Shown here: piece after piece, positions 1 to 6,386 of the stretch | Layout: every line of letters starts with the position of its first letter | Position numbering within the stretch: position 1 is the stretch's first letter | IMG/VR virus record: IMGVR_UViG_2529293138_000005 | Span: 1-6,386 of that record | Direction: 5' to 3' (one strand) | DNA length: 6,386 nucleotides | DNA from: a virus | Lineage: Duplodnaviria > Heunggongvirae > Uroviricota > Caudoviricetes | The notes under the pieces: model-generated | What the model was told of the DNA's origin: nothing | The model's input: the letters and a program-made list of their open reading frames with translations, nothing else | Databases searched by the model: none | Made by a program: the position numbers and the translations under genes

Positions 1-288
1 ATGAAACTTAAATATTCTGGCTTAACTGCCAGCGGCACCGCTCGGCCTGAAATCCGTAACGGCGATATTTACCGCGATAAATATGGCGGCATGGTAACGA
101 TTAAAGGCGTGGCAGAACGGCGCATCACCTACCGCCGTGAAGGTTACGAATATGATTGCGTGATGCCTGTTTATCAATTCCGGCGTGATTTCACGCTGGT
201 AGGCCAGCGTAAAGCCGTTAATCAGAAACGTGCAACAGGTTATATCCGCAAAATCCGTGAAATGCTGGTCGCAGGGGGTAAGAAATGA
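1..288 (+). CDS. Hypothetical small basic protein (95 aa); begins at the window edge, so may be 5'-truncated
   Basis: Uninterrupted ORF in the same orientation as the downstream operon. Its stop TGA (286-288) overlaps the next ATG (285-287) as ATGA, suggesting translational coupling. No recognisable family motif. Confidence 0.45.
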   Translation: MKLKYSGLTASGTARPEIRNGDIYRDKYGGMVTIKGVAERRITYRREGYEYDCVMPVYQFRRDFTLVGQRKAVNQKRATGYIRKIREMLVAGGKK

Positions 289-452
289 AACTGGCACCGA
301 ACGTAAAACGATTACCGAAAGATAAATACACCGATGCGATTATTTTTGCGGGTATTGATGCTCACTCATTCGCAGAGCATTACATCATTGCACAGGCCAA
401 AAAAGCAGGCGATCCAGTCCCTCCCGTTTATCTGGGGGCGTTAATCAGTTAA
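285..452 (+). CDS. Hypothetical small protein (55 aa), absent from the supplied ORF track
   Basis: ATG at 285 preceded by a strong Shine-Dalgarno-like GGGGGT at about 273-278. Hand translation gives MKLAPNVKRLPKDKYTDAIIFAGIDAHSFAEHYIIAQAKKAGDPVPPVYLGALIS with TAA at 450-452. Start overlaps the upstream stop. Confidence 0.4.
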   Translation: MKLAPNVKRLPKDKYTDAIIFAGIDAHSFAEHYIIAQAKKAGDPVPPVYLGALIS

Positions 453-502
453 GCGAACTGGATAACCTCCAGATTGTTGATGATGGGCGATACAGGGCGA
501 CG

Positions 503-1684
503 GTGATACGCGCCGGAAATATTGAAGAGCCGCAGCTGTTAACCATCGCCACGAAACTGGCGATCGCCGGAGTCCAGGAGGCGCGGCTACTTTCTGAAAA
601 TTTCGAATTGCTGGAGGAATGGAGCGACCAGCTTCCACGGCTTAGGGAGACATGGGAACGCGGGGAAAGCCTGAGCAACCAGCGAAAAACCACGCTACCA
701 ATGAGCGTGGGATCTGCCGGATACGACACACAACTTGATTACGTGGTTAAGGGAATTATTCCGGCTGTATCGCTTTGCAGCATATACGGGGCGAGCGGTT
801 CCTATAAATCATTCCTTGCCGGATCGTGGGCGTGTCACGTTTCCACTGGCCGCCAGTGGGGATGCCGCAGGGTGGCGCATGGCGCTGTTCTCTATGTGGT
901 TGGTGAAGGCGGTATCGGCGTTCCTCGTCGTGTAAAAGCCTGGGAGGTTGTGCACGGTGAGCAGGTGAAAAATCTGTATCTGGTAAACCGTCCCATCTTT
1001 CCGGCTGCCCCGCTTGATGTTGATGAAATGGTTATCGCTGCCCGTCAGGTGGAACGGGAAACGGGTAAACCTGTACGCATGATTATTCTGGATACGCTGG
1101 CGCGGTGCTTTGGTGGCAATGATGAAAATGATTCCCGTGATATGGGGGCGTTTATCCGTGGGTGTGACGAACTGAAACGACGCACAGGGGCCACGGTGCT
1201 GGTGGTTCACCATTCCGGCAAGGATGAAACAAAGGGAGCGCGTGGTTCCAGTGCATTTCGTGCTTCGCTGGATGCTGAATACCGGATACGCAGGGAGGAC
1301 GCAGGAAGCGAAGCCCTGGTTATCTCATGCACCAAAATGAAGGATGCGGAGGAACTCAAAGAAGCCGCATATGACTTACGCGTGGTGGAGCTTTTTACCG
1401 ACGCTGACGGGGAGTTAATCACGTCGCTGGTGGTGGTGGATAAGCCGCGCCCTCCCGTTGAACTGGAGCGCATCGAGGAGGCTGGCAACAAGACGGAAAA
1501 CCATACCGCGCTATGGGGATGCATACGTTCACGCACACAGAACGGCGACAAGTGCACGATCCCGCTGTTACGTGATGACATGAAAAAACTGGGGTACGAA
1601 ATGAAAAACTTCCGGCGCTGGCTGTACAAGCTGGAAAAAGACAGGGTTATTCGTATCGATGGGGATGATGTAGCGCCGCTATAA
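503..1684 (+). CDS. Replication protein, RepA-like RecA-family ATPase (AAA_25-type helicase/initiator) with a C-terminal extension
   Basis: Motifs read directly from the translation: P-loop-like GASGSYKS, Walker-B-like MIILDTLARCFGG, and HHSGKDETKGARGSSAFRASLDAEY, typical of RepA/AAA_25 proteins. GTG start at 503; an in-frame ATG at 701 is an alternative start. Followed immediately by an iteron-like block. Confidence 0.75.
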   Translation: MIRAGNIEEPQLLTIATKLAIAGVQEARLLSENFELLEEWSDQLPRLRETWERGESLSNQRKTTLPMSVGSAGYDTQLDYVVKGIIPAVSLCSIYGASGSYKSFLAGSWACHVSTGRQWGCRRVAHGAVLYVVGEGGIGVPRRVKAWEVVHGEQVKNLYLVNRPIFPAAPLDVDEMVIAARQVERETGKPVRMIILDTLARCFGGNDENDSRDMGAFIRGCDELKRRTGATVLVVHHSGKDETKGARGSSAFRASLDAEYRIRREDAGSEALVISCTKMKDAEELKEAAYDLRVVELFTDADGELITSLVVVDKPRPPVELERIEEAGNKTENHTALWGCIRSRTQNGDKCTIPLLRDDMKKLGYEMKNFRRWLYKLEKDRVIRIDGDDVAPL

Positions 1685-1860
1685 AGTGAGGTGCAAAAGC
1701 GAGGTGTATAGAAGGAGGGCCAAAATTAGACCGCTACCCCTCACTTTTCGGCCTGTATACATCCTCAAAAGTGAGGGGCAAAAAAATACTTATGAAACAC
1801 ACACATAGAAAAAGCGAAAATCTCAAGCGAGACGGAGCCAGACACTTTAAAAAGTGAGGC
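1682..1860. repeat. Iteron-like repeat block (four copies of an AAAGTGAGG-type motif, one inverted); candidate origin or operator region
   Basis: Motif copies at 1683-1693, 1737-1751 (inverted), 1767-1778 and 1850-1860. Copies 1737-1748 (CCCCTCACTTTT) and 1767-1778 (AAAAGTGAGGGG) form a perfect 12-bp inverted repeat around an 18-nt spacer containing GTATAC. Region is AT-rich and sits directly after the rep stop. Confidence 0.5.
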
Positions 1861-1883
1861 GAAAAACTGAGAGTTTGCGAGAA

Positions 1884-2135
1884 ATGAACAAAATGCGTAG
1901 AGACAGAACAGAGCCAAAATATAAAGCGTTAGACATGACAGAGCACGCTTTAAAGGTGGCAATCAGAACGATAGACCGCCACGCGGGGGAAGGATACGCG
2001 AAGGAACATCCCGACATGATAAGCGCATTCATGACCACAGCAGCGGCAAACTTTGCCACGCTGACAGAACGGGAGATTGCCGAAGCGGAACAGGTAACAA
2101 CCATCAACGTTAAAACCGGAGAGCAGACAGCATGA
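1884..2135 (+). CDS. Hypothetical protein (about 83 aa), translationally coupled to the ssb-like gene
   Basis: ATG at 1884 with GAGAG about 10 nt upstream. The track's GTG start at 1854 lies inside an iteron copy and is less likely. Stop TGA 2133-2135 overlaps the ssb ATG at 2132 (ATGA). Confidence 0.5.
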   Translation: MNKMRRDRTEPKYKALDMTEHALKVAIRTIDRHAGEGYAKEHPDMISAFMTTAAANFATLTEREIAEAEQVTTINVKTGEQTA

Positions 2136-2555
2136 CAGCACAGATAGCGGCTTACGGACGGCTGGTGGCTGACCCGCAGTTAAAGACCACCAGCAAGGGT
2201 ACACAGATGACGATGGCGAGTATGGCGGTCCCCCTTCCGTGCAGCCAGGCAGATGACGGAGCGGCGACGATGTGGTTATCCGTCATGGCGTTTGGCAGAC
2301 AGGCCGACGCACTGGCAAAACAACCACAAAGGCGAACTGGTGAGCGTGGCGGGTAACATGCAGGTAAGTCAGTGGACAGGCCAGAACGGCGAAACGCGGC
2401 AGGGCTGGCAGGTTATCGCAGACAGCGTAATCAGTGCGAGAACGGCGCGACCTGGCGGCAAAAAAGGCCAGCAGGGGCAGGCTACTGATGCACTGAACAG
2501 GGCAAAACAACAGGCGGGTAACGATGATCCGTACGGGGATAACATACCGTTTTAA
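2132..2555 (+). pseudogene. ssb: Single-stranded DNA-binding protein (SSB) gene split by a +1 frameshift near 2317-2324
   Basis: The N-terminal part (frame of 2132) reads AYGRLVADPQLKTTSKGTQMTMASMAV...WLSVMAFGRQADALAK, an SSB OB-fold pattern. The C-terminal part (frame of 2253) reads HKGELVSVAGNMQVSQWTGQNGETRQGWQVIADSVI and ends in the acidic tail DDPYGDNIPF (compare E. coli SSB ...DDDIPF). The two halves are in different frames; removing one A from the AAAA run at 2317-2320 restores a continuous reading ...ALANNHKGELV.... Confidence 0.65.
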
Positions 2556-2571
2556 GCAACGAGTAACAGAA

Positions 2572-2593
2572 GCCGGAGAAGTCCGGCTTTTTT
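2572..2593 (+). terminator. Rho-independent terminator closing the rep-ssb operon
   Basis: Stem GCCGGA, loop GAAG, stem TCCGGC, then TTTTTT; located 17 nt after the ssb stop. Confidence 0.7.
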
Positions 2594-2600
2594 ATGCCCC

Positions 2601-2628
2601 AAAAAAAGCCCGGAGGGTCTTATCGGGC
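2601..2628 (-). terminator. Possible minus-strand terminator; with the previous hairpin forms a bidirectional pair
   Basis: On the minus strand: stem AGCCCG, 11-nt loop, stem CGGGCT, then TTTTTTT (complement of the A-run 2601-2607). No convincing minus-strand gene upstream of it in the window. Confidence 0.3.
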
Positions 2629-2710
2629 TTTTGCATATGAGGTTTTTTTGGTGCGCTGACACACATGATCGGGATAATAATTTCATAATTTGCAACATAA
2701 CTCAATATTA

Positions 2711-2738
2711 TTGCACAAAATGCAATCCTGATTATAAT
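2711..2738 (+). promoter_or_regulatory. Near-consensus sigma70-type promoter with an overlapping dyad, upstream of the head operon
   Basis: -35 TTGCAC (2711-2716), 16-nt spacer, -10 TATAAT (2733-2738). The -35 lies inside the dyad TTGCA-N5-TGCAA (2711-2725), and the -10 lies inside the perfect palindrome GATTATAATC (2730-2739). Confidence 0.45.
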
Positions 2739-2796
2739 CATGACTGGATGAACAATCCAGTTATGATTTTTAAGTTCGAAGAGGAATTTCTTACTA

Positions 2797-3002
2797 TGGC
2801 TGAAGAGAAAAAAGGCGGTGTTTCGGTGTACATAAGCTCCGACATCGTGGAGGCGCTCAAGGAACGCCACCAGCAGAACGTAAAAGCAGGCATTGCGGCA
2901 GGACTTGATCCACTGGCGATGGTTGAGCCGTCAACAGGCTGGCAGGTGCGCGCCTATTTACGTGCGGCGCTGGGCATGAATCAGACTCATGGGGGTGAAT
3001 AA
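2797..3002 (+). CDS. Hypothetical small protein (68 aa) at the head of the capsid operon; possibly a ribbon-helix-helix-like or scaffold-like protein
   Basis: ATG at 2797 with AAGAGGAA upstream. Stop TAA (3000-3002) shares a base with the capsid ATG (3002-3004). The longer track ORF starting at 2631 would overlap the promoter region and is rejected. Confidence 0.5.
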
Positions 3003-4057
3003 TGGCAGGCAAAGCAACGGCACTTACCACTAATCAGCTTTTCACGTACATGAATCGCGGGGATATTGCGGAATTTAAATTCAGTCCGCTGTTTACCACG
3101 CTGTTTTTCACGAACGTGGCGACATTCAGCACCCAAAACATCATGCTGGATACCCTGGACATTGAAGAAGTCACTATGTCGGCGTTTTGTTCTCCTATGG
3201 TTGGCAGCCAGGTACAGCGCGATAAAGGGTACGAAACCAGCACAATCAAACCTGGCTACATGAAGCCAAAGCACGAAATCGATCCAACAAAGACCATCAT
3301 GCGCATGGCTGGAGAAGATCCGGCACAGCTTAACGACCCTACCTACCGCCGTATGCGCCTGATTACTGGCAACATGCGCCGCCAGATAAACGCCATTAAA
3401 GCGCGCGTGGAATGGCTGGCGGTGAATGCGATAACGACCGGAAAAAACATCATTGAGGGCGAAGGCATAGAACGCTATGAAATCGACTGGAAGATACCGG
3501 GAAAAAACATCATAGAGCAGGCCAAAGGCCGTAAATGGTCCGAGCAGGACAAAGAAACCCACGATCCAATCTATGATATCGAGCTTTATGCGGATCAAGC
3601 AGATTGCCCCGCCAACGTCATGATTATGGGCGCAGAGGTATGGCGCACGTTACGCAGCTTTAAAAAATTCCGTGAACTGTACGATCTTTCCCGTGGTTCA
3701 GAATCCGCCGCAGAACTGGCCTGTAAAAACCTGGGCGAAGTGGTGAGCTTTAAAGGCTATCTGGGCGATATTGCCCTTATCGTCTATTCCGGCAAATATA
3801 CTGACAGCGACGGCACCGAAAAATATTTCCTTGAGCCTGATTTGCTGGTCCTTGGCAACACCAACAATAAAGGGCTGGTGGCCTATGGTGCGATTATGGA
3901 TCAGGAAGCGGTAAGAACGGGCGCAACGCAAAACATGTACTACCCGAAAAACTGGATTGAGGACGGCGATCCGGCGATTGAGTACGTGCAGACACACAGC
4001 GCACCGCAGCCGGTTCCGGCAGATATTCGCAAATTTGTTACCGTCAAAATTGGTTAA
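3002..4057 (+). CDS. Major capsid protein, lambda gpE family (351 aa)
   Basis: Collinear similarity to lambda gpE as recalled: FKFSPLF versus KFKFDPLF, TIKPGYMKPKHEIDP versus FTPGYVKPKHEVNP, DPTYRRMRLI versus DPAYRRRRII, FKGYLGDIALIVYSG versus YKGMYGDVAIVVYSG, LVLGNT versus MVLGNT, YPKNWIEDGDPA versus YPKNWVTTGDPA. Strong SD (GGGGGTGA) before the ATG. Confidence 0.9.
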   Translation: MAGKATALTTNQLFTYMNRGDIAEFKFSPLFTTLFFTNVATFSTQNIMLDTLDIEEVTMSAFCSPMVGSQVQRDKGYETSTIKPGYMKPKHEIDPTKTIMRMAGEDPAQLNDPTYRRMRLITGNMRRQINAIKARVEWLAVNAITTGKNIIEGEGIERYEIDWKIPGKNIIEQAKGRKWSEQDKETHDPIYDIELYADQADCPANVMIMGAEVWRTLRSFKKFRELYDLSRGSESAAELACKNLGEVVSFKGYLGDIALIVYSGKYTDSDGTEKYFLEPDLLVLGNTNNKGLVAYGAIMDQEAVRTGATQNMYYPKNWIEDGDPAIEYVQTHSAPQPVPADIRKFVTVKIG

Positions 4058-4068
4058 CGGGGGATTCT

Positions 4069-4404
4069 ATGGACACTCCATACATTGAGTTATTTGCAGG
4101 CAGTCAGCAGGTATCCACGACACTGGTACATTTTGCCGCTGATGCTGGCGTTATTCAGGAATTTACCCCGCTGATGCTGGCGGACAATGGCGAGTTTAAG
4201 CCGTGGGATGGTCAGGAATCTGGCAAGGCTGTTTATCTGACTTCGTACCCAGTGGACACGTCAACGCAGAAATCAGCACAGTGTTACAAGACGGGGATAT
4301 TCAATATTGCCGCCGTTAACTGGCCTGAGAGCGTCGACACCGACGTGAAAAAATGCGCCGCCTTTGCGGGTTCTGGCGTATCCGTTCAGCCGCTGGCGCG
4401 ATAA
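4069..4404 (+). CDS. Head decoration protein, lambda gpD family (111 aa)
   Basis: Similarity to lambda gpD as recalled: TPLMLADNGEFKPWDG versus TPLMLDTSSRKLVAWDG, and YKTGIFNIAAVNWPESVDTDVKKCAAFAGSGVSV versus [44 protein letters not shown] upstream. Gene order E then D is the reverse of lambda (D then E). Confidence 0.85.
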   Translation: MDTPYIELFAGSQQVSTTLVHFAADAGVIQEFTPLMLADNGEFKPWDGQESGKAVYLTSYPVDTSTQKSAQCYKTGIFNIAAVNWPESVDTDVKKCAAFAGSGVSVQPLAR

Positions 4405-4478
4405 GCAGGGGGAACGATGGCAGAAACCCAGGCGATGACGGCGACATCGATCGCATACTGAAAACCATCTGAGACAAG

Positions 4479-4500
4479 GCCGGAGAAATCCGGCTTTTTT
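4479..4500 (+). terminator. Rho-independent terminator after the decoration gene, immediately upstream of cosQ
   Basis: Stem GCCGGA, loop GAAA, stem TCCGGC, then TTTTTT. Differs from the terminator at 2572-2593 by a single loop base. Confidence 0.7.
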
Positions 4501-4572
4501 GCGGGTCCTTTCCGGCGATCCGACAGGTTACGGGGCGGCGACCTCGCGCGTTTTCGCTATTTATGAGCCTTT
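4501..4572 (+). other. Lambda-type cos site 1 (cosQ-cosN), rightward orientation; cosN GGGCGGCGACCT at 4533-4544
   Basis: GCGGGTCCTTTCCGGCGATCCGACAGGTTACG, then GGGCGGCGACCT, then CGCGCGTTTTCGCTATTTATGAG. This is near-identical to the lambda right-end/left-end junction as recalled (...ACGGGTCCTTTCCGGTGATCCGACAGGTTACG | GGGCGGCGACCTCGCGGGTTTTCGCTATTTATGAAAA...). Confidence 0.8.
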
Positions 4573-4574
4573 TC

Positions 4575-4651
4575 AGGTTGGTGGTGGTGGTTTTGTTGTT
4601 CGCTGTATCTCTATGAATAAAAAGGGAAAGATAACCACAAAACACCAACCT
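4575..4651 (+). repeat. cosB-like region of cos 1: inverted repeats around an A-rich spacer, unlike lambda R sites
   Basis: AGGTTGGTGGTGGTGGTTTTGTTGTT (4575-4600) and AACCACAAAACACCAACCT (4633-4651). The 9-bp cores AGGTTGGTG (4575-4583) and CACCAACCT (4643-4651) are exact reverse complements. Lies between cosN and the terS start, where lambda carries its Nu1-binding sites. Confidence 0.4.
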
Positions 4652-4692
4652 GAAGCATTAACTAAGTGTGGGTATTGATGAAATCGCACCTG

Positions 4693-5220
4693 ATGAATAA
4701 AAAAACCATGGCGCAAAGCTGCCGTGTAAGTGCTACAGCGTTCGACAAGTGGGGAGTGACTCCCGTTGAACGTAAAGGCCGTGAGGCGTTTTATGATGTT
4801 GCCAGCGTGATAGACAATAGGGTTAACAATGCAATTAACCAGGTTACAAACGACAAAGGCGATATTGATGATGATGAACTTTTACGCGTAAGAATCAGAT
4901 TACTGACAGCACAGGCGGAGGCGCAGGAGCTTAAAAACGAGCGCGAACGCGGCGACGTGATTGATACAGGTTTTTGCCTGTACGCGCTTTCAAAGCTGGC
5001 GAGCCAGATTTCTTCAATCATGGACAGTTTGCCGCTTACCATGCAAAGGCGCTTCCCGCAGATTACTCCCGCTATGCTGGATGGGCTTAAAAGGGAAGTG
5101 GTTAAAGCCTGTAATGCCAGTGCCACAGTTGCCGACAACCTACCGAAGATACTGGCTGATTACCTGATGGAAACTACCGGAGACGTACCGGAGAAGTTGC
5201 TACAGAAGAAAGTCGAGTAA
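4693..5220 (+). CDS. Terminase small subunit, lambda Nu1-like
   Basis: C-terminal half collinear with lambda Nu1 as recalled: LTAQAEAQELKNERE versus LTRAQADAQELKNARD, GFCLYALSKLASQISSIMDSLPLTMQRRFPQ versus AFCTFVLSRIAGEIASILDGLPLSVQRRFPE. The N-terminal putative DNA-binding region (MNKKTMAQSCRVSATAFDKWGV) is divergent. Start ambiguous: GTG 4666, ATG 4678, ATG 4693 or ATG 4708; 4693 chosen because it aligns with the Nu1 N-terminus. No large terminase ORF follows. Confidence 0.85.
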   Translation: MNKKTMAQSCRVSATAFDKWGVTPVERKGREAFYDVASVIDNRVNNAINQVTNDKGDIDDDELLRVRIRLLTAQAEAQELKNERERGDVIDTGFCLYALSKLASQISSIMDSLPLTMQRRFPQITPAMLDGLKREVVKACNASATVADNLPKILADYLMETTGDVPEKLLQKKVE

Positions 5221-5246
5221 CAGACGCGCAATTATTGAACAAAACT

Positions 5247-5450
5247 GAGAAACGACATGAAAGCGTCATAAATCGCCATTTTAGATGATTACCGTGTCGT
5301 TTCTTTTTATTGTGTATCTATTTAAAAACAAATAGTTATGTTCGAGAATTACCGACATGCTTTTTCCAGAAAAATTTTCATAAACAGATAAAAACCGCGA
5401 GGTCGCCGCCCCGTAACGGGCCATAATTCCAGGAAGGACCCGACGACACC
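5247..5450 (-). other. Lambda-type cos site 2 in inverted orientation (cosN AGGTCGCCGCCC at 5400-5411, i.e. GGGCGGCGACCT on the minus strand), with lambda-like R-site inverted repeats
   Basis: Reverse complement of 5343-5411 reads GGGCGGCGACCTCGCGGTTTTTATCTGTTTATGAAAATTTTTCTGG..., resembling the lambda left end (GGGCGGCGACCTCGCGGGTTTTCGCTATTTATGAAAATTTTCCGG). GAAACGACA (5249-5257) and TGTCGTTTC (5295-5303) are exact inverted 9-mers resembling lambda R-site cores as recalled. The cosQ-like side (5412-5450) is only partly lambda-like. Confidence 0.7.
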
Positions 5451-5475
5451 AGACAATCAGAACATCGGGAACACA

Positions 5476-5760
5476 ATGACAGAAGCCGAACTACTGAAAG
5501 TAATCTGCCGTATTACCGGAATCAGCCAGACAGCAGGCAAACAGGAGGCCACGCAGCCGGACAGCGTGATAGCCGAAAATTACGCGCGTGTGGTGGCTGA
5601 GGTGATGCGCCGTGATGGTATTGAGCTTAACGGCGTGGATATGCGCGACATACGGATCAGAGTTCTGGAGTTGTTGTCATATCGTCGCCGCGTGGAGATG
5701 TATCGGGAGAGCGAGAAAAAGACTTACCAGTGGAAGAAACCGGAGCGGCTGCGTACGTAA
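5476..5760 (+). CDS. Hypothetical protein (94 aa) immediately beyond cos 2
   Basis: ATG at 5476 with GGGAA about 8 nt upstream. No recognisable motif. Arg/Glu-rich C-terminus. Confidence 0.4.
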   Translation: MTEAELLKVICRITGISQTAGKQEATQPDSVIAENYARVVAEVMRRDGIELNGVDMRDIRIRVLELLSYRRRVEMYRESEKKTYQWKKPERLRT

Positions 5761-5933
5761 TGCGTACGGACATCGAGACAAAGACGAACAGTATTCTGGT
5801 TCAGTGCAAAACAACGTTAAACGTGGTTTTGCGTCCAGAGTCATCGTAATGGTTTTATGCGTCCTGCGTTGCGCTGGTGGATTTGAGGGATATAGCTGGT
5901 AGTGGTAAATCCCTTTTGCGTGGCGGTGCGATG

Positions 5934-6021
5934 GCTGCATGGTGGAAATCACCACGAAGGGGAGGTGATAAACACTCCCCCTTTTCGTGTGGTGCATGGT
6001 CAAAATGACCACGGAGGGGAG
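5934..6021. repeat. Two copies of an approximately 30-nt direct repeat (period 57 bp) with embedded hairpins, in a non-coding region
   Basis: GCTGCATGGTGGAAATCACCACGAAGGGGAG (5934-5964) versus GGTGCATGGTCAAAATGACCACGGAGGGGAG (5991-6021). Embedded palindrome TGGTCA-AAA-TGACCA (5997-6011). Imperfect hairpin CACGAAGGGGAG...CTCCCCCTTTTCGTG (about 5953-5989). Hairpin GACTATC-TCAAA-GATAGTC (6026-6044). Confidence 0.4.
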
Positions 6022-6271
6022 AACCGACTATCTCAAAGATAGTCACCCCATACCAGGATCACGCTAATAACGCACAACAGAGTGACCCATAGCCACCCTG
6101 TTCAACCGTTCCGGCTGACTGGACAGCATCATCACCATGATGGTGACGCAGCCCACCAGCAACCATAACGATTTCCTTTACAGCTGATGTGCTTTTTTGC
6201 TGATAAGGCGTAACCAGTTGATTGTTCCAGAATCACCCATTGGGGGAGGCTGGGCGGCCTGCTGTGGGCTT

Positions 6272-6288
6272 TTCCACCATTGGTGGAA
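6272..6288. repeat. Perfect 17-bp palindrome TTCCACCA-T-TGGTGGAA
   Basis: Read directly from the sequence; 8-bp arms around a single central base, typical geometry for a dimeric DNA-binding protein site or a tight hairpin. Confidence 0.3.
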
Positions 6289-6386
6289 AGGTGCACATCT
6301 GGATCATCATTACGGTGATCAATGGTATGTAAAACCCACCAGCCTGATTGACATTTAACCGGAAAAAAGCCAGGTAGCCCCGTCAT

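Follow-up and report, generated by a model that had tools for sequence, protein, structure and literature searches.

The features of Gram-negative phage-inducible chromosomal islands (PICIs), including two cos sites and capsid and decoration genes, have been described (PMC6092414), as have the Rpp mechanism and the need for cos1 (PMC6739421). The model Gram-negative PICI is EcCICFT073 (Fillol-Salom et al. 2018, 2019), in which deletion of the capsid and decoration homologues alters neither transfer nor interference. A capsid gene has been called typical of enterobacterial PICIs, and a capsid-like gene is one of the five core components of the SatelliteFinder PICI model, namely (i) int, (ii) a regulator, (iii) pri-rep, (iv) a capsid-like gene, and (v) terS (PMC10085698); a capsid gene is present in 21 of 29 reference Gram-negative PICIs (PMC10111431). 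A TerS is attributed to two E. coli PICIs of the 2018 catalogue, EcCIIHE3034 and EcCI18098 (PMC6092414; also PMC6739421). Since these islands displayed no high-frequency transfer by the phages available (PMC6092414), no helper is known for the terS type, and our search for experimental literature on the terS-type cos mechanism found no paper. Here, we compare these systems with a 6,386-nucleotide stretch of DNA (the window, i.e. the whole stretch analyzed), which we conclude is half of an already catalogued E. coli PICI and no new kind of element.

Location and gene content of the island

The window is 100% identical to positions 40-6425 of the NCBI draft contig AFDZ01000011.1, which starts 39 bp before the window and continues to its right into phoQ-phoP-purB-hflD-mnmA-nudJ-rluE-icd. 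Comparison of the empty K-12 site with occupied sites places the whole window within an island of 10.6 kb flanked by roxA (ycfD) and phoQ; the window is only a part of this island, attR lying approximately 220 bp past the right end of the window. Five contigs of other assemblies are 99.1-99.7% identical across all 6386 nt, with the order roxA / int / AlpA / ... / DUF4222 / RepA / SSB / MCP / Dec / TerS / hyp94 / phoQ. The original prediction had proposed inspecting the flanks for an integrase, an AlpA-like regulator, and att repeats; the left half missing from the window, present in these near-identical copies, encodes a tyrosine integrase and AlpA, and 10-bp direct repeats GGACATATTT occur at both ends (10,631 bp apart in copy L095). 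The attR core equals the published att core of EcCICFT073 (Table S1 of PMC6092414). The satellite using a lambdoid helper that had been proposed is borne out in the form of a PICI: the window very probably makes up the rightmost 6.4 kb of an EcCI-family Gram-negative PICI, 10.6 kb long, in an E. coli-type chromosome. It spans the replication module and the late/packaging module of the island. Gene families were named by Pfam and PHROG scans of the window, and the features are as follows.

1..288 (+): DUF4222 gene, 95 aa (PF13973, E 3e-25; phrog_285)
285..1684 (+): RepA-family helicase / replication initiator (AAA_25, E 2e-42)
1683..1875 (no strand): replication origin with iterons AAAGTGAGGNG, 4 direct and 1 inverted
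1884..2135 (+): conserved 83-aa gene (phrog_1231, E 1e-51)
2132..2555 (+): ssb, 140 aa when intact (Pfam SSB matches on both halves)
2570..2635 (+): two tandem intrinsic terminators (RNA fold 2565-2640, -30.7 kcal/mol)
2676..2795 (+): conserved, putative control region of the late (capsid/packaging) operon
2710-2726: palindrome ATTGCAcaaaaTGCAAT in the late control region
2733-2738: perfect TATAAT in the late control region
2736-2773: 14-bp hairpin with T-run in the late control region (simple consensus scan)
2796..3002 (+): conserved 68-aa gene, hyp68 (phrog_3255, E 1e-37)
3002..4057 (+): major capsid protein (MCP) homologue, lambda gpE family, 351 aa (PF03864, Phage_cap_E, E 4e-51; phrog_29, E 2e-106)
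4069..4404 (+): head decoration protein (Dec) homologue, lambda gpD family, 111 aa (PF02924, E 9e-18; phrog_49)
4405..4500 (+): remnant of a 137-aa gene (alignment to locus L006) and intrinsic terminator at 4476-4500 (fold)
4502..4566 (+): cos1, cosQ and cosN, cohesive-end core GGGCGGCGACCT at 4533-4544
4567..4677 (+): cosB1, putative private terminase-binding region; homology to EcCICFT073 ends at 4574
4678..5220 (+): full-length Nu1-family TerS, 180 aa (PF07471, Phage_Nu1, E 4e-23)
5247..5313 (+): hairpin with T-run (terminator) after terS (RNA fold 5225-5320, -25.8 kcal/mol)
5371..5442 (-): cos2, inverted second cosQ-cosN, core GGGCGGCGACCT at 5400-5411 (-)
5476..5760 (+): conserved 94-aa gene, hyp94 (phrog_1561, E 1e-50)
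5761..6386 (no strand): non-coding right arm of the island
5754-6203: variable segment of the right arm, with 29-nt direct repeats and hairpins
6204-6386: conserved attR-proximal arm
6606-6615 (window-equivalent, outside the window): attR core GGACATATTT, 10 bp

The features listed in the original prediction (rep, iterons, ssb, E, D, cos, terS, cos) are real according to the Pfam/PHROG scans, iteron counts, and cos cores, and all confident genes do lie on the + strand; the - strand of the window holds no convincing gene, an 84-aa ORF at 6132-6386 being without support. Terminators between modules were likewise recovered: a simple consensus scan missed those after ssb, D, and terS, and folding revealed their hairpins and T-runs. 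Each of the two post-ssb hairpins, which close the replication module, is followed by a T-run. The gene families assigned earlier stand. As a correction to the prediction, rep and ssb are split in the window by three 1-bp insertions. The rep gene is divided into 285-452 and 503-1684 by insertions at 434 and 443 (the sole extra bases in rep relative to the 99.2%-identical contig L004, both within homopolymer runs), and ssb into 2132-2356 and 2253-2555 by an insertion at 2322. Intact rep encodes 465 aa, as in L095-L097, L099, and L100, and the intact homologue gives an end-to-end match to phrog_2850; the intact ssb of L004 matches phrog_44 (E 2e-39).

The DUF4222 gene opens the replication module and overlaps the rep start (ATGA), and it likewise precedes the rep gene in the EcCICFT073, IHE3034, Nissle, and O157 islands. 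All five copies of AAAGTGAGGNG in the window fall within 1683-1861 (0.41 expected), in two groups flanking an A+T-rich stretch; an origin 3' of rep with iterons, AT-rich sequence, and iterons has been described for Gram-negative PICIs (PMC6092414). Iteron positions are kept in relatives, and the repeat sequence co-varies with the Rep variant (AAAGTGGGG in L001 and L002). The 83-aa gene lies 5' of ssb, which it overlaps, and is found in most of the 80 related loci considered below.

Related loci and described satellites

The relatives sampled were 80 IMG/VR loci sharing the MCP. All 80 are colinear and on one strand, none encodes TerL, and their single portal match, in L065 (60% identity), belongs to a contig of 54 kb. 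For the 34 loci in which int and hyp94 are both found, the median length is 11.0 kb; the 61 that reach hyp94 comprise 34 with TerS, 18 with RppA, and 9 with neither. The same layout occurs at three or more chromosomal sites, with a different integrase at each, and is colinear with EcCICFT073, EcCIIHE3034, the Nissle 1917 island (tRNA-Pro), and the O157:H7 island (roxA-phoQ). The gene set of the island is exactly the five SatelliteFinder PICI core components. The late control region at 2676-2795 is near-invariant among the EcCICFT073, IHE3034, O157, and 05-3629 islands and in related loci; the hyp68 stop overlaps the capsid gene start, and hyp68 is annotated in the same place in all islands compared. 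The MCP shows 95-97% identity between islands that differ in their other modules; in the phage collection, no MCP exceeds 46% identity to it.

EcCICFT073 occupies the same site (ycfD/roxA-phoQ) with the same core, and shares with the island the unidirectional order DUF4222, rep, ori, hyp, ssb, hyp68, MCP, Dec, cos1, packaging gene, inverted cos2, and hyp94. DNA identity across the hyp68-MCP-Dec block is 94%; cosQ-cosN of cos1 is 90% identical, and hyp94, the last island gene, is 72% identical to its counterpart. The replication gene is a RepA/AAA_25 helicase in the island and a 584-aa primase in EcCICFT073, while the packaging gene is a 180-aa Nu1-type TerS with a different cosB in the former and a 144-aa RppA in the latter; a 137-aa gene and perC are present in EcCICFT073 and absent from the island. 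In short, the island departs from EcCICFT073 only by module swaps, of its replication gene and of its packaging gene with cosB. EcCIIHE3034 and EcCI18098 carry the same terS-type late module (TerS 93% identical, followed by a hyp94-type gene), but differ from the island in integrase, att site (cspD-clpS), a primase-type replication gene, and retention of the 137-aa gene. The O157:H7 roxA-phoQ island has the same site and the same RepA and TerS combination, with MCP and Dec, and is about 88-90% identical to the window (terS region ~90%), but it has perC and the 137-aa gene, both missing from the window. This island probably corresponds to CP-933C / O-island 51, known as a 'cryptic prophage', and papers connect OI-51 with EcCICFT073. 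On these comparisons, the integrase, replication, and packaging modules recombine freely within one family.

More distant systems share fewer traits. SaPIbov5-type cos SaPIs of S. aureus likewise carry the helper's cos site and a capsid homologue and are packaged by cos helpers (PMC6092414, PMC5052747), but sequences and host are unrelated and SaPIbov5 has no TerS of its own; its Ccm redirects capsid size, whereas no role was detected for the EcCICFT073 capsid homologue. cf-PICIs (e.g. EcCIEDL933) and P4-like elements likewise combine an integrase, AlpA, and their own replicon with helper dependence, and cf-PICIs also encode MCP and TerS; the island, however, has no terL, portal, protease, or connectors, and its cos site is lambda-type. 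Neither annotation nor searches revealed a sid/psu/delta-type gene in the window or in the complete copies.

Packaging module and proposed mechanism

The cosQ-cosN segment of cos1 is a near base-for-base match to those of lambda and EcCICFT073, and is ~90% conserved in all three packaging types. Two cos sites had been predicted, and both do have lambda-like cosQ and cosN flanks; cos2 is inverted relative to cos1, and over 72 nt the pair forms an inverted repeat with 75% complementarity. On its cosB side, which faces terS and where the terminator at 5247-5313 lies, cos2 resembles a phage R3 region and also the cosB side of CFT073 prophage 4. The EcCICFT073 equivalent of cos2 is functional and dispensable (PMC6092414, PMC6739421). 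cosB1 contains GGTGGTGGTGG at the R3-equivalent position (4580-4597, bp 48-65 from the cos end; R3 position from PMC9026076) and, by folding, a long imperfect inverted repeat, CAGGTTGGTG...CACCAACCTG, at 4571-4655. Compared with the window, this region has a median identity of 87% in terS-type, 47% in rppA-type, and 56% in third-type islands; cosB1 co-segregates with terS.

TerS matches phrog_57 over residues 1-173 (E 3e-51) and aligns end to end, C-terminal region included, with the TerS of lambda, 21, and N15. Its closest relative in the phage collection is N15 gp1 (47%), and it is 33% identical over 179 aa to TerS of the EcCICFT073 helper prophage; RppA showed no significant similarity to it, and no solved structure matched it by sequence. 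N15 gp1 and lambda Nu1 agree with it in family, length, and a cosQ-cosN-cosB just 5' of the gene, and N15 gp1 and the island TerS are both missing the same 11 residues that would follow the DNA-binding domain. Relative to N15 and lambda, the island has no adjoining large-terminase gene, an unrelated cosB sequence, and a 12-residue C-terminal tail on TerS. The terS-type module is present in 785 of 5426 complete E. coli genomes.

Given its lambda-type cosQ-cosN sites and the absence of large terminase, portal, protease, tail, and lysis genes, the virion must come from a lambdoid cos phage, and by homology the island is very probably a PICI built for packaging by a lambda-type cos phage. Upon helper induction, AlpA would switch the island on, Int would excise it, and RepA acting with the iterons would replicate it. 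Homology and co-segregation suggest that the private cosB beside cos1 is the binding site of the full-length Nu1-type TerS encoded by the island, and that the TerS C-terminal region recruits the helper large terminase, which would cut the shared cosN. Helper-made heads would then be filled with island concatemers in place of helper DNA, the island TerS presumably doing the job of Rpp plus helper TerS in EcCICFT073. The inverted cos2, with its phage-like cosB, may be a secondary site usable by the helper's own terminase.

Alternative readings

The original prediction held that the locus could equally be a decayed lambdoid prophage, a remnant in which deletions spared only E, D, Nu1, and cos. 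Such decay would account for capsid, decoration, and TerS proteins of lambda-type families, a cosQ-cosN near-identical to that of lambda, and the rep and ssb frameshifts and 349-bp deletion of the window copy, and CP-933C / O-island 51 of O157:H7 has long been termed a cryptic prophage (PMC3378721). We nevertheless regard it as extremely improbable: the best phage MCP and TerS are 46% and 47% identical, the order E-D-cos-terS is unlike that of lambda, in which Nu1 and A come first on the left and D precedes E, TerL is missing from every one of the 80 related loci, and a unit of ~11 kb that includes int-alpA and a replicon of its own is found at three or more att sites. Furthermore, 341 complete E. 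coli genomes carry at least 80% of the window, relatives within the family are experimentally helper-dependent satellites (PMC6092414), and the flanks of near-identical copies (int, AlpA, att repeats) contradict a prophage remnant. A cf-PICI that makes its own small heads and steals tails only has next to no likelihood, even though MCP, decoration protein, and TerS are encoded; the window, complete copies, and related loci are without large terminase, portal, prohead protease/scaffold, and head-tail adaptor/connector, these absent genes are the ones that define cf-PICIs (PMC10085698), and the island is 10.6 kb long.

It had also been suggested that no canonical PICI has this layout, which may thus represent an undescribed variant, distinct from P4-like, PICI, cf-PICI, and PLE elements. 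A full-length TerS in place of the characterised Rpp, a RepA helicase in place of the EcCICFT073 primase, and the lack of an experimental paper on the terS-type cos mechanism all speak for novelty, yet we consider this very unlikely, as gene for gene the layout is that of published Gram-negative PICIs. EcCICFT073 agrees in att site and core, and likewise has two cos sites together with genes for capsid and decoration proteins (PMC6092414, PMC6739421), the TerS-encoding EcCIIHE3034 and EcCI18098 have the same gene order (PMC6092414), terS and a capsid-like gene belong to the SatelliteFinder core (PMC10085698), and within one family the modules for rep and packaging can be exchanged as cassettes. 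Within the preferred reading, a PICI of known kind, the window copy itself could be non-functional, given its rep and ssb frameshifts (two insertions and one, respectively, relative to 99.2-99.7%-identical copies) and loss of the 137-aa gene. That it is dead and immobilised is unlikely, though less so than the other alternatives: all three insertions extend homopolymer runs in a draft assembly, a typical signature of sequencing error, and are possibly just that; every other copy of this variant is intact; and loss of pri-rep in EcCICFT073 lowers but does not abolish transfer (PMC6092414). The 137-aa gene, present in EcCICFT073 and most relatives, was lost through the 349-bp deletion (window 2571-4422 aligns with L006 13231-15089, and window 4414-4574 with L006 15439-15600). 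Since it is also absent from the 99%-identical copies and from the terS-type islands L002, L049, L053, and L070, persistence does not require it.

Location and gene content of the island

Positions 40-6425 of AFDZ01000011.1 (draft assembly GCA_000225205.2) match the window exactly, and the integrase lies outside the window because this contig begins 39 bp to its left. To the right of the window, phoQ, phoP, purB, hflD, mnmA, nudJ, rluE, and icd follow in E. coli synteny. Alignment with the empty roxA-phoQ junction of K-12 reveals that chromosomal sequence restarts at window-equivalent 6606, and the entire window is therefore within the insertion. The attR junction of the source contig carries the core GGACATATTT, which is the published att core of EcCICFT073 at ycfD-phoQ (Table S1, PMC6092414). 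A look-up with the 94-aa protein encoded by the last gene of the island (hyp94) identified copies of the element in large contigs of five other assemblies, with 99.1-99.7% identity over all 6386 nt. The left half of these copies comprises roxA, attL, a 409-aa tyrosine integrase gene adjoining roxA in the position characteristic of phage-inducible chromosomal islands (PICIs), an AlpA-family regulator, a Phage_ASH-domain gene, small genes, and DUF4222. In one such copy (L095), direct repeats of GGACATATTT are spaced 10,631 bp apart, corresponding to an island of 10.6 kb. The AlpA gene required of a PICI (PF05930 Phage_AlpA, 62 aa) is present 3' of int in the contigs L095-L099, and an HTH regulator occupies its position in L001, L002, L006 (the CFT073 contig), and L010-L012. 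The original prediction had proposed an examination of the flanks, and these delimit a small integrative island between roxA and phoQ and no prophage.

Ten genes, all on the + strand, were identified in the window using an ORF listing and Pfam and PHROG scans. These are listed below together with the terminators.

Genes and terminators of the window. Genes were identified by ORF listing and family scans, with the exception of the remnant at 4405-4475, which was recognized by mapping a deletion against EcCICFT073; terminators (a hairpin followed by a T-run) were identified by direct folding.
1-288, +, DUF4222 gene
285-1684, +, rep, RepA-family AAA_25 helicase
1884-2135, +, 83-aa gene
2132-2555, +, ssb
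2570-2635, +, two terminators at the end of the replication module
2796-3002, +, 68-aa gene
3002-4057, +, major capsid protein (MCP), lambda-E family
4069-4404, +, decoration protein (Dec), lambda-D family
4405-4475, +, remnant of a 137-aa gene (the tenth gene)
4476-4500, +, terminator at the end of the capsid genes
4678-5220, +, terS, small terminase, Nu1 family
5247-5313, +, terminator 3' of terS
5476-5760, +, 94-aa gene (hyp94)

A consensus terminator scan returned sites no more numerous than in shuffled sequences and missed obvious terminators; these regions were therefore folded directly. An Rfam scan of the window gave no score near any gathering threshold, its weak matches being to hairpins of the terminators and to the inverted repeat of cosB. 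An 84-aa minus-strand ORF (6132-6386) and the small ORFs of the right arm were rejected as genes on the basis of implausible composition and the lack of an annotated gene there in relatives, and two ORFs called in the source record (59 aa over cosB1, and 47 aa on the minus strand over cos2) were considered spurious given that they overlap conserved cos DNA. The features listed in the original prediction are confirmed by the ORF listing, family scans, iteron counts, cos cores, and folding, with the corrections that both rep and ssb are split, that cos2 is inverted, and that the window is part of the element only.

The island has its own replicon, in which the AAA_25 helicase is accompanied by five iterons (AAAGTGAGGNG; 0.41 expected), all within 1683-1861, 3' of rep. 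In relatives the positions of the iterons are the same and the sequence there is AAAGTGGGG, a retention of position with a change in sequence that is the pattern to be expected if iterons co-evolve with their initiator. Relative to a 99.2%-identical contig (L004), 1-bp insertions fall in rep (434 and 443) and ssb (2322) of the window copy, each of which extends a homopolymer run and thereby splits the gene. The insertions are likewise evident against copies of 99.2-99.7% identity, and RepA (465 aa) and SSB (140 aa) are intact in all other copies of this variant, confining the frameshifts to the window copy. The three insertions may be sequencing errors in a draft assembly instead of real pseudogenisation, error and real mutation being equally likely in such an assembly. 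Relative to EcCICFT073, a 349-bp deletion with a 9-bp overlap at its junction has removed most of the 137-aa gene between Dec and cos1, leaving its start and last 13 codons (4405-4475). The gene is also missing in L002, L049, L053, L070, and the near-identical copies and, given that the deletion is common to these copies and to a few other terS-type islands, it represents a real variant.

A number of minor features were observed around the attachment sites. A stretch of approximately 75 nt near attR (window-equivalent 6459-6533, to the right of the window, or approximately 6498-6572 of the source contig, L003; also 7464-7538 of L001) recurs in direct orientation, with ~80% identity, on the inner side of attL and 5' of int, and these repeats may be arm-type binding regions of the integrase. 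A segment of the right arm (5754-6203) has no counterpart in EcCICFT073 or in the L001, L002, and L011 islands, and has partial matches only, in 159 complete E. coli genomes. A 29-nt sequence occurs there twice in direct orientation (5936-5964 and 5993-6021), and among several strong hairpins is one with a GGGGAG...CTCCCC stem followed by TTTT; ORF and Rfam scans detected no credible ORF and no Rfam family in it. A phage-type integrase gene (Arm-DNA-bind_1) lies directly 3' of icd, the integration site of the EcCICFT073 helper prophage, in L095, L098, and L099 (19309-20285), and the icd site is empty in L096, L097, and L100, which carry the island too. The island is therefore maintained whether or not that candidate helper is nearby.

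Relationship to known satellites and prophages

Membership of the Gram-negative PICIs (EcCI type) was assessed using published descriptions (PMC6092414, PMC10085698), according to which such elements are ~10-15 kb in size, with rightward unidirectional genes and without tail or lysis genes. The 10.6-kb island encodes all its genes on the + strand, lacks tail and lysis genes, and carries two lambda-type cos sites, a Nu1-family TerS, and MCP and Dec homologues. In the original prediction, this layout was taken not to fit the canonical P4-like, PICI, cf-PICI, or PLE layouts and was said to be possibly an undescribed variant. It is, in fact, colinear with EcCICFT073, which occupies the same site with genes in the same order, and both layout and terS type are shared with EcCIIHE3034 at cspD-clpS (said to encode TerS in the 2018 paper, PMC6092414), the Nissle 1917 island at tRNA-Pro/yejM, and the O157:H7 island at roxA-phoQ. 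The SatelliteFinder PICI model has five core components, namely an integrase, a regulator, a primase-replicase, a capsid-like gene, and a small terminase (PMC10085698); a capsid gene is described as typical of enterobacterial PICIs (PMC10085698) and is found in 21 of 29 reference Gram-negative PICIs (PMC10111431). Colinearity and possession of this core set together identify the window as having the canonical enterobacterial PICI layout. Segment-wise comparison with EcCICFT073 reveals two replaced blocks.

Identity of window segments to EcCICFT073.
DUF4222 (1-361): 75%
rep and ori (362-1931): no homology; a 584-aa primase in CFT073
83-aa gene and ssb: 81%
68-aa gene, MCP, and Dec: 94%
cos1 (cosQ-cosN): 90%
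terS region (4575-5364): no homology; rppA in CFT073
cos2 and 94-aa gene: 83%
attR-proximal arm: 96%

At least 80% of the window is present in 341 of 5426 complete E. coli genomes at ~88-90% identity, and the terS-cosB module in 785 of the 5426. Among 80 related IMG/VR loci sampled through their shared capsid gene, genes are colinear and on one strand in all 80, and TerL is encoded in none; median size is 11.0 kb for the 34 loci in which int and the last gene are both present. This sample mixes three types of integrase with several of replication and three of packaging, in many combinations. Packaging is most often of the terS type: of the 61 loci extending as far as the last gene, TerS is present in 34, RppA in 18, and neither in 9. 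Scans of species-representative genome contigs, first with the MCP and then with an MCP alignment, yielded no confirmed relative.

The original prediction, having favoured a satellite of a lambdoid helper, allowed equally for a decayed lambdoid prophage. The former is upheld by the att repeats, int, alpA, own replicon, and lambda-type cos sites; the latter can be dismissed based on the integrative-island flanks (roxA and phoQ), the distance of the MCP and TerS from their phage counterparts, and a gene order (E-D-cos-terS) unlike that of lambda. In the phage collection searched, the closest MCPs (Gifsy-1, 21, and lambda-like phages) are 46% identical and the closest TerS (N15 gp1) 47% identical. 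Genes for terL, portal, protease, connector, tail, and lysis proteins were found neither in the island nor in its complete copies or related loci. A cf-PICI is defined by terL, portal, and protease/connector genes (PMC10085698), and the absence of a large terminase, portal, prohead protease, and head-tail adaptor/connector thus also excludes this class. P4, which is kept apart from E. coli PICIs in PMC6092414, provides no better fit: Pfam and PHROG matches in the window and gene calls in the complete copies include no sid, psu, delta, or alpha-type primase, and the cos is of lambda type where a P2 type would be expected.

From what is shown here, or is transferable from tested relatives, the element is an att-bounded island with int, alpA, its own initiator and iterons, and lambda-type cos sites, deriving all virion parts from a helper. 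Experimental proof of helper-dependent induction, excision, replication, high-frequency transfer, and interference pertains to EcCICFT073 only (PMC6092414, PMC6739421), and the TerS-type islands of IHE3034 and 18098 gave no high-frequency transfer in the tests of PMC6092414. The element is of an already known kind, belonging to a family described in 2018 and detectable by SatelliteFinder, and near-identical copies are common. Given this routine detection and its presence in hundreds of E. coli genomes, its discovery value is small; its practical value is correct annotation, as pipelines and older papers label such regions "cryptic prophage" and the combination of terS and capsid genes invites mislabelling.

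cos sites, TerS, and a proposed packaging route

Both cos sites contain the cohesive-end sequence of lambda, GGGCGGCGACCT, located at 4533-4544 (+ strand) in cos1 and at 5400-5411 (- strand) in cos2. The cosQ and cosN flanks of both are nearly identical to lambda, and the two sites form a 72-nt inverted repeat flanking terS. The cosB side of cos2 is phage-like; the equivalent of cos2 in EcCICFT073 is functional yet dispensable (PMC6092414, PMC6739421). The window TerS aligns end to end with TerS of lambda, 21, and N15, including the C-terminal region, which in lambda binds the large terminase (PMC9026076). A search of solved-structure sequences with TerS gave no match to lambda Nu1 or RppC, returning chance matches only (E > 0.05).

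In EcCICFT073, packaging proceeds through RppA, and an Rpp protein is recognizable by a length of 144-153 aa, a location next to cos1, and a DNA-binding domain without a TerL-binding C-terminus. The window island has no gene of this kind, 4575-5364 lacking DNA homology to rppA. RppA is shorter than the window TerS and has no significant similarity to it, its sole detectable match being to the N-terminal 36 residues of helper phage TerS. Homology between terS-type and rppA-type islands ends exactly at the cosN/cosB boundary. Among the 61 loci, cosQ-cosN is ~90% identical to the window in each packaging type, and cosB1 is 87%, 47%, and 56% identical in the terS, rppA, and third types, respectively. 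With cosQ-cosN constant and cosB1 type-specific, each packaging protein is thus accompanied by its own cosB.

cosB1 of the window contains GGTGGTGGTGG at the R3-equivalent position of lambda and N15 (bp 48-65 from the cos end). Across 4571-4655, the arms of a long and imperfect inverted repeat, TTCAGGTTGGTGGTGGTGGTTTTG ... AACCACAAAACACCAACCTGAA, enclose an A+T-rich spacer, an organization reminiscent of R3-IHF-R2 in lambda cosB. In cosB of the rppA type, a complementary tract, CACCACCACCAC, is equally distant from cosN.

A full-length TerS, the homology break at cosN/cosB, and a type-specific cosB1 lead us to propose that the island TerS would bind cosB1 and draw helper TerL to the shared cosN, a route that would take the place of the heterocomplex of Rpp and helper TerS in EcCICFT073. 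We give an even chance to the general form of this proposal, namely that in terS-type EcCI islands an own TerS binds a private cosB and recruits helper TerL to the shared cosN. If true, helper TerS would be bypassed, whereas Rpp converts it, and this would constitute a cos-packaging takeover of a kind new for PICIs. How terS-type cos-PICIs select their own DNA, and which phages serve as their helpers, deserve the attention of satellite specialists.

The third packaging type, with neither terS nor rppA between the cos sites (L015, L016, L071, L073, L078, L079, L082-L084, and L087, among others), has a cosB different again from both other types. Spacing between cos1 and cos2 is ~524 bp in this type, 867 bp in the terS type, and 739-760 bp in the rppA type.

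Putative late-operon control region and capsid genes

The region upstream of the late operon (2676-2795) is almost invariant across islands. A perfect -10 element, TATAAT (2733-2738), lies 3' of a palindrome, ATTGCAcaaaaTGCAAT (2710-2726), and is overlapped by a 14-bp hairpin with a following T-run (2736-2773). Of the stem variants in related loci, some are compensatory (TAA/TTA, GGA/TCC, and CAA/TTG), but the commonest contains a G-A mismatch. The region may act as an operator or, subject to antitermination, as a leader terminator. When compared by blastn with 50,697 phage records and CFT073 prophage 4 in search of an origin from a Q/qut-type phage late promoter, it matched only the island itself. 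LexA-box-like patterns are not enriched and none is found near the late operon, so control by an SOS box, as in SaPI packaging operons, is unsupported.

Islands that differ in all of their integrase, replication, and packaging modules share a capsid protein at 95-97% identity (alignment A2), and deletion of the capsid and decoration genes of EcCICFT073 left transfer and interference unchanged (PMC6092414). That the pair is kept at this level despite the lack of a deletion phenotype in the one model tested is likewise a matter for satellite specialists. Another island at the same site (L098) encodes ProQ-domain, PerC, and 194-aa Nu1-type proteins (7181-7977, 9161-9745) and has no called capsid or decoration gene, so even among terS-type islands not all possess the pair.

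Follow-up and report, generated by a model that had tools for sequence, protein, structure and literature searches.

Phage-inducible chromosomal islands (PICIs) of Gram-negative bacteria are about 10-12 kb long and are marked by a dedicated att site, an int gene, an alpA-type activator, genes that all run in one direction, a replication module and the cos of a helper phage; genes for phage interference or packaging are also carried. The replication origin of PICIs and SaPIs is reported to lie immediately 3' of rep, with sets of iterons placed around an AT-rich region (PMC6092414). EcCICFT073 is an experimentally characterised PICI, and a thermosensitive plasmid was able to replicate by means of its rep-ori segment; the rep mutant yielded no colonies, and after deletion of ori the number at the restrictive temperature fell sharply and significantly (PMC6092414). 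In SaPIs, Rep is described as a self-loading helicase, and its C-terminal winged helix as the part that recognizes the iterons immediately downstream of rep (PMC9371898). A preliminary description of the DNA studied here had proposed an iteron-type candidate origin beside a replication ATPase gene, an idea that matches a known origin type because published PICI/SaPI origins lie 3' of rep. We report herein that positions 1683-1882 very probably constitute a PICI replication origin, with the anatomy and the RepA mechanism proposed below.

The whole stretch of DNA that was analysed, 6386 nt in length, is referred to as the window. Its genes and packaging sites are as follows.

1-288: ORF for a DUF4222 protein
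285-1684 (+): rep, a RepA-family helicase-initiator (Pfam AAA_25, E 2e-42; phrog_2850 over the full length)
1884-2135 (+): orf83, 83 aa, phrog_1231
2132-2555 (+): ssb, frameshifted near 2322
3002-4057: homologue of the lambda E-type capsid protein
4069-4404: homologue of the lambda D-type decoration protein
4502-4573 and 5371-5442: lambda-like cos copies
4678-5220: Nu1-type small terminase

The window is approximately 90% identical to islands of about 11 kb in hundreds of complete E. coli genomes, the best matches reaching about 90-92%. In one of these relatives (L001), the island sits between roxA and phoQ and contains int, HTH, icd-like, DUF4222, rep, ssb, capsid E/D homologues and terS, with int, the HTH gene and the icd-like genes making up its left part. 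The window is collinear with L001 and with EcCICFT073. The latter prototype adjoins phoQ in E. coli CFT073, the same chromosomal site as that of L001, and has the gene order of the window. The capsid/decoration region is 94% identical between the window and EcCICFT073, and the right end of the window matches the sequence adjoining EcCICFT073 at 95.6%. Pfam and NCBIfam searches with orf83 found no family. The features of a Gram-negative PICI were found through the collinear L001 island and the cos copies, while the int/alpA end falls outside the window. By gene order and nucleotide similarity, the window is assigned to the EcCICFT073-like PICIs.

The nonamer AAAGTGAGG occurs in four perfect copies in the window (0.04 expected by chance), and none of 200 shuffled sequences contained four or more. 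The copies are located at 1683-1691 (+), 1739-1747 (-), 1768-1776 (+) and 1851-1859 (+). A search of the window with one mismatch allowed yielded a single extra copy, AAAGCGAGG at 1696-1704, and every copy found in that scan is located within 1683-1882. In addition, an inverted repeat is made up of CCCCTCACTTTT (1737-1748) and AAAAGTGAGGGG (1767-1778), whose 12 nt are perfectly complementary across a spacer of 18 nt. No other perfect inverted repeat of at least 12 nt with a loop of at most 40 nt occurs in the window, and at least one such repeat was present in only 5 of 500 dinucleotide shuffles. Thus, the four motif copies and the 12-bp inverted repeat with an N18 spacer that the preliminary description listed were both recovered, the latter as a unique element, and further, eroded sites were recognized through relatives. 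The array can be divided into the following parts.

1683-1713 (+): left iteron set, consisting of AAAGTGAGG (1683-1691), AAAGCGAGG (1696-1704) and a degenerate GGTGTATA (1706-1713; GGTGAGG in relatives)
1737-1778: putative origin core, the inverted pair CCCCTCACTTTT (-) and AAAAGTGAGGGG (+) around CCTGTATACAT (1752-1762)
1779-1815: A-rich least stable segment, which follows immediately on the 3' side of the right inverted arm, a candidate unwinding region
1825-1843 (+): two middle half-sites, AAGCGAGAC (1825-1833) and GGAGCCAGAC (1834-1843), eroded; relatives have ...GCGAGACGAAGTGAGAC
1851-1882 (+): right iteron set, consisting of AAAGTGAGG (1851-1859), AAACTGAGA (1864-1872) and TTGCGAGA (1875-1882)

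The repeats had been placed immediately after rep, and indeed the array spans the whole gap from the rep stop codon TAA (1682-1684) to the ATG of the next ORF (1884): the first AAAGTGAGG copy overlaps the stop codon, and the right iteron set stops one base short of the orf83 ATG. From one direct copy to the next, the distances are 85 and 83 bp. Inversion is limited to the central pair (1737-1748, 1767-1778), and the left and right sets are both on the plus strand. Comparison with relatives adds sites beyond the four, several of which are eroded in the window copy; for example, the site at 1864-1872 is AAACTGAGA in the window and AAAGTGAGA in an O157 relative. The 200-bp stretch had also been called AT-rich. 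This overstates a modest AT-richness, as the GC content is 0.41-0.49 in the repeat stretch and 0.47-0.61 in its flanks. The DNA of lowest stability is 1780-1814, the only part that comes near the least stable 1% of the window (25-mer nearest-neighbour dG -27.5; window median -34.4, 1% cut-off -27.2). As in PICIs and SaPIs, two sets of short iterons flank a meltable AT-rich region, here of modest AT-richness (GC 0.41).

To compare the array among relatives, the interval between rep and the next gene was taken from eight E. coli relatives with 70-92% identity. All eight have one layout in common. On the left, two or three direct repeats start on the stop codon, 13 and then about 10 bp apart, and are followed by a spacer. 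In the centre, an inverted pair surrounds CCTGTATA(C/T)AT, followed by an A-rich stretch and two half-sites. On the right, two or three direct repeats finish at the next ATG. A scan based on a RepA alignment, with one genome per species, gave 80 further loci from Xenorhabdus, Kosakonia, Kluyvera, Pantoea, Pectobacterium, Serratia, Morganella, Erwinia, Sodalis and other genera. This layout, with unchanged offsets from the stop codon, was seen in the eight E. coli loci and in about 75 other loci of the Enterobacterales. In nearly all of the 80 loci, the 6-mer that recurs most often downstream of the stop codon lies at offsets of about 7, 20, 30, 60 (-), 92, 150, 176, 188 and 199. The position directly 3' of rep is shared by the window and all of its approximately 80 relatives. 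The repeats are thus retained in related elements, as an origin was expected to require.

The repeat core itself is not constant. Among the 80 loci, it reads GTGAGGA, GTGGGGA, GTGGGGGA, GTGGGGGC or GTGCGGCA; it is uniform within each element and differs between elements, a pattern of concerted change. The E. coli elements fall into four groups.

GTGAGG: the window, L003 and L009
GTGAGT: L004 and L008
GTGGGG: L001, L005 and L007
GTGGGC: L006

On the contrary, the TGTATA(C/T)A-like core inside the inverted pair is kept in every specificity group and across genera, and it therefore appears to be an element independent of the initiator allele. Some relatives have two inverted copies, CTCACtttCTCAC.

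The window copy bears signs of decay. Relative to L006, rep has a net gain of 2 nt near 438-445, which leaves ORFs at 285-452 and 503-1684, and the frameshift of ssb near 2322 is due to 1 additional nt relative to intact relatives. Moreover, two GTGAG cores of O157 EC4115 (L003, the closest well-annotated relative) are mutated in the window to AAACTGAGA and GGAGCCAGAC. Given the frameshift in rep and the mutation of two or more sites, the window origin would need Rep in trans and may be weakened; this copy may not replicate on its own. Perhaps the island is decaying and the array has already become the inactive remnant of an origin; a rep pseudogene is present in another relative (L001) as well. 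This is a serious possibility, compatible with the identification as an origin, but we consider it somewhat doubtful. Four perfect copies persist, among them both members of the central pair and the copy that comes first in each flanking set, and the variant sites AAAGCGAGG and TTGCGAGA also occur in an element with an intact rep. Furthermore, the frameshifts could be sequencing errors, one of them falling in a G5 run, and Rep could be provided in trans by another island of matching specificity that resides in the same genome.

Initiator replacement among islands provides information on whether the repeats belong to rep or to the genes downstream. Nucleotide homology between the window and EcCICFT073 covers 1-361 and 1932 onwards; rep and the repeats are outside. 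Two further E. coli islands have a window-like orf83 start (ATGAC/ACAAAATGCG.AGAGACAGAACAGA), with homology resuming precisely at the ATG. One of them has a primase-type initiator with GGTAGAGG, and the other a DUF927-type initiator with TAACCCGCA; in primase-type islands, the repeats are GGTAGAC/GGTAGAT/GGTAGAG. The three types of initiators have an N-terminal domain of about 125 residues in common (62-67% identity) and are unrelated beyond it. They differ throughout the region between this domain and orf83-ssb, repeats included. As only the N-terminal domain and orf83-ssb are common, the exchangeable unit appears to be 'motor + DNA-reading domain + repeats'.

These replacements bear directly on a second function that had been suggested for the repeats, as operators of the downstream ssb operon, through which RepA or another regulator would control the transcription or translation of orf83-ssb. 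The location is suggestive, in that the right-hand set ends one base ahead of the orf83 ATG and the last half-site in relatives (GGTGGGGAG / GTGAGGAG) overlaps a Shine-Dalgarno-like sequence, and bound RepA could incidentally affect orf83 expression. However, the same orf83-ssb is also found behind initiators of the primase and DUF927 types, where the repeats are unrelated and the homology starts exactly at the ATG, which indicates that the repeats belong to the initiator and not to the ssb operon. A promoter scan detected no sigma-70-like promoter in 1685-1883, and 200 bp with about 10 sites, an inverted core and an unwinding segment are far beyond what an operator requires. A main role as operators is thus unsupported and, in our judgement, quite improbable.

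The product of rep consists of the common N-terminal domain of about 125 aa, a RecA-like AAA_25 ATPase and a predicted C-terminal winged helix, the last of which is encoded by the following segments.

1490-1681 (+): C-terminal winged-helix domain, the predicted origin-binding domain (from AF2, Foldseek and co-variation)
1610-1639: recognition helix H3
1607-1609: Asn codon that correlates with specificity

An AF2 model of the last 100 residues has a pLDDT of about 90 over residues 37-100 (64 residues) and the topology H1-strand-H2-H3-beta hairpin, and was built from an alignment that is shallow because only 21 close homologues of the 100-aa C-terminus were found, mostly partial E. coli proteins. 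In Foldseek, every one of the best matches is a winged-helix domain (IclR/PcaR, MCM, SelB, MarR and Crp/FNR). Between 62 and 71 columns superpose at an rmsd of 2-3.5 A; the probabilities are 0.9-1.0, and the E-values (0.07-0.3) are non-significant, as is usual for a domain of this size. Pfam and NCBIfam searches with this domain gave no family match, and a profile search against PDB sequences gave non-significant matches only, the top relevant ones being HTH segments of Crp/FNR. The C-terminal winged helix of RepA is accordingly presented as a predicted origin-binding domain. As in the PICI/SaPI systems, a helicase initiator with a C-terminal winged helix specific for the iterons is indicated here, by prediction and co-variation.

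The most variable part of the last 65 or so residues of RepA is the segment '..K-x-F-x-R-W-L-x-K-L-E..', and the residue preceding its conserved Phe predicts base 4 of the repeat core (GTG-N-GG). Asn is paired with GTGAGG, His or Lys with GTGGGG, and Ser with GTGCGG. Many of the loci counted below come from Xenorhabdus, Pectobacterium and Serratia and are close relatives of one another, and the counts therefore represent only about 3-6 independent events.

Asn and A: 34/35 loci; the 35th is GTGAGT, consistent at base 4
His and G: 11/13 loci; the 12th is GTGGGC, and the 13th is without clear repeats
Lys and G: 28/29 loci; the 29th is without clear repeats
Ser (in VRKSF, with an Arg-Lys insertion) and C: 7/7 loci

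The contrast between Asn and His was seen in at least three sequence backgrounds: 'GYEMK-F..Y' and 'GYD-K-[ML]..A' in E. coli, and 'G[VI][ND][VT]K-F' in other genera. The clearest case is provided by L009 and L005, in which the last 45 residues differ solely by Asn vs His and the repeats are GTGAGG vs GTGGGG, respectively. In the AF2 model, the co-varying residue, encoded at 1607-1609, occupies the N-cap position of helix 3. Helix 3 is the usual recognition helix of winged-helix domains, and among common protein-DNA contacts, Asn prefers adenine and His or Lys prefers guanine. The pairings Asn/A and His-or-Lys/G would thus agree with these preferences.

It is hardly credible that the inverted repeat acts as a hairpin (for instance, in attenuating or terminating transcription between rep and ssb, or as a priming signal in ssDNA) rather than as a pair of protein sites: its arms can be folded (DNA dG -12.1 kcal/mol, z -4.95) and co-vary between elements, which alone would resemble compensatory change, but no T-run follows the stem, scans of the intergenic region for terminators and against Rfam gave no match, and the same change occurs in direct copies 50-110 bp off, which lack a pairing partner, and tracks a protein residue. 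A tRNA scan likewise gave nothing relevant. Because direct copies that lie far off and have no partner follow the changes of the arms, the pattern fits protein recognition and not pairing. The hairpin potential of the inverted repeat is explained by two opposed protein sites.

On the origin reading, we propose the following mechanism. The C-terminal winged helix of RepA, encoded immediately upstream, would bind each repeat unit, with the N-cap residue of the recognition helix matching base 4 of GTG-N-GG (Asn/A, His or Lys/G, Ser/C). RepA bound head-to-head on the central pair, and on the flanking sets, would then distort and melt the DNA at the TGTATACA core and/or the adjoining A-rich 1780-1814. 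The flanking sets, which lie about eight helical turns from the centre on either side, may assist the opening. The RecA-fold helicase part would load itself onto the opened strands, as described for SaPI Rep, and the excised island would be replicated by the primase, SSB and polymerase of the host after induction by the helper phage.

Several other initiators resemble RepA in part. P4 is a satellite of E. coli whose alpha protein contains a helicase and a C-terminal winged-helix origin-binding domain in one polypeptide and recognizes repeated octamers; P4 also requires a second, distant repeat cluster (crr) in cis. Unlike the RecA-fold initiator of the window, alpha is a primase joined to a superfamily-3 helicase. 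A P4-like ori/crr pair was rejected, as the motif copies are confined to 1683-1882 and the full L001 island has none outside the origin. In iteron plasmids with Rep_3 initiators (RepA of pPS10 and pSC101, pi of R6K and TrfA of RK2), direct repeats beside an unwinding element are bound by winged helices, and the specificities of repeat and initiator co-evolve. These initiators are not helicases, have a fold with two winged helices, and need host DnaA boxes and loading of DnaB. An ordinary origin of this type was also rejected: Pfam finds AAA_25 only and no Rep_3 in the window initiator, which has a helicase of its own, and no convincing DnaA box or IHF site is present, a consensus scan of 1600-1950 having returned nothing beyond one single-mismatch hit. 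The ATPase core of the RSF1010/IncQ RepA helicase belongs to the same Pfam family, AAA_25, and for that reason rep homologues in relatives are annotated by NCBI as 'helicase RepA family protein'. The IncQ RepA helicase lacks a domain that binds the origin; iteron binding is left to RepC, a separate protein. In the window initiator, unlike IncQ RepA, a predicted winged helix is fused to the helicase.

The closest systems remain EcCICFT073 and the SaPIs. EcCICFT073 (Fillol-Salom et al. 2018, PMC6092414) is like the window in island family, gene order, the origin slot between the initiator stop codon and orf83-ssb, and the presence of an iteron array. The N-terminal 125 or so residues of the two initiators are 62% identical. 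The remainder is an AAA_25 RecA-fold helicase with a winged helix in the window, and a D5_N/DUF5906/Pox_D5 primase-helicase in EcCICFT073. The iterons are likewise unrelated (AAAGTGAGG vs GGTAGACA/GGTAGATA), and the intergenic regions measure 200 and 288 bp, respectively. The SaPI Rep/ori system (PMC9371898) also has its origin just downstream of rep, a helicase that is itself the initiator and ends in a winged helix (predicted here), an easily melted segment inside the array, and a specificity that varies between islands. SaPI Reps are AAA+ superfamily-3 helicases, whereas the window initiator has a RecA fold (AAA_25, RepA/DnaB-like). The units of the window are about 9 nt long and are arranged as co-directional flanking sets and a single central inverted pair around the conserved TGTATACA core. 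As the flanking sets are co-directional, this geometry differs from the SaPI scheme. In short, the iteron-type candidate origin beside rep is supported by the layout in about 80 relatives, by the co-variation and by the precedent of EcCICFT073, and on this comparative evidence it is of a known kind, a PICI/SaPI iteron origin, with a RecA-fold instead of a superfamily-3 initiator.

A broader proposal seems to us evenly poised: that a single N-cap residue sets the choice of base 4; that, in this case, the satellites of Enterobacterales hold a natural set of orthogonal, reprogrammable pairs of self-loading helicases and origins; and that this architecture has an origin separate from those of the superfamily-3 SaPI Reps and the primase-type PICI initiators, with a common N-terminal domain behind which a 'motor + reader + origin' cassette is swapped. 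The correspondence between residue and base was not found in the literature searched. A search for the repeat sequences returned unrelated primer matches only, and nothing specific on iterons of RepA-type PICIs was found, though Figure 2a of PMC6092414 may already draw this type of origin. The residue-to-base correspondence is thus the only new element, and a mildly new one; the understanding of satellite replication is unchanged. Nonetheless, the PICI rule of 'iterons right after rep' would extend to a third, RecA-fold class of initiators. The layout together with the residue-to-base correspondence may offer a way to predict cross-activation of origins between islands, and points to a few orthogonal replicons with which PICI-based delivery vehicles might be engineered. 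A probable function can also be assigned to an unannotated intergenic region present in about one fifth of complete E. coli genomes: the segment comprising the end of rep, the origin and the start of orf83 was matched in 1059 of 5426 such genomes, in 632 of them over most of its length.

Between the inverted iterons of the candidate origin lies a short core sequence, located as follows.

1752-1762, and the corresponding place in the related loci L003-L087: core between the inverted iterons, reading CCTGTATACAT in the window

A TGTATATA/CATATATA-like core was kept across genera in every specificity group, while the iterons themselves differed, and the CCTGTATACAT core at 1752-1762 is a candidate site of melting or loading. 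A second core unit was seen in one E. coli relative, strain WGI31CT (L009:2400-2440), beyond the right-hand set; it consists of an inverted GTGAGG pair bracketing GCGTATATATA, as if the origin core had been duplicated.

In a Xenorhabdus subgroup (L014, L022, L032, L082, and L086), the repeats read ATGAGGAA, not GTGAGGA. The recognition helix of RepA is identical in this subgroup; Asn replaces Gln/His after "KLE", and the C-terminal tail differs. This difference in the protein may represent a second specificity contact, one that reads core base 1. At the right-hand end of the array, in the window (1875-1886) as in related elements, the final half-iteron overlaps the place where a ribosome-binding site for orf83 would lie, the relatives reading GGTGGGGAG-ATG or GTGAGGAG-AT at the orf83 start. 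Because of this overlap, binding of RepA could incidentally affect orf83 translation.

The initiator itself carries an N-terminal domain of ~125 residues (62-67% identity) that is common to three otherwise unrelated PICI initiator types, i.e. the RepA-helicase, D5/primase, and DUF927 types.

Window 285-~660; L003:725-1100; L002:2242-2616; L091:100-474: N-terminal domain of the initiators

No Pfam family was found for this domain, and its match to PHROG was only partial, to a phage "DNA primase" PHROG. The domain may have an origin-independent role, for example in recruiting a component of the host replisome.

In the window copy, both rep and ssb are frameshifted. A net insertion of 2 nt was found in rep at 438-445 (CTGGGGGCGTTAATC versus CTGGGGCGTTATC in the relative L006), and an insertion of 1 nt in ssb at ~2322 (AAACAACC versus AAACATC). 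These insertions could reflect either genuine decay or sequencing errors; a rep pseudogene is also present in the relative L001, whose island lies between roxA and phoQ.

Further downstream, the island contains two lambda-like cos copies, with 72-nt arms that are 75% complementary.

4502-4573 and 5371-5442: lambda-like cos copies, in inverted orientation

Two cosN sites, cos1 and cos2, were previously described in EcCICFT073, which is without a TerS homologue (PMC6092414). In contrast, a Nu1-type terS gene sits between the two cos copies of the window, and no homology to EcCICFT073 was found over 4575-5364. Directly upstream of the second cos copy, at 5300-5345, lies the least stable DNA of the whole window (25-mer dG about -24). 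Repeats lie next to this DNA and near the right end.

5239-5257 / 5295-5313: 19-nt imperfect inverted repeat, adjoining the unstable DNA
5939-5955 and 6264-6280: ATGGTGGAAATCACCAC / GTGGGCTTTTCCACCAT, an imperfect inverted repeat of 17 nt close to the island's right end
About 5945-5965 and 6003-6023: two copies of AAAT(C/G)ACCACG(A/G)AGGGGAG, read from the sequence, near the 17-nt inverted repeat

The right-end repeats (about 5939-6280) may be related to the island end or attachment site.

Follow-up and report, generated by a model that had tools for sequence, protein, structure and literature searches.

A one-base insertion in the ssb gene of a putative Escherichia coli phage satellite is probably a sequencing or consensus artifact

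The window, by which we mean the whole 6,386-nucleotide stretch of DNA analyzed here (positions 1 to 6,386 of the IMG/VR virus record IMGVR_UViG_2529293138_000005), holds a gene for a single-stranded DNA-binding protein (SSB) whose two halves lie in different reading frames. A sequence-only reading of the window attributed the break to one extra A and offered three causes for it: faulty sequencing, the recent inactivation by mutation of a gene in an otherwise intact element, or, less likely, a slippage-dependent expression switch. Which of these explains the locus best depends on what the gene is, what kind of element carries it, where exactly the extra base lies, and what else is unusual about the sequence around it.

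One SSB gene read in two frames

The interrupted gene runs from 2132 to 2555 on the plus strand. It is 424 bp long, compared with 423 bp and 140 amino acids in its intact relatives, in keeping with the proposal that a single extra A breaks one SSB gene. The N-terminal open reading frame (ORF), at 2132 to 2356, encodes 74 amino acids that match positions 4 to 65 of the Pfam SSB profile (PF00436) with 29.3 bits, against a cut-off of 26 bits, and this shifted frame is stopped after 74 codons by a premature TAA at 2354 to 2356 (plus strand). The C-terminal ORF, at 2253 to 2555, encodes 100 amino acids in the +1 frame relative to the first and matches profile positions 64 to 101 with 25.5 bits, which is under the cut-off. 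The two half-matches abut exactly in the profile, and the locus is thus a single SSB gene divided by a net gain of one base; both halves of an SSB are indeed present in different frames, as had been claimed. The acidic C-terminal tail is likewise there, since the second ORF finishes in NDDPYGDNIPF. Its tip, DDPYGDNIPF at 2523 to 2552 (plus strand), has the IPF ending and is readable in the +1 frame only, and the C-terminal stretch of the SSB in the deposited sequence is ...GGKKGQQGQATDALNRAKQQAGNDDPYGDNIPF.

Deletion of base 2322 restored a 140-amino-acid protein that is 100% identical to the SSBs of three relatives (L008, L011, and L013; the loci fetched for comparison carry L numbers throughout). 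The repaired protein contained one Pfam SSB domain, which scored 59.7 bits with residues 5 to 99 aligned to positions 4 to 101 of the 104 in the profile, and it scored 61.5 bits against TIGR00621, above the cut-off of 53.95 bits. All of its matches among PDB sequences were SSBs. It has a single OB-fold, with the family profile matched end to end, followed by a flexible linker and the IPF ending, for which partner binding is predicted. Judged by these profile matches, the gene is an ordinary SSB gene, and its family assignment is unambiguous.

The partner-binding tail of E. coli SSB ends in IPF. The protein studied here is like that SSB type (PF00436 and TIGR00621) in having one OB-fold once it is repaired, a Gly/Gln-rich linker, and an IPF tip. 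It differs in length, with 140 amino acids versus 178 in E. coli SSB (PDB chain 1eqq), and it is no more than a distant match to E. coli SSB chains, with E values of about 1e-4 to 1e-5. Its tail is also less acidic (DDPYGDNIPF), and its gene, unlike that of E. coli SSB, lies on a putative phage satellite and was deposited split over two frames.

An ancestry as two separate genes was contradicted by the comparison of homologous loci, in which the homologues are single ORFs of 136 to 150 amino acids. The gene annotation of the relatives gives an intact 423-bp gene for a 140-amino-acid "single-stranded DNA-binding protein," and every relative examined from among the 1,446 matching complete genomes had an intact SSB gene in its annotation. 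Among the IMG/VR SSB copies that could be assessed, 64 of 69 were full length (136 to 149 amino acids) and ended in IPF. The other five (about 7%) were disrupted at positions other than that in the window. In one of them (L018), an in-frame deletion joins two AGN motifs and the IPF tail is retained; in another (L047), a frameshift follows GGKK, where the gene in the window carries an A6 run. A third (L053) is frameshifted near the C terminus, a fourth (L075) is truncated at 113 amino acids, and the fifth (L083) has lost its register upstream. Disrupted SSB copies occur at a rate of a few percent, whether real or artifactual.

The island and its source assembly

The window corresponds to positions 40 to 6425 of contig AFDZ01000011.1 (GCA_000225205.2) of the E. 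coli STEC strain MHI813, and the product of the 74-amino-acid ORF is recorded on that one contig only. The contig breaks off 39 bp before the window begins, within a mobile island whose int-alpA half is on another contig, and it is because of this break that the window lacks int and alpA. The first genes in the window are a DUF4222 gene (1 to 288; profile match) and the repA helicase gene (AAA_25; 285 to 1684, plus strand; profile match), after which comes a gene for 83 amino acids (1884 to 2135, plus strand) that was found by tblastn and is annotated in the relatives. The TGA of this small gene overlaps the ATG of ssb (ATGA at 2132 to 2135), and the two genes are probably translationally coupled. 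Just 3' of the SSB stop, at 2572 to 2595 on the plus strand, we read from the sequence a hairpin and T-run (AAGCCGGA-GAAG-TCCGGCTTTTTT) that the consensus scan did not list and that is likely the terminator of the replication operon. Farther along are a 68-amino-acid ORF (2796 to 2999; tblastn), genes for a lambda gpE-like capsid protein (3002 to 4057) and a gpD-like decoration protein (4069 to 4404), both found by profile match, and a homologue of the Nu1-like small terminase (4678 to 5220; Pfam Phage_Nu1, 82 bits). An inverted repeat with a 14-bp stem (2736 to 2768) lies between ssb and the capsid genes; it overlaps a promoter-like hexamer pair and could be an operator or a regulatory hairpin of the capsid operon.

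The ssb gene belongs to the replication module (repA, small ORF, and ssb) of what is probably a phage-inducible chromosomal island (PICI) of the Gram-negative EcCICFT073 type, and its product most plausibly serves the island itself as an accessory protein of replication. In MHI813, the island is located between roxA and phoQ. The full-length relatives occupy the same site and start with int, for a tyrosine integrase, and alpA; both flanking genes, roxA and phoQ, were visible in L009 and also in the more distant L004 and L005. Five 99%-identical relatives (L009 to L011, L013, and L014) share an int-alpA-repA-ssb-capsid-decoration-Nu1-like layout as far as their contigs extend, with L014 being cut before int and alpA. 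No genes for portal, protease, large terminase, tail, or lysis proteins were present in these five or in L004 and L005.

The relatives at the roxA-phoQ site are like EcCICFT073-type islands in carrying int, alpA, a replication gene (for a RepA helicase or a D5_N primase), a gpE-like capsid gene, and a gpD-like decoration gene. In EcCICFT073, c1499 is described as the capsid homologue and c1500 as the head decoration protein, and efficient transfer of that island depends on its own pri-rep (PMC6092414). The paper on that island mentions no ssb gene and states no TerS homologue (Fillol-Salom et al. 2018, PMC6092414). Compared by description, the island in MHI813 differs from EcCICFT073 in having a Nu1-like gene where the latter has no TerS homologue.

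Membership in the capsid-forming PICI (cf-PICI) class was considered and rejected, as the full-length relatives have capsid, decoration, and Nu1-like genes and sometimes a head-tail connector gene, with no portal, protease, or large terminase. A cf-PICI has a complete head gene set of its own, including the large terminase, portal, and protease. Rpp, which is encoded by E. coli PICIs, binds TerS and redirects packaging. A "head-tail connector" gene of about 414 bp, which lies between the decoration and Nu1-like genes in L001, L002, and L004, is missing from the window at 4398 to 4678, where a remnant (4398 to 4469) matches the last 26 residues of that gene. Since the closest relatives (L005 and L009 to L014) have the same deletion, the loss of the connector reflects variation between lineages, not an error. 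In the L012 island, ProQ-like and PerC-like genes (7181 to 7977 of that locus, at the roxA-phoQ site) replace the capsid and decoration genes, and a D5_N primase takes the place of the RepA helicase. These replacements show modular exchange within the island family.

Strain MHI813 (AFDZ00000000), a bovine isolate of serotype O8:H19, was sequenced with 454 Titanium FLX 3-kb paired ends only and assembled with Celera 6.0, and its raw reads were deposited (PMC3491183). The draft dates from 2011 pyrosequencing. Insertions are the commonest read error of 454 Titanium, and carry-forward or incomplete extension is a named cause (PMC3116506). Up to 6 places per complete E. coli genome matched the ssb query and up to 13 matched the whole window, which makes it plausible that a repeat caused the contig to break and that local support is poor. 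No indels were seen in the core genes that share the contig (phoQ, phoP, and purB), which cover 3.7 kb in L007. A Logan contig (L008) was rejected as a resequencing of the same strain; its capsid protein is identical, but about 25 substitutions over 4.5 kb mark it as coming from a different strain.

Position and company of the extra base

The sequence-only reading was correct that the shift comes from one extra A and incorrect about its location. It placed the insertion in the A4 run at 2317 to 2320 (plus strand). That run consists of the last base of GCA and the Lys codon AAA, a native Ala-Lys pair, and has no insertion in it; all relatives keep it, and it is unchanged in L001 to L003, L008 to L011, L013, and L014. 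In the alignments, the true frameshift site is an AA dinucleotide with one extra A at 2322 to 2323 (plus strand), where the relatives have a single A in the codon CAC for His64. The relatives read GCAAAAC-ACCAC where the window reads GCAAAACAACCAC, and a longer alignment sets GCAAAAC-ACCACAAAGG in the relatives against GCAAAACAACCACAAAGG in the window. In codons, GCA AAA CAC CAC AAA GGC in the relatives is GCA AAA CAA CCA CAA AGG in the window. Diverged alleles that are only about 80% identical (L004, L005, and L012) also have the codons of the A4 run in frame and a single A at the site. Repair within the A4 run yields ALANNHKGELV, and the ancestral sequence is ALAKHHKGELV. By these alignments, the change is from A1 to A2, beside the homopolymer and outside it. 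A consensus chimera of two diverged island copies was rejected as its origin; the diverged alleles have a single A as well, and mixing them with the others cannot yield CAACC.

The frameshifted allele was confined to its source. Among the fetched loci, a 24-mer spanning the insertion was found in the source contig (L006/L007) only, and the intact 23-mer was found in nine other loci. None of the 558 complete E. coli genomes that matched an 81-bp query across the site carried the allele; their best matches had 80 bases and one gap. A 35-mer of the frameshifted allele had no exact match in IMG/VR and none in the JGI metagenomes, and the intact 34-mer, which served as a positive control, was found on 70 IMG/VR contigs. 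Complete E. coli genomes carry the intact allele by the hundreds. The GTDB representative genomes were uninformative, with no match for either the frameshifted or the intact allele.

The extra A has company. It had been treated as an isolated lesion, and that did not hold: the window contains three more 1-base insertions, two of which break repA. The closest relative, L013 (GCA_015389545.1), is 99.76% identical over the 10,096 bp available, and the indels relative to it number four, all in the window and all insertions of a single base that repeats an adjacent one; there are no deletions. The same four were seen in comparisons with L008 to L011 and L014. The insertion at 434 to 438 in repA lengthens G4 to G5, and the one at 443 to 444 in repA, that at 2322 to 2323 in ssb, and an intergenic one at 2754 to 2755 (plus strand) each change A to AA, the last lying within the loop of the inverted repeat that precedes the capsid genes. 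Two of these three A insertions share a context of an A-run, a C, and an A (AAAAC-A and AAC-A), in which templates lagging behind from the preceding A flow would be expected to give just such an extra A. The insertions in repA are 6 bp apart in a stretch that is otherwise 100% identical to the relatives, and they break the gene into ORFs of 55 and 393 amino acids; the intact RepA of the relatives has 465 to 469. With both extra bases removed, RepA has 465 amino acids and is 100% identical to that of L013.

The first 2.8 kb of the contig holds all four insertions; the 7.3 kb that follow, which take in the rest of the island, phoQ, phoP, and purB, hold none. The chance of this under a uniform spread is (2794/10096)^4 = 0.006, a value computed post hoc with the pattern already seen. 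Indels and substitutions relative to L013 numbered 4 and 3 in the first 2.8 kb and 0 and 17 in the rest (Fisher P = 0.003). An indel polymorphism of 8 to 9 bp with nearby substitutions at 2605 to 2612, within the intergenic hairpin region that follows ssb, has a different character: it is present in comparisons with L008, L009, L010, and L014 and absent in those with L011 and L013, and since it differs among relatives, it is a natural variant.

Artifact, mutation, or recoding

We consider the extra A to be a probable pyrosequencing or consensus artifact, a technical cause that we infer from the clustering of four like insertions near a contig end, a draft built from 454 data only, repaired proteins that are identical to intact ones, and an allele found in a single assembly. 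A sequencing error was the cause that the sequence-only reading listed first, and it is the one that these observations favor. The repaired SSB and RepA are both 100% identical to the intact proteins of other strains, which means that no decay has accumulated downstream of the shifts. The locus thus shares with known 454 draft artifacts the Titanium-only data and the assembly-unique, clustered, 1-base insertions that lengthen runs near a contig end. It differs from them in that three of the four changes are from A1 to A2, outside long homopolymers, where 454 consensus errors usually fall, and an A1-to-A2 consensus error would need very low coverage or a systematic flow artifact. The ssb and intergenic insertions are also 2.3 to 2.8 kb from the contig end, more than one read length. 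Under the artifact reading, the A at 2322/2323 would most likely be absent from the DNA of the strain. A pyrosequencing over-call would have entered the Celera consensus in a poorly supported stretch near the contig end, and in the A4-C-A context, incomplete extension of the A4 run may have carried surplus signal over to the following A flow. The gene in the living strain would then have the sequence GCA AAA CAC CAC AAA GGC and yield a normal 140-amino-acid SSB.

Genuine inactivation by a very recent mutation, with the island in MHI813 shedding its replication module, is unlikely, though it is the most serious rival to an artifact. The cell would in that case make a truncated OB-fold fragment of 74 amino acids, translation starting internally, for example at the ATG at 2346, might also give a C-terminal fragment with the IPF tail, and the island would be replication defective and transfer poorly. 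The fact that phoQ, phoP, and purB are free of indels speaks for this reading, in that errors do not pervade the assembly and the indels map to the mobile element, striking both of its replication genes, repA and ssb. An A1-to-A2 insertion is not a classic 454 consensus error, and real decay does occur in the relatives: related islands in complete genomes carry pseudogenes, with a frameshifted terS in L004, an internal stop in repA in L005, and an IS21 insertion in L001, and the SSB copies disrupted elsewhere in IMG/VR add to these. A crippled island can also persist, since EcCICFT073 without pri-rep still transfers, its transfer being about 100-fold lower and not abolished (PMC6092414). Against this stands the requirement for four independent insertions, all of them base duplications and with no deletions, within 2.8 kb that hold 3 substitutions relative to L013, two of the insertions being 6 bp apart and one intergenic. 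The repaired proteins show no further decay, the allele is in no other assembly, and the data are a 454-only draft beside a contig end, which is why we continue to favor an artifact.

It is very improbable that the frameshift is real and bypassed, either by a +1 ribosomal shift at the rare AGG (CAA AGG CGA, 2328 to 2336) or by polymerase slippage on the A-run. Rare AGG codons can provoke +1 shifts, and the rare Arg codons AGG CGA sit where a +1 shift rejoins the SSB frame, a circumstantial point; the product of a shift at AGG, AKQPQ-GELV, would equal AKHHK-GELV in length. All homologues examined are nevertheless in a single frame at the site, including the alleles with as little as about 80% identity, and the broken allele occurs in one draft only, being absent from the 558 genomes, IMG/VR, and the JGI metagenomes. 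The stretch GCA AAA CAA CCA CAA AGG contains neither a prfB-like shift-prone codon nor an in-frame stop and has no Shine-Dalgarno-like element ahead of it, the rare AGG codon being the only candidate shift feature present, and the fold of 2300 to 2420, where a frameshift-stimulating RNA structure was sought, is ordinary (z = -0.69). The second frameshift in the window, of 2 bases in repA, has no such context either. Transcriptional slippage needs a long A or T run, of roughly 8 or more, and A4 is too short; the longest run near the site is the A4 at 2317 to 2320, the same in the relatives. Genes with programmed +1 frameshifting of the prfB/RF2 type and genes with transcriptional slippage are like ssb here in that a +1 frame change is needed for the full protein, and they differ in their conservation, their in-frame stop and Shine-Dalgarno-like stimulator, and their runs of more than four A. 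A programmed or slippage-dependent switch, the third cause suggested for this locus, is effectively excluded. Less probable even than the bypass as a whole is the variant in which the extra A is real and some full-length SSB arises through accidental, unselected hungry-codon +1 slippage at AGG (CAA-AGG, 2328 to 2333).

Real insertions would mean that the island is now without both its helicase and its SSB, a case of ordinary island decay and routine recent pseudogenization. If, as we think probable, they are artifacts, the deposited MHI813 draft misannotates the ssb and repA genes of the island as fragments. Frameshifts in 454-era drafts should be compared with near-identical assemblies before claims of recoding or of pseudogenes are made. 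The frameshift itself would be of little biological importance, as these E. coli islands commonly carry an SSB gene, and an intact one.

Follow-up and report, generated by a model that had tools for sequence, protein, structure and literature searches.

The genes for a lambda-type capsid protein and a decoration protein in the window, by which we mean the whole stretch of 6,386 nucleotides analysed here, form together with a small upstream ORF (positions 2796–4404) what is very probably the capsid operon in the 'late zone' of a PICI of the EcCICFT073 type. The window as a whole would then comprise the replication and late half of such a classical PICI at the roxA/phoQ att site of E. coli, a reading to which we assign a probability of roughly 85%. 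The capsid/decoration module of EcCICFT073-type PICIs is already known: the gene pair has been described as c1499/c1500 (PMC6092414; PMC10111431; PMC10085698) and belongs to a published model PICI of E. coli, a crystal structure has been deposited, and the capsid gene is a PICI marker of SatelliteFinder, listed as a core component ('capsid morphogenesis'; PMC10085698). An earlier note on this DNA had regarded a satellite module built on lambda E and D as a potential novelty, which does not hold, because the pair corresponds to c1499/c1500 of EcCICFT073 with 95–96% amino acid identity and is represented by PDB entry 3BQW. New here are the frequency of the module, the purifying selection acting on it, its satellite-only lineage, the fixed reversed gene order and the absence of the upstream ORF from phage records.

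The three genes that the earlier note had proposed are real ORFs on the + strand with Pfam or PHROG matches far above chance; the start of the first, placed there at 2797, was one base late and lies at 2796. This 68-aa ORF (orf68, 2796–3002, +; phrog_3255, E = 1.3e-37) is translationally coupled to the capsid gene, the start of which overlaps its stop codon (TAATG). The capsid gene (3002–4057, +) is the c1499 orthologue and encodes a major capsid protein of 351 aa that belongs to the satellite lineage of the lambda gpE family. Residues 26–349 match Phage_cap_E (PF03864) with 174.6 bits against a cut-off of 22.9 (E = 3.7e-51), and the protein retrieved the PHROGs major head protein (E = 2.4e-106) and 3BQW, the CFT073 protein (E = 5.7e-230); it shares 95.4% of its residues with c1499 and, in an alignment of 343 aa, 42% with lambda E. 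The c1500 orthologue (4069–4404, +) encodes a head decoration protein of the gpD/SHP family with 111 aa and 96.4% identity to c1500. It reached 65 bits with HDPD (PF02924; cut-off 29.1, E = 8.7e-18) and E = 3.9e-27 with PHROGs head decoration, and its matches in the PDB were 1TD0 ('Head decoration protein', 7e-14) and the lambda capsid decoration protein 7VII_H (1.4e-9). In the HMM search that had been suggested for the two proteins, Phage_cap_E and the gpD family (HDPD) were thus both found above their curated cut-offs.

The window is identical to part of an E. coli draft contig at NCBI (L006, AFDZ01000011.1), on which phoQ-phoP-purB, with 98.4% identity to the E. coli chromosome, follow ~230 bp to the right of the window. 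The right junction beside phoQ matches that of relatives, and the attR core lies ~120–145 bp past the right end of the window. Since the contig begins 39 bp left of the window, the left part of the element falls on another contig and int is not visible in this copy. The complete relatives (L001, L002, L004 and L009) measure 11.2–11.5 kb, within the ~10–15 kb of a classical PICI. Their left ends bear int and alpA, the latter encoding a 62-aa HTH regulator and seen in all four, and their right ends bear attR with phoQ behind it. The elements carry int, alpA, DUF4222, replicase, ssb, orf68, E and D, then either terS or rppA, and att repeats of 21–31 bp. The earlier note had read the locus as a satellite, and this reading is supported by the RepA helicase, iterons, SSB, two lambda-type cosN sites and Nu1-like TerS in the window and by int, alpA and attR in the relatives. 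The PICI model places a capsid gene and a small terminase gene downstream of the replicon, where Phage_cap_E, HDPD and Phage_Nu1 follow one another here in that order. Of 5426 complete E. coli genomes, 598 (~11%) contained the head module, and its architecture is fixed in them. Searches of the window and its right end for Rfam families and tRNAs gave no hits, and PADLOC returned no match.

As had been noted from the window, no portal, protease, scaffold or tail genes accompany the module: Pfam and PHROGs searches detected none of these, and no terL, in the window, none lies to its right, and portal, protease, terL, tail and lysis genes were absent from the window, the flank and the complete relatives alike. 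The look beyond the window for portal and terL genes, which covered the right side on contig L006, found phoQ-phoP-purB in that place. These absences bear on whether the element could be a cf-PICI, which would make heads by itself and take nothing but tails from another phage, as the capsid protein, decoration protein and small terminase that it encodes might suggest. The cf-PICI EcCIEDL933 resembles the present element in its int, alpA and rep-type modules and in encoding a capsid protein, but it additionally has portal, protease, terL, HNH and head-tail connector genes and makes its own small heads. None of these genes occurs in the window, the right flank or the complete relatives, and the capsid genes of cf-PICIs form a clade separate from those of PICIs (PMC10085698), so that such an identity is hardly conceivable. 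HE-PICIs such as 11capE share the four-zone layout and an E-family capsid gene, but the element described here occupies a chromosomal site beside phoQ and not a position within a prophage gene. In L008, the module itself, with 82% DNA identity, lies within a prophage late region.

The element resembles EcCICFT073 in its att site (roxA/phoQ), in the succession of genes between DUF4222 and the right end, and in a pair of lambda-type cosN sites that are inverted relative to each other; the orf68, E and D proteins are 94%, 95% and 96% identical, respectively, and the operon DNA including the promoter region is 93.8% identical. In contrast to EcCICFT073, which has a 584-aa primase, the replicase here is a RepA/AAA_25 helicase; the PerC gene is missing, a 137-aa gene that follows D in CFT073 and there carries the c1501::tetA marker is deleted, and a full-length Nu1-like TerS without detectable similarity replaces RppA (c1503). 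The element thus has its own replication module of RepA/AAA_25, SSB and iterons, with 1-nt frameshifts in replicase and ssb in this assembly. The window opens with a DUF4222 gene (1–288, +; Pfam DUF4222, E = 3.1e-25), the last of the small genes that precede the replicase of EcCICFT073-type PICIs, which has an equivalent position in L001, L002, L004 and L009. It is followed by the gene for the RepA-family (AAA_25) replicative helicase (285–1684, +; Pfam AAA_25, E = 2.1e-42; phrog_2850, E = 2e-210), which is split into two ORFs (285–452 and 503–1684) by two 1-nt indels (438 and 443) relative to the element L007, where it is intact at 465 aa. A repeat search revealed three iterons (AAAGTGAGGnGCAAAA) ~84 bp apart and an inverted copy, which mark a probable replication origin at 1680–1871, in agreement with the origin described just 3' of the replicase in Gram-negative PICIs (PMC6092414). 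A conserved hypothetical gene (1884–2135, +; phrog_1231, E = 2e-51) that is annotated in relatives precedes the SSB gene (2132–2555, +), in which Pfam SSB matches both halves of an ORF split by a 1-nt indel at 2322; ssb is intact at 140 aa in L007. If the frameshifts in replicase and ssb are real, this copy may be non-autonomous.

Two tandem terminator-like hairpins (2571–2632, +), which are kept in relatives, part the replication genes from the head operon. The first (2571–2594) folds with –15.3 kcal/mol (z –4.4) and is followed by U6, and the second folds with –12.7 kcal/mol. The operon is closed by an intrinsic terminator (4476–4500, +; –17.4 kcal/mol, z –3.3, then U6) that agrees with the upstream one in 21 of 22 bases by repeat search. 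The flanking terminators that had been noticed earlier were therefore recovered as hairpins with U-runs by direct folding, which was applied after a simple scanner had overlooked both; this generic promoter/terminator scan showed no enrichment. A promoter-like block (2680–2768, +) with TTGCAC at 2711–2716, 16 bp upstream of a perfect TATAAT at 2733–2738, could be aligned in six elements and is conserved over ~2680–2740 even in one with a capsid-gene dS of ~1, while the generic scan produced just weaker matches nearby (2682–2711 and 2740–2767). A palindrome with 14-bp arms (2736–2768, +; fold z –5.8) overlaps the predicted –10/+1 region and may have a regulatory role. From the conserved motifs, an own promoter of the operon, as proposed in the earlier note, appears plausible.

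Beyond the terminator lies cos1 (4502–4573, +), aligned to the lambda cos junction, with an exact lambda cosN at 4533–4544 in lambda-like flanks and then a divergent cosB; cos2 (5371–5442, –) contains the second exact lambda cosN (5400–5411) in inverted orientation. The two cosN sites are thus lambda-identical and cosB is of a non-lambda type. EcCICFT073 likewise has two functional cos sites (PMC6092414). Between them, at the RppA position of EcCICFT073, lies the gene for the Nu1-like TerS (4678–5220, +; Pfam Phage_Nu1, E = 4.3e-23), a full-length protein of 184 aa with 34% identity to lambda Nu1 over 178 aa. In L001 and L009 the gene bears the annotation 'terminase small subunit', and the TerS variant is common, for example in O157:H7. 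A phmmer search of the TerS-like protein against all PDB chain sequences gave no matches at E ≤ 0.01, and its identity as an Rpp homologue was ruled out by the lack of BLASTP similarity to RppA. The last gene before attR encodes a conserved hypothetical protein of 94 aa (5476–5760, +; phrog_1561, E = 1.4e-50) that shares 72% identity with its CFT073 counterpart.

All three genes of the operon are intact, and strong purifying selection acts on those for the capsid and decoration proteins. Values of dN/dS were 0.08–0.13 for E and 0.04–0.31, mostly ≤0.2, for D, all seven copies were of equal length and free of stop codons, and the nine substitutions by which the E gene of the window differs from that of L007 were all synonymous. 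The order E→D is constant in PICIs; lambda, the lambdoid prophage of CFT073 and the best phage matches have D→E. The best deposited phage match had 47% identity for the capsid protein and 42% for the decoration protein. The earlier argument that the order speaks against a left-over lambda operon is strengthened by its constancy in PICIs and by the low identity to phage proteins. A decaying, functionless remnant of a lambdoid prophage head operon, for which one could cite the presence of two head genes only, the lack of a known phenotype and the frameshifted replicase and ssb in this assembly, is very improbable and is effectively refuted by the selection analysis: dN/dS stays at ~0.1 over dS values of up to ~1 in seven intact copies. 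Against a remnant also stand the architecture fixed in the 598 genomes, in an order that phages have reversed and with no phage relative above 47% identity, as well as the att repeats and integrase of the relatives and the mobility of the model element (PMC6092414).

Judged by sequence comparison, orf68-E-D belongs to a satellite-only lineage, with E and D 37–47% identical to phage versions and orf68 not found in phage records. The proteins share the Pfam families Phage_cap_E and HDPD with those of lambda and of the phage-21-like prophage of CFT073, E being collinear from end to end and D having a conserved core that begins at about residue 32, but identities are 42–45% for E and 37–45% for D, the gene order is reversed, and unlike in lambda no C/Nu3, B, W, FI or FII neighbours are present and the N-terminus of D is unrelated to lambda D. 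Divergence between satellite and phage E is greatest in the N-arm, with 27–37% identity versus 43–50% elsewhere and eight of the ten extra residues; satellite and phage D diverge most in the first ~30 residues. According to cryo-EM work on lambda, the capsid N-arm and the N-terminal segment of D touch each other.

The orf68 protein is 94% identical to the CFT073 copy (dN/dS 0.05–0.44) and occurs in Enterobacteriaceae only, with no match among 50,697 phage records. AF2 modelled two helices (pLDDT 72) for which Foldseek found no fold match in the PDB (best E = 4.4), Pfam gave a sub-threshold RHH_1 hint (E = 0.12), and comparisons with lambda Nu3 and the protease/scaffold C-terminus of the CFT073 prophage scored within shuffles; NCBIfam and PADLOC contained no matches. 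Identification as a CpmB-like mini-scaffold or as an RHH regulator was unsupported by Pfam, AF2/Foldseek and the scaffold comparisons. The protein may act in regulation and not in assembly.

What the capsid and decoration proteins contribute has to be considered against the life cycle established for EcCICFT073, in which a lambdoid cos helper turns on alpA, and excision and replication of the island are followed by its packaging into helper-sized heads through the helper terminase. Helper-dependent induction, packaging and transfer were demonstrated with phage 4, lambda and phi80 (PMC6092414). Fillol-Salom et al. (2018) reported that deletion of c1499 or c1500 left transfer and lambda plaque inhibition unchanged, so that the genes are dispensable for transfer with phage 4 as helper and for interference upon lambda infection (PMC6092414). 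Our full-text search for newer literature on PICI capsid/decoration gene function yielded nothing past these 2018 deletion data.

The earlier note had envisaged that the satellite capsid protein works like Ccm of SaPIbov5. It would then force the assembly of small capsids with room for a single island genome but not for that of the helper. Both are satellite-encoded homologues of a helper major capsid protein in a cos-packaged island, and PmCI172, which also has a capsid homologue, makes small heads (PMC6092414); moreover, just three helpers were tried with the orthologue of the present gene. Ccm belongs to another protein family and host, and in contrast to Ccm, which makes small capsids, the protein described here is accompanied by a matched decoration protein, and its EcCICFT073 orthologue produced neither small capsids nor a deletion phenotype (PMC6092414). 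With lambda as helper, all packaged EcCICFT073 DNA was phage-sized (PMC6092414), and the island goes into phage-sized capsids (PMC6739421). Four units of 11.2–11.5 kb amount to 45–46 kb or ~93–95% of the lambda genome and would therefore fit full-size heads. Satellite E and D are thus probably not capsid-size redirectors, and we regard a Ccm-like mechanism as improbable.

Alternatively, satellite E and D might co-assemble with the capsid proteins of lambdoid phages that compete with the island or do not serve as its helpers, and poison capsid assembly in a dominant-negative manner. Identities of 42–47% to phage gpE-family proteins could permit mixed, defective lattices, and PICIs are rich in interference functions, with a phenotype that might be limited to other phages. 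Yet interference with lambda persisted after deletion, and among cloned EcCICFT073 genes none except c1503 (rppA) was inhibitory to lambda (PMC6092414; PMC6739421). A pure poison would also not need a co-conserved decoration protein, for which dN/dS is 0.04–0.31 and mostly ≤0.2, and PADLOC gave no match, leaving a weapon function unlikely.

Our preferred, though tentative, reading is that satellite E and D provide an accessory supply of shell proteins, a role suggested by their conservation and set against the phenotype-free deletions of the orthologues. Satellite E would assemble, alone or mixed with helper gpE, on the portal and scaffold of the helper into full-size shells, and the matched satellite D would cement those shells. 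The island would thereby gain accessory shell subunits that are useful only with some helpers or under some conditions, for example when helper E is interrupted or limiting. Purifying selection on D beside its own E suggests that expanded lattices containing satellite E do get made.

Since 2018 it has been a recognised question why most Gram-negative PICIs retain a capsid gene that was dispensable in all assays tried, and the decoration gene matched to the capsid gene here adds to this question of retention. Purifying selection, the lack of a close phage relative, the fixed reversed order and the satellite-only orf68 together argue that the proteins do something. It is conceivable, if rather doubtful at present, that orf68-E-D, after long evolution within satellites only, constitutes a self-contained shell cassette, made up of a small protein acting in assembly or regulation together with coat and cement proteins. 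With helpers besides lambda, phi80 and CFT073 phage 4, the island would use it to build heads of its own, or chimeric ones, on a portal and scaffold stolen from the helper. If this were true, the cassette would stand, in functional terms, between classical PICIs and those that form capsids, and it would account for the retention of genes lacking a laboratory phenotype with a dN/dS of ~0.1 in ~11% of E. coli genomes.

All genes in the window are co-oriented on the + strand. Upstream of the head module lie genes for DUF4222 (1-288), the RepA/AAA_25 helicase (285-1684) and SSB (2132-2555), the latter two each split in two, and, between these two, a small conserved ORF (1884-2135). The head module itself consists of a 68-aa ORF (orf68, 2796-3002), whose stop overlaps the start codon of the capsid gene (351 aa, 3002-4057), and the decoration gene (111 aa, 4069-4404). 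A Nu1-like small terminase gene (terS, 4678-5220) and a 94-aa ORF (5476-5760) complete the set. Profile searches confirmed the families proposed in the earlier note: the capsid protein matched Pfam Phage_cap_E (E=3.7e-51) and the decoration protein HDPD, the lambda gpD family (E=8.7e-18), both far over the curated cut-offs, with concordant PHROGs results. The layout described in that note was likewise borne out: E precedes D, a small ORF comes first, the unit has a promoter-like region of its own and is flanked by terminators, and the window contains no further head or tail genes. The one correction concerns orf68, which starts at 2796, one base earlier than proposed. By folding, both terminators (2571-2594 and 4476-4500) form a hairpin with a U-run, and they are alike at 21 of 22 bases (2572-2593 vs 4479-4500), and thus enclose the head operon as a direct repeat. 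The complete relative L002 has an insertion of about 190 bp at the upstream terminator. The promoter-like block (2680-2768) contains repeated TTGCA motifs and a perfect TATAAT (2733-2738); it is kept in six elements, one of them with a capsid gene at dS ~1, and its conservation exceeds that of synonymous sites in the capsid gene. A palindrome with 14-bp arms (2736-2768) that overlaps -10/+1 may be an operator; it is absent from L008, a helper-embedded relative.

The whole window recurs without a mismatch at positions 40-6425 of NCBI contig AFDZ01000011.1, which reaches 39 bp further to the left, and the content on this side is known from relatives alone. To the right, beyond about 230 bp, phoQ, phoP, purB, hflD, mnmA, nudJ, rluE and icd follow in a stretch that shares 98.4% identity with the E. 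coli chromosome, and no portal, protease or tail genes were found on this flank. Such genes just outside the window would have refuted the satellite reading of the earlier note, and on the right, the visible side, this refutation therefore fails. The site of the homologous element in complete E. coli genomes is between roxA and phoQ, where it measures 11.2-11.5 kb and has direct repeats of 21-31 bp at its ends. From left to right, it carries int, a 62-aa HTH (AlpA-type) regulator, small and Icd-like genes, DUF4222, replicase and ssb, followed by orf68, capsid, decoration, in some a 137-aa gene, then terS or rppA, a 93-aa gene and attR. Of 5426 complete E. coli genomes, 598 had the 1.6-kb head module at a coverage of at least 80%, nearly always as a single copy. 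L008 (1-19502) carries the orf68-capsid-decoration module at 82% DNA identity, with an Rpp-position gene in place of terS; this PICI is inserted in the late region of a prophage, between head-tail joining and baseplate genes, and is thus helper-embedded.

One of the complete relatives comes from strain CFT073 and hence is EcCICFT073, the model PICI of Gram-negative bacteria. The head operons including the promoter region are 93.8% identical at the DNA level, and the proteins share 94% (orf68), 95.4% (capsid) and 96.4% (decoration) identity. The best PDB match of the capsid protein was 3BQW, a 'putative capsid protein of prophage' (E=5.7e-230), which appears to be the EcCICFT073 capsid protein c1499 because the aligned start exactly matches the CFT073 protein. 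The window differs from EcCICFT073 in having a RepA-type helicase instead of a primase as replicase, in lacking PerC and in carrying a full-length Nu1-like protein (4678-5220) in the slot of RppA (c1503; 19660-20094 in the CFT073 locus L004). In addition, the 137-aa gene that lies downstream of decoration (L004 19084-19497) is deleted from the corresponding stretch (4405-4470), with its last ~60 bp left near 4414-4470; it is present in CFT073, L002 and L009 and deleted in the window and L001.

In the description of EcCICFT073 by Fillol-Salom et al. (2018; PMC6092414), c1499 is labelled as a putative capsid protein, and c1500 as a head decoration protein. Among 29 reference Gram-negative PICIs, 21 have a capsid gene, described as their commonest late gene (Mageeney et al., 2023; PMC10111431), and SatelliteFinder lists 'capsid morphogenesis' and the small terminase among five core PICI components (PMC10085698). 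The gene pair is therefore a known feature of a known family, and its supposed novelty falls away. Whether c1499 and c1500 act like Ccm, the SaPIbov5 capsid homologue giving small capsids, was addressed by deleting each of them: plaque inhibition of lambda was the same as before, and transfer from CFT073 by helper phage 4 yielded 3.8e3 and 8.7e3 transductants/ml, compared to 8e3 for the parent (PMC6092414). A c1499::cat replacement was efficiently transferred by phage 4, lambda and phi80 (PMC6092414). A 2019 paper attributed interference and packaging specificity to RppA and repeated that the island is packaged into phage-sized capsids (PMC6739421). The Ccm-like mechanism considered in the earlier note was thus negative when tested on the orthologue. 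Redirection of capsid size would have to operate with helpers outside the three tried, and we regard it as improbable, given that with lambda as helper all packaged DNA was phage-sized (PMC6092414).

In the seven copies compared, orf68, capsid and decoration genes are each of constant length and without stops. Pairwise dN/dS was 0.08-0.13 for capsid, 0.04-0.31 (mostly <=0.2) for decoration and 0.05-0.44 for orf68, with dS reaching ~1, and all nine differences between the capsid genes of the window and L007, an element with the identical capsid protein, are synonymous. The head genes are not relics; that they form a non-functional remnant is highly improbable in view of the intact, equally long copies and the low capsid dN/dS. 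Two allele groups of orf68 (dN 0.18-0.20 between them) occur in elements whose neighbouring capsid genes differ little, a pattern that suggests a recombination boundary at the orf68/capsid junction. Among 50,697 deposited phage records, we found no capsid protein with more than 47% identity, no decoration protein with more than 42% and no orf68, and the gene order in those phages is D then E, the reverse of the satellite. The cassette is thus a satellite-specific lineage of long standing and was not lately captured from a helper. Collinearity with lambda gpE extends through the satellite capsid protein, with eight of ten extra residues in the first ~60, where identity is lowest (27-37%, compared to 43-50% elsewhere), and the decoration protein differs most in its first ~30 residues. 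In lambda, according to cryo-EM work, the N-terminus of gpD contacts the E-loop and N-arm of gpE. The diverged segments would then be the ones in contact with each other, in line with co-evolution of the E-D pair.

The terS product shares 34% identity with lambda Nu1 over 178 residues; it is not detectably similar to RppA, and a search of PDB chain sequences gave no match. This variant is common, e.g. in O157:H7. Its position in the RppA slot implies that otherwise near-identical islands may differ in their mode of packaging redirection. The lambda cohesive-end sequence GGGCGGCGACCT occurs twice, exactly, upstream (4533-4544, +) and downstream (5400-5411, -) of terS, and both cosN sit in opposite orientation in a 72-nt inverted repeat (4502-4573, 5371-5442) that brackets the gene, an arrangement that agrees with published packaging signals of the PICI family. 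Over the left flank (cosQ side) and cosN, the sequence is nearly that of lambda, whereas the cosB side is divergent and unrelated; the island TerS would read its own cosB and recruit the large terminase of the helper. Three iterons (AAAGTGAGGnGCAAAA, ~84 bp spacing, 1680-1871) with an inverted copy (1737-1757) lie directly 3' of the replicase gene and probably mark the replication origin. Compared to L007, in which RepA (465 aa) and SSB (140 aa) are intact and the capsid protein is identical, the two genes are split by single-base indels (438, 443, 2322) in short homopolymers; these indels represent either draft-assembly errors or very recent decay of the replicon in this copy. The ~750 bp from the last island gene to attR (5761-6386; 5800-6650 in the source contig, L006) contain no convincing ORF or Rfam match and have an unusually high GC skew (0.27 at 5601-6000). 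The identity of the element as a PICI of the EcCICFT073 type and its life cycle are well supported, at a probability of roughly 0.85: a lambdoid cos helper would induce the island, which would replicate on its own replicon, be cut at the lambda-type cosN and be packaged in helper-sized heads. Four unit lengths amount to 45-46 kb, 93-95% of the lambda genome.

Since decoration proteins bind expanded lattices, the maintenance of a matched D by purifying selection argues for lattices being built with satellite E. The published data argue for full-size heads and for genes dispensable with the three helpers tried. We therefore tentatively favour, as one possibility, that satellite E and D would add shell subunits or co-assemble on the portal and scaffold of the helper, an accessory contribution that would matter for certain helpers only, or where E of the helper itself is limiting or interrupted. 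Action as a capsid poison against other lambdoid phages is less likely than such shell supply and rather doubtful, though a better candidate than size redirection. In phages, scaffold genes usually lie just in front of the capsid gene. This slot is occupied by orf68, which is translationally coupled to the capsid gene, a likeness of position alone; the protein is confined to Enterobacteriaceae, its model predicts two helices at moderate confidence, the Pfam search gave a sub-threshold RHH hint, and neither a fold match for the model nor similarity to lambda Nu3 was found. The satellite interpretation is right, while novelty and a capsid-size mechanism are not supported.

Follow-up and report, generated by a model that had tools for sequence, protein, structure and literature searches.

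A TerS-encoding version of the two-cos DNA-packaging module in a lambda-dependent phage satellite of Escherichia coli

The stretch of DNA analysed here (the window, 6,386 nucleotides) corresponds to positions 40-6425 of NCBI AFDZ01000011.1, an E. coli draft contig. Its gene content is DUF4222, a RepA-type helicase, SSB, a gpE-like and a gpD-like protein, a first cos site (cos1), terS, a second cos site (cos2) and orf94, which encodes a 94-aa protein. On the contig the genes phoQ, phoP and purB follow downstream of the island, whose right end adjoins phoQ, as it does in CFT073, L001 and L002; the left junction lies beyond the contig. Genes int and alpA also fall outside the contig; L001 and L002, which are homologous islands, carry both. 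Across the homologous islands the gene set is int, alpA-like, Icd-like, DUF4222, replicase, SSB, gpE-like capsid, gpD-like decoration, terS and the 94-aa ORF. Satellites of the EcCICFT073 type (Gram-negative PICIs) are recognised by the gene order int, alpA, replication module, capsid and decoration homologues, cos, specificity gene, cos, lacking terL, portal, tail and lysis genes; the window follows this order, and the island occupies, as such PICIs do, a specific chromosomal site that prophages do not use. We identify the 972-bp segment at 4479-5450 as the module for DNA packaging in a PICI of the EcCICFT073/EcCIIHE3034 type, a lambda-dependent phage satellite integrated beside phoQ in E. 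coli, and not as part of the odd lambdoid genome that an earlier note on this sequence had implied. PICIs of the cos type carry virulence and defence genes between enterobacteria, and the range of phages able to spread them depends on the packaging route.

Immediately before cosQ1, a terminator-like hairpin (4476-4500, plus strand; a GGCCGGA-GAAA-TCCGGCC stem followed by T6) ends the operon of the capsid and decoration genes. The hairpin was confirmed by folding (-17.4 kcal/mol, z = -3.27) after being missed by a terminator scan of 4300-5900, and it is kept in EcCICFT073, L001 and L002. A promoter scan of the same interval and an Rfam scan of the window returned no match. The 12-nt lambda cohesive end GGGCGGCGACCT occurs in the window exactly twice, at 4533-4544 on the plus strand (cos1) and at 5400-5411 on the minus strand (cos2), 867 bp apart start to start. 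Similarity by chance, a concern raised by the earlier note, finds no support here: exact matches numbered 0 in 200 dinucleotide-preserving shuffles, no additional sites appeared in the window when 2 mismatches were allowed, and the similarity of the two copies runs on through a 72-nt inverted repeat (4502-4573 / 5371-5442, 75% complementary). The flanks are as lambda-like as that note had proposed. The cosQ heptamer GGGTCCT, the packaging-termination element, lies 30 nt upstream of each cohesive end, which is the lambda-like spacing, at 4503-4509 on the plus strand for cos1 (where it is invariant in a 12-site alignment) and at 5435-5441 on the minus strand for cos2. Both sites show the lambda-type cosN context (GTTACG ... 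CTCGCG), with GTTACG directly before GGGCGGCGACCTCGCG and then TTTATGA; none of these columns varies among 12 cos sites from islands and phages. cosQ is needed only to complete packaging. The cosB sides of both sites point inward, toward terS, giving the correctly described order cosQ-cosN-cosB1, terS, and then cosB2-cosN-cosQ reversed. Both sites are complete, with different cosB types. The identical cohesive end, the cosQ heptamer at -30 and the conserved cosN flanks are shared with the cos-Nu1 region of lambda; unlike lambda, which has one cos, the window has two, inverted.

An inverted pair of this kind might be an assembly artefact or chimera, as suspected earlier, or an invertible switch in which the 72-nt arms recombine and flip the terS segment. 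The draft assembly behind the window does contain homopolymer indel errors, and the short-read contig of a near-identical island ends exactly at cos1, but the same arrangement and orientation are found in complete genomes, including CFT073, IHE3034 and O157:H7. Of 5,426 complete E. coli genomes, 487 have the whole module in colinear form, and independently sequenced islands bearing it occupy three different chromosomal sites. As for a switch, the middle segment is flipped in none (0/6) of the islands inspected, and flipping it would merely change which cosQ-cosN joins which cosB. We regard both explanations as extremely improbable.

Between the two sites lies terS (4678-5220, plus strand), encoding 180 aa from the ATG at 4678 or 175 aa from the ATG at 4693. 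The product is a member of the Nu1 family of small terminases, the C-terminal TerL-binding region included: it matches Pfam PF07471 from residue 28 onward (E=4e-23, 82.2 bits, cut-off 30) and phrog_57 over residues 1-168, the full length of that family (E=1e-49), its homologues are labelled 'terminase small subunit' in RefSeq, and it aligns with lambda Nu1 at 34% identity over 178 aa, through the C-terminus. Its linker is shorter than that of Nu1, and 12 further residues extend its C-terminus. Its N-terminus aligns with the Nu1 DNA-binding domain, which in this family is a winged helix-turn-helix for binding R sites, and a PDB search gave no match to that domain; its last 49 residues are 53% identical to the Nu1 of phage PhiR5_1, 47% to that of PhiR12_1 and 37% to that of lambda. 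The gene follows cos1 just as Nu1 follows cos in lambda; unlike in lambda, terL (gene A) does not come after it. Since terL is absent from the window and from the homologous islands alike, this TerS, rightly called an orphan in the earlier note, must use the TerL of a helper.

The slot taken by terS is that of rppA in EcCICFT073; Rpp proteins pair with the helper TerS as heterodimers. We considered the window TerS as an Rpp variant and rejected this on its full-length Nu1 match and its dissimilarity to RppA, to which BLASTP produced no alignment; a PDB search gave no match to the Rpp structures. The island belongs to the TerS-encoding subgroup, like that of IHE3034. Downstream, the 94-aa ORF (5476-5760, plus strand; phrog_1561) is conserved and always stands beside the cosQ side of cos2. 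It too was rejected as an Rpp: it has no match in Pfam or PDB, and the true rppA of CFT073 lies between the cos sites. Among species-representative genomes it was found at two distant loci only (in Pluralibacter and Edaphovirga), both devoid of a lambda-type cosN.

The two cos sites of this PICI family were described and tested in 2018-2019, and the arrangement is therefore not new: in EcCICFT073 both cos1 and cos2 are functional by experiment (Fillol-Salom 2018 ISME J, PMC6092414; 2019 Mol Cell, PMC6739421). The published sequences match the EcCICFT073 sites at L005 7558-7569 (plus strand, cos1, upstream of rppA) and 8297-8308 (minus strand, cos2), and the two window sites are their homologues. 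What the window holds is the known cos1/cos2 packaging module in its TerS version instead of the Rpp one, and adds no new kind of element. Islands of the same family beside phoQ, the two share flanking gpE-like capsid, gpD-like decoration and 94-aa ORF genes and the head-to-head layout, in which the specificity gene is preceded by cos1 on its own strand and followed by an inverted cos2; their cosQ2-cosN2 segments are 93% identical. The specificity proteins differ, a full-length Nu1-family TerS of 175-180 aa standing where EcCICFT073 has the 144-aa RppA, with no detectable similarity. The cos1-cos2 spacing is 867 bp in the window versus 739 bp in EcCICFT073, and the window island does not have the 137-aa scaffold-like gene c1501.

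The earlier note missed that the two cosB regions differ in kind, an island-specific one at cos1 and a phage-type one with three co-varying R sites at cos2. cosB1 (4572-4654, plus strand) consists of two inverted elements around an A/T-rich spacer. The first, TTCAGGTTGGTGGTGGTGGTTTTG (4572-4595), takes the R3 position (cos positions 40-63), and the second, AACCACAAAACACCAACCTGAA (4633-4654), is its inverted partner at cos positions 101-122; the two contain a perfect 12-nt inverted repeat (4572-4583 / 4643-4654). An R1 equivalent was sought in cosB1 and not found. Unlike lambda, then, cosB1 has different repeats and no R1, and holds only part of the lambda-type set of R3, IHF site, inverted R2 and R1. 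It is 85-94% conserved across four other TerS-type islands and about 40% identical to, and unrelated to, that of the Rpp-type EcCICFT073 island; in the phage collection it has no counterpart, the top match reaching 74%. By these comparisons the cosB of cos1 is specific to the island and travels with the island TerS, which is a new observation here.

cos2 appears to carry the whole set. Read on the minus strand, the R3 core CATGTCGGT (5351-5359, cos positions 53-61) is followed by an A/T-rich spacer CGAACATAACTATTTGTTTTTAAATAGATAC (5312-5346) at the position of lambda IHF site I1, by R2, AAGAAACGACACG (5293-5305, cos positions 107-119), which is inverted relative to R1 and R3, and by R1, CATGTCGTTTCTC (5247-5259, cos positions 153-165), 27 nt from the terS stop. 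R2 and R1 lie at the lambda positions and share the core TGTCGTTTC with lambda; an inverted repeat (5239-5257 / 5295-5313) spans the R1/R2 region. As judged from sequence, cos2 is a complete phage-type cos, with R3, A/T-rich spacer, inverted R2 and R1 where lambda has them; this, too, is new here, and differs from a second site with a 'completely divergent' cosB. We compared the spacer with those of lambda (TCATAACTTAATGTTTTTATTTAAAATAC) and of a prophage cos in EDL933. To the latter, which stands directly upstream of terS and terL, the R3-spacer segment of the window is 93% identical over 44 nt, while R2 and R1 resemble those of PhiR5_1. Over its whole length the window cosB2 (type B) gave piecewise matches to the phage collection, 72-75% overall, with no single close phage, and a scan of IMG/VR with its R3 20-mer gave 0 matches.

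The R-site cores of cos2 co-vary inside each island, being of the form ATGTCG- in the window, CAGATCC- in L001 and ATGTCCGG- in CFT073. Over 179 nt the CFT073 cos2 shares 93% identity with the cos that directly precedes Nu1 and A in phage PhiR12_1 (a literature search for PhiR12 phages by name returned no match), and an ST131 prophage has, in a cos beside terS and terL, exactly the R cores of the L001 type. Lambdoid phages or prophages with a matching cosB can be identified for two of the three types of this cassette, A and C; type B matches only piecewise. The cassette varies between otherwise similar islands: window and L001 are 90% identical in TerS and 94% in cosB1, but only 59% in cosB2. 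EcCIIHE3034, a TerS-encoding E. coli PICI named in PMC6092414, has a cosB2 99% and a cosB1 85% identical to those of the window, the same 867-bp spacing, and a TerS that is 93% identical over its N-terminal part (the DNA-binding region) and about 90% overall. This island is inserted at clpS, not phoQ, and has a primase-type replicase where the window has the RepA-helicase type. We found no description of its cos sites in the searchable literature. On these identities, cosB2 has been exchanged among islands as a cassette. Genomes with a type B or C cos2 usually show no resident prophage of the same cosB type; a pairing of cos2 type with a prophage of the same genome was unsupported, as the cosB searches in Nissle and O157 hit one place per record.

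Two candidates for the island-encoded reader of cosB2 were rejected: TerS, whose DNA-binding regions are near-identical in islands with unrelated cosB2 types, and the 94-aa protein, which does not co-vary with cos2 type.

cos2 could instead be a non-adaptive relic, a passive scar of recombination with helper phages at the common cosQ-cosN sequence. The mosaic, swapped nature of cosB2 would agree with this, as would the several decayed cos remnants in one island (L015) and the fact that lambda- and phi80-mediated transfer can do without cos2. Against this, in every intact island examined cosN is exact, cosQ stands at 30 nt and the three R sites co-vary; four TerS-type islands share a cos1-cos2 distance of 867 bp, the module recurs in the 487 complete genomes, and cos2 works experimentally in EcCICFT073. 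We consider a relic very unlikely. The segment cosQ2-cosN2 is the best conserved of the module among islands (93-99%). With the exact cosQ2 spacing this favours a cos2 used for packaging, but the conservation could instead reflect a promoter or leader of the neighbouring 94-aa ORF.

Experiments on EcCICFT073 show what each site can do. Either cos site, when cloned, renders a plasmid transducible; deletion of cos1 lowers island transfer, deletion of cos2 raises it with lambda and phi80 as helpers, and it takes the loss of both sites to abolish transfer (PMC6092414). RppA stimulates cos1 only, through the cosB of cos1 (PMC6092414, PMC6739421). By analogy, the suggestion in the earlier note that terminase may start packaging in either direction is consistent with these data. 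The rise in transfer upon loss of cos2 means that cos2 is a cost, not a help, with lambda and phi80 as helpers. TerS-type islands have no reported helper phage, and inducing the resident prophages of IHE3034 and 18098 gave hardly any transfer of their islands.

Overall, the model that we favour, with a probability of roughly 0.7, has island TerS and helper TerL acting at cos1 and the helper terminase acting at cos2 in the opposite direction; here we infer the binder of each cosB in the window island and the reason for the inversion. The island TerS would bind cosB1 and recruit the large terminase of the helper, which would then nick cosN1 and package rightwards. cos2 would be recognised by the unmodified TerS-TerL of the helper phage, perhaps giving leftward packaging with helpers, or under conditions, for which the island TerS route fails. 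The SaPI TerS-SP of Gram-positive PICIs offers a likeness in mode of action, in that a TerS of the satellite itself would join helper TerL and turn packaging toward the DNA of the satellite (PMC6092414); SaPI TerS acts with pac sites and headful packaging, whereas the window system is of the cos type and retains a second, helper-type cos.

The increase in EcCICFT073 transfer on cos2 deletion would also fit a site kept for a purpose other than transfer. cos2 might be a decoy, its phage-type cosB titrating the helper terminase on a replicating, multicopy island and so hampering phage packaging without productive packaging of the island. cosB2 does bear phage-type R sites, and TerS-type islands, having no Rpp, would need other means of helper interference. 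A decoy, however, requires cosB and perhaps cosN but not cosQ, and yet cosQ2 at its exact spacing falls in the best conserved part; moreover the cloned EcCICFT073 cos2 supports plasmid transduction, the residual transfer of the cos1 deletion mutant is due to cos2, and in the PICI literature found no interference phenotype is credited to cos2. We think a decoy unlikely, if less so than a relic.

Returning to a cos2 that is used for packaging, we tentatively propose, at slightly less than even odds, that it is a modular, horizontally exchanged helper cos, cosB included, forming a second, helper-specific entry opposite the private cos1. The cassette would be swapped to track the lambdoid cosB types in circulation, and the head-to-head orientation would have been selected against cos1 x cos2 events that delete the specificity gene. 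Inversion would presumably prevent cos1 and cos2 from serving as an initiation/termination pair; with a pair in direct orientation, the 0.87-kb terS segment would be lost or duplicated. The two-cos architecture extends to the TerS-encoding subgroup, found in about 9% of complete E. coli genomes, and the question of why satellites retain two cos sites becomes open to simple experiments. Candidate helpers for these would be phages like PhiR5_1 and PhiR12_1, or phages with a 21-type cosB.

The 12-nt lambda cohesive end GGGCGGCGACCT occurs in two exact copies in the window, on the plus strand at 4533-4544 (cos1) and on the minus strand at 5400-5411 (cos2), as an earlier note had claimed; none of 200 dinucleotide-preserving shuffles contained an exact match, and no further site with two or fewer mismatches was found in the window. 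A 72-nt inverted repeat surrounds the sites (4502-4573 and 5371-5442, 75% complementary). Alignment in cos orientation of both window sites with lambda, four other lambdoid phage or prophage cos and four other island sites showed invariance of the cosQ heptamer GGGTCCT, which precedes the cohesive end by 30 nt, of GTTACG immediately followed by GGGCGGCGACCTCGCG, and of the TTTATGA block downstream of the cohesive end, bearing out the lambda-like flanks that had also been noted. Both sites are structurally complete, and their cosB sides both face inward, bracketing a Nu1-family small terminase gene (terS, 4678-5220) that is indeed an orphan, with no large terminase gene in the window. Its product matches Pfam PF07471 (82 bits, cut-off 30) and phrog_57 (full length), aligns end to end with Nu1 proteins and shares 34% identity with lambda Nu1 across 178 aa, reaching the C-terminus; a PDB search gave no match.

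Positions 40-6425 of NCBI contig AFDZ01000011.1 (assembly GCA_000225205.2) have exactly the sequence of the window, and on that contig phoQ, phoP and purB follow ~0.3 kb (some 265 bp) past the window end. Complete E. coli genomes have, between roxA and phoQ, islands of ~90% identity that encode an integrase, an AlpA-like regulator, Icd-like genes, DUF4222, replicase, SSB, gpE-like capsid and gpD-like decoration proteins, a 'terminase small subunit' and a 94-aa ORF; the element is an EcCICFT073-family phage-inducible chromosomal island (PICI). The 972-bp module is colinear (coverage at least 80%) in 487 of 5,426 complete E. coli genomes, O157:H7 and O55:H7 included, within islands inserted at three loci (phoQ, clpS and tqsA), which excludes the assembly artefact that had been left as an option. 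An artefact or invertible switch is in any case very unlikely as the source of the inverted pair, the segment being flipped in none of six islands inspected.

The same position in CFT073 (NC_004431; L005 in our set), which carries EcCICFT073, holds a plus-strand cos (7558-7569), then rppA (c1503, 144 aa), then a minus-strand cos (8297-8308). These are the 'cos1' and 'cos2' of the supplementary sequences of Fillol-Salom et al., and the window sites are therefore homologous to the published pair: the inverted two-cos arrangement is already known, and has been studied by experiment, as the cos1/cos2 packaging module of E. coli PICIs. Both EcCICFT073 sites work, each rendering a plasmid transducible by lambda and phi80; deletion of cos1 lowered island transfer, deletion of cos2 raised it (slightly with phi80, significantly with lambda), and the double deletion abolished it (PMC6092414, PMC6739421). 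In a heterodimer with phage TerS, RppA steers packaging to cos1 via the cos1 cosB, both PICI cosB being called 'completely divergent' from phage cosB by the authors; the main texts do not comment on relative cos orientation ('inverted' and 'orientation' occur 0 times) (PMC6092414, PMC6739421). Murialdo and Feiss limited their analysis to cos-rpp (PMC9026076). The IHE3034 and 18098 islands were said to 'encode TerS', and resident prophages barely transferred them (2018 paper, PMC6092414). The window is a new member of this less studied TerS-type subgroup, for which no helper phage is known; similarity between its TerS and RppA is not detectable.

The cosB of cos1 contains a perfect 12-nt inverted repeat, TTCAGGTTGGTG / CACCAACCTGAA, extending to ~22-nt elements at cos positions 40-63 and 101-122, near the positions of lambda R3 and inverted R2 (R elements bind TerS); no R1 was found in cos1. 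This cosB1 is absent from 50,697 phage records, the best match reaching 74%. At the R3 position, the TerS-type motif GGTGGTGGTGGTT (window 4572-4600) and ACACCACCACCAC (L005 7605-7625), the motif at the proposed R3-PICI of Rpp-type cos1, are roughly reverse complements, despite unrelated putative recognition helices in TerS and Rpp.

The other site has the full lambda architecture, with an R3 core (CATGTCGGT, cos positions 53-61, forward), an AT-rich spacer between R3 and R2 resembling the lambda I1 region, an inverted R2 (AAGAAACGACACG, 107-119) and a forward R1 (CATGTCGTTTCTC, 153-165). Among six islands cos2 comes in three types, in each of which all three R elements co-vary. Type A (CFT073; R core ATGTCCGGTT) has its counterpart in the cos of phage PhiR12_1, at 93% identity over 179 nt, with the PhiR12_1 Nu1 and A genes directly downstream. 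Type C (L001, L002 and O157:H7; R core CAGATCC(G/T)TTCT) has R cores and positions identical to those of an ST131 prophage cos adjoining terS and terL. Type B (the window, IHE3034 and STEC17-183; R core ATGTCGGT / TGTCGTTTC) matches only piecewise: across 44 nt its R3-spacer segment shares 93% identity with the cos that precedes terS and terL in an EDL933 prophage, and its R2 and R1 resemble those of PhiR5_1. Across these cosB types, the putative recognition helix of the accompanying phage TerS varies.

Comparison with L001, a homologous island beside phoQ, gave 90% identity for terS and its product, 94% for cosB1 and 97% for cosQ2-cosN2, but just 59% for cosB2, whereas in IHE3034 cosB2 is 99% identical, cosB1 85% and the terS region 92%, at the same cos1-cos2 distance of 867 bp. 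Thus cosB1, unlike cosB2, moves together with the specificity gene. The two cosB regions have different specificities. Judged from these alignments, the cosB of cos2 is an exchangeable phage cassette, making cos2 a canonical phage-type cos with an island-variable set of R sites, a description that we did not find in the searchable literature. Such a cassette offers a testable explanation for the retention of two sites.

Island TerS would bind cosB1 and recruit helper TerL via the conserved C-terminal region (53% identical to PhiR5_1 Nu1 and 47% to PhiR12_1 Nu1, the closest, and 37% to lambda), and packaging from cos1 would run rightwards; the helper's own TerS-TerL would recognise cos2 and package leftwards. 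Lambda cosQ is required for termination only, so the intact cosQ2 suggests complete packaging cycles at cos2 rather than mere binding, and a decoy role, with cos2 titrating helper terminase, seems unlikely. Head-to-head orientation would stop one site from terminating packaging begun at the other, and direct orientation would yield genomes missing or duplicating the terS segment. Were both sites of one unit cut, complexes would converge across 0.87 kb at an expected cost, which may explain the higher EcCICFT073 transfer after cos2 deletion. With lambda and phi80, cos2 was a net cost in the published tests (PMC6092414, PMC6739421), and a prophage of matching cosB type is usually absent from genomes with type B or C islands. 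A passive relic is improbable, even more so than a decoy, given the conservation and the function shown in CFT073. The most conserved segment across islands is cosQ2-cosN2 (93-99%; the adjoining 94-aa ORF, 79-85%).

The RepA-type helicase and SSB genes are split in the window (285-452 / 503-1684 and 2132-2356 / 2253-2555) and intact (465 and 140 aa) in a near-identical short-read contig (Logan SRR17144045_378, 99.2% identity), which differs by single-base homopolymer indels at window 434, 443 and 2322; the splits are probably draft-assembly sequencing errors, not true pseudogenes. This independently assembled contig ends on the right exactly inside cosQ1/cosN1, at the position matching window 4516, as would be expected were the assembly graph broken by repeated or inverted cos sequence. 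A 137-aa gene that CFT073 (c1501), L002 and IHE3034 carry is missing from the window: from the decoration gene to cos1 (4417-4472) just the first and last codons of that gene are left, fused at a short ATGGCAGAAACC microhomology. It is absent from L001 as well. The c1501 product looks scaffold-like (Nu3-like), since head maturation protease profiles (phrog_53, E=1e-8) align to it with their C-terminal part. EcCICFT073 cos1 (L005 7558) and the cos of the neighbouring icd-inserted prophage 'phage 4' (44744) share orientation 37,186 bp apart, near the lower size limit of a lambda-type head (~37-38 kb); as pure speculation, the phoPQ-purB-icd stretch of chromosome might be packaged in situ from one cos to the other.

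The 94-aa ORF (5476-5760, phrog_1561) occurs in every island examined (72-83% protein identity), always starting ~65 nt outside cosN2 on the cosQ side, and has no match in Pfam or PDB. Beyond it, 5760-6240, up to the conserved island end, shows no convincing ORF or Rfam match and is probably a variable accessory region, since the sequence differs in CFT073; several short GC-rich palindromes lie between the ORF and the island end, e.g. CCACCATTGGTGG at 6274-6286. In a related island of E. coli SW071618 (L015 2400-4000) a DUF1441 protein (182 aa, with HTH) replaces terS/rpp, and the DNA upstream of the 94-aa ORF homologue contains several decayed cos remnants, namely one type C cosB whose cosN is destroyed, one inverted 21-type cos remnant and one cosN-like fragment.

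Follow-up and report, generated by a model that had tools for sequence, protein, structure and literature searches.

The window, i.e., the whole stretch of 6,386 nucleotides analyzed here, contains the packaging module of an E. coli cos PICI of the EcCICFT073 family, a phage-parasitic island, in which the gene of a Nu1-family small terminase (TerS) lies between two inverted cos sites (cosN at 4533-4544 on the plus strand and at 5400-5411 on the minus strand) in the arrangement cosQ-cosN-cosB1 > terS > cosB2-cosN-cosQ (inverted). Having a TerS with a private site and no large terminase (TerL), the island probably borrows the packaging motor of a helper phage. On balance, we favor a model in which TerS would bring helper TerL to the private cos1, with cos2 serving as helper-type entry. 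Such a mechanism is probably related to known strategies and itself unstudied so far.

Island context and gene content

The window represents the right part of an island of about 11 kb, which comprises int, alpA, repA/ori, ssb, a gpE-like capsid gene, a gpD-like decoration gene, cos1, terS, cos2, and a gene of 94 codons. Islands with an identical TerS are placed between roxA and phoQ and encode int, AlpA, Ash, DUF4222, a 465-aa RepA/AAA_25, SSB, Phage_cap_E, HDPD, TerS, and the 94-aa protein. They display the layout used here to recognize Gram-negative cos PICIs of the EcCICFT073 family: about 10-15 kb in size, int, alpA and a replication module with ori, a small number of morphogenetic genes, tail and lysis genes being absent, and specific att sites. 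Homologues of the capsid and decoration genes and a pair of cos sites are likewise present in EcCICFT073 (PMC6092414). Relatives are found at other chromosomal sites (allC, narP, mdtJ, and yejO). A further island (L014/L015) is embedded in a prophage. In the window copy, repA and ssb are apparently frameshifted.

The terminator-like hairpin preceding cos1 (Table 1) is kept in every aligned relative, although a consensus promoter/terminator scan of 4380-5500 missed it; the same scan returned no promoter-like (sigma-70) site for terS. Downstream of terS, or of rpp, the 94-aa gene is present at all loci compared. As the first-pass annotation had already stated, a TerL gene is absent from the window, and it is likewise absent from the nine examined islands that reach the integrase (L001, L002, L006-L011). 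In a phage terminase operon, a TerL gene would follow downstream, whereas here only the cos site upstream of terS is present. Hence, TerS is a member of the Phage_Nu1 family, but it is encoded outside a phage-type terminase operon.

Table 1 Coordinates of the packaging module and its flanks (window positions)
Feature	Position	Strand	Basis and remarks
Terminator-like hairpin, GCCGGA-GAAA-TCCGGC followed by T6 (GC-rich)	4479..4500	+	Read from sequence; end of capsid/decoration operon, directly before cos1
cosQ-like segment and cosN left flank of cos1, GGGTCCTTTCCGGCGATCCGACAGGTTACG	4503..4532	+	29/30 bases as in lambda right end
cosN1, 12-base cohesive end GGGCGGCGACCT	4533..4544	+	Identical to lambda bp 1-12
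cosN right flank/I2-like segment, CGCGCGTTTTCGCTATTTATGAG...	4545..4571	+	Near-identical to lambda bp 13-34
Proposed R3-equivalent of cosB1: TTCAGGTTGGTG, (GGT)n tract, TTTTGTTGTT	4572..4600	+	cos1 bp 40-68; left arm of inverted repeat
Proposed R2-equivalent of cosB1, inverted copy AACCACAAAACACCAACCTGAA	4633..4654	-	cos1 bp 101-122; right arm of inverted repeat
terS, 180-aa Nu1-family small terminase	4678..5220	+	Pfam and PHROG matches
R1-like site of cos2, CATGTCGTTTCTCAG (minus strand)	5245..5259	-	cos2 bp 153-167; lambda R1 position, orientation, and TGTCGTTTC core
R2-like site of cos2	5292..5306	+	cos2 bp 106-120; lambda R2 position; inverted relative to R1 and R3
I1-like segment of cos2, ACATAACTATTTGTTTTTAAATAGAT, candidate IHF site	5316..5341	-	Aligns with lambda I1
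R3-like site of cos2, AGCATGTCGGTAATTCTCG	5343..5361	-	cos2 bp 51-69; cosN-anchored alignment with lambda and PhiR5_1
cosN2, GGGCGGCGACCT	5400..5411	-	Cohesive-end sequence on minus strand
cosQ-like segment of cos2, GGGTCCTTCCTGGAATTATGGCCCGTTACG (minus strand)	5412..5441	-	Kept in every cos2-bearing island
Conserved 94-aa gene	5476..5760	+	PHROG_1561 (unknown function), 1.4e-50; no Pfam match

Domain composition of TerS

The Nu1-like character of TerS, claimed earlier from the bare sequence, is confirmed, and the protein is a full-length family member. Pfam family Phage_Nu1 (PF07471) is matched with E=4e-23 and 82.3 bits, above the curated threshold of 30, over residues 33-149 only, and PHROG_57 ('terminase small subunit') with 2.8e-51 over residues 1-173. 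Translation might also start from a GTG at 4666. Overall identity amounts to 34% with lambda Nu1 and to 46.9% with N15 gp1, the closest phage TerS. An AlphaFold2 model computed from a 19-sequence alignment reached a mean pLDDT of 64 only, and just its secondary structure was used, which is predicted to run strand-a1-a2-hairpin-a3 (residues 5-57, pLDDT 71-78), followed by long helices. A Foldseek comparison of this low-confidence model with the PDB yielded nothing at E<=0.001, with weak MerR-type matches (E>1) only. Sequence searches against solved structures gave no match of TerS to the lambda Nu1 DNA-binding domain 1J9I and none to RppC (6HLK) at E<=1.

Four parts can be distinguished along the protein: a predicted N15-class winged-HTH (approximately residues 1-50), a central helical region (51-95), a segment that corresponds by homology to the TerL-binding region of Nu1 (96-165), and a PICI-only tail (166-180). 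The first three share 36, 33, and 41% identity, respectively, with lambda Nu1, so that the earlier description of a conserved C-terminal half next to a divergent N-terminal domain is true in a weak sense only. Neither domain, however, turned out as portrayed there. With 56% identity to N15 gp1 and a recognition helix reading SATAFDKW (SVQAFDKW in N15), the DNA-binding domain is assigned to the N15 class, a known type rather than a novel one. Residues 96-165, formerly taken as a lambda match, are just 41% identical to lambda or N15, with PhiR5_1 as the closest phage (59%); together with the extra tail of 15 residues, they place the C-terminal half in a PICI-specific lineage. This C-terminal domain is not carried by any phage in the collection (maximum identity 59%), and an assignment of the helper from the TerS C-terminus was dropped on that account. 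Classes of TerS C-termini in phages covary with classes of TerL N-termini. Since, moreover, the island C-terminus is only 41% identical to that of lambda, lambda gpA may not be bound by the island TerS.

The strongest evidence for a module swap is provided by the type-B TerS of sister island L017. Its N-terminal two-thirds are of the PhiR5_1/lambda class, matching the cosB of that island (CATGTCGGTA), while its C-terminal 70 residues (96-165) are 100% identical to those of the window protein. Such natural chimeras show that cosB and the DNA-binding domain are exchanged together, while the PICI C-terminus stays constant. Hybrids of the same design made in the laboratory (lambda-21 and lambda-N15) are viable (PMC4669245).

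The two cos sites

The claim that cos1 is followed by a non-lambda cosB while cos2 carries lambda-like repeats is borne out by the cos alignments. In cos1, the cosQ-cosN-I2 portion (4503-4571) is almost identical to lambda, and a spacer within the cosQ-like segment (4517-4526) differs among relatives. Beyond I2, the AGGTTGGTG repeats upstream of terS are N15 R3-like and located at the lambda R3 and R2 positions. They include a perfect 12-nt inverted repeat, TTCAGGTTGGTG (4572-4583)/CACCAACCTGAA (4643-4654); of 200 dinucleotide-shuffled versions of the window, three contained a perfect inverted repeat of at least 12 nt with a loop of at most 100 nt. Exact copies of AGGTTGKTG are restricted to the two cosB1 repeat places. 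The proposed R3-equivalent matches R3 of lambda (bp 50-65) and of N15 (bp 48-59) in position and resembles the N15 site, GAGGTTGTTGTT (PMC4669245), and the R2-equivalent lies roughly at the lambda R2 position (bp 110-125), also in the orientation of lambda R2.

Among the 13 type-A islands, TGGTGGTTTTGTTGTT in the R3-equivalent and ACACCAACCTGAA in the R2-equivalent are invariant, whereas the outer left arm shows 0-2 mismatches in most variants and more in L002. Hence, the perfect 12-nt repeat was set aside as the entire binding site. The GGT tract, in addition, varies by 6 nt in length among close relatives, which shifts the spacing from cosN to TTGTTGTT by 6 bp; in lambda, a 3-bp change of the cosN-R3 spacing already has severe consequences (PMC9026076). 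Due to this shift and the incomplete conservation of the left arm, the exact R3 of cosB1 is uncertain. A search with the IHF consensus gave no IHF-like site in cosB1. An N15-style remote rR2 within terS was considered and is not claimed, as the one-mismatch matches found (4968 and 5133) are no more than expected by chance.

In cos2, a complete phage-type cos on the minus strand, a perfect 10-nt inverted repeat, AGAAACGACA (5248-5257) and TGTCGTTTCT (5295-5304), occupies the lambda R1/R2 positions, and the IHF consensus is matched with one mismatch at 5326-5338. The nearest phage cos is that of PhiR5_1 (82% over 150 nt). In relatives, the cosB of cos2 falls into two classical helper classes, either lambda/PhiR5_1-like or 21/Gifsy-1-like.

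Distribution among relatives

In sister island L006, the position of TerS is taken by a 146-aa RppC homologue (match to PDB 6HLK, 1.7e-32); the TerS slot is thus the Rpp slot of characterized relatives. Among 5426 complete E. coli genomes, about 555 (approximately 10%) harbor the TerS module, with the inter-cosN segment inverted in five of the 555, while the RppC-type module that was counted occurs in 44 genomes.

Proposed packaging model and alternative explanations

During helper growth, the predicted N15-class winged-HTH of TerS would bind the island-private R sites of cosB1 (4572-4600; inverted 4633-4654), and the C-terminal domain would recruit the helper large terminase. The latter would nick the lambda-type cosN1 and package island concatemers rightwards until the next cos1 (cosQ and cosN) is reached. 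As cos2 could be used by the helper holoterminase without island TerS, private and shared entry points would result. Binding of TerS to these sites, binding of TerL, and independence from helper TerS are predicted here from sequence comparison. In EcCICFT073, it is Rpp that diverts the helper terminase to cos1, and both cos sites of that island are functional (PMC6739421, PMC6092414). Rpp is devoid of the TerL-binding C-terminal 30-40 residues and therefore needs helper TerS as a bridge (PMC9026076), whereas the island TerS retains the Nu1 C-terminal region that Rpp lacks. The lambda and 21 terminases package DNA with an N15 cosB at roughly 10^-4 of the efficiency seen with their own DNA (PMC4669245); hence, cos1 should be unreadable to lambda- or 21-type helpers without island TerS. 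The specificity swap proposed in the first-pass annotation is supported in part: the outline of a satellite with TerS, own cos, and no TerL is upheld, and the Rpp slot and the natural chimeras can be added to it, but the domain descriptions are not upheld.

Alternatively, TerS might act in an Rpp-like manner by forming mixed dimers or oligomers with helper TerS, via its DNA-binding domain or the central oligomerization region, so that the hybrid brings TerL to cos1 and blocks phage packaging. We regard this as unlikely. While TerS does occupy the Rpp slot in the same island family, Rpp is thought to be TerS-derived (PMC6739421), and the central region is 51% identical to PhiR5_1 Nu1, including the AQA(D/E)AQELKN segment common to phage TerS proteins, TerS differs from Rpp by retaining the entire region homologous to the TerL-binding part. 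Moreover, its short-wing N15-class DNA-binding domain is not the lambda-class domain mimicked by Rpp, and no sequence similarity between TerS and RppC is detectable, identity in the DNA-binding domain being 16%.

It is quite unlikely that TerS is mainly a decoy which titrates helper TerL (or TerS) and thereby blocks phage packaging, the island itself being packaged via cos2 by the helper terminase. Islands L025-L028 possess cos1 and terS but no cos2, so that cos2 cannot be the sole route, despite its being a complete phage-type cos with a cosB from two classical helper classes. The PICI-only tail and the C-terminal half, whose protein sequence evolves more quickly than that of the N-terminal half within the PICI lineage, would suit an arms race with TerL; yet cosB1 is conserved and always adjoins terS, and its exchange jointly with the DNA-binding domain points to a cognate DNA-protein pair. 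Finally, that the module is an inert relic, i.e., the captured left end of a lambdoid or N15-like prophage, is very improbable: the apparent frameshifts in repA and ssb of the window copy and in terS of relative L002 are set against purifying selection in both TerS halves (dN/dS 0.11-0.27), hundreds of intact 180-aa variants, an architecture conserved across several att sites and in other genera, and a C-terminal domain found in no phage of the collection.

Returning to the favored model of helper TerL recruited by TerS to cos1, a further-reaching version can be put forward tentatively, although we consider it doubtful as a whole. According to this, cos1-terS-cos2 would be a self-contained, exchangeable, and invertible specificity cassette whose TerS takes helper TerL directly, without helper TerS, and which is ancestral to Rpp, the latter having lost the TerL-binding end. 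If so, the two inverted cos sites would represent a private and a helper-type entry, and terminase-dependent flipping of the cassette would be possible because both cuts leave equivalent ends. It would also answer the questions of Rpp origin and of the reason for two cos sites in EcCICFT073.

Implications

The model published for the packaging of E. coli cos PICIs relies on Rpp and its requirement for helper TerS; its authors left open the origin of Rpp and the reason for two cos sites (PMC6739421). In the literature, TerS figures in general terms among the core components of PICIs (PMC10085698), and a 2018 study mentioned terS homologues for some Gram-negative PICIs (PMC6092414), but searches of the literature did not turn up any experimental work on Nu1-type TerS proteins from cos PICIs of Gram-negative bacteria. 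Given 555 genomes versus 44 for the counted RppC-type module, the uncharacterized full-length Nu1-type satellite TerS may be the commoner natural solution. The natural type A and type B chimeras are ready reagents to map the DNA-reading and TerL-binding parts of cos-type TerS proteins. Since the islands include those of O157 and other pathogenic lineages, and since delivery vehicles are being developed from PICIs, the rules that govern packaging specificity are also of practical value.

Comparison with known systems

The Rpp proteins (RppA/B/C; Fillol-Salom 2019, PMC6739421; Murialdo and Feiss 2022, PMC9026076) are similar in island family, in their slot between inverted cos sites, in the joining of lambda-type cosQ/cosN to a private cosB, in an N-terminal TerS-like winged-HTH, which is predicted for the island TerS, and in the presumed aim of redirecting helper packaging to the island. 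In contrast to the 180-aa full-length Nu1 homologue described here, however, they comprise 139-154 aa, carry an unrelated C-terminal dimerization coiled coil, and need helper TerS; with its length, its Nu1-type C-terminus, and no match to RppC, the island TerS is not an Rpp protein. The SaPI small terminase (TerS_S) together with Ppi offers a functional analogy only, in that a satellite-encoded small terminase and helper TerL package satellite DNA. SaPIs, though, use headful (pac) packaging, an unrelated TerS family, and the separate interference protein Ppi, whereas the present system is cos-type and Nu1-family, and no Ppi was recognized in the island. P4 resembles it as a cos-packaged satellite depending on the terminase of its helper P2. 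P4 is not known to carry a cos other than a helper-type one or a TerS of its own.

Among phages, N15 gp1 is closest, both overall and in the DNA-binding domain with its similar recognition helix, and N15 R3, GAGGTTGTTGTT, resembles the island CAGGTTGGTGGT. In the Monarch prophage group (Feiss lab, PMC4669245), an inverted second site near the lambda R2 position is found as well. N15 differs in that a TerL of its own lies downstream of gp1, in that gp1 has a lambda-like C-terminus (81% identity to lambda in the last 70 residues), and in that its cosN is two bases off lambda, whereas the island combines lambda cosN with a PICI-specific C-terminus and no TerL. Similar in design are the hybrids lambda-21hy51 and lambda-N15hy4, in which the swapped block comprises cosB together with the 5' part of terS for the DNA-binding domain, the 3' part remaining TerL-matched, a pattern also seen between PICI TerS types A and B; those hybrids, however, were engineered and are phages that encode a TerL themselves, whereas the PICI chimeras are natural and reside in a satellite.

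Genetic setting of the island

The element in the window is a Gram-negative cos PICI (phage-inducible-type satellite island) of the EcCICFT073 family, and it shares with EcCICFT073 homologues of capsid and decoration proteins as well as the presence of two cos sites (PMC6092414). According to ORF and family searches, the window genes listed in the table are co-directional. E. coli chromosomes match the entire window at ~90% identity, and contigs encoding an identical TerS display the full element of ~11 kb with the gene order int, alpA, ash, DUF4222, repA, ssb, capsid, decoration, terS and 94-aa gene. The identical-TerS island is inserted between roxA and phoQ, related islands at allC, narP, mdtJ and yejO, while one island type lies within a lambda-like prophage, in the capsid gene, which is the helper-embedded configuration of PMC10111431. 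As the first-pass annotation had stated, the window has no large terminase (TerL) gene; nor has any of the nine fetched islands reaching the integrase.

Features of the window and its two cos sites (cos2 bp are numbered from its own cosN)
Feature	Position	Sequence or remark	Basis
DUF4222 protein	window		ORF and family search
RepA/AAA_25 helicase	window		ORF and family search
Likely replication origin	1684-1870	repeated AAAGTGAGG-like iterons	
Inverted repeat of likely origin	1737-1748 / 1767-1778	CCCCTCACTTTT / AAAAGTGAGGGG, perfect, 12 nt	
SSB	window		ORF and family search
Capsid protein, lambda gpE family	3002-4057		ORF and family search
Decoration protein, gpD family	4069-4404		ORF and family search
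cos1 cohesive end, + strand	4533-4544	GGGCGGCGACCT	lambda alignment
cos1 inverted repeat	4572-4583 / 4643-4654	TTCAGGTTGGTG / CACCAACCTGAA, perfect, 12 nt	
Small terminase, Nu1 family	4678-5220		ORF and family search
cos2 inverted repeat	5248-5257 / 5295-5304	AGAAACGACA / TGTCGTTTCT, perfect, 10 nt	
cos2 R1-like	cos2 bp 153-167	lambda's TGTCGTTTC core present	
cos2 R2-like	cos2 bp 106-120	inverted orientation	
cos2 I1/IHF-like	cos2 bp 71-96	candidate IHF site	
cos2 R3-like	cos2 bp 51-69	AGCATGTCGGTAATTCTCG	
cos2 cosN, - strand	5400-5411		
94-aa protein, function unknown	5476-5760		ORF and family search

Capsid and decoration genes (3002-4404) occur on the island without portal, protease or scaffold genes; in EcCICFT073, deletion of the capsid/decoration homologues did not relieve interference (PMC6092414). 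Many relatives additionally carry a 137-aa gene (PHROG_1999) between decoration gene and cos1, the product of which is weakly similar to head maturation protease in the C-terminal part. In the window, this gene is deleted (4405-4475) between two ACGATGGCA repeats and only its last ~55 nt remain. Islands encoding the identical TerS, among them L008, match the window at ~99%; relative to them, it differs at 434 and 443 (repA), 2322 (ssb), 2754 and 2612, and has a 9-nt deletion. Single-base insertions break repA (stop at 450-452 versus 465 aa) as well as ssb (140 aa in those islands), which could reflect real decay or homopolymer sequencing errors. The likely replication origin is located downstream of repA.

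Two inverted cos sites

Positions 4503-4571 are an almost exact copy of the lambda cosQ, cosN and I2 segments. The cosQ-cosN spacer (4517-4526) is lambda-identical in the window, GCGATCCGACAGG, and GCATATGGACCCG in L008 and other relatives, which looks like a small recombinational patch. Together, cos1 and the inverted cos2 form a 72-nt imperfect inverted repeat. The shorter inverted repeats previously reported within both sites are real: only 3 of 200 dinucleotide shuffles contained a perfect inverted repeat of at least 12 nt whose loop was no longer than 100 nt, and three repeats of ≥10 nt were observed against a shuffle mean of 0.46. Moreover, cos1 bp 42-70 read CAGGTTGGTGGTGGTGGTTTTGTTGTTCG, with an inverted copy at bp 104-124 (reverse complement CTTCAGGTTGGTGTTTTGTGG) near the lambda R2 position. 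TGGTGGTTTTGTTGTT and ACACCAACCTGAA are invariant in 13/13 islands with window-type TerS (type A), while most variants differ by 0-2 bases in the outer left arm, L002 by more, and the GGT tract of cosB1 (4580-4592) varies in length by 6 nt. The repeats are thus a feature of the family and candidate TerS sites, located where such sites are expected, the precise R3 being uncertain. Between the closely related islands L021 and L022, a 6-nt change in (GGT)n moves the downstream TTGTTGTT relative to cosN. N15 has its critical R3 site, GAGGTTGTTGTT, at bp 48-59 and an accessory inverted copy inside gene 1, and the terminases of lambda and 21 package N15-cosB DNA ~10^-4 as well as the DNA of their own phages (PMC4669245). 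Judging from this value, cos1 should be unreadable to helpers with lambda or 21 specificity unless the island TerS is present.

All four R- and IHF-like sites of cos2 have the positions and orientations found in lambda, which bears out the earlier description of its repeats as lambda-like; among phage cos sites, the one in Escherichia phage PhiR5_1 is nearest (82%). Other islands with the same terS carry CAGATCC(G/T)TTCT, the cosB class of Gifsy-1 (TerS annotated as phage-21-like) and phage SerU-LTIIb, in all three R elements of cos2, and islands L025-L028 have no cos2. Given these variants, cos2 is an optional, genuine phage-type cos of at least two classical specificity classes. Across the family (L001, L002, L017, L021-L024, L025-L028, L006), the cos2 region (5221-5441) is a mosaic, being lambda/PhiR5_1-like (as in the window), 21/Gifsy-1-like, N15-type or absent; the N15-type cos2 of the Rpp island L006 has GGTTGTTGT at R3-, R2- and R1-like positions.

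A small terminase of mixed relationship

The top phage match of TerS is N15 gp1 (46.9%). Its DNA-binding domain (residues 1-50) is 56% identical to N15, 36% to lambda, 28% to PhiR5_1 and 26% to the type B TerS of L017, and the recognition-helix region reads SATAFDKW versus SVQAFDKW in N15. Hence, the N-terminal domain, initially called divergent, looks N15-class by alignment. The middle (51-95) shares 51% with both PhiR5_1 and type B and 33% with both lambda and N15. In the C-terminal region (96-165), identities are 100% to type B, 59% to PhiR5_1, 43% to N15 and 41% to lambda; a C-terminal domain above 59% was not found in any phage of the collection, and the final 15 residues lie past the end of every aligned phage TerS. 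The C-terminus is thus PICI-specific, and its supposed lambda likeness was not upheld. In phages, the C-terminal 70 residues of TerS and the N-terminal 60 of TerL vary together in identity (lambda-N15, 81% and 80%; lambda-PhiR5_1, 50% and 57%; lambda-Gifsy-1, 29% and 48%). With this covariation and phage C-termini of at most 59%, no TerL partner is assignable to the island TerS. A weak structure model (pLDDT 64) gave strand-a1-a2-hairpin-a3 followed by long helices; a fold search with it was uninformative.

Packaging model and alternatives

In the best-supported reading, TerS would bind cosB1 and bring the helper TerL to the lambda-type cosN1, packaging would run rightwards round the concatemer as far as the next cos1, and cos2 would serve the helper's own holoterminase as an additional entry. 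Anatomy, context, selection and modularity are shown by the data, whereas we infer that TerS binds DNA and TerL and can do without helper TerS. A rival is an Rpp-like mixed complex of island and helper TerS. Rpp forms a heterodimer with helper TerS, which is thereby redirected to cos1 of EcCICFT073 (PMC6739421), and Murialdo and Feiss argued this dependence from the missing TerL-binding end of Rpp (PMC9026076). In contrast, the window TerS keeps a homologous end, which is the main reason to expect that it acts directly, with no helper TerS bridge. Island L006 encodes a 146-aa RppC homologue between its two inverted cos sites (6HLK, E=1.7e-32), whose TerS profile match is confined to the DNA-binding domain. 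Alternatively, TerS might mainly be an interfering decoy, although some islands keep cos1 and terS without cos2, which weakens this view. A relic is unlikely, since type-A terS genes show pairwise dN/dS of 0.11-0.27, with more amino-acid change in the C-terminal than in the N-terminal half, and many intact variants (178-181 aa) exist in the database.

Modular exchange and comparison with known systems

The type B TerS (194 aa, L016/L017) is identical to the window protein from VIDTGFCLYALSK to the end, while its N-terminal two-thirds are of lambda/PhiR5_1 class and a PhiR5_1-type cosB, CATGTCGGTA...GTGTCGTAACTGA, lies upstream. Hence, the islands swap cosB plus DNA-binding domain as a block and keep one PICI-specific C-terminal domain. 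A third TerS type (170 aa, L014 and L015) combines an N15-class DNA-binding domain with a single cos; a lambda-like prophage harbours this island within its major capsid gene, and downstream come the capsid-gene fragment and FI, FII, Z, U, V, G, T and H.

L016 and L017 are 100% identical except for an inverted 962 bp between the cosN sites (5815-6776), with breakpoints within the shared core CCCGTTACGGGGCGGCGACCTCGCG. The inverted segment comprises cosB1-terS-cosB2 (window 4533-5411), inverted loci including L030 and L031. If both inverted cos sites were cut, the fragment would have equivalent cohesive ends on both sides and could religate either way; alternatively, recombination across the ~24-bp core may invert it. 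In a count of type-A, type B and RppC-type modules among 5426 complete E. coli genomes, 550 carry the type-A module colinear with its right flank and 5 carry it inverted, the latter in at least three chromosomal contexts and with terS annotated on the opposite strand to the capsid genes. The RppC-type module of L006 occurs in 44 and the type B module in 16.

The observation itself is confirmed. The specificity swap originally proposed is supported in part, as regards an own TerS and cos, the missing TerL and modular exchange, but its divergent N-terminal domain is corrected to N15-class and its lambda-like C-terminus to PICI-specific. PICI-encoded TerS is an already recognised idea (PMC10085698, PMC6092414); our literature search found no study on Nu1-type cos TerS in Gram-negative cos PICIs. 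Viable lambda-21 and lambda-N15 hybrids were built in the laboratory (PMC4669245) by the same block exchange that distinguishes type A from type B TerS in PICIs.

Follow-up and report, generated by a model that had tools for sequence, protein, structure and literature searches.

A duplicated hairpin cassette beyond the last packaging gene of an Escherichia coli phage-inducible chromosomal island, tentatively read as tandem intrinsic terminators

The locus examined in the present study raises the question of what role may be served by a structured block of DNA that follows the gene orfX, in which two nearly identical repeat units alternate with stem-loops. The stretch analyzed, hereafter called the window, is 6386 bases in length, and the block lies within the 626 bp 3' of orfX. 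An initial annotation described 30-nt direct repeats with nested palindromes and hairpins, and proposed that they may be a small RNA, a protein-binding array (for example for an integrase, an excisionase, or a regulator), or a second element for replication or packaging.

Regarding the setting, the window represents the right-hand portion of a lambda-cos-type phage-inducible chromosomal island (PICI), of the Enterobacterial kind and from E. coli, which was recognized because a capsid E gene, a decoration protein gene, a lambda-type cos site, a Nu1-like TerS gene, and then orfX occur in that order. The landmarks of the window, from left to right, are as follows.

Leftmost of the genes listed: DUF4222 gene (domain or family match)
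Right of the DUF4222 gene: RepA-family helicase gene
About 1685-1870: replication-origin iterons AAAGTGAGG, read in the window
Right of the origin iterons and left of the capsid gene: SSB gene
3002-4057: lambda gpE-type capsid gene
Right of the capsid gene: decoration gene
About 4500-4570: lambda-like cos site
4666-5220: Nu1-family small-terminase-like gene (TerS)
About 5225-5445: second cos site, in inverted orientation
5476-5760, + strand: orfX, 94 aa (phrog_1561; PHROG match with E = 1.4e-50)

The origin iterons and both cos sites are located elsewhere in the window, and the proposal of a second replication or packaging element is not borne out. Two cos sites have already been documented in the prototype island EcCICFT073 (PMC6092414, PMC6739421). 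Hundreds of complete E. coli genomes contain islands that are approximately 90% identical, and annotated homologues of the window end at attR beside truncated host genes, which agrees with the att-proximal location in a mobile element that had been suggested earlier. The window itself stops short of att, and the distance from the cassette described below to the att arm is taken from homologous islands. No recognizable Red or Gam homologue is encoded by the island within the window, and a tRNA/tmRNA scan returned no match.

The orfX gene is the last gene on the + strand, and its stop codon marks the start of the hairpin array. In capsid-forming PICIs, such as EcCIEDL933, orfX is again the last packaging gene, 3' of TerL, and in cos-type and capsid-forming PICIs alike it adjoins the array on the upstream side. 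In related islands, the interval from the orfX stop codon to attR is either non-coding or occupied by a few accessory genes. Since orfX is always adjacent to the array, we asked whether its product may bind it. The gene belongs to a narrow orphan family, with 973 close homologues but only 37 cluster representatives when searched exhaustively, and no match was found in Pfam, NCBIfam, or the PDB. The AlphaFold model (pLDDT 76.8) predicts three helices and a conserved basic tail (WKKPERLRR); no fold match was obtained with this model, including no DNA-binding fold, the best Foldseek E-value being 1.3. Judging from the model, a role for the orfX product as an array-binding protein is neither supported nor excluded.

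The features read in the non-coding region beyond orfX are listed below; a strand is given where one was assigned.

5752-5768: palindrome CGTACG-TAATG-CGTACG, spanning the orfX stop codon, read from the sequence
5806-5832, + strand: hairpin with a 13-bp stem, GCAAAACAACGTT-A-AACGTGGTTTTGC, an inverted repeat with 92% complementarity, present in the minimum-free-energy fold
5873-5880, + strand: Chi site GCTGGTGG, the left border of the cassette and a mosaic breakpoint
5881-6021, + strand: cassette that holds the repeats and is swapped between islands as one block
5885-5917, + strand: T1, a terminator-like hairpin (5887-5913) GGGAT...ATCCC followed by TTTT, from the fold
5936-5964, + strand: repeat unit 1, hairpin TGGTGG-AAA-TCACCA (5940-5954), then CGAAGGGGAG
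5957-5985, + strand: T2, a terminator-like hairpin (5959-5981) GAAGGGGAGGTG...CACTCCCCC followed by TTTT, fold z = -3.1
5993-6021, + strand: repeat unit 2, hairpin TGGTCA-AAA-TGACCA (5997-6011), then CGGAGGGGAG
6016-6049, + strand: third G-rich hairpin, GGGG (6016-6019)...CCCC (6046-6049), enclosing the palindrome GACTATCT-CAA-AGATAGTC (6026-6044)
6128-6160: sibling module, an inverted repeat comprising the palindrome TCACCAT-G-ATGGTGA, then ACGCAG, then a Chi site (- strand, 6153-6160)
6211-6260: common-array unit, with the IHF consensus AATCAACTGGTTA on the - strand (6211-6223) and the degenerate palindrome CACCC-ATT-GGGGG (6234-6246)
6269-6290: palindrome CTTTTCCACCA-T-TGGTGGAAAG, an inverted repeat
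6336-6343, - strand: Chi site

The repeat is real and non-coding. The two 29-nt units are identical at 25 of 29 positions (86%), and a degenerate pattern derived from both copies matched the units themselves and nothing else, with no match in 200 shuffles. In a test that does not depend on this pattern, the best direct match between 29-mers within 5600-6386 was 25/29, and the maximum reached in 300 dinucleotide-preserving shuffles was 22/29. The pair and its 57-bp spacing are, thus, as the initial annotation had described them, whereas the repeat is 29 nt rather than 30 nt in length and its natural unit is larger, a mosaic cassette at 5881-6021 together with the hairpin that reaches 6049. Each unit contains one hairpin with a 6-bp stem and an AAA loop, and the purine tail of unit 1 (GGGGAG) is also the 5' arm of T2, so that the parts interlock. 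The predicted folding of 5761-6070 was better than that of all 100 shuffles on both strands (z = -4.3 for the + strand and -3.5 for the - strand); the nested palindromes and hairpins are present as previously reported, and the block is a structured non-coding element with no coding signal.

In order to place the cassette among its relatives, annotated E. coli loci and 80 IMG/VR loci found through orfX were compared, which gave 40 distinct versions of the region. In these versions, the DNA past orfX is a mosaic of short hairpin and palindrome modules that are shuffled between islands, in segments of approximately 25-230 bp. The breakpoints between the window and related loci recur at 5748-5760, 5838, 5880, 6021/6022, 6122/6123, 6253, 6264, 6289, 6318, and 6329, and the edges of the cassette coincide with those at 5880 and 6021/6022. 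Four distinct alignment segments to other islands finish at 5880, the last base of the Chi site, and module junctions in other islands fall on Chi or on TGGTGG microhomology. The behavior of the cassette as a block is apparent from individual loci: in L001 and L010, homology is contiguous with the upstream segment and runs through to 6021; in L002, both neighboring segments are present and the cassette is absent, with homology halting at 5880 and restarting at 6022; in L114, the cassette sits amid an array of another, IHF-type unit; and in L115, unit 1 and T2 are almost unchanged, yet the identity of the orfX protein is no more than 42%. In L002 and L004, accessory genes, PerC among them, lie inserted between modules. 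The palindrome at the orfX stop codon recurs as a module in L001, L010, and L037, and GACTATCT/AGATAGTC is found in other islands with flipped loops (CAA/TTG and TTC/GAA). Any part of the module was detected in 55 of 5426 complete E. coli genomes and both units in two of them, and the islands that carry it are inserted at different loci, beside yifB, hpt, and phoQ in addition to the window type. Carriers of the cassette include E. coli PEC148 (NZ_CM168019.1, around 4,759,400-4,759,600) and Br_190_kylling (NZ_CP182387.1, around 4,237,570-4,237,710), and the region of interest in EcCIEDL933 lies at 1,694,760-1,695,600 of NZ_CP008957.1. The duplication and the patchy distribution are taken to come from whole-cassette exchange at Chi sites and short shared sequences. 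Outside E. coli, the DNA pattern of the hairpin module gave only scattered matches in unrelated phyla among reference genomes of other species, which we take to be chance, a search of reference genomes for orfX-anchored loci yielded no confirmed locus, and the only match to the array in the phage collection was a 44-nt stretch in the ant gene of phage SSU5, which does not represent a homologue.

Within the cassette, the same arrangement occurs twice in tandem: a G-rich stem-loop, a T-run, and (C)GTGTGG, followed by a hairpin of the form CAT-stem-AAA-stem-ACGRAG. Across islands, four G-rich stems of unrelated sequence occupy one place upstream of the conserved (C)GTGTGG..CATGG hairpin, namely GGGAT/ATCCC, GGGGAGGTG/CACTCCCC, GGGTG (or G10)/CCCCCC, and GGGGATGGT/ACCATCCC, with 4-8 T after each of them on the + strand. 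Since the T-run follows four unrelated stems, structure and T-run are conserved while sequence is not. The small hairpin is likewise maintained as a structure, with stem variants that carry compensatory changes (GGTGG/TCACC, GGTCA/TGACC, and AGAGA/TCTCT). In 13 distinct contexts, which are related by descent and, thus, not independent counts, 98.7% of cells are paired, and one pair is changed from G-C to C-G in four sequences. At the homologous site in L115, CAT-AGAGA-AAA-TCTCT-AC, three of the five stem pairs are changed on both sides and the loop and flanks are kept. The orientation relative to orfX is identical in all 19 contexts, with the same limit of shared descent. Conservation of repeats and structure in related elements, which had been set as a check on the initial annotation, was, therefore, found, with stems that covary across islands.

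Based on this anatomy, we tentatively favor the possibility that the cassette comprises tandem intrinsic terminators of the packaging operon, accompanied by structural hairpins; we regard it as the best explanation at hand, and give it somewhat less than an even chance. Unrelated stems that each carry a T-run are, at the level of sequence, the signature of an intrinsic terminator, and both T1 and T2 show the corresponding anatomy of a G/C-rich stem-loop followed by a T-tract on the transcribed strand. Their position is also suitable, 125-225 bp past the stop codon of orfX and in the sense orientation. A G-rich stem-loop with a T-run would act as a factor-independent terminator for rightward transcription, and two in series would stop the predicted transcript of the packaging operon. 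If they were not present, this transcript would run toward att and, on the excised circle, across attP into int, or, in the integrated state, into host genes. Since int is on the same strand as the packaging operon in EcCIEDL933, the order on the excised circle is orfX, the array, attP, and int. The small hairpins are suggested to act as structures rather than as specific sequences, most likely to protect the 3' end of the same transcript or to serve on it as back-up or pause hairpins. We know of no established role for a hairpin placed after a terminator, which counts against this reading. The third G-rich hairpin (6016-6049) is a separate mosaic module with no T-run after it.

Several observations do not favor terminators. 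The T-runs of the window are short, at 4 T each, and a consensus scan for promoters and terminators over 5200-6386 found no promoter and did not call T1 or T2, partly owing to their long loops. Terminator-like hairpins across the arrays in general are not enriched on the + strand (12 versus 34 on the - strand). In sibling modules, the 3' half-site is repeated directly after CGCAG at a spacing of approximately 10-12 bp (ATGATTAC..ATGATTAC..ATGATTAA), a pattern that looks like protein half-sites on DNA and counts against the terminator reading.

The cassette may instead be understood at the level of DNA, with the palindromes TGGTSR-AAA-YSACCA as double-stranded binding sites for a dimeric protein of the island, a helper phage, or the host, an explanation that we consider to be unlikely; in it, these palindromes and the neighboring units with the IHF consensus would jointly build a nucleoprotein structure beside attP. 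The nearly perfect palindromes with 3-nt centers are consistent with such sites, as are the sibling modules, which combine one inverted and one to two direct half-site copies at the spacing given above and in which the copies co-vary (ATGACCA, ATGATTA, and ATCACCA). Among 157 distinct array hairpins, there was no bias of G.U over A.C mismatches (19 versus 21), and nothing in this comparison points specifically to RNA over DNA, which also counts against the terminator reading.

The wider array provides the context for this explanation. Its commonest mosaic unit is approximately 49 nt in length and reads (G)GTAAC/CTAAC-NNN-YTGAT-ATT..., followed by a palindrome and a G-rich end that is often GCTGGTGG. 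The first 13 nt of this unit match exactly, on the reverse strand, the IHF consensus WATCARNNNNTTR, which occurs 62 times on one strand and three times on the other in 35 distinct arrays (21.3 kb), against 1.8 expected. The neighboring array units contain predicted IHF sites, that of the window being at 6211-6223, in which WATCARNNNNTTR is accompanied by an adjacent A/T-rich tract, and no match to the IHF consensus lies inside either repeat unit. In 50 of 71 array units, the center of the palindrome is 27-31 nt from the IHF anchor, a spacing that, like the excess of the consensus, favors sites on DNA. The palindromes themselves point in the opposite direction. The 71 units contain 36 distinct stems, at least 20 of which are found at 27-31 nt from the anchor, and such a variety of unrelated stems at one position is more than any single protein could recognize. 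The replacement of the stem GGTCA by AGAGA within one homologous context, with the same loop and flanks, is the opposite of what would be expected from base-specific recognition of a half-site, and a candidate binding protein was not found, the three-helix orfX model having no match to a DNA-binding fold.

It is similarly improbable that the modules are recombination linkers with no function of their own, which is to say stretches of shared sequence longer than approximately 25 bp that lie among Chi sites and are kept by mediating RecBCD/RecA exchange of cassettes or accessory genes between co-resident islands; the repeat would then be a by-product of such exchange. The mosaic segments of approximately 25-230 bp, the recurrent breakpoints at 5880, 6021/6022, 6122/6123, 6253, and 6264, and the junctions on Chi or TGGTGG argue for this explanation, as do the accessory genes between modules and the near-identical cassette DNA beside an orfX that is only 42% identical. 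The abundance of Chi is also in its favor, with 47 sites in the 21.3 kb of arrays against 0.48 expected; the arrays have approximately ten times the genomic density of Chi, and the window as a whole has nine sites against 0.18 expected. Chi-rich lambdoid phages are already known (PMC12315714). However, linkers leave unexplained both the compensatory maintenance of pairing and the T-runs after unrelated G-rich stems. This explanation is compatible with terminators rather than exclusive of them, and the two can coexist.

Taken further, the IHF consensus and Chi may both belong to a single cis-element of PICIs that acts on DNA, of which the cassette would be one piece: a zone organized by IHF and controlled by RecBCD and Chi, between the packaging operon and attP-int, made of tandem units with an IHF site and a palindrome at a fixed distance and with Chi sites in both orientations, the hairpins, including the repeat units, being structural. 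We consider this to be unlikely. If true, breaks at cos or at the palindromes could lead to recombination that gives packageable multimers for an island with no recognizable Red or Gam homologue in the window, and accessory cassettes could be swapped between islands.

A small regulatory RNA, either derived from the 3'UTR of orfX or independently transcribed, would span approximately 5920-5985, with unit 1 as its body hairpin and T2 as its terminator. Such RNAs usually consist of a hairpin and, after it, a Rho-independent terminator, and the folding better than shuffles and the fixed orientation are in agreement with it. On the other hand, the scan of 5200-6386 that found no promoter-like site weighs against an RNA of this kind, Rfam gave no match to the window at E <= 1 and none to 12 related loci at the gathering score, a conserved single-stranded seed is not apparent, and the module is confined to the minority of E. 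coli islands counted above and is absent from the reference genomes of other species. The small RNA, as proposed in the initial annotation, was not confirmed, and we retain it as a very doubtful alternative.

The suggestion of arm-type or accessory sites for the integrase or excisionase of the island, which two direct repeats at the att-proximal end of an integrative element would favor, is now highly improbable: islands inserted at different sites share the module, which is not tied to one integrase and is missing from most islands, homology places it several hundred bp away from the arm region, and the arm region has other repeats of the expected anatomy (GCGGGTTA as three direct and three inverted copies, and GGTGTAGTYAAT as two copies). 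We attach next to no credence to a small protein gene, whether the 46-aa + strand ORF at 5902-6042 or an ORF on the - strand, even though the 57-bp spacing is a multiple of 3 that keeps the units in frame and, in some genomes, PGAP places hypothetical proteins on the - strand across the module; none of the overlapping ORFs has a match in Pfam, PHROG, NCBIfam, or PADLOC or is conserved in homologous loci, the PGAP ORF in L003 and that of the window have only 17 residues in common, the DNA immediately 3' of unit 2 varies by 1-nt indels among homologues, and no start codon has a usable Shine-Dalgarno spacing. The earlier impression that the ORFs are not genuine was, thus, correct. The overall interpretation in the initial annotation stands insofar as the block is a structured cis-element, and is not supported as stated for the att-arm and second origin or packaging roles.

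Returning to the terminators, a comparison with known systems is instructive. Tandem Rho-independent terminators, such as rrnB T1-T2, similarly comprise a G/C-rich stem-loop and a T-run, two in series past the last gene of a long operon, with structure conserved and sequence not. The cassette differs from them in its T-runs of 4 T, in the extra conserved small hairpin after each terminator-like element, and in being a mobile cassette within a larger array, and termination is predicted here. The sib/tI region of lambda, which lies beside attP downstream of int and works through RNase III, is another hairpin element beside att with an effect on int that depends on the integrated or circular state; in the present islands, int is downstream of the array on the same strand, and the logic would, therefore, be insulation rather than retroregulation.

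Regarding repeated palindromic elements, REP/BIME-1 elements (RIP or RIB) are palindromic units combined with an IHF site. Like REP/BIME, the array consists of extragenic, hairpin-capable palindromes downstream of genes, with the IHF consensus and mosaics of a few motif types; in contrast to REP/BIME, it is confined to the right ends of PICIs instead of being dispersed, and has tandem units of approximately 49 nt, many unrelated stems, and Chi in some units. The REP/BIME identity was rejected because the sampled modules lie in PICI right ends at a median of one place per genome and no similarity to the REP consensus is apparent. The sopC-type centromere of the F plasmid consists of tandem 43-bp repeats with an inverted repeat in each, and the shared palindrome binds one protein. 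PICI arrays resemble it in their tandem units of approximately 45-50 bp with a short inverted repeat in each, but the palindrome changes from one unit to the next and partition genes are absent.

The 29-nt, partly palindromic repeat and 28-nt interval are reminiscent of CRISPR; however, there are only two copies, which are imperfect (86% identical), the interval is a conserved terminator-like hairpin common to islands, and the window has no cas-like ORFs, in agreement with the initial annotation, which had rejected a CRISPR array. To our knowledge, the units do not resemble the type I-E or I-F CRISPR repeats of E. coli. A known RNA family was rejected on the basis of the Rfam searches, which covered 5761-6386 at E <= 1 and the 12 related loci. 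ToxIN-like RNAs are built of 34-40-nt tandem repeats that immediately precede a toxN/abiQ-type endoribonuclease gene, and repeats of a type III toxin-antitoxin system were rejected on the 57-nt spacing, the two copies, and neighboring ORFs with no PADLOC or Pfam match. A mini-ORF reading of the array units (TTG ATA ... TGG TGG TAA) was discarded in view of the varying lengths and frames of the units. Integron attC, lambda nut boxA/boxB, lambda O iterons, lambda operator half-sites, and matS, together with a -10-like reading of the hairpin loops, were dropped for lack of a match, of the spacing, or of a -35 element.

Considering these comparisons, the cassette looks ordinary, as a variant of familiar elements, and the two repeats alone are a modest result, which probably amounts to terminators and hairpins that end the operon of a known type of phage satellite. 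The wider array appears to be undescribed and to be the more interesting object; searches of the literature on PICIs with IHF or palindromes, or with Chi or RecBCD, on the hairpin sequences, and on EDL933 small RNAs yielded no description of it. The right ends of PICIs are usually drawn blank before the accessory genes, and actually hold a highly organized array that is shuffled between islands. If functional, this array could bear on the formation of concatemers in satellites with no recognizable recombination or anti-RecBCD genes, on the insulation or switching of int between the integrated and circular states, and on the movement of accessory or defense cassettes between islands. The terminator-like anatomy, the membership of the cassette in a large family of shuffled hairpin modules, and the context of Chi and the IHF consensus had been overlooked in the first reading of this DNA. 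Arrays of this type occur in 1246 of 5426 complete E. coli genomes (approximately 23%), and EcCIEDL933 has seven tandem array units, while the window has one (6211-6260).

Downstream of orfX, the last gene of the packaging module, the array contains tandem units of approximately 49 nt (window 6211-6260; 4950-5370 in the related island locus L113; arrays in the related loci L006-L085), in each of which one strand matches the IHF consensus exactly and a palindrome is centred 27-31 nt from this match. At the palindrome position, at least 20 unrelated stems were found among the units. This type of array was present in 1246 of the 5426 complete E. coli genomes, with the capsid-forming PICI EcCIEDL933 among them, and no description of it was found in the literature searched. 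The 3' ends of the units (..GAAGTCGGCGCGGTAAC) resemble the conserved end of orfX (..CCGGAGCGGTTGCGGCGGTAAC) in most islands (window 5741-5760), and serial duplication of the orfX end together with the hairpin downstream of this gene may have been the origin of the units.

Two further elements were observed in these islands, namely, five GTGAC(A) direct repeats with an exact spacing of 10 bp, located directly 3' of the orfX stop in capsid-forming PICIs, and a palindrome, GACTATCT-NNN-AGATAGTC, with constant flanks and a 3-nt centre that is flipped among islands (CAA/TTG, TTC/GAA):

L003 3905-3955, L004 ~4075-4110 and many IMG/VR loci: five GTGAC(A) repeats
Window 6026-6044, L002 ~8006-8024, and L011, L015 and L017: palindrome with the flipped centre

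The repeats have the appearance of a phased protein-binding array. Because the centre of the palindrome flips while its flanks stay the same, a hairpin-mediated inversion of the loop at the DNA level is suggested.

The Chi sequence (GCTGGTGG) occurred nine times in the 6.4-kb window versus 0.18 times expected from shuffles, a density approximately 6-fold the E. coli average, and Chi density reached up to ~2.2 per kb in the arrays of related islands. The Nu1-like gene, which is small-terminase-like, is flanked by two lambda-like cos sites that are mutually inverted. The positions of these sites are as follows:

Window 1198, 1426, 2161, 3874 and 5873, + strand: Chi
Window 2187-2194, 2867-2874, 6153-6160 and 6336-6343, - strand: Chi
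Window ~4500-4570, + strand: first lambda-like cos
Window ~5225-5445, - strand: second lambda-like cos, with lambda-type R-like CGTTTC motifs

By analogy with lambda biology, each of the oppositely oriented cos sites would have a correctly oriented Chi less than 1 kb away, on the presumed side of RecBCD entry.

Close to attR, a conserved module of ~63 bp consists of a + strand Chi, the palindrome CCGATATGGGGATYCCCATAWCGG and, 55 bp on, a - strand Chi, with both Chi sites pointing toward the palindrome. The right-arm sequence was also nearly identical in islands at different chromosomal sites (yifB, tqsA and phoQ), and GGTGTAGTTAATGGTGTAGTCAAT within it resembles arm-type integrase sites, for which it is a candidate:

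L009, 384-447 nt past the orfX stop, L119 3600-3665, and L021, L022, L028, L048, L012 and L075: Chi-palindrome-Chi module
L001 ~9410-9480, L002 ~9010-9080, L003 ~4530-4600 and L113 ~5650-5720: common right-arm sequence

The final base of the window is the start of an 84-aa ORF on the - strand (window 6132-6386). This ORF is unlikely to be a gene; it had no family match and overlaps array modules that are common to L029 and L031 and run on into the conserved near-att palindrome.

Comparisons with intact homologues in L002 showed that the RepA-family helicase gene (window 285-452 and 503-1684) and the SSB gene (2132-2356 and 2253-2555) are split by frameshifts near 437 and 2320, respectively, which points to either a decaying copy of the island or indel errors in the sequence.
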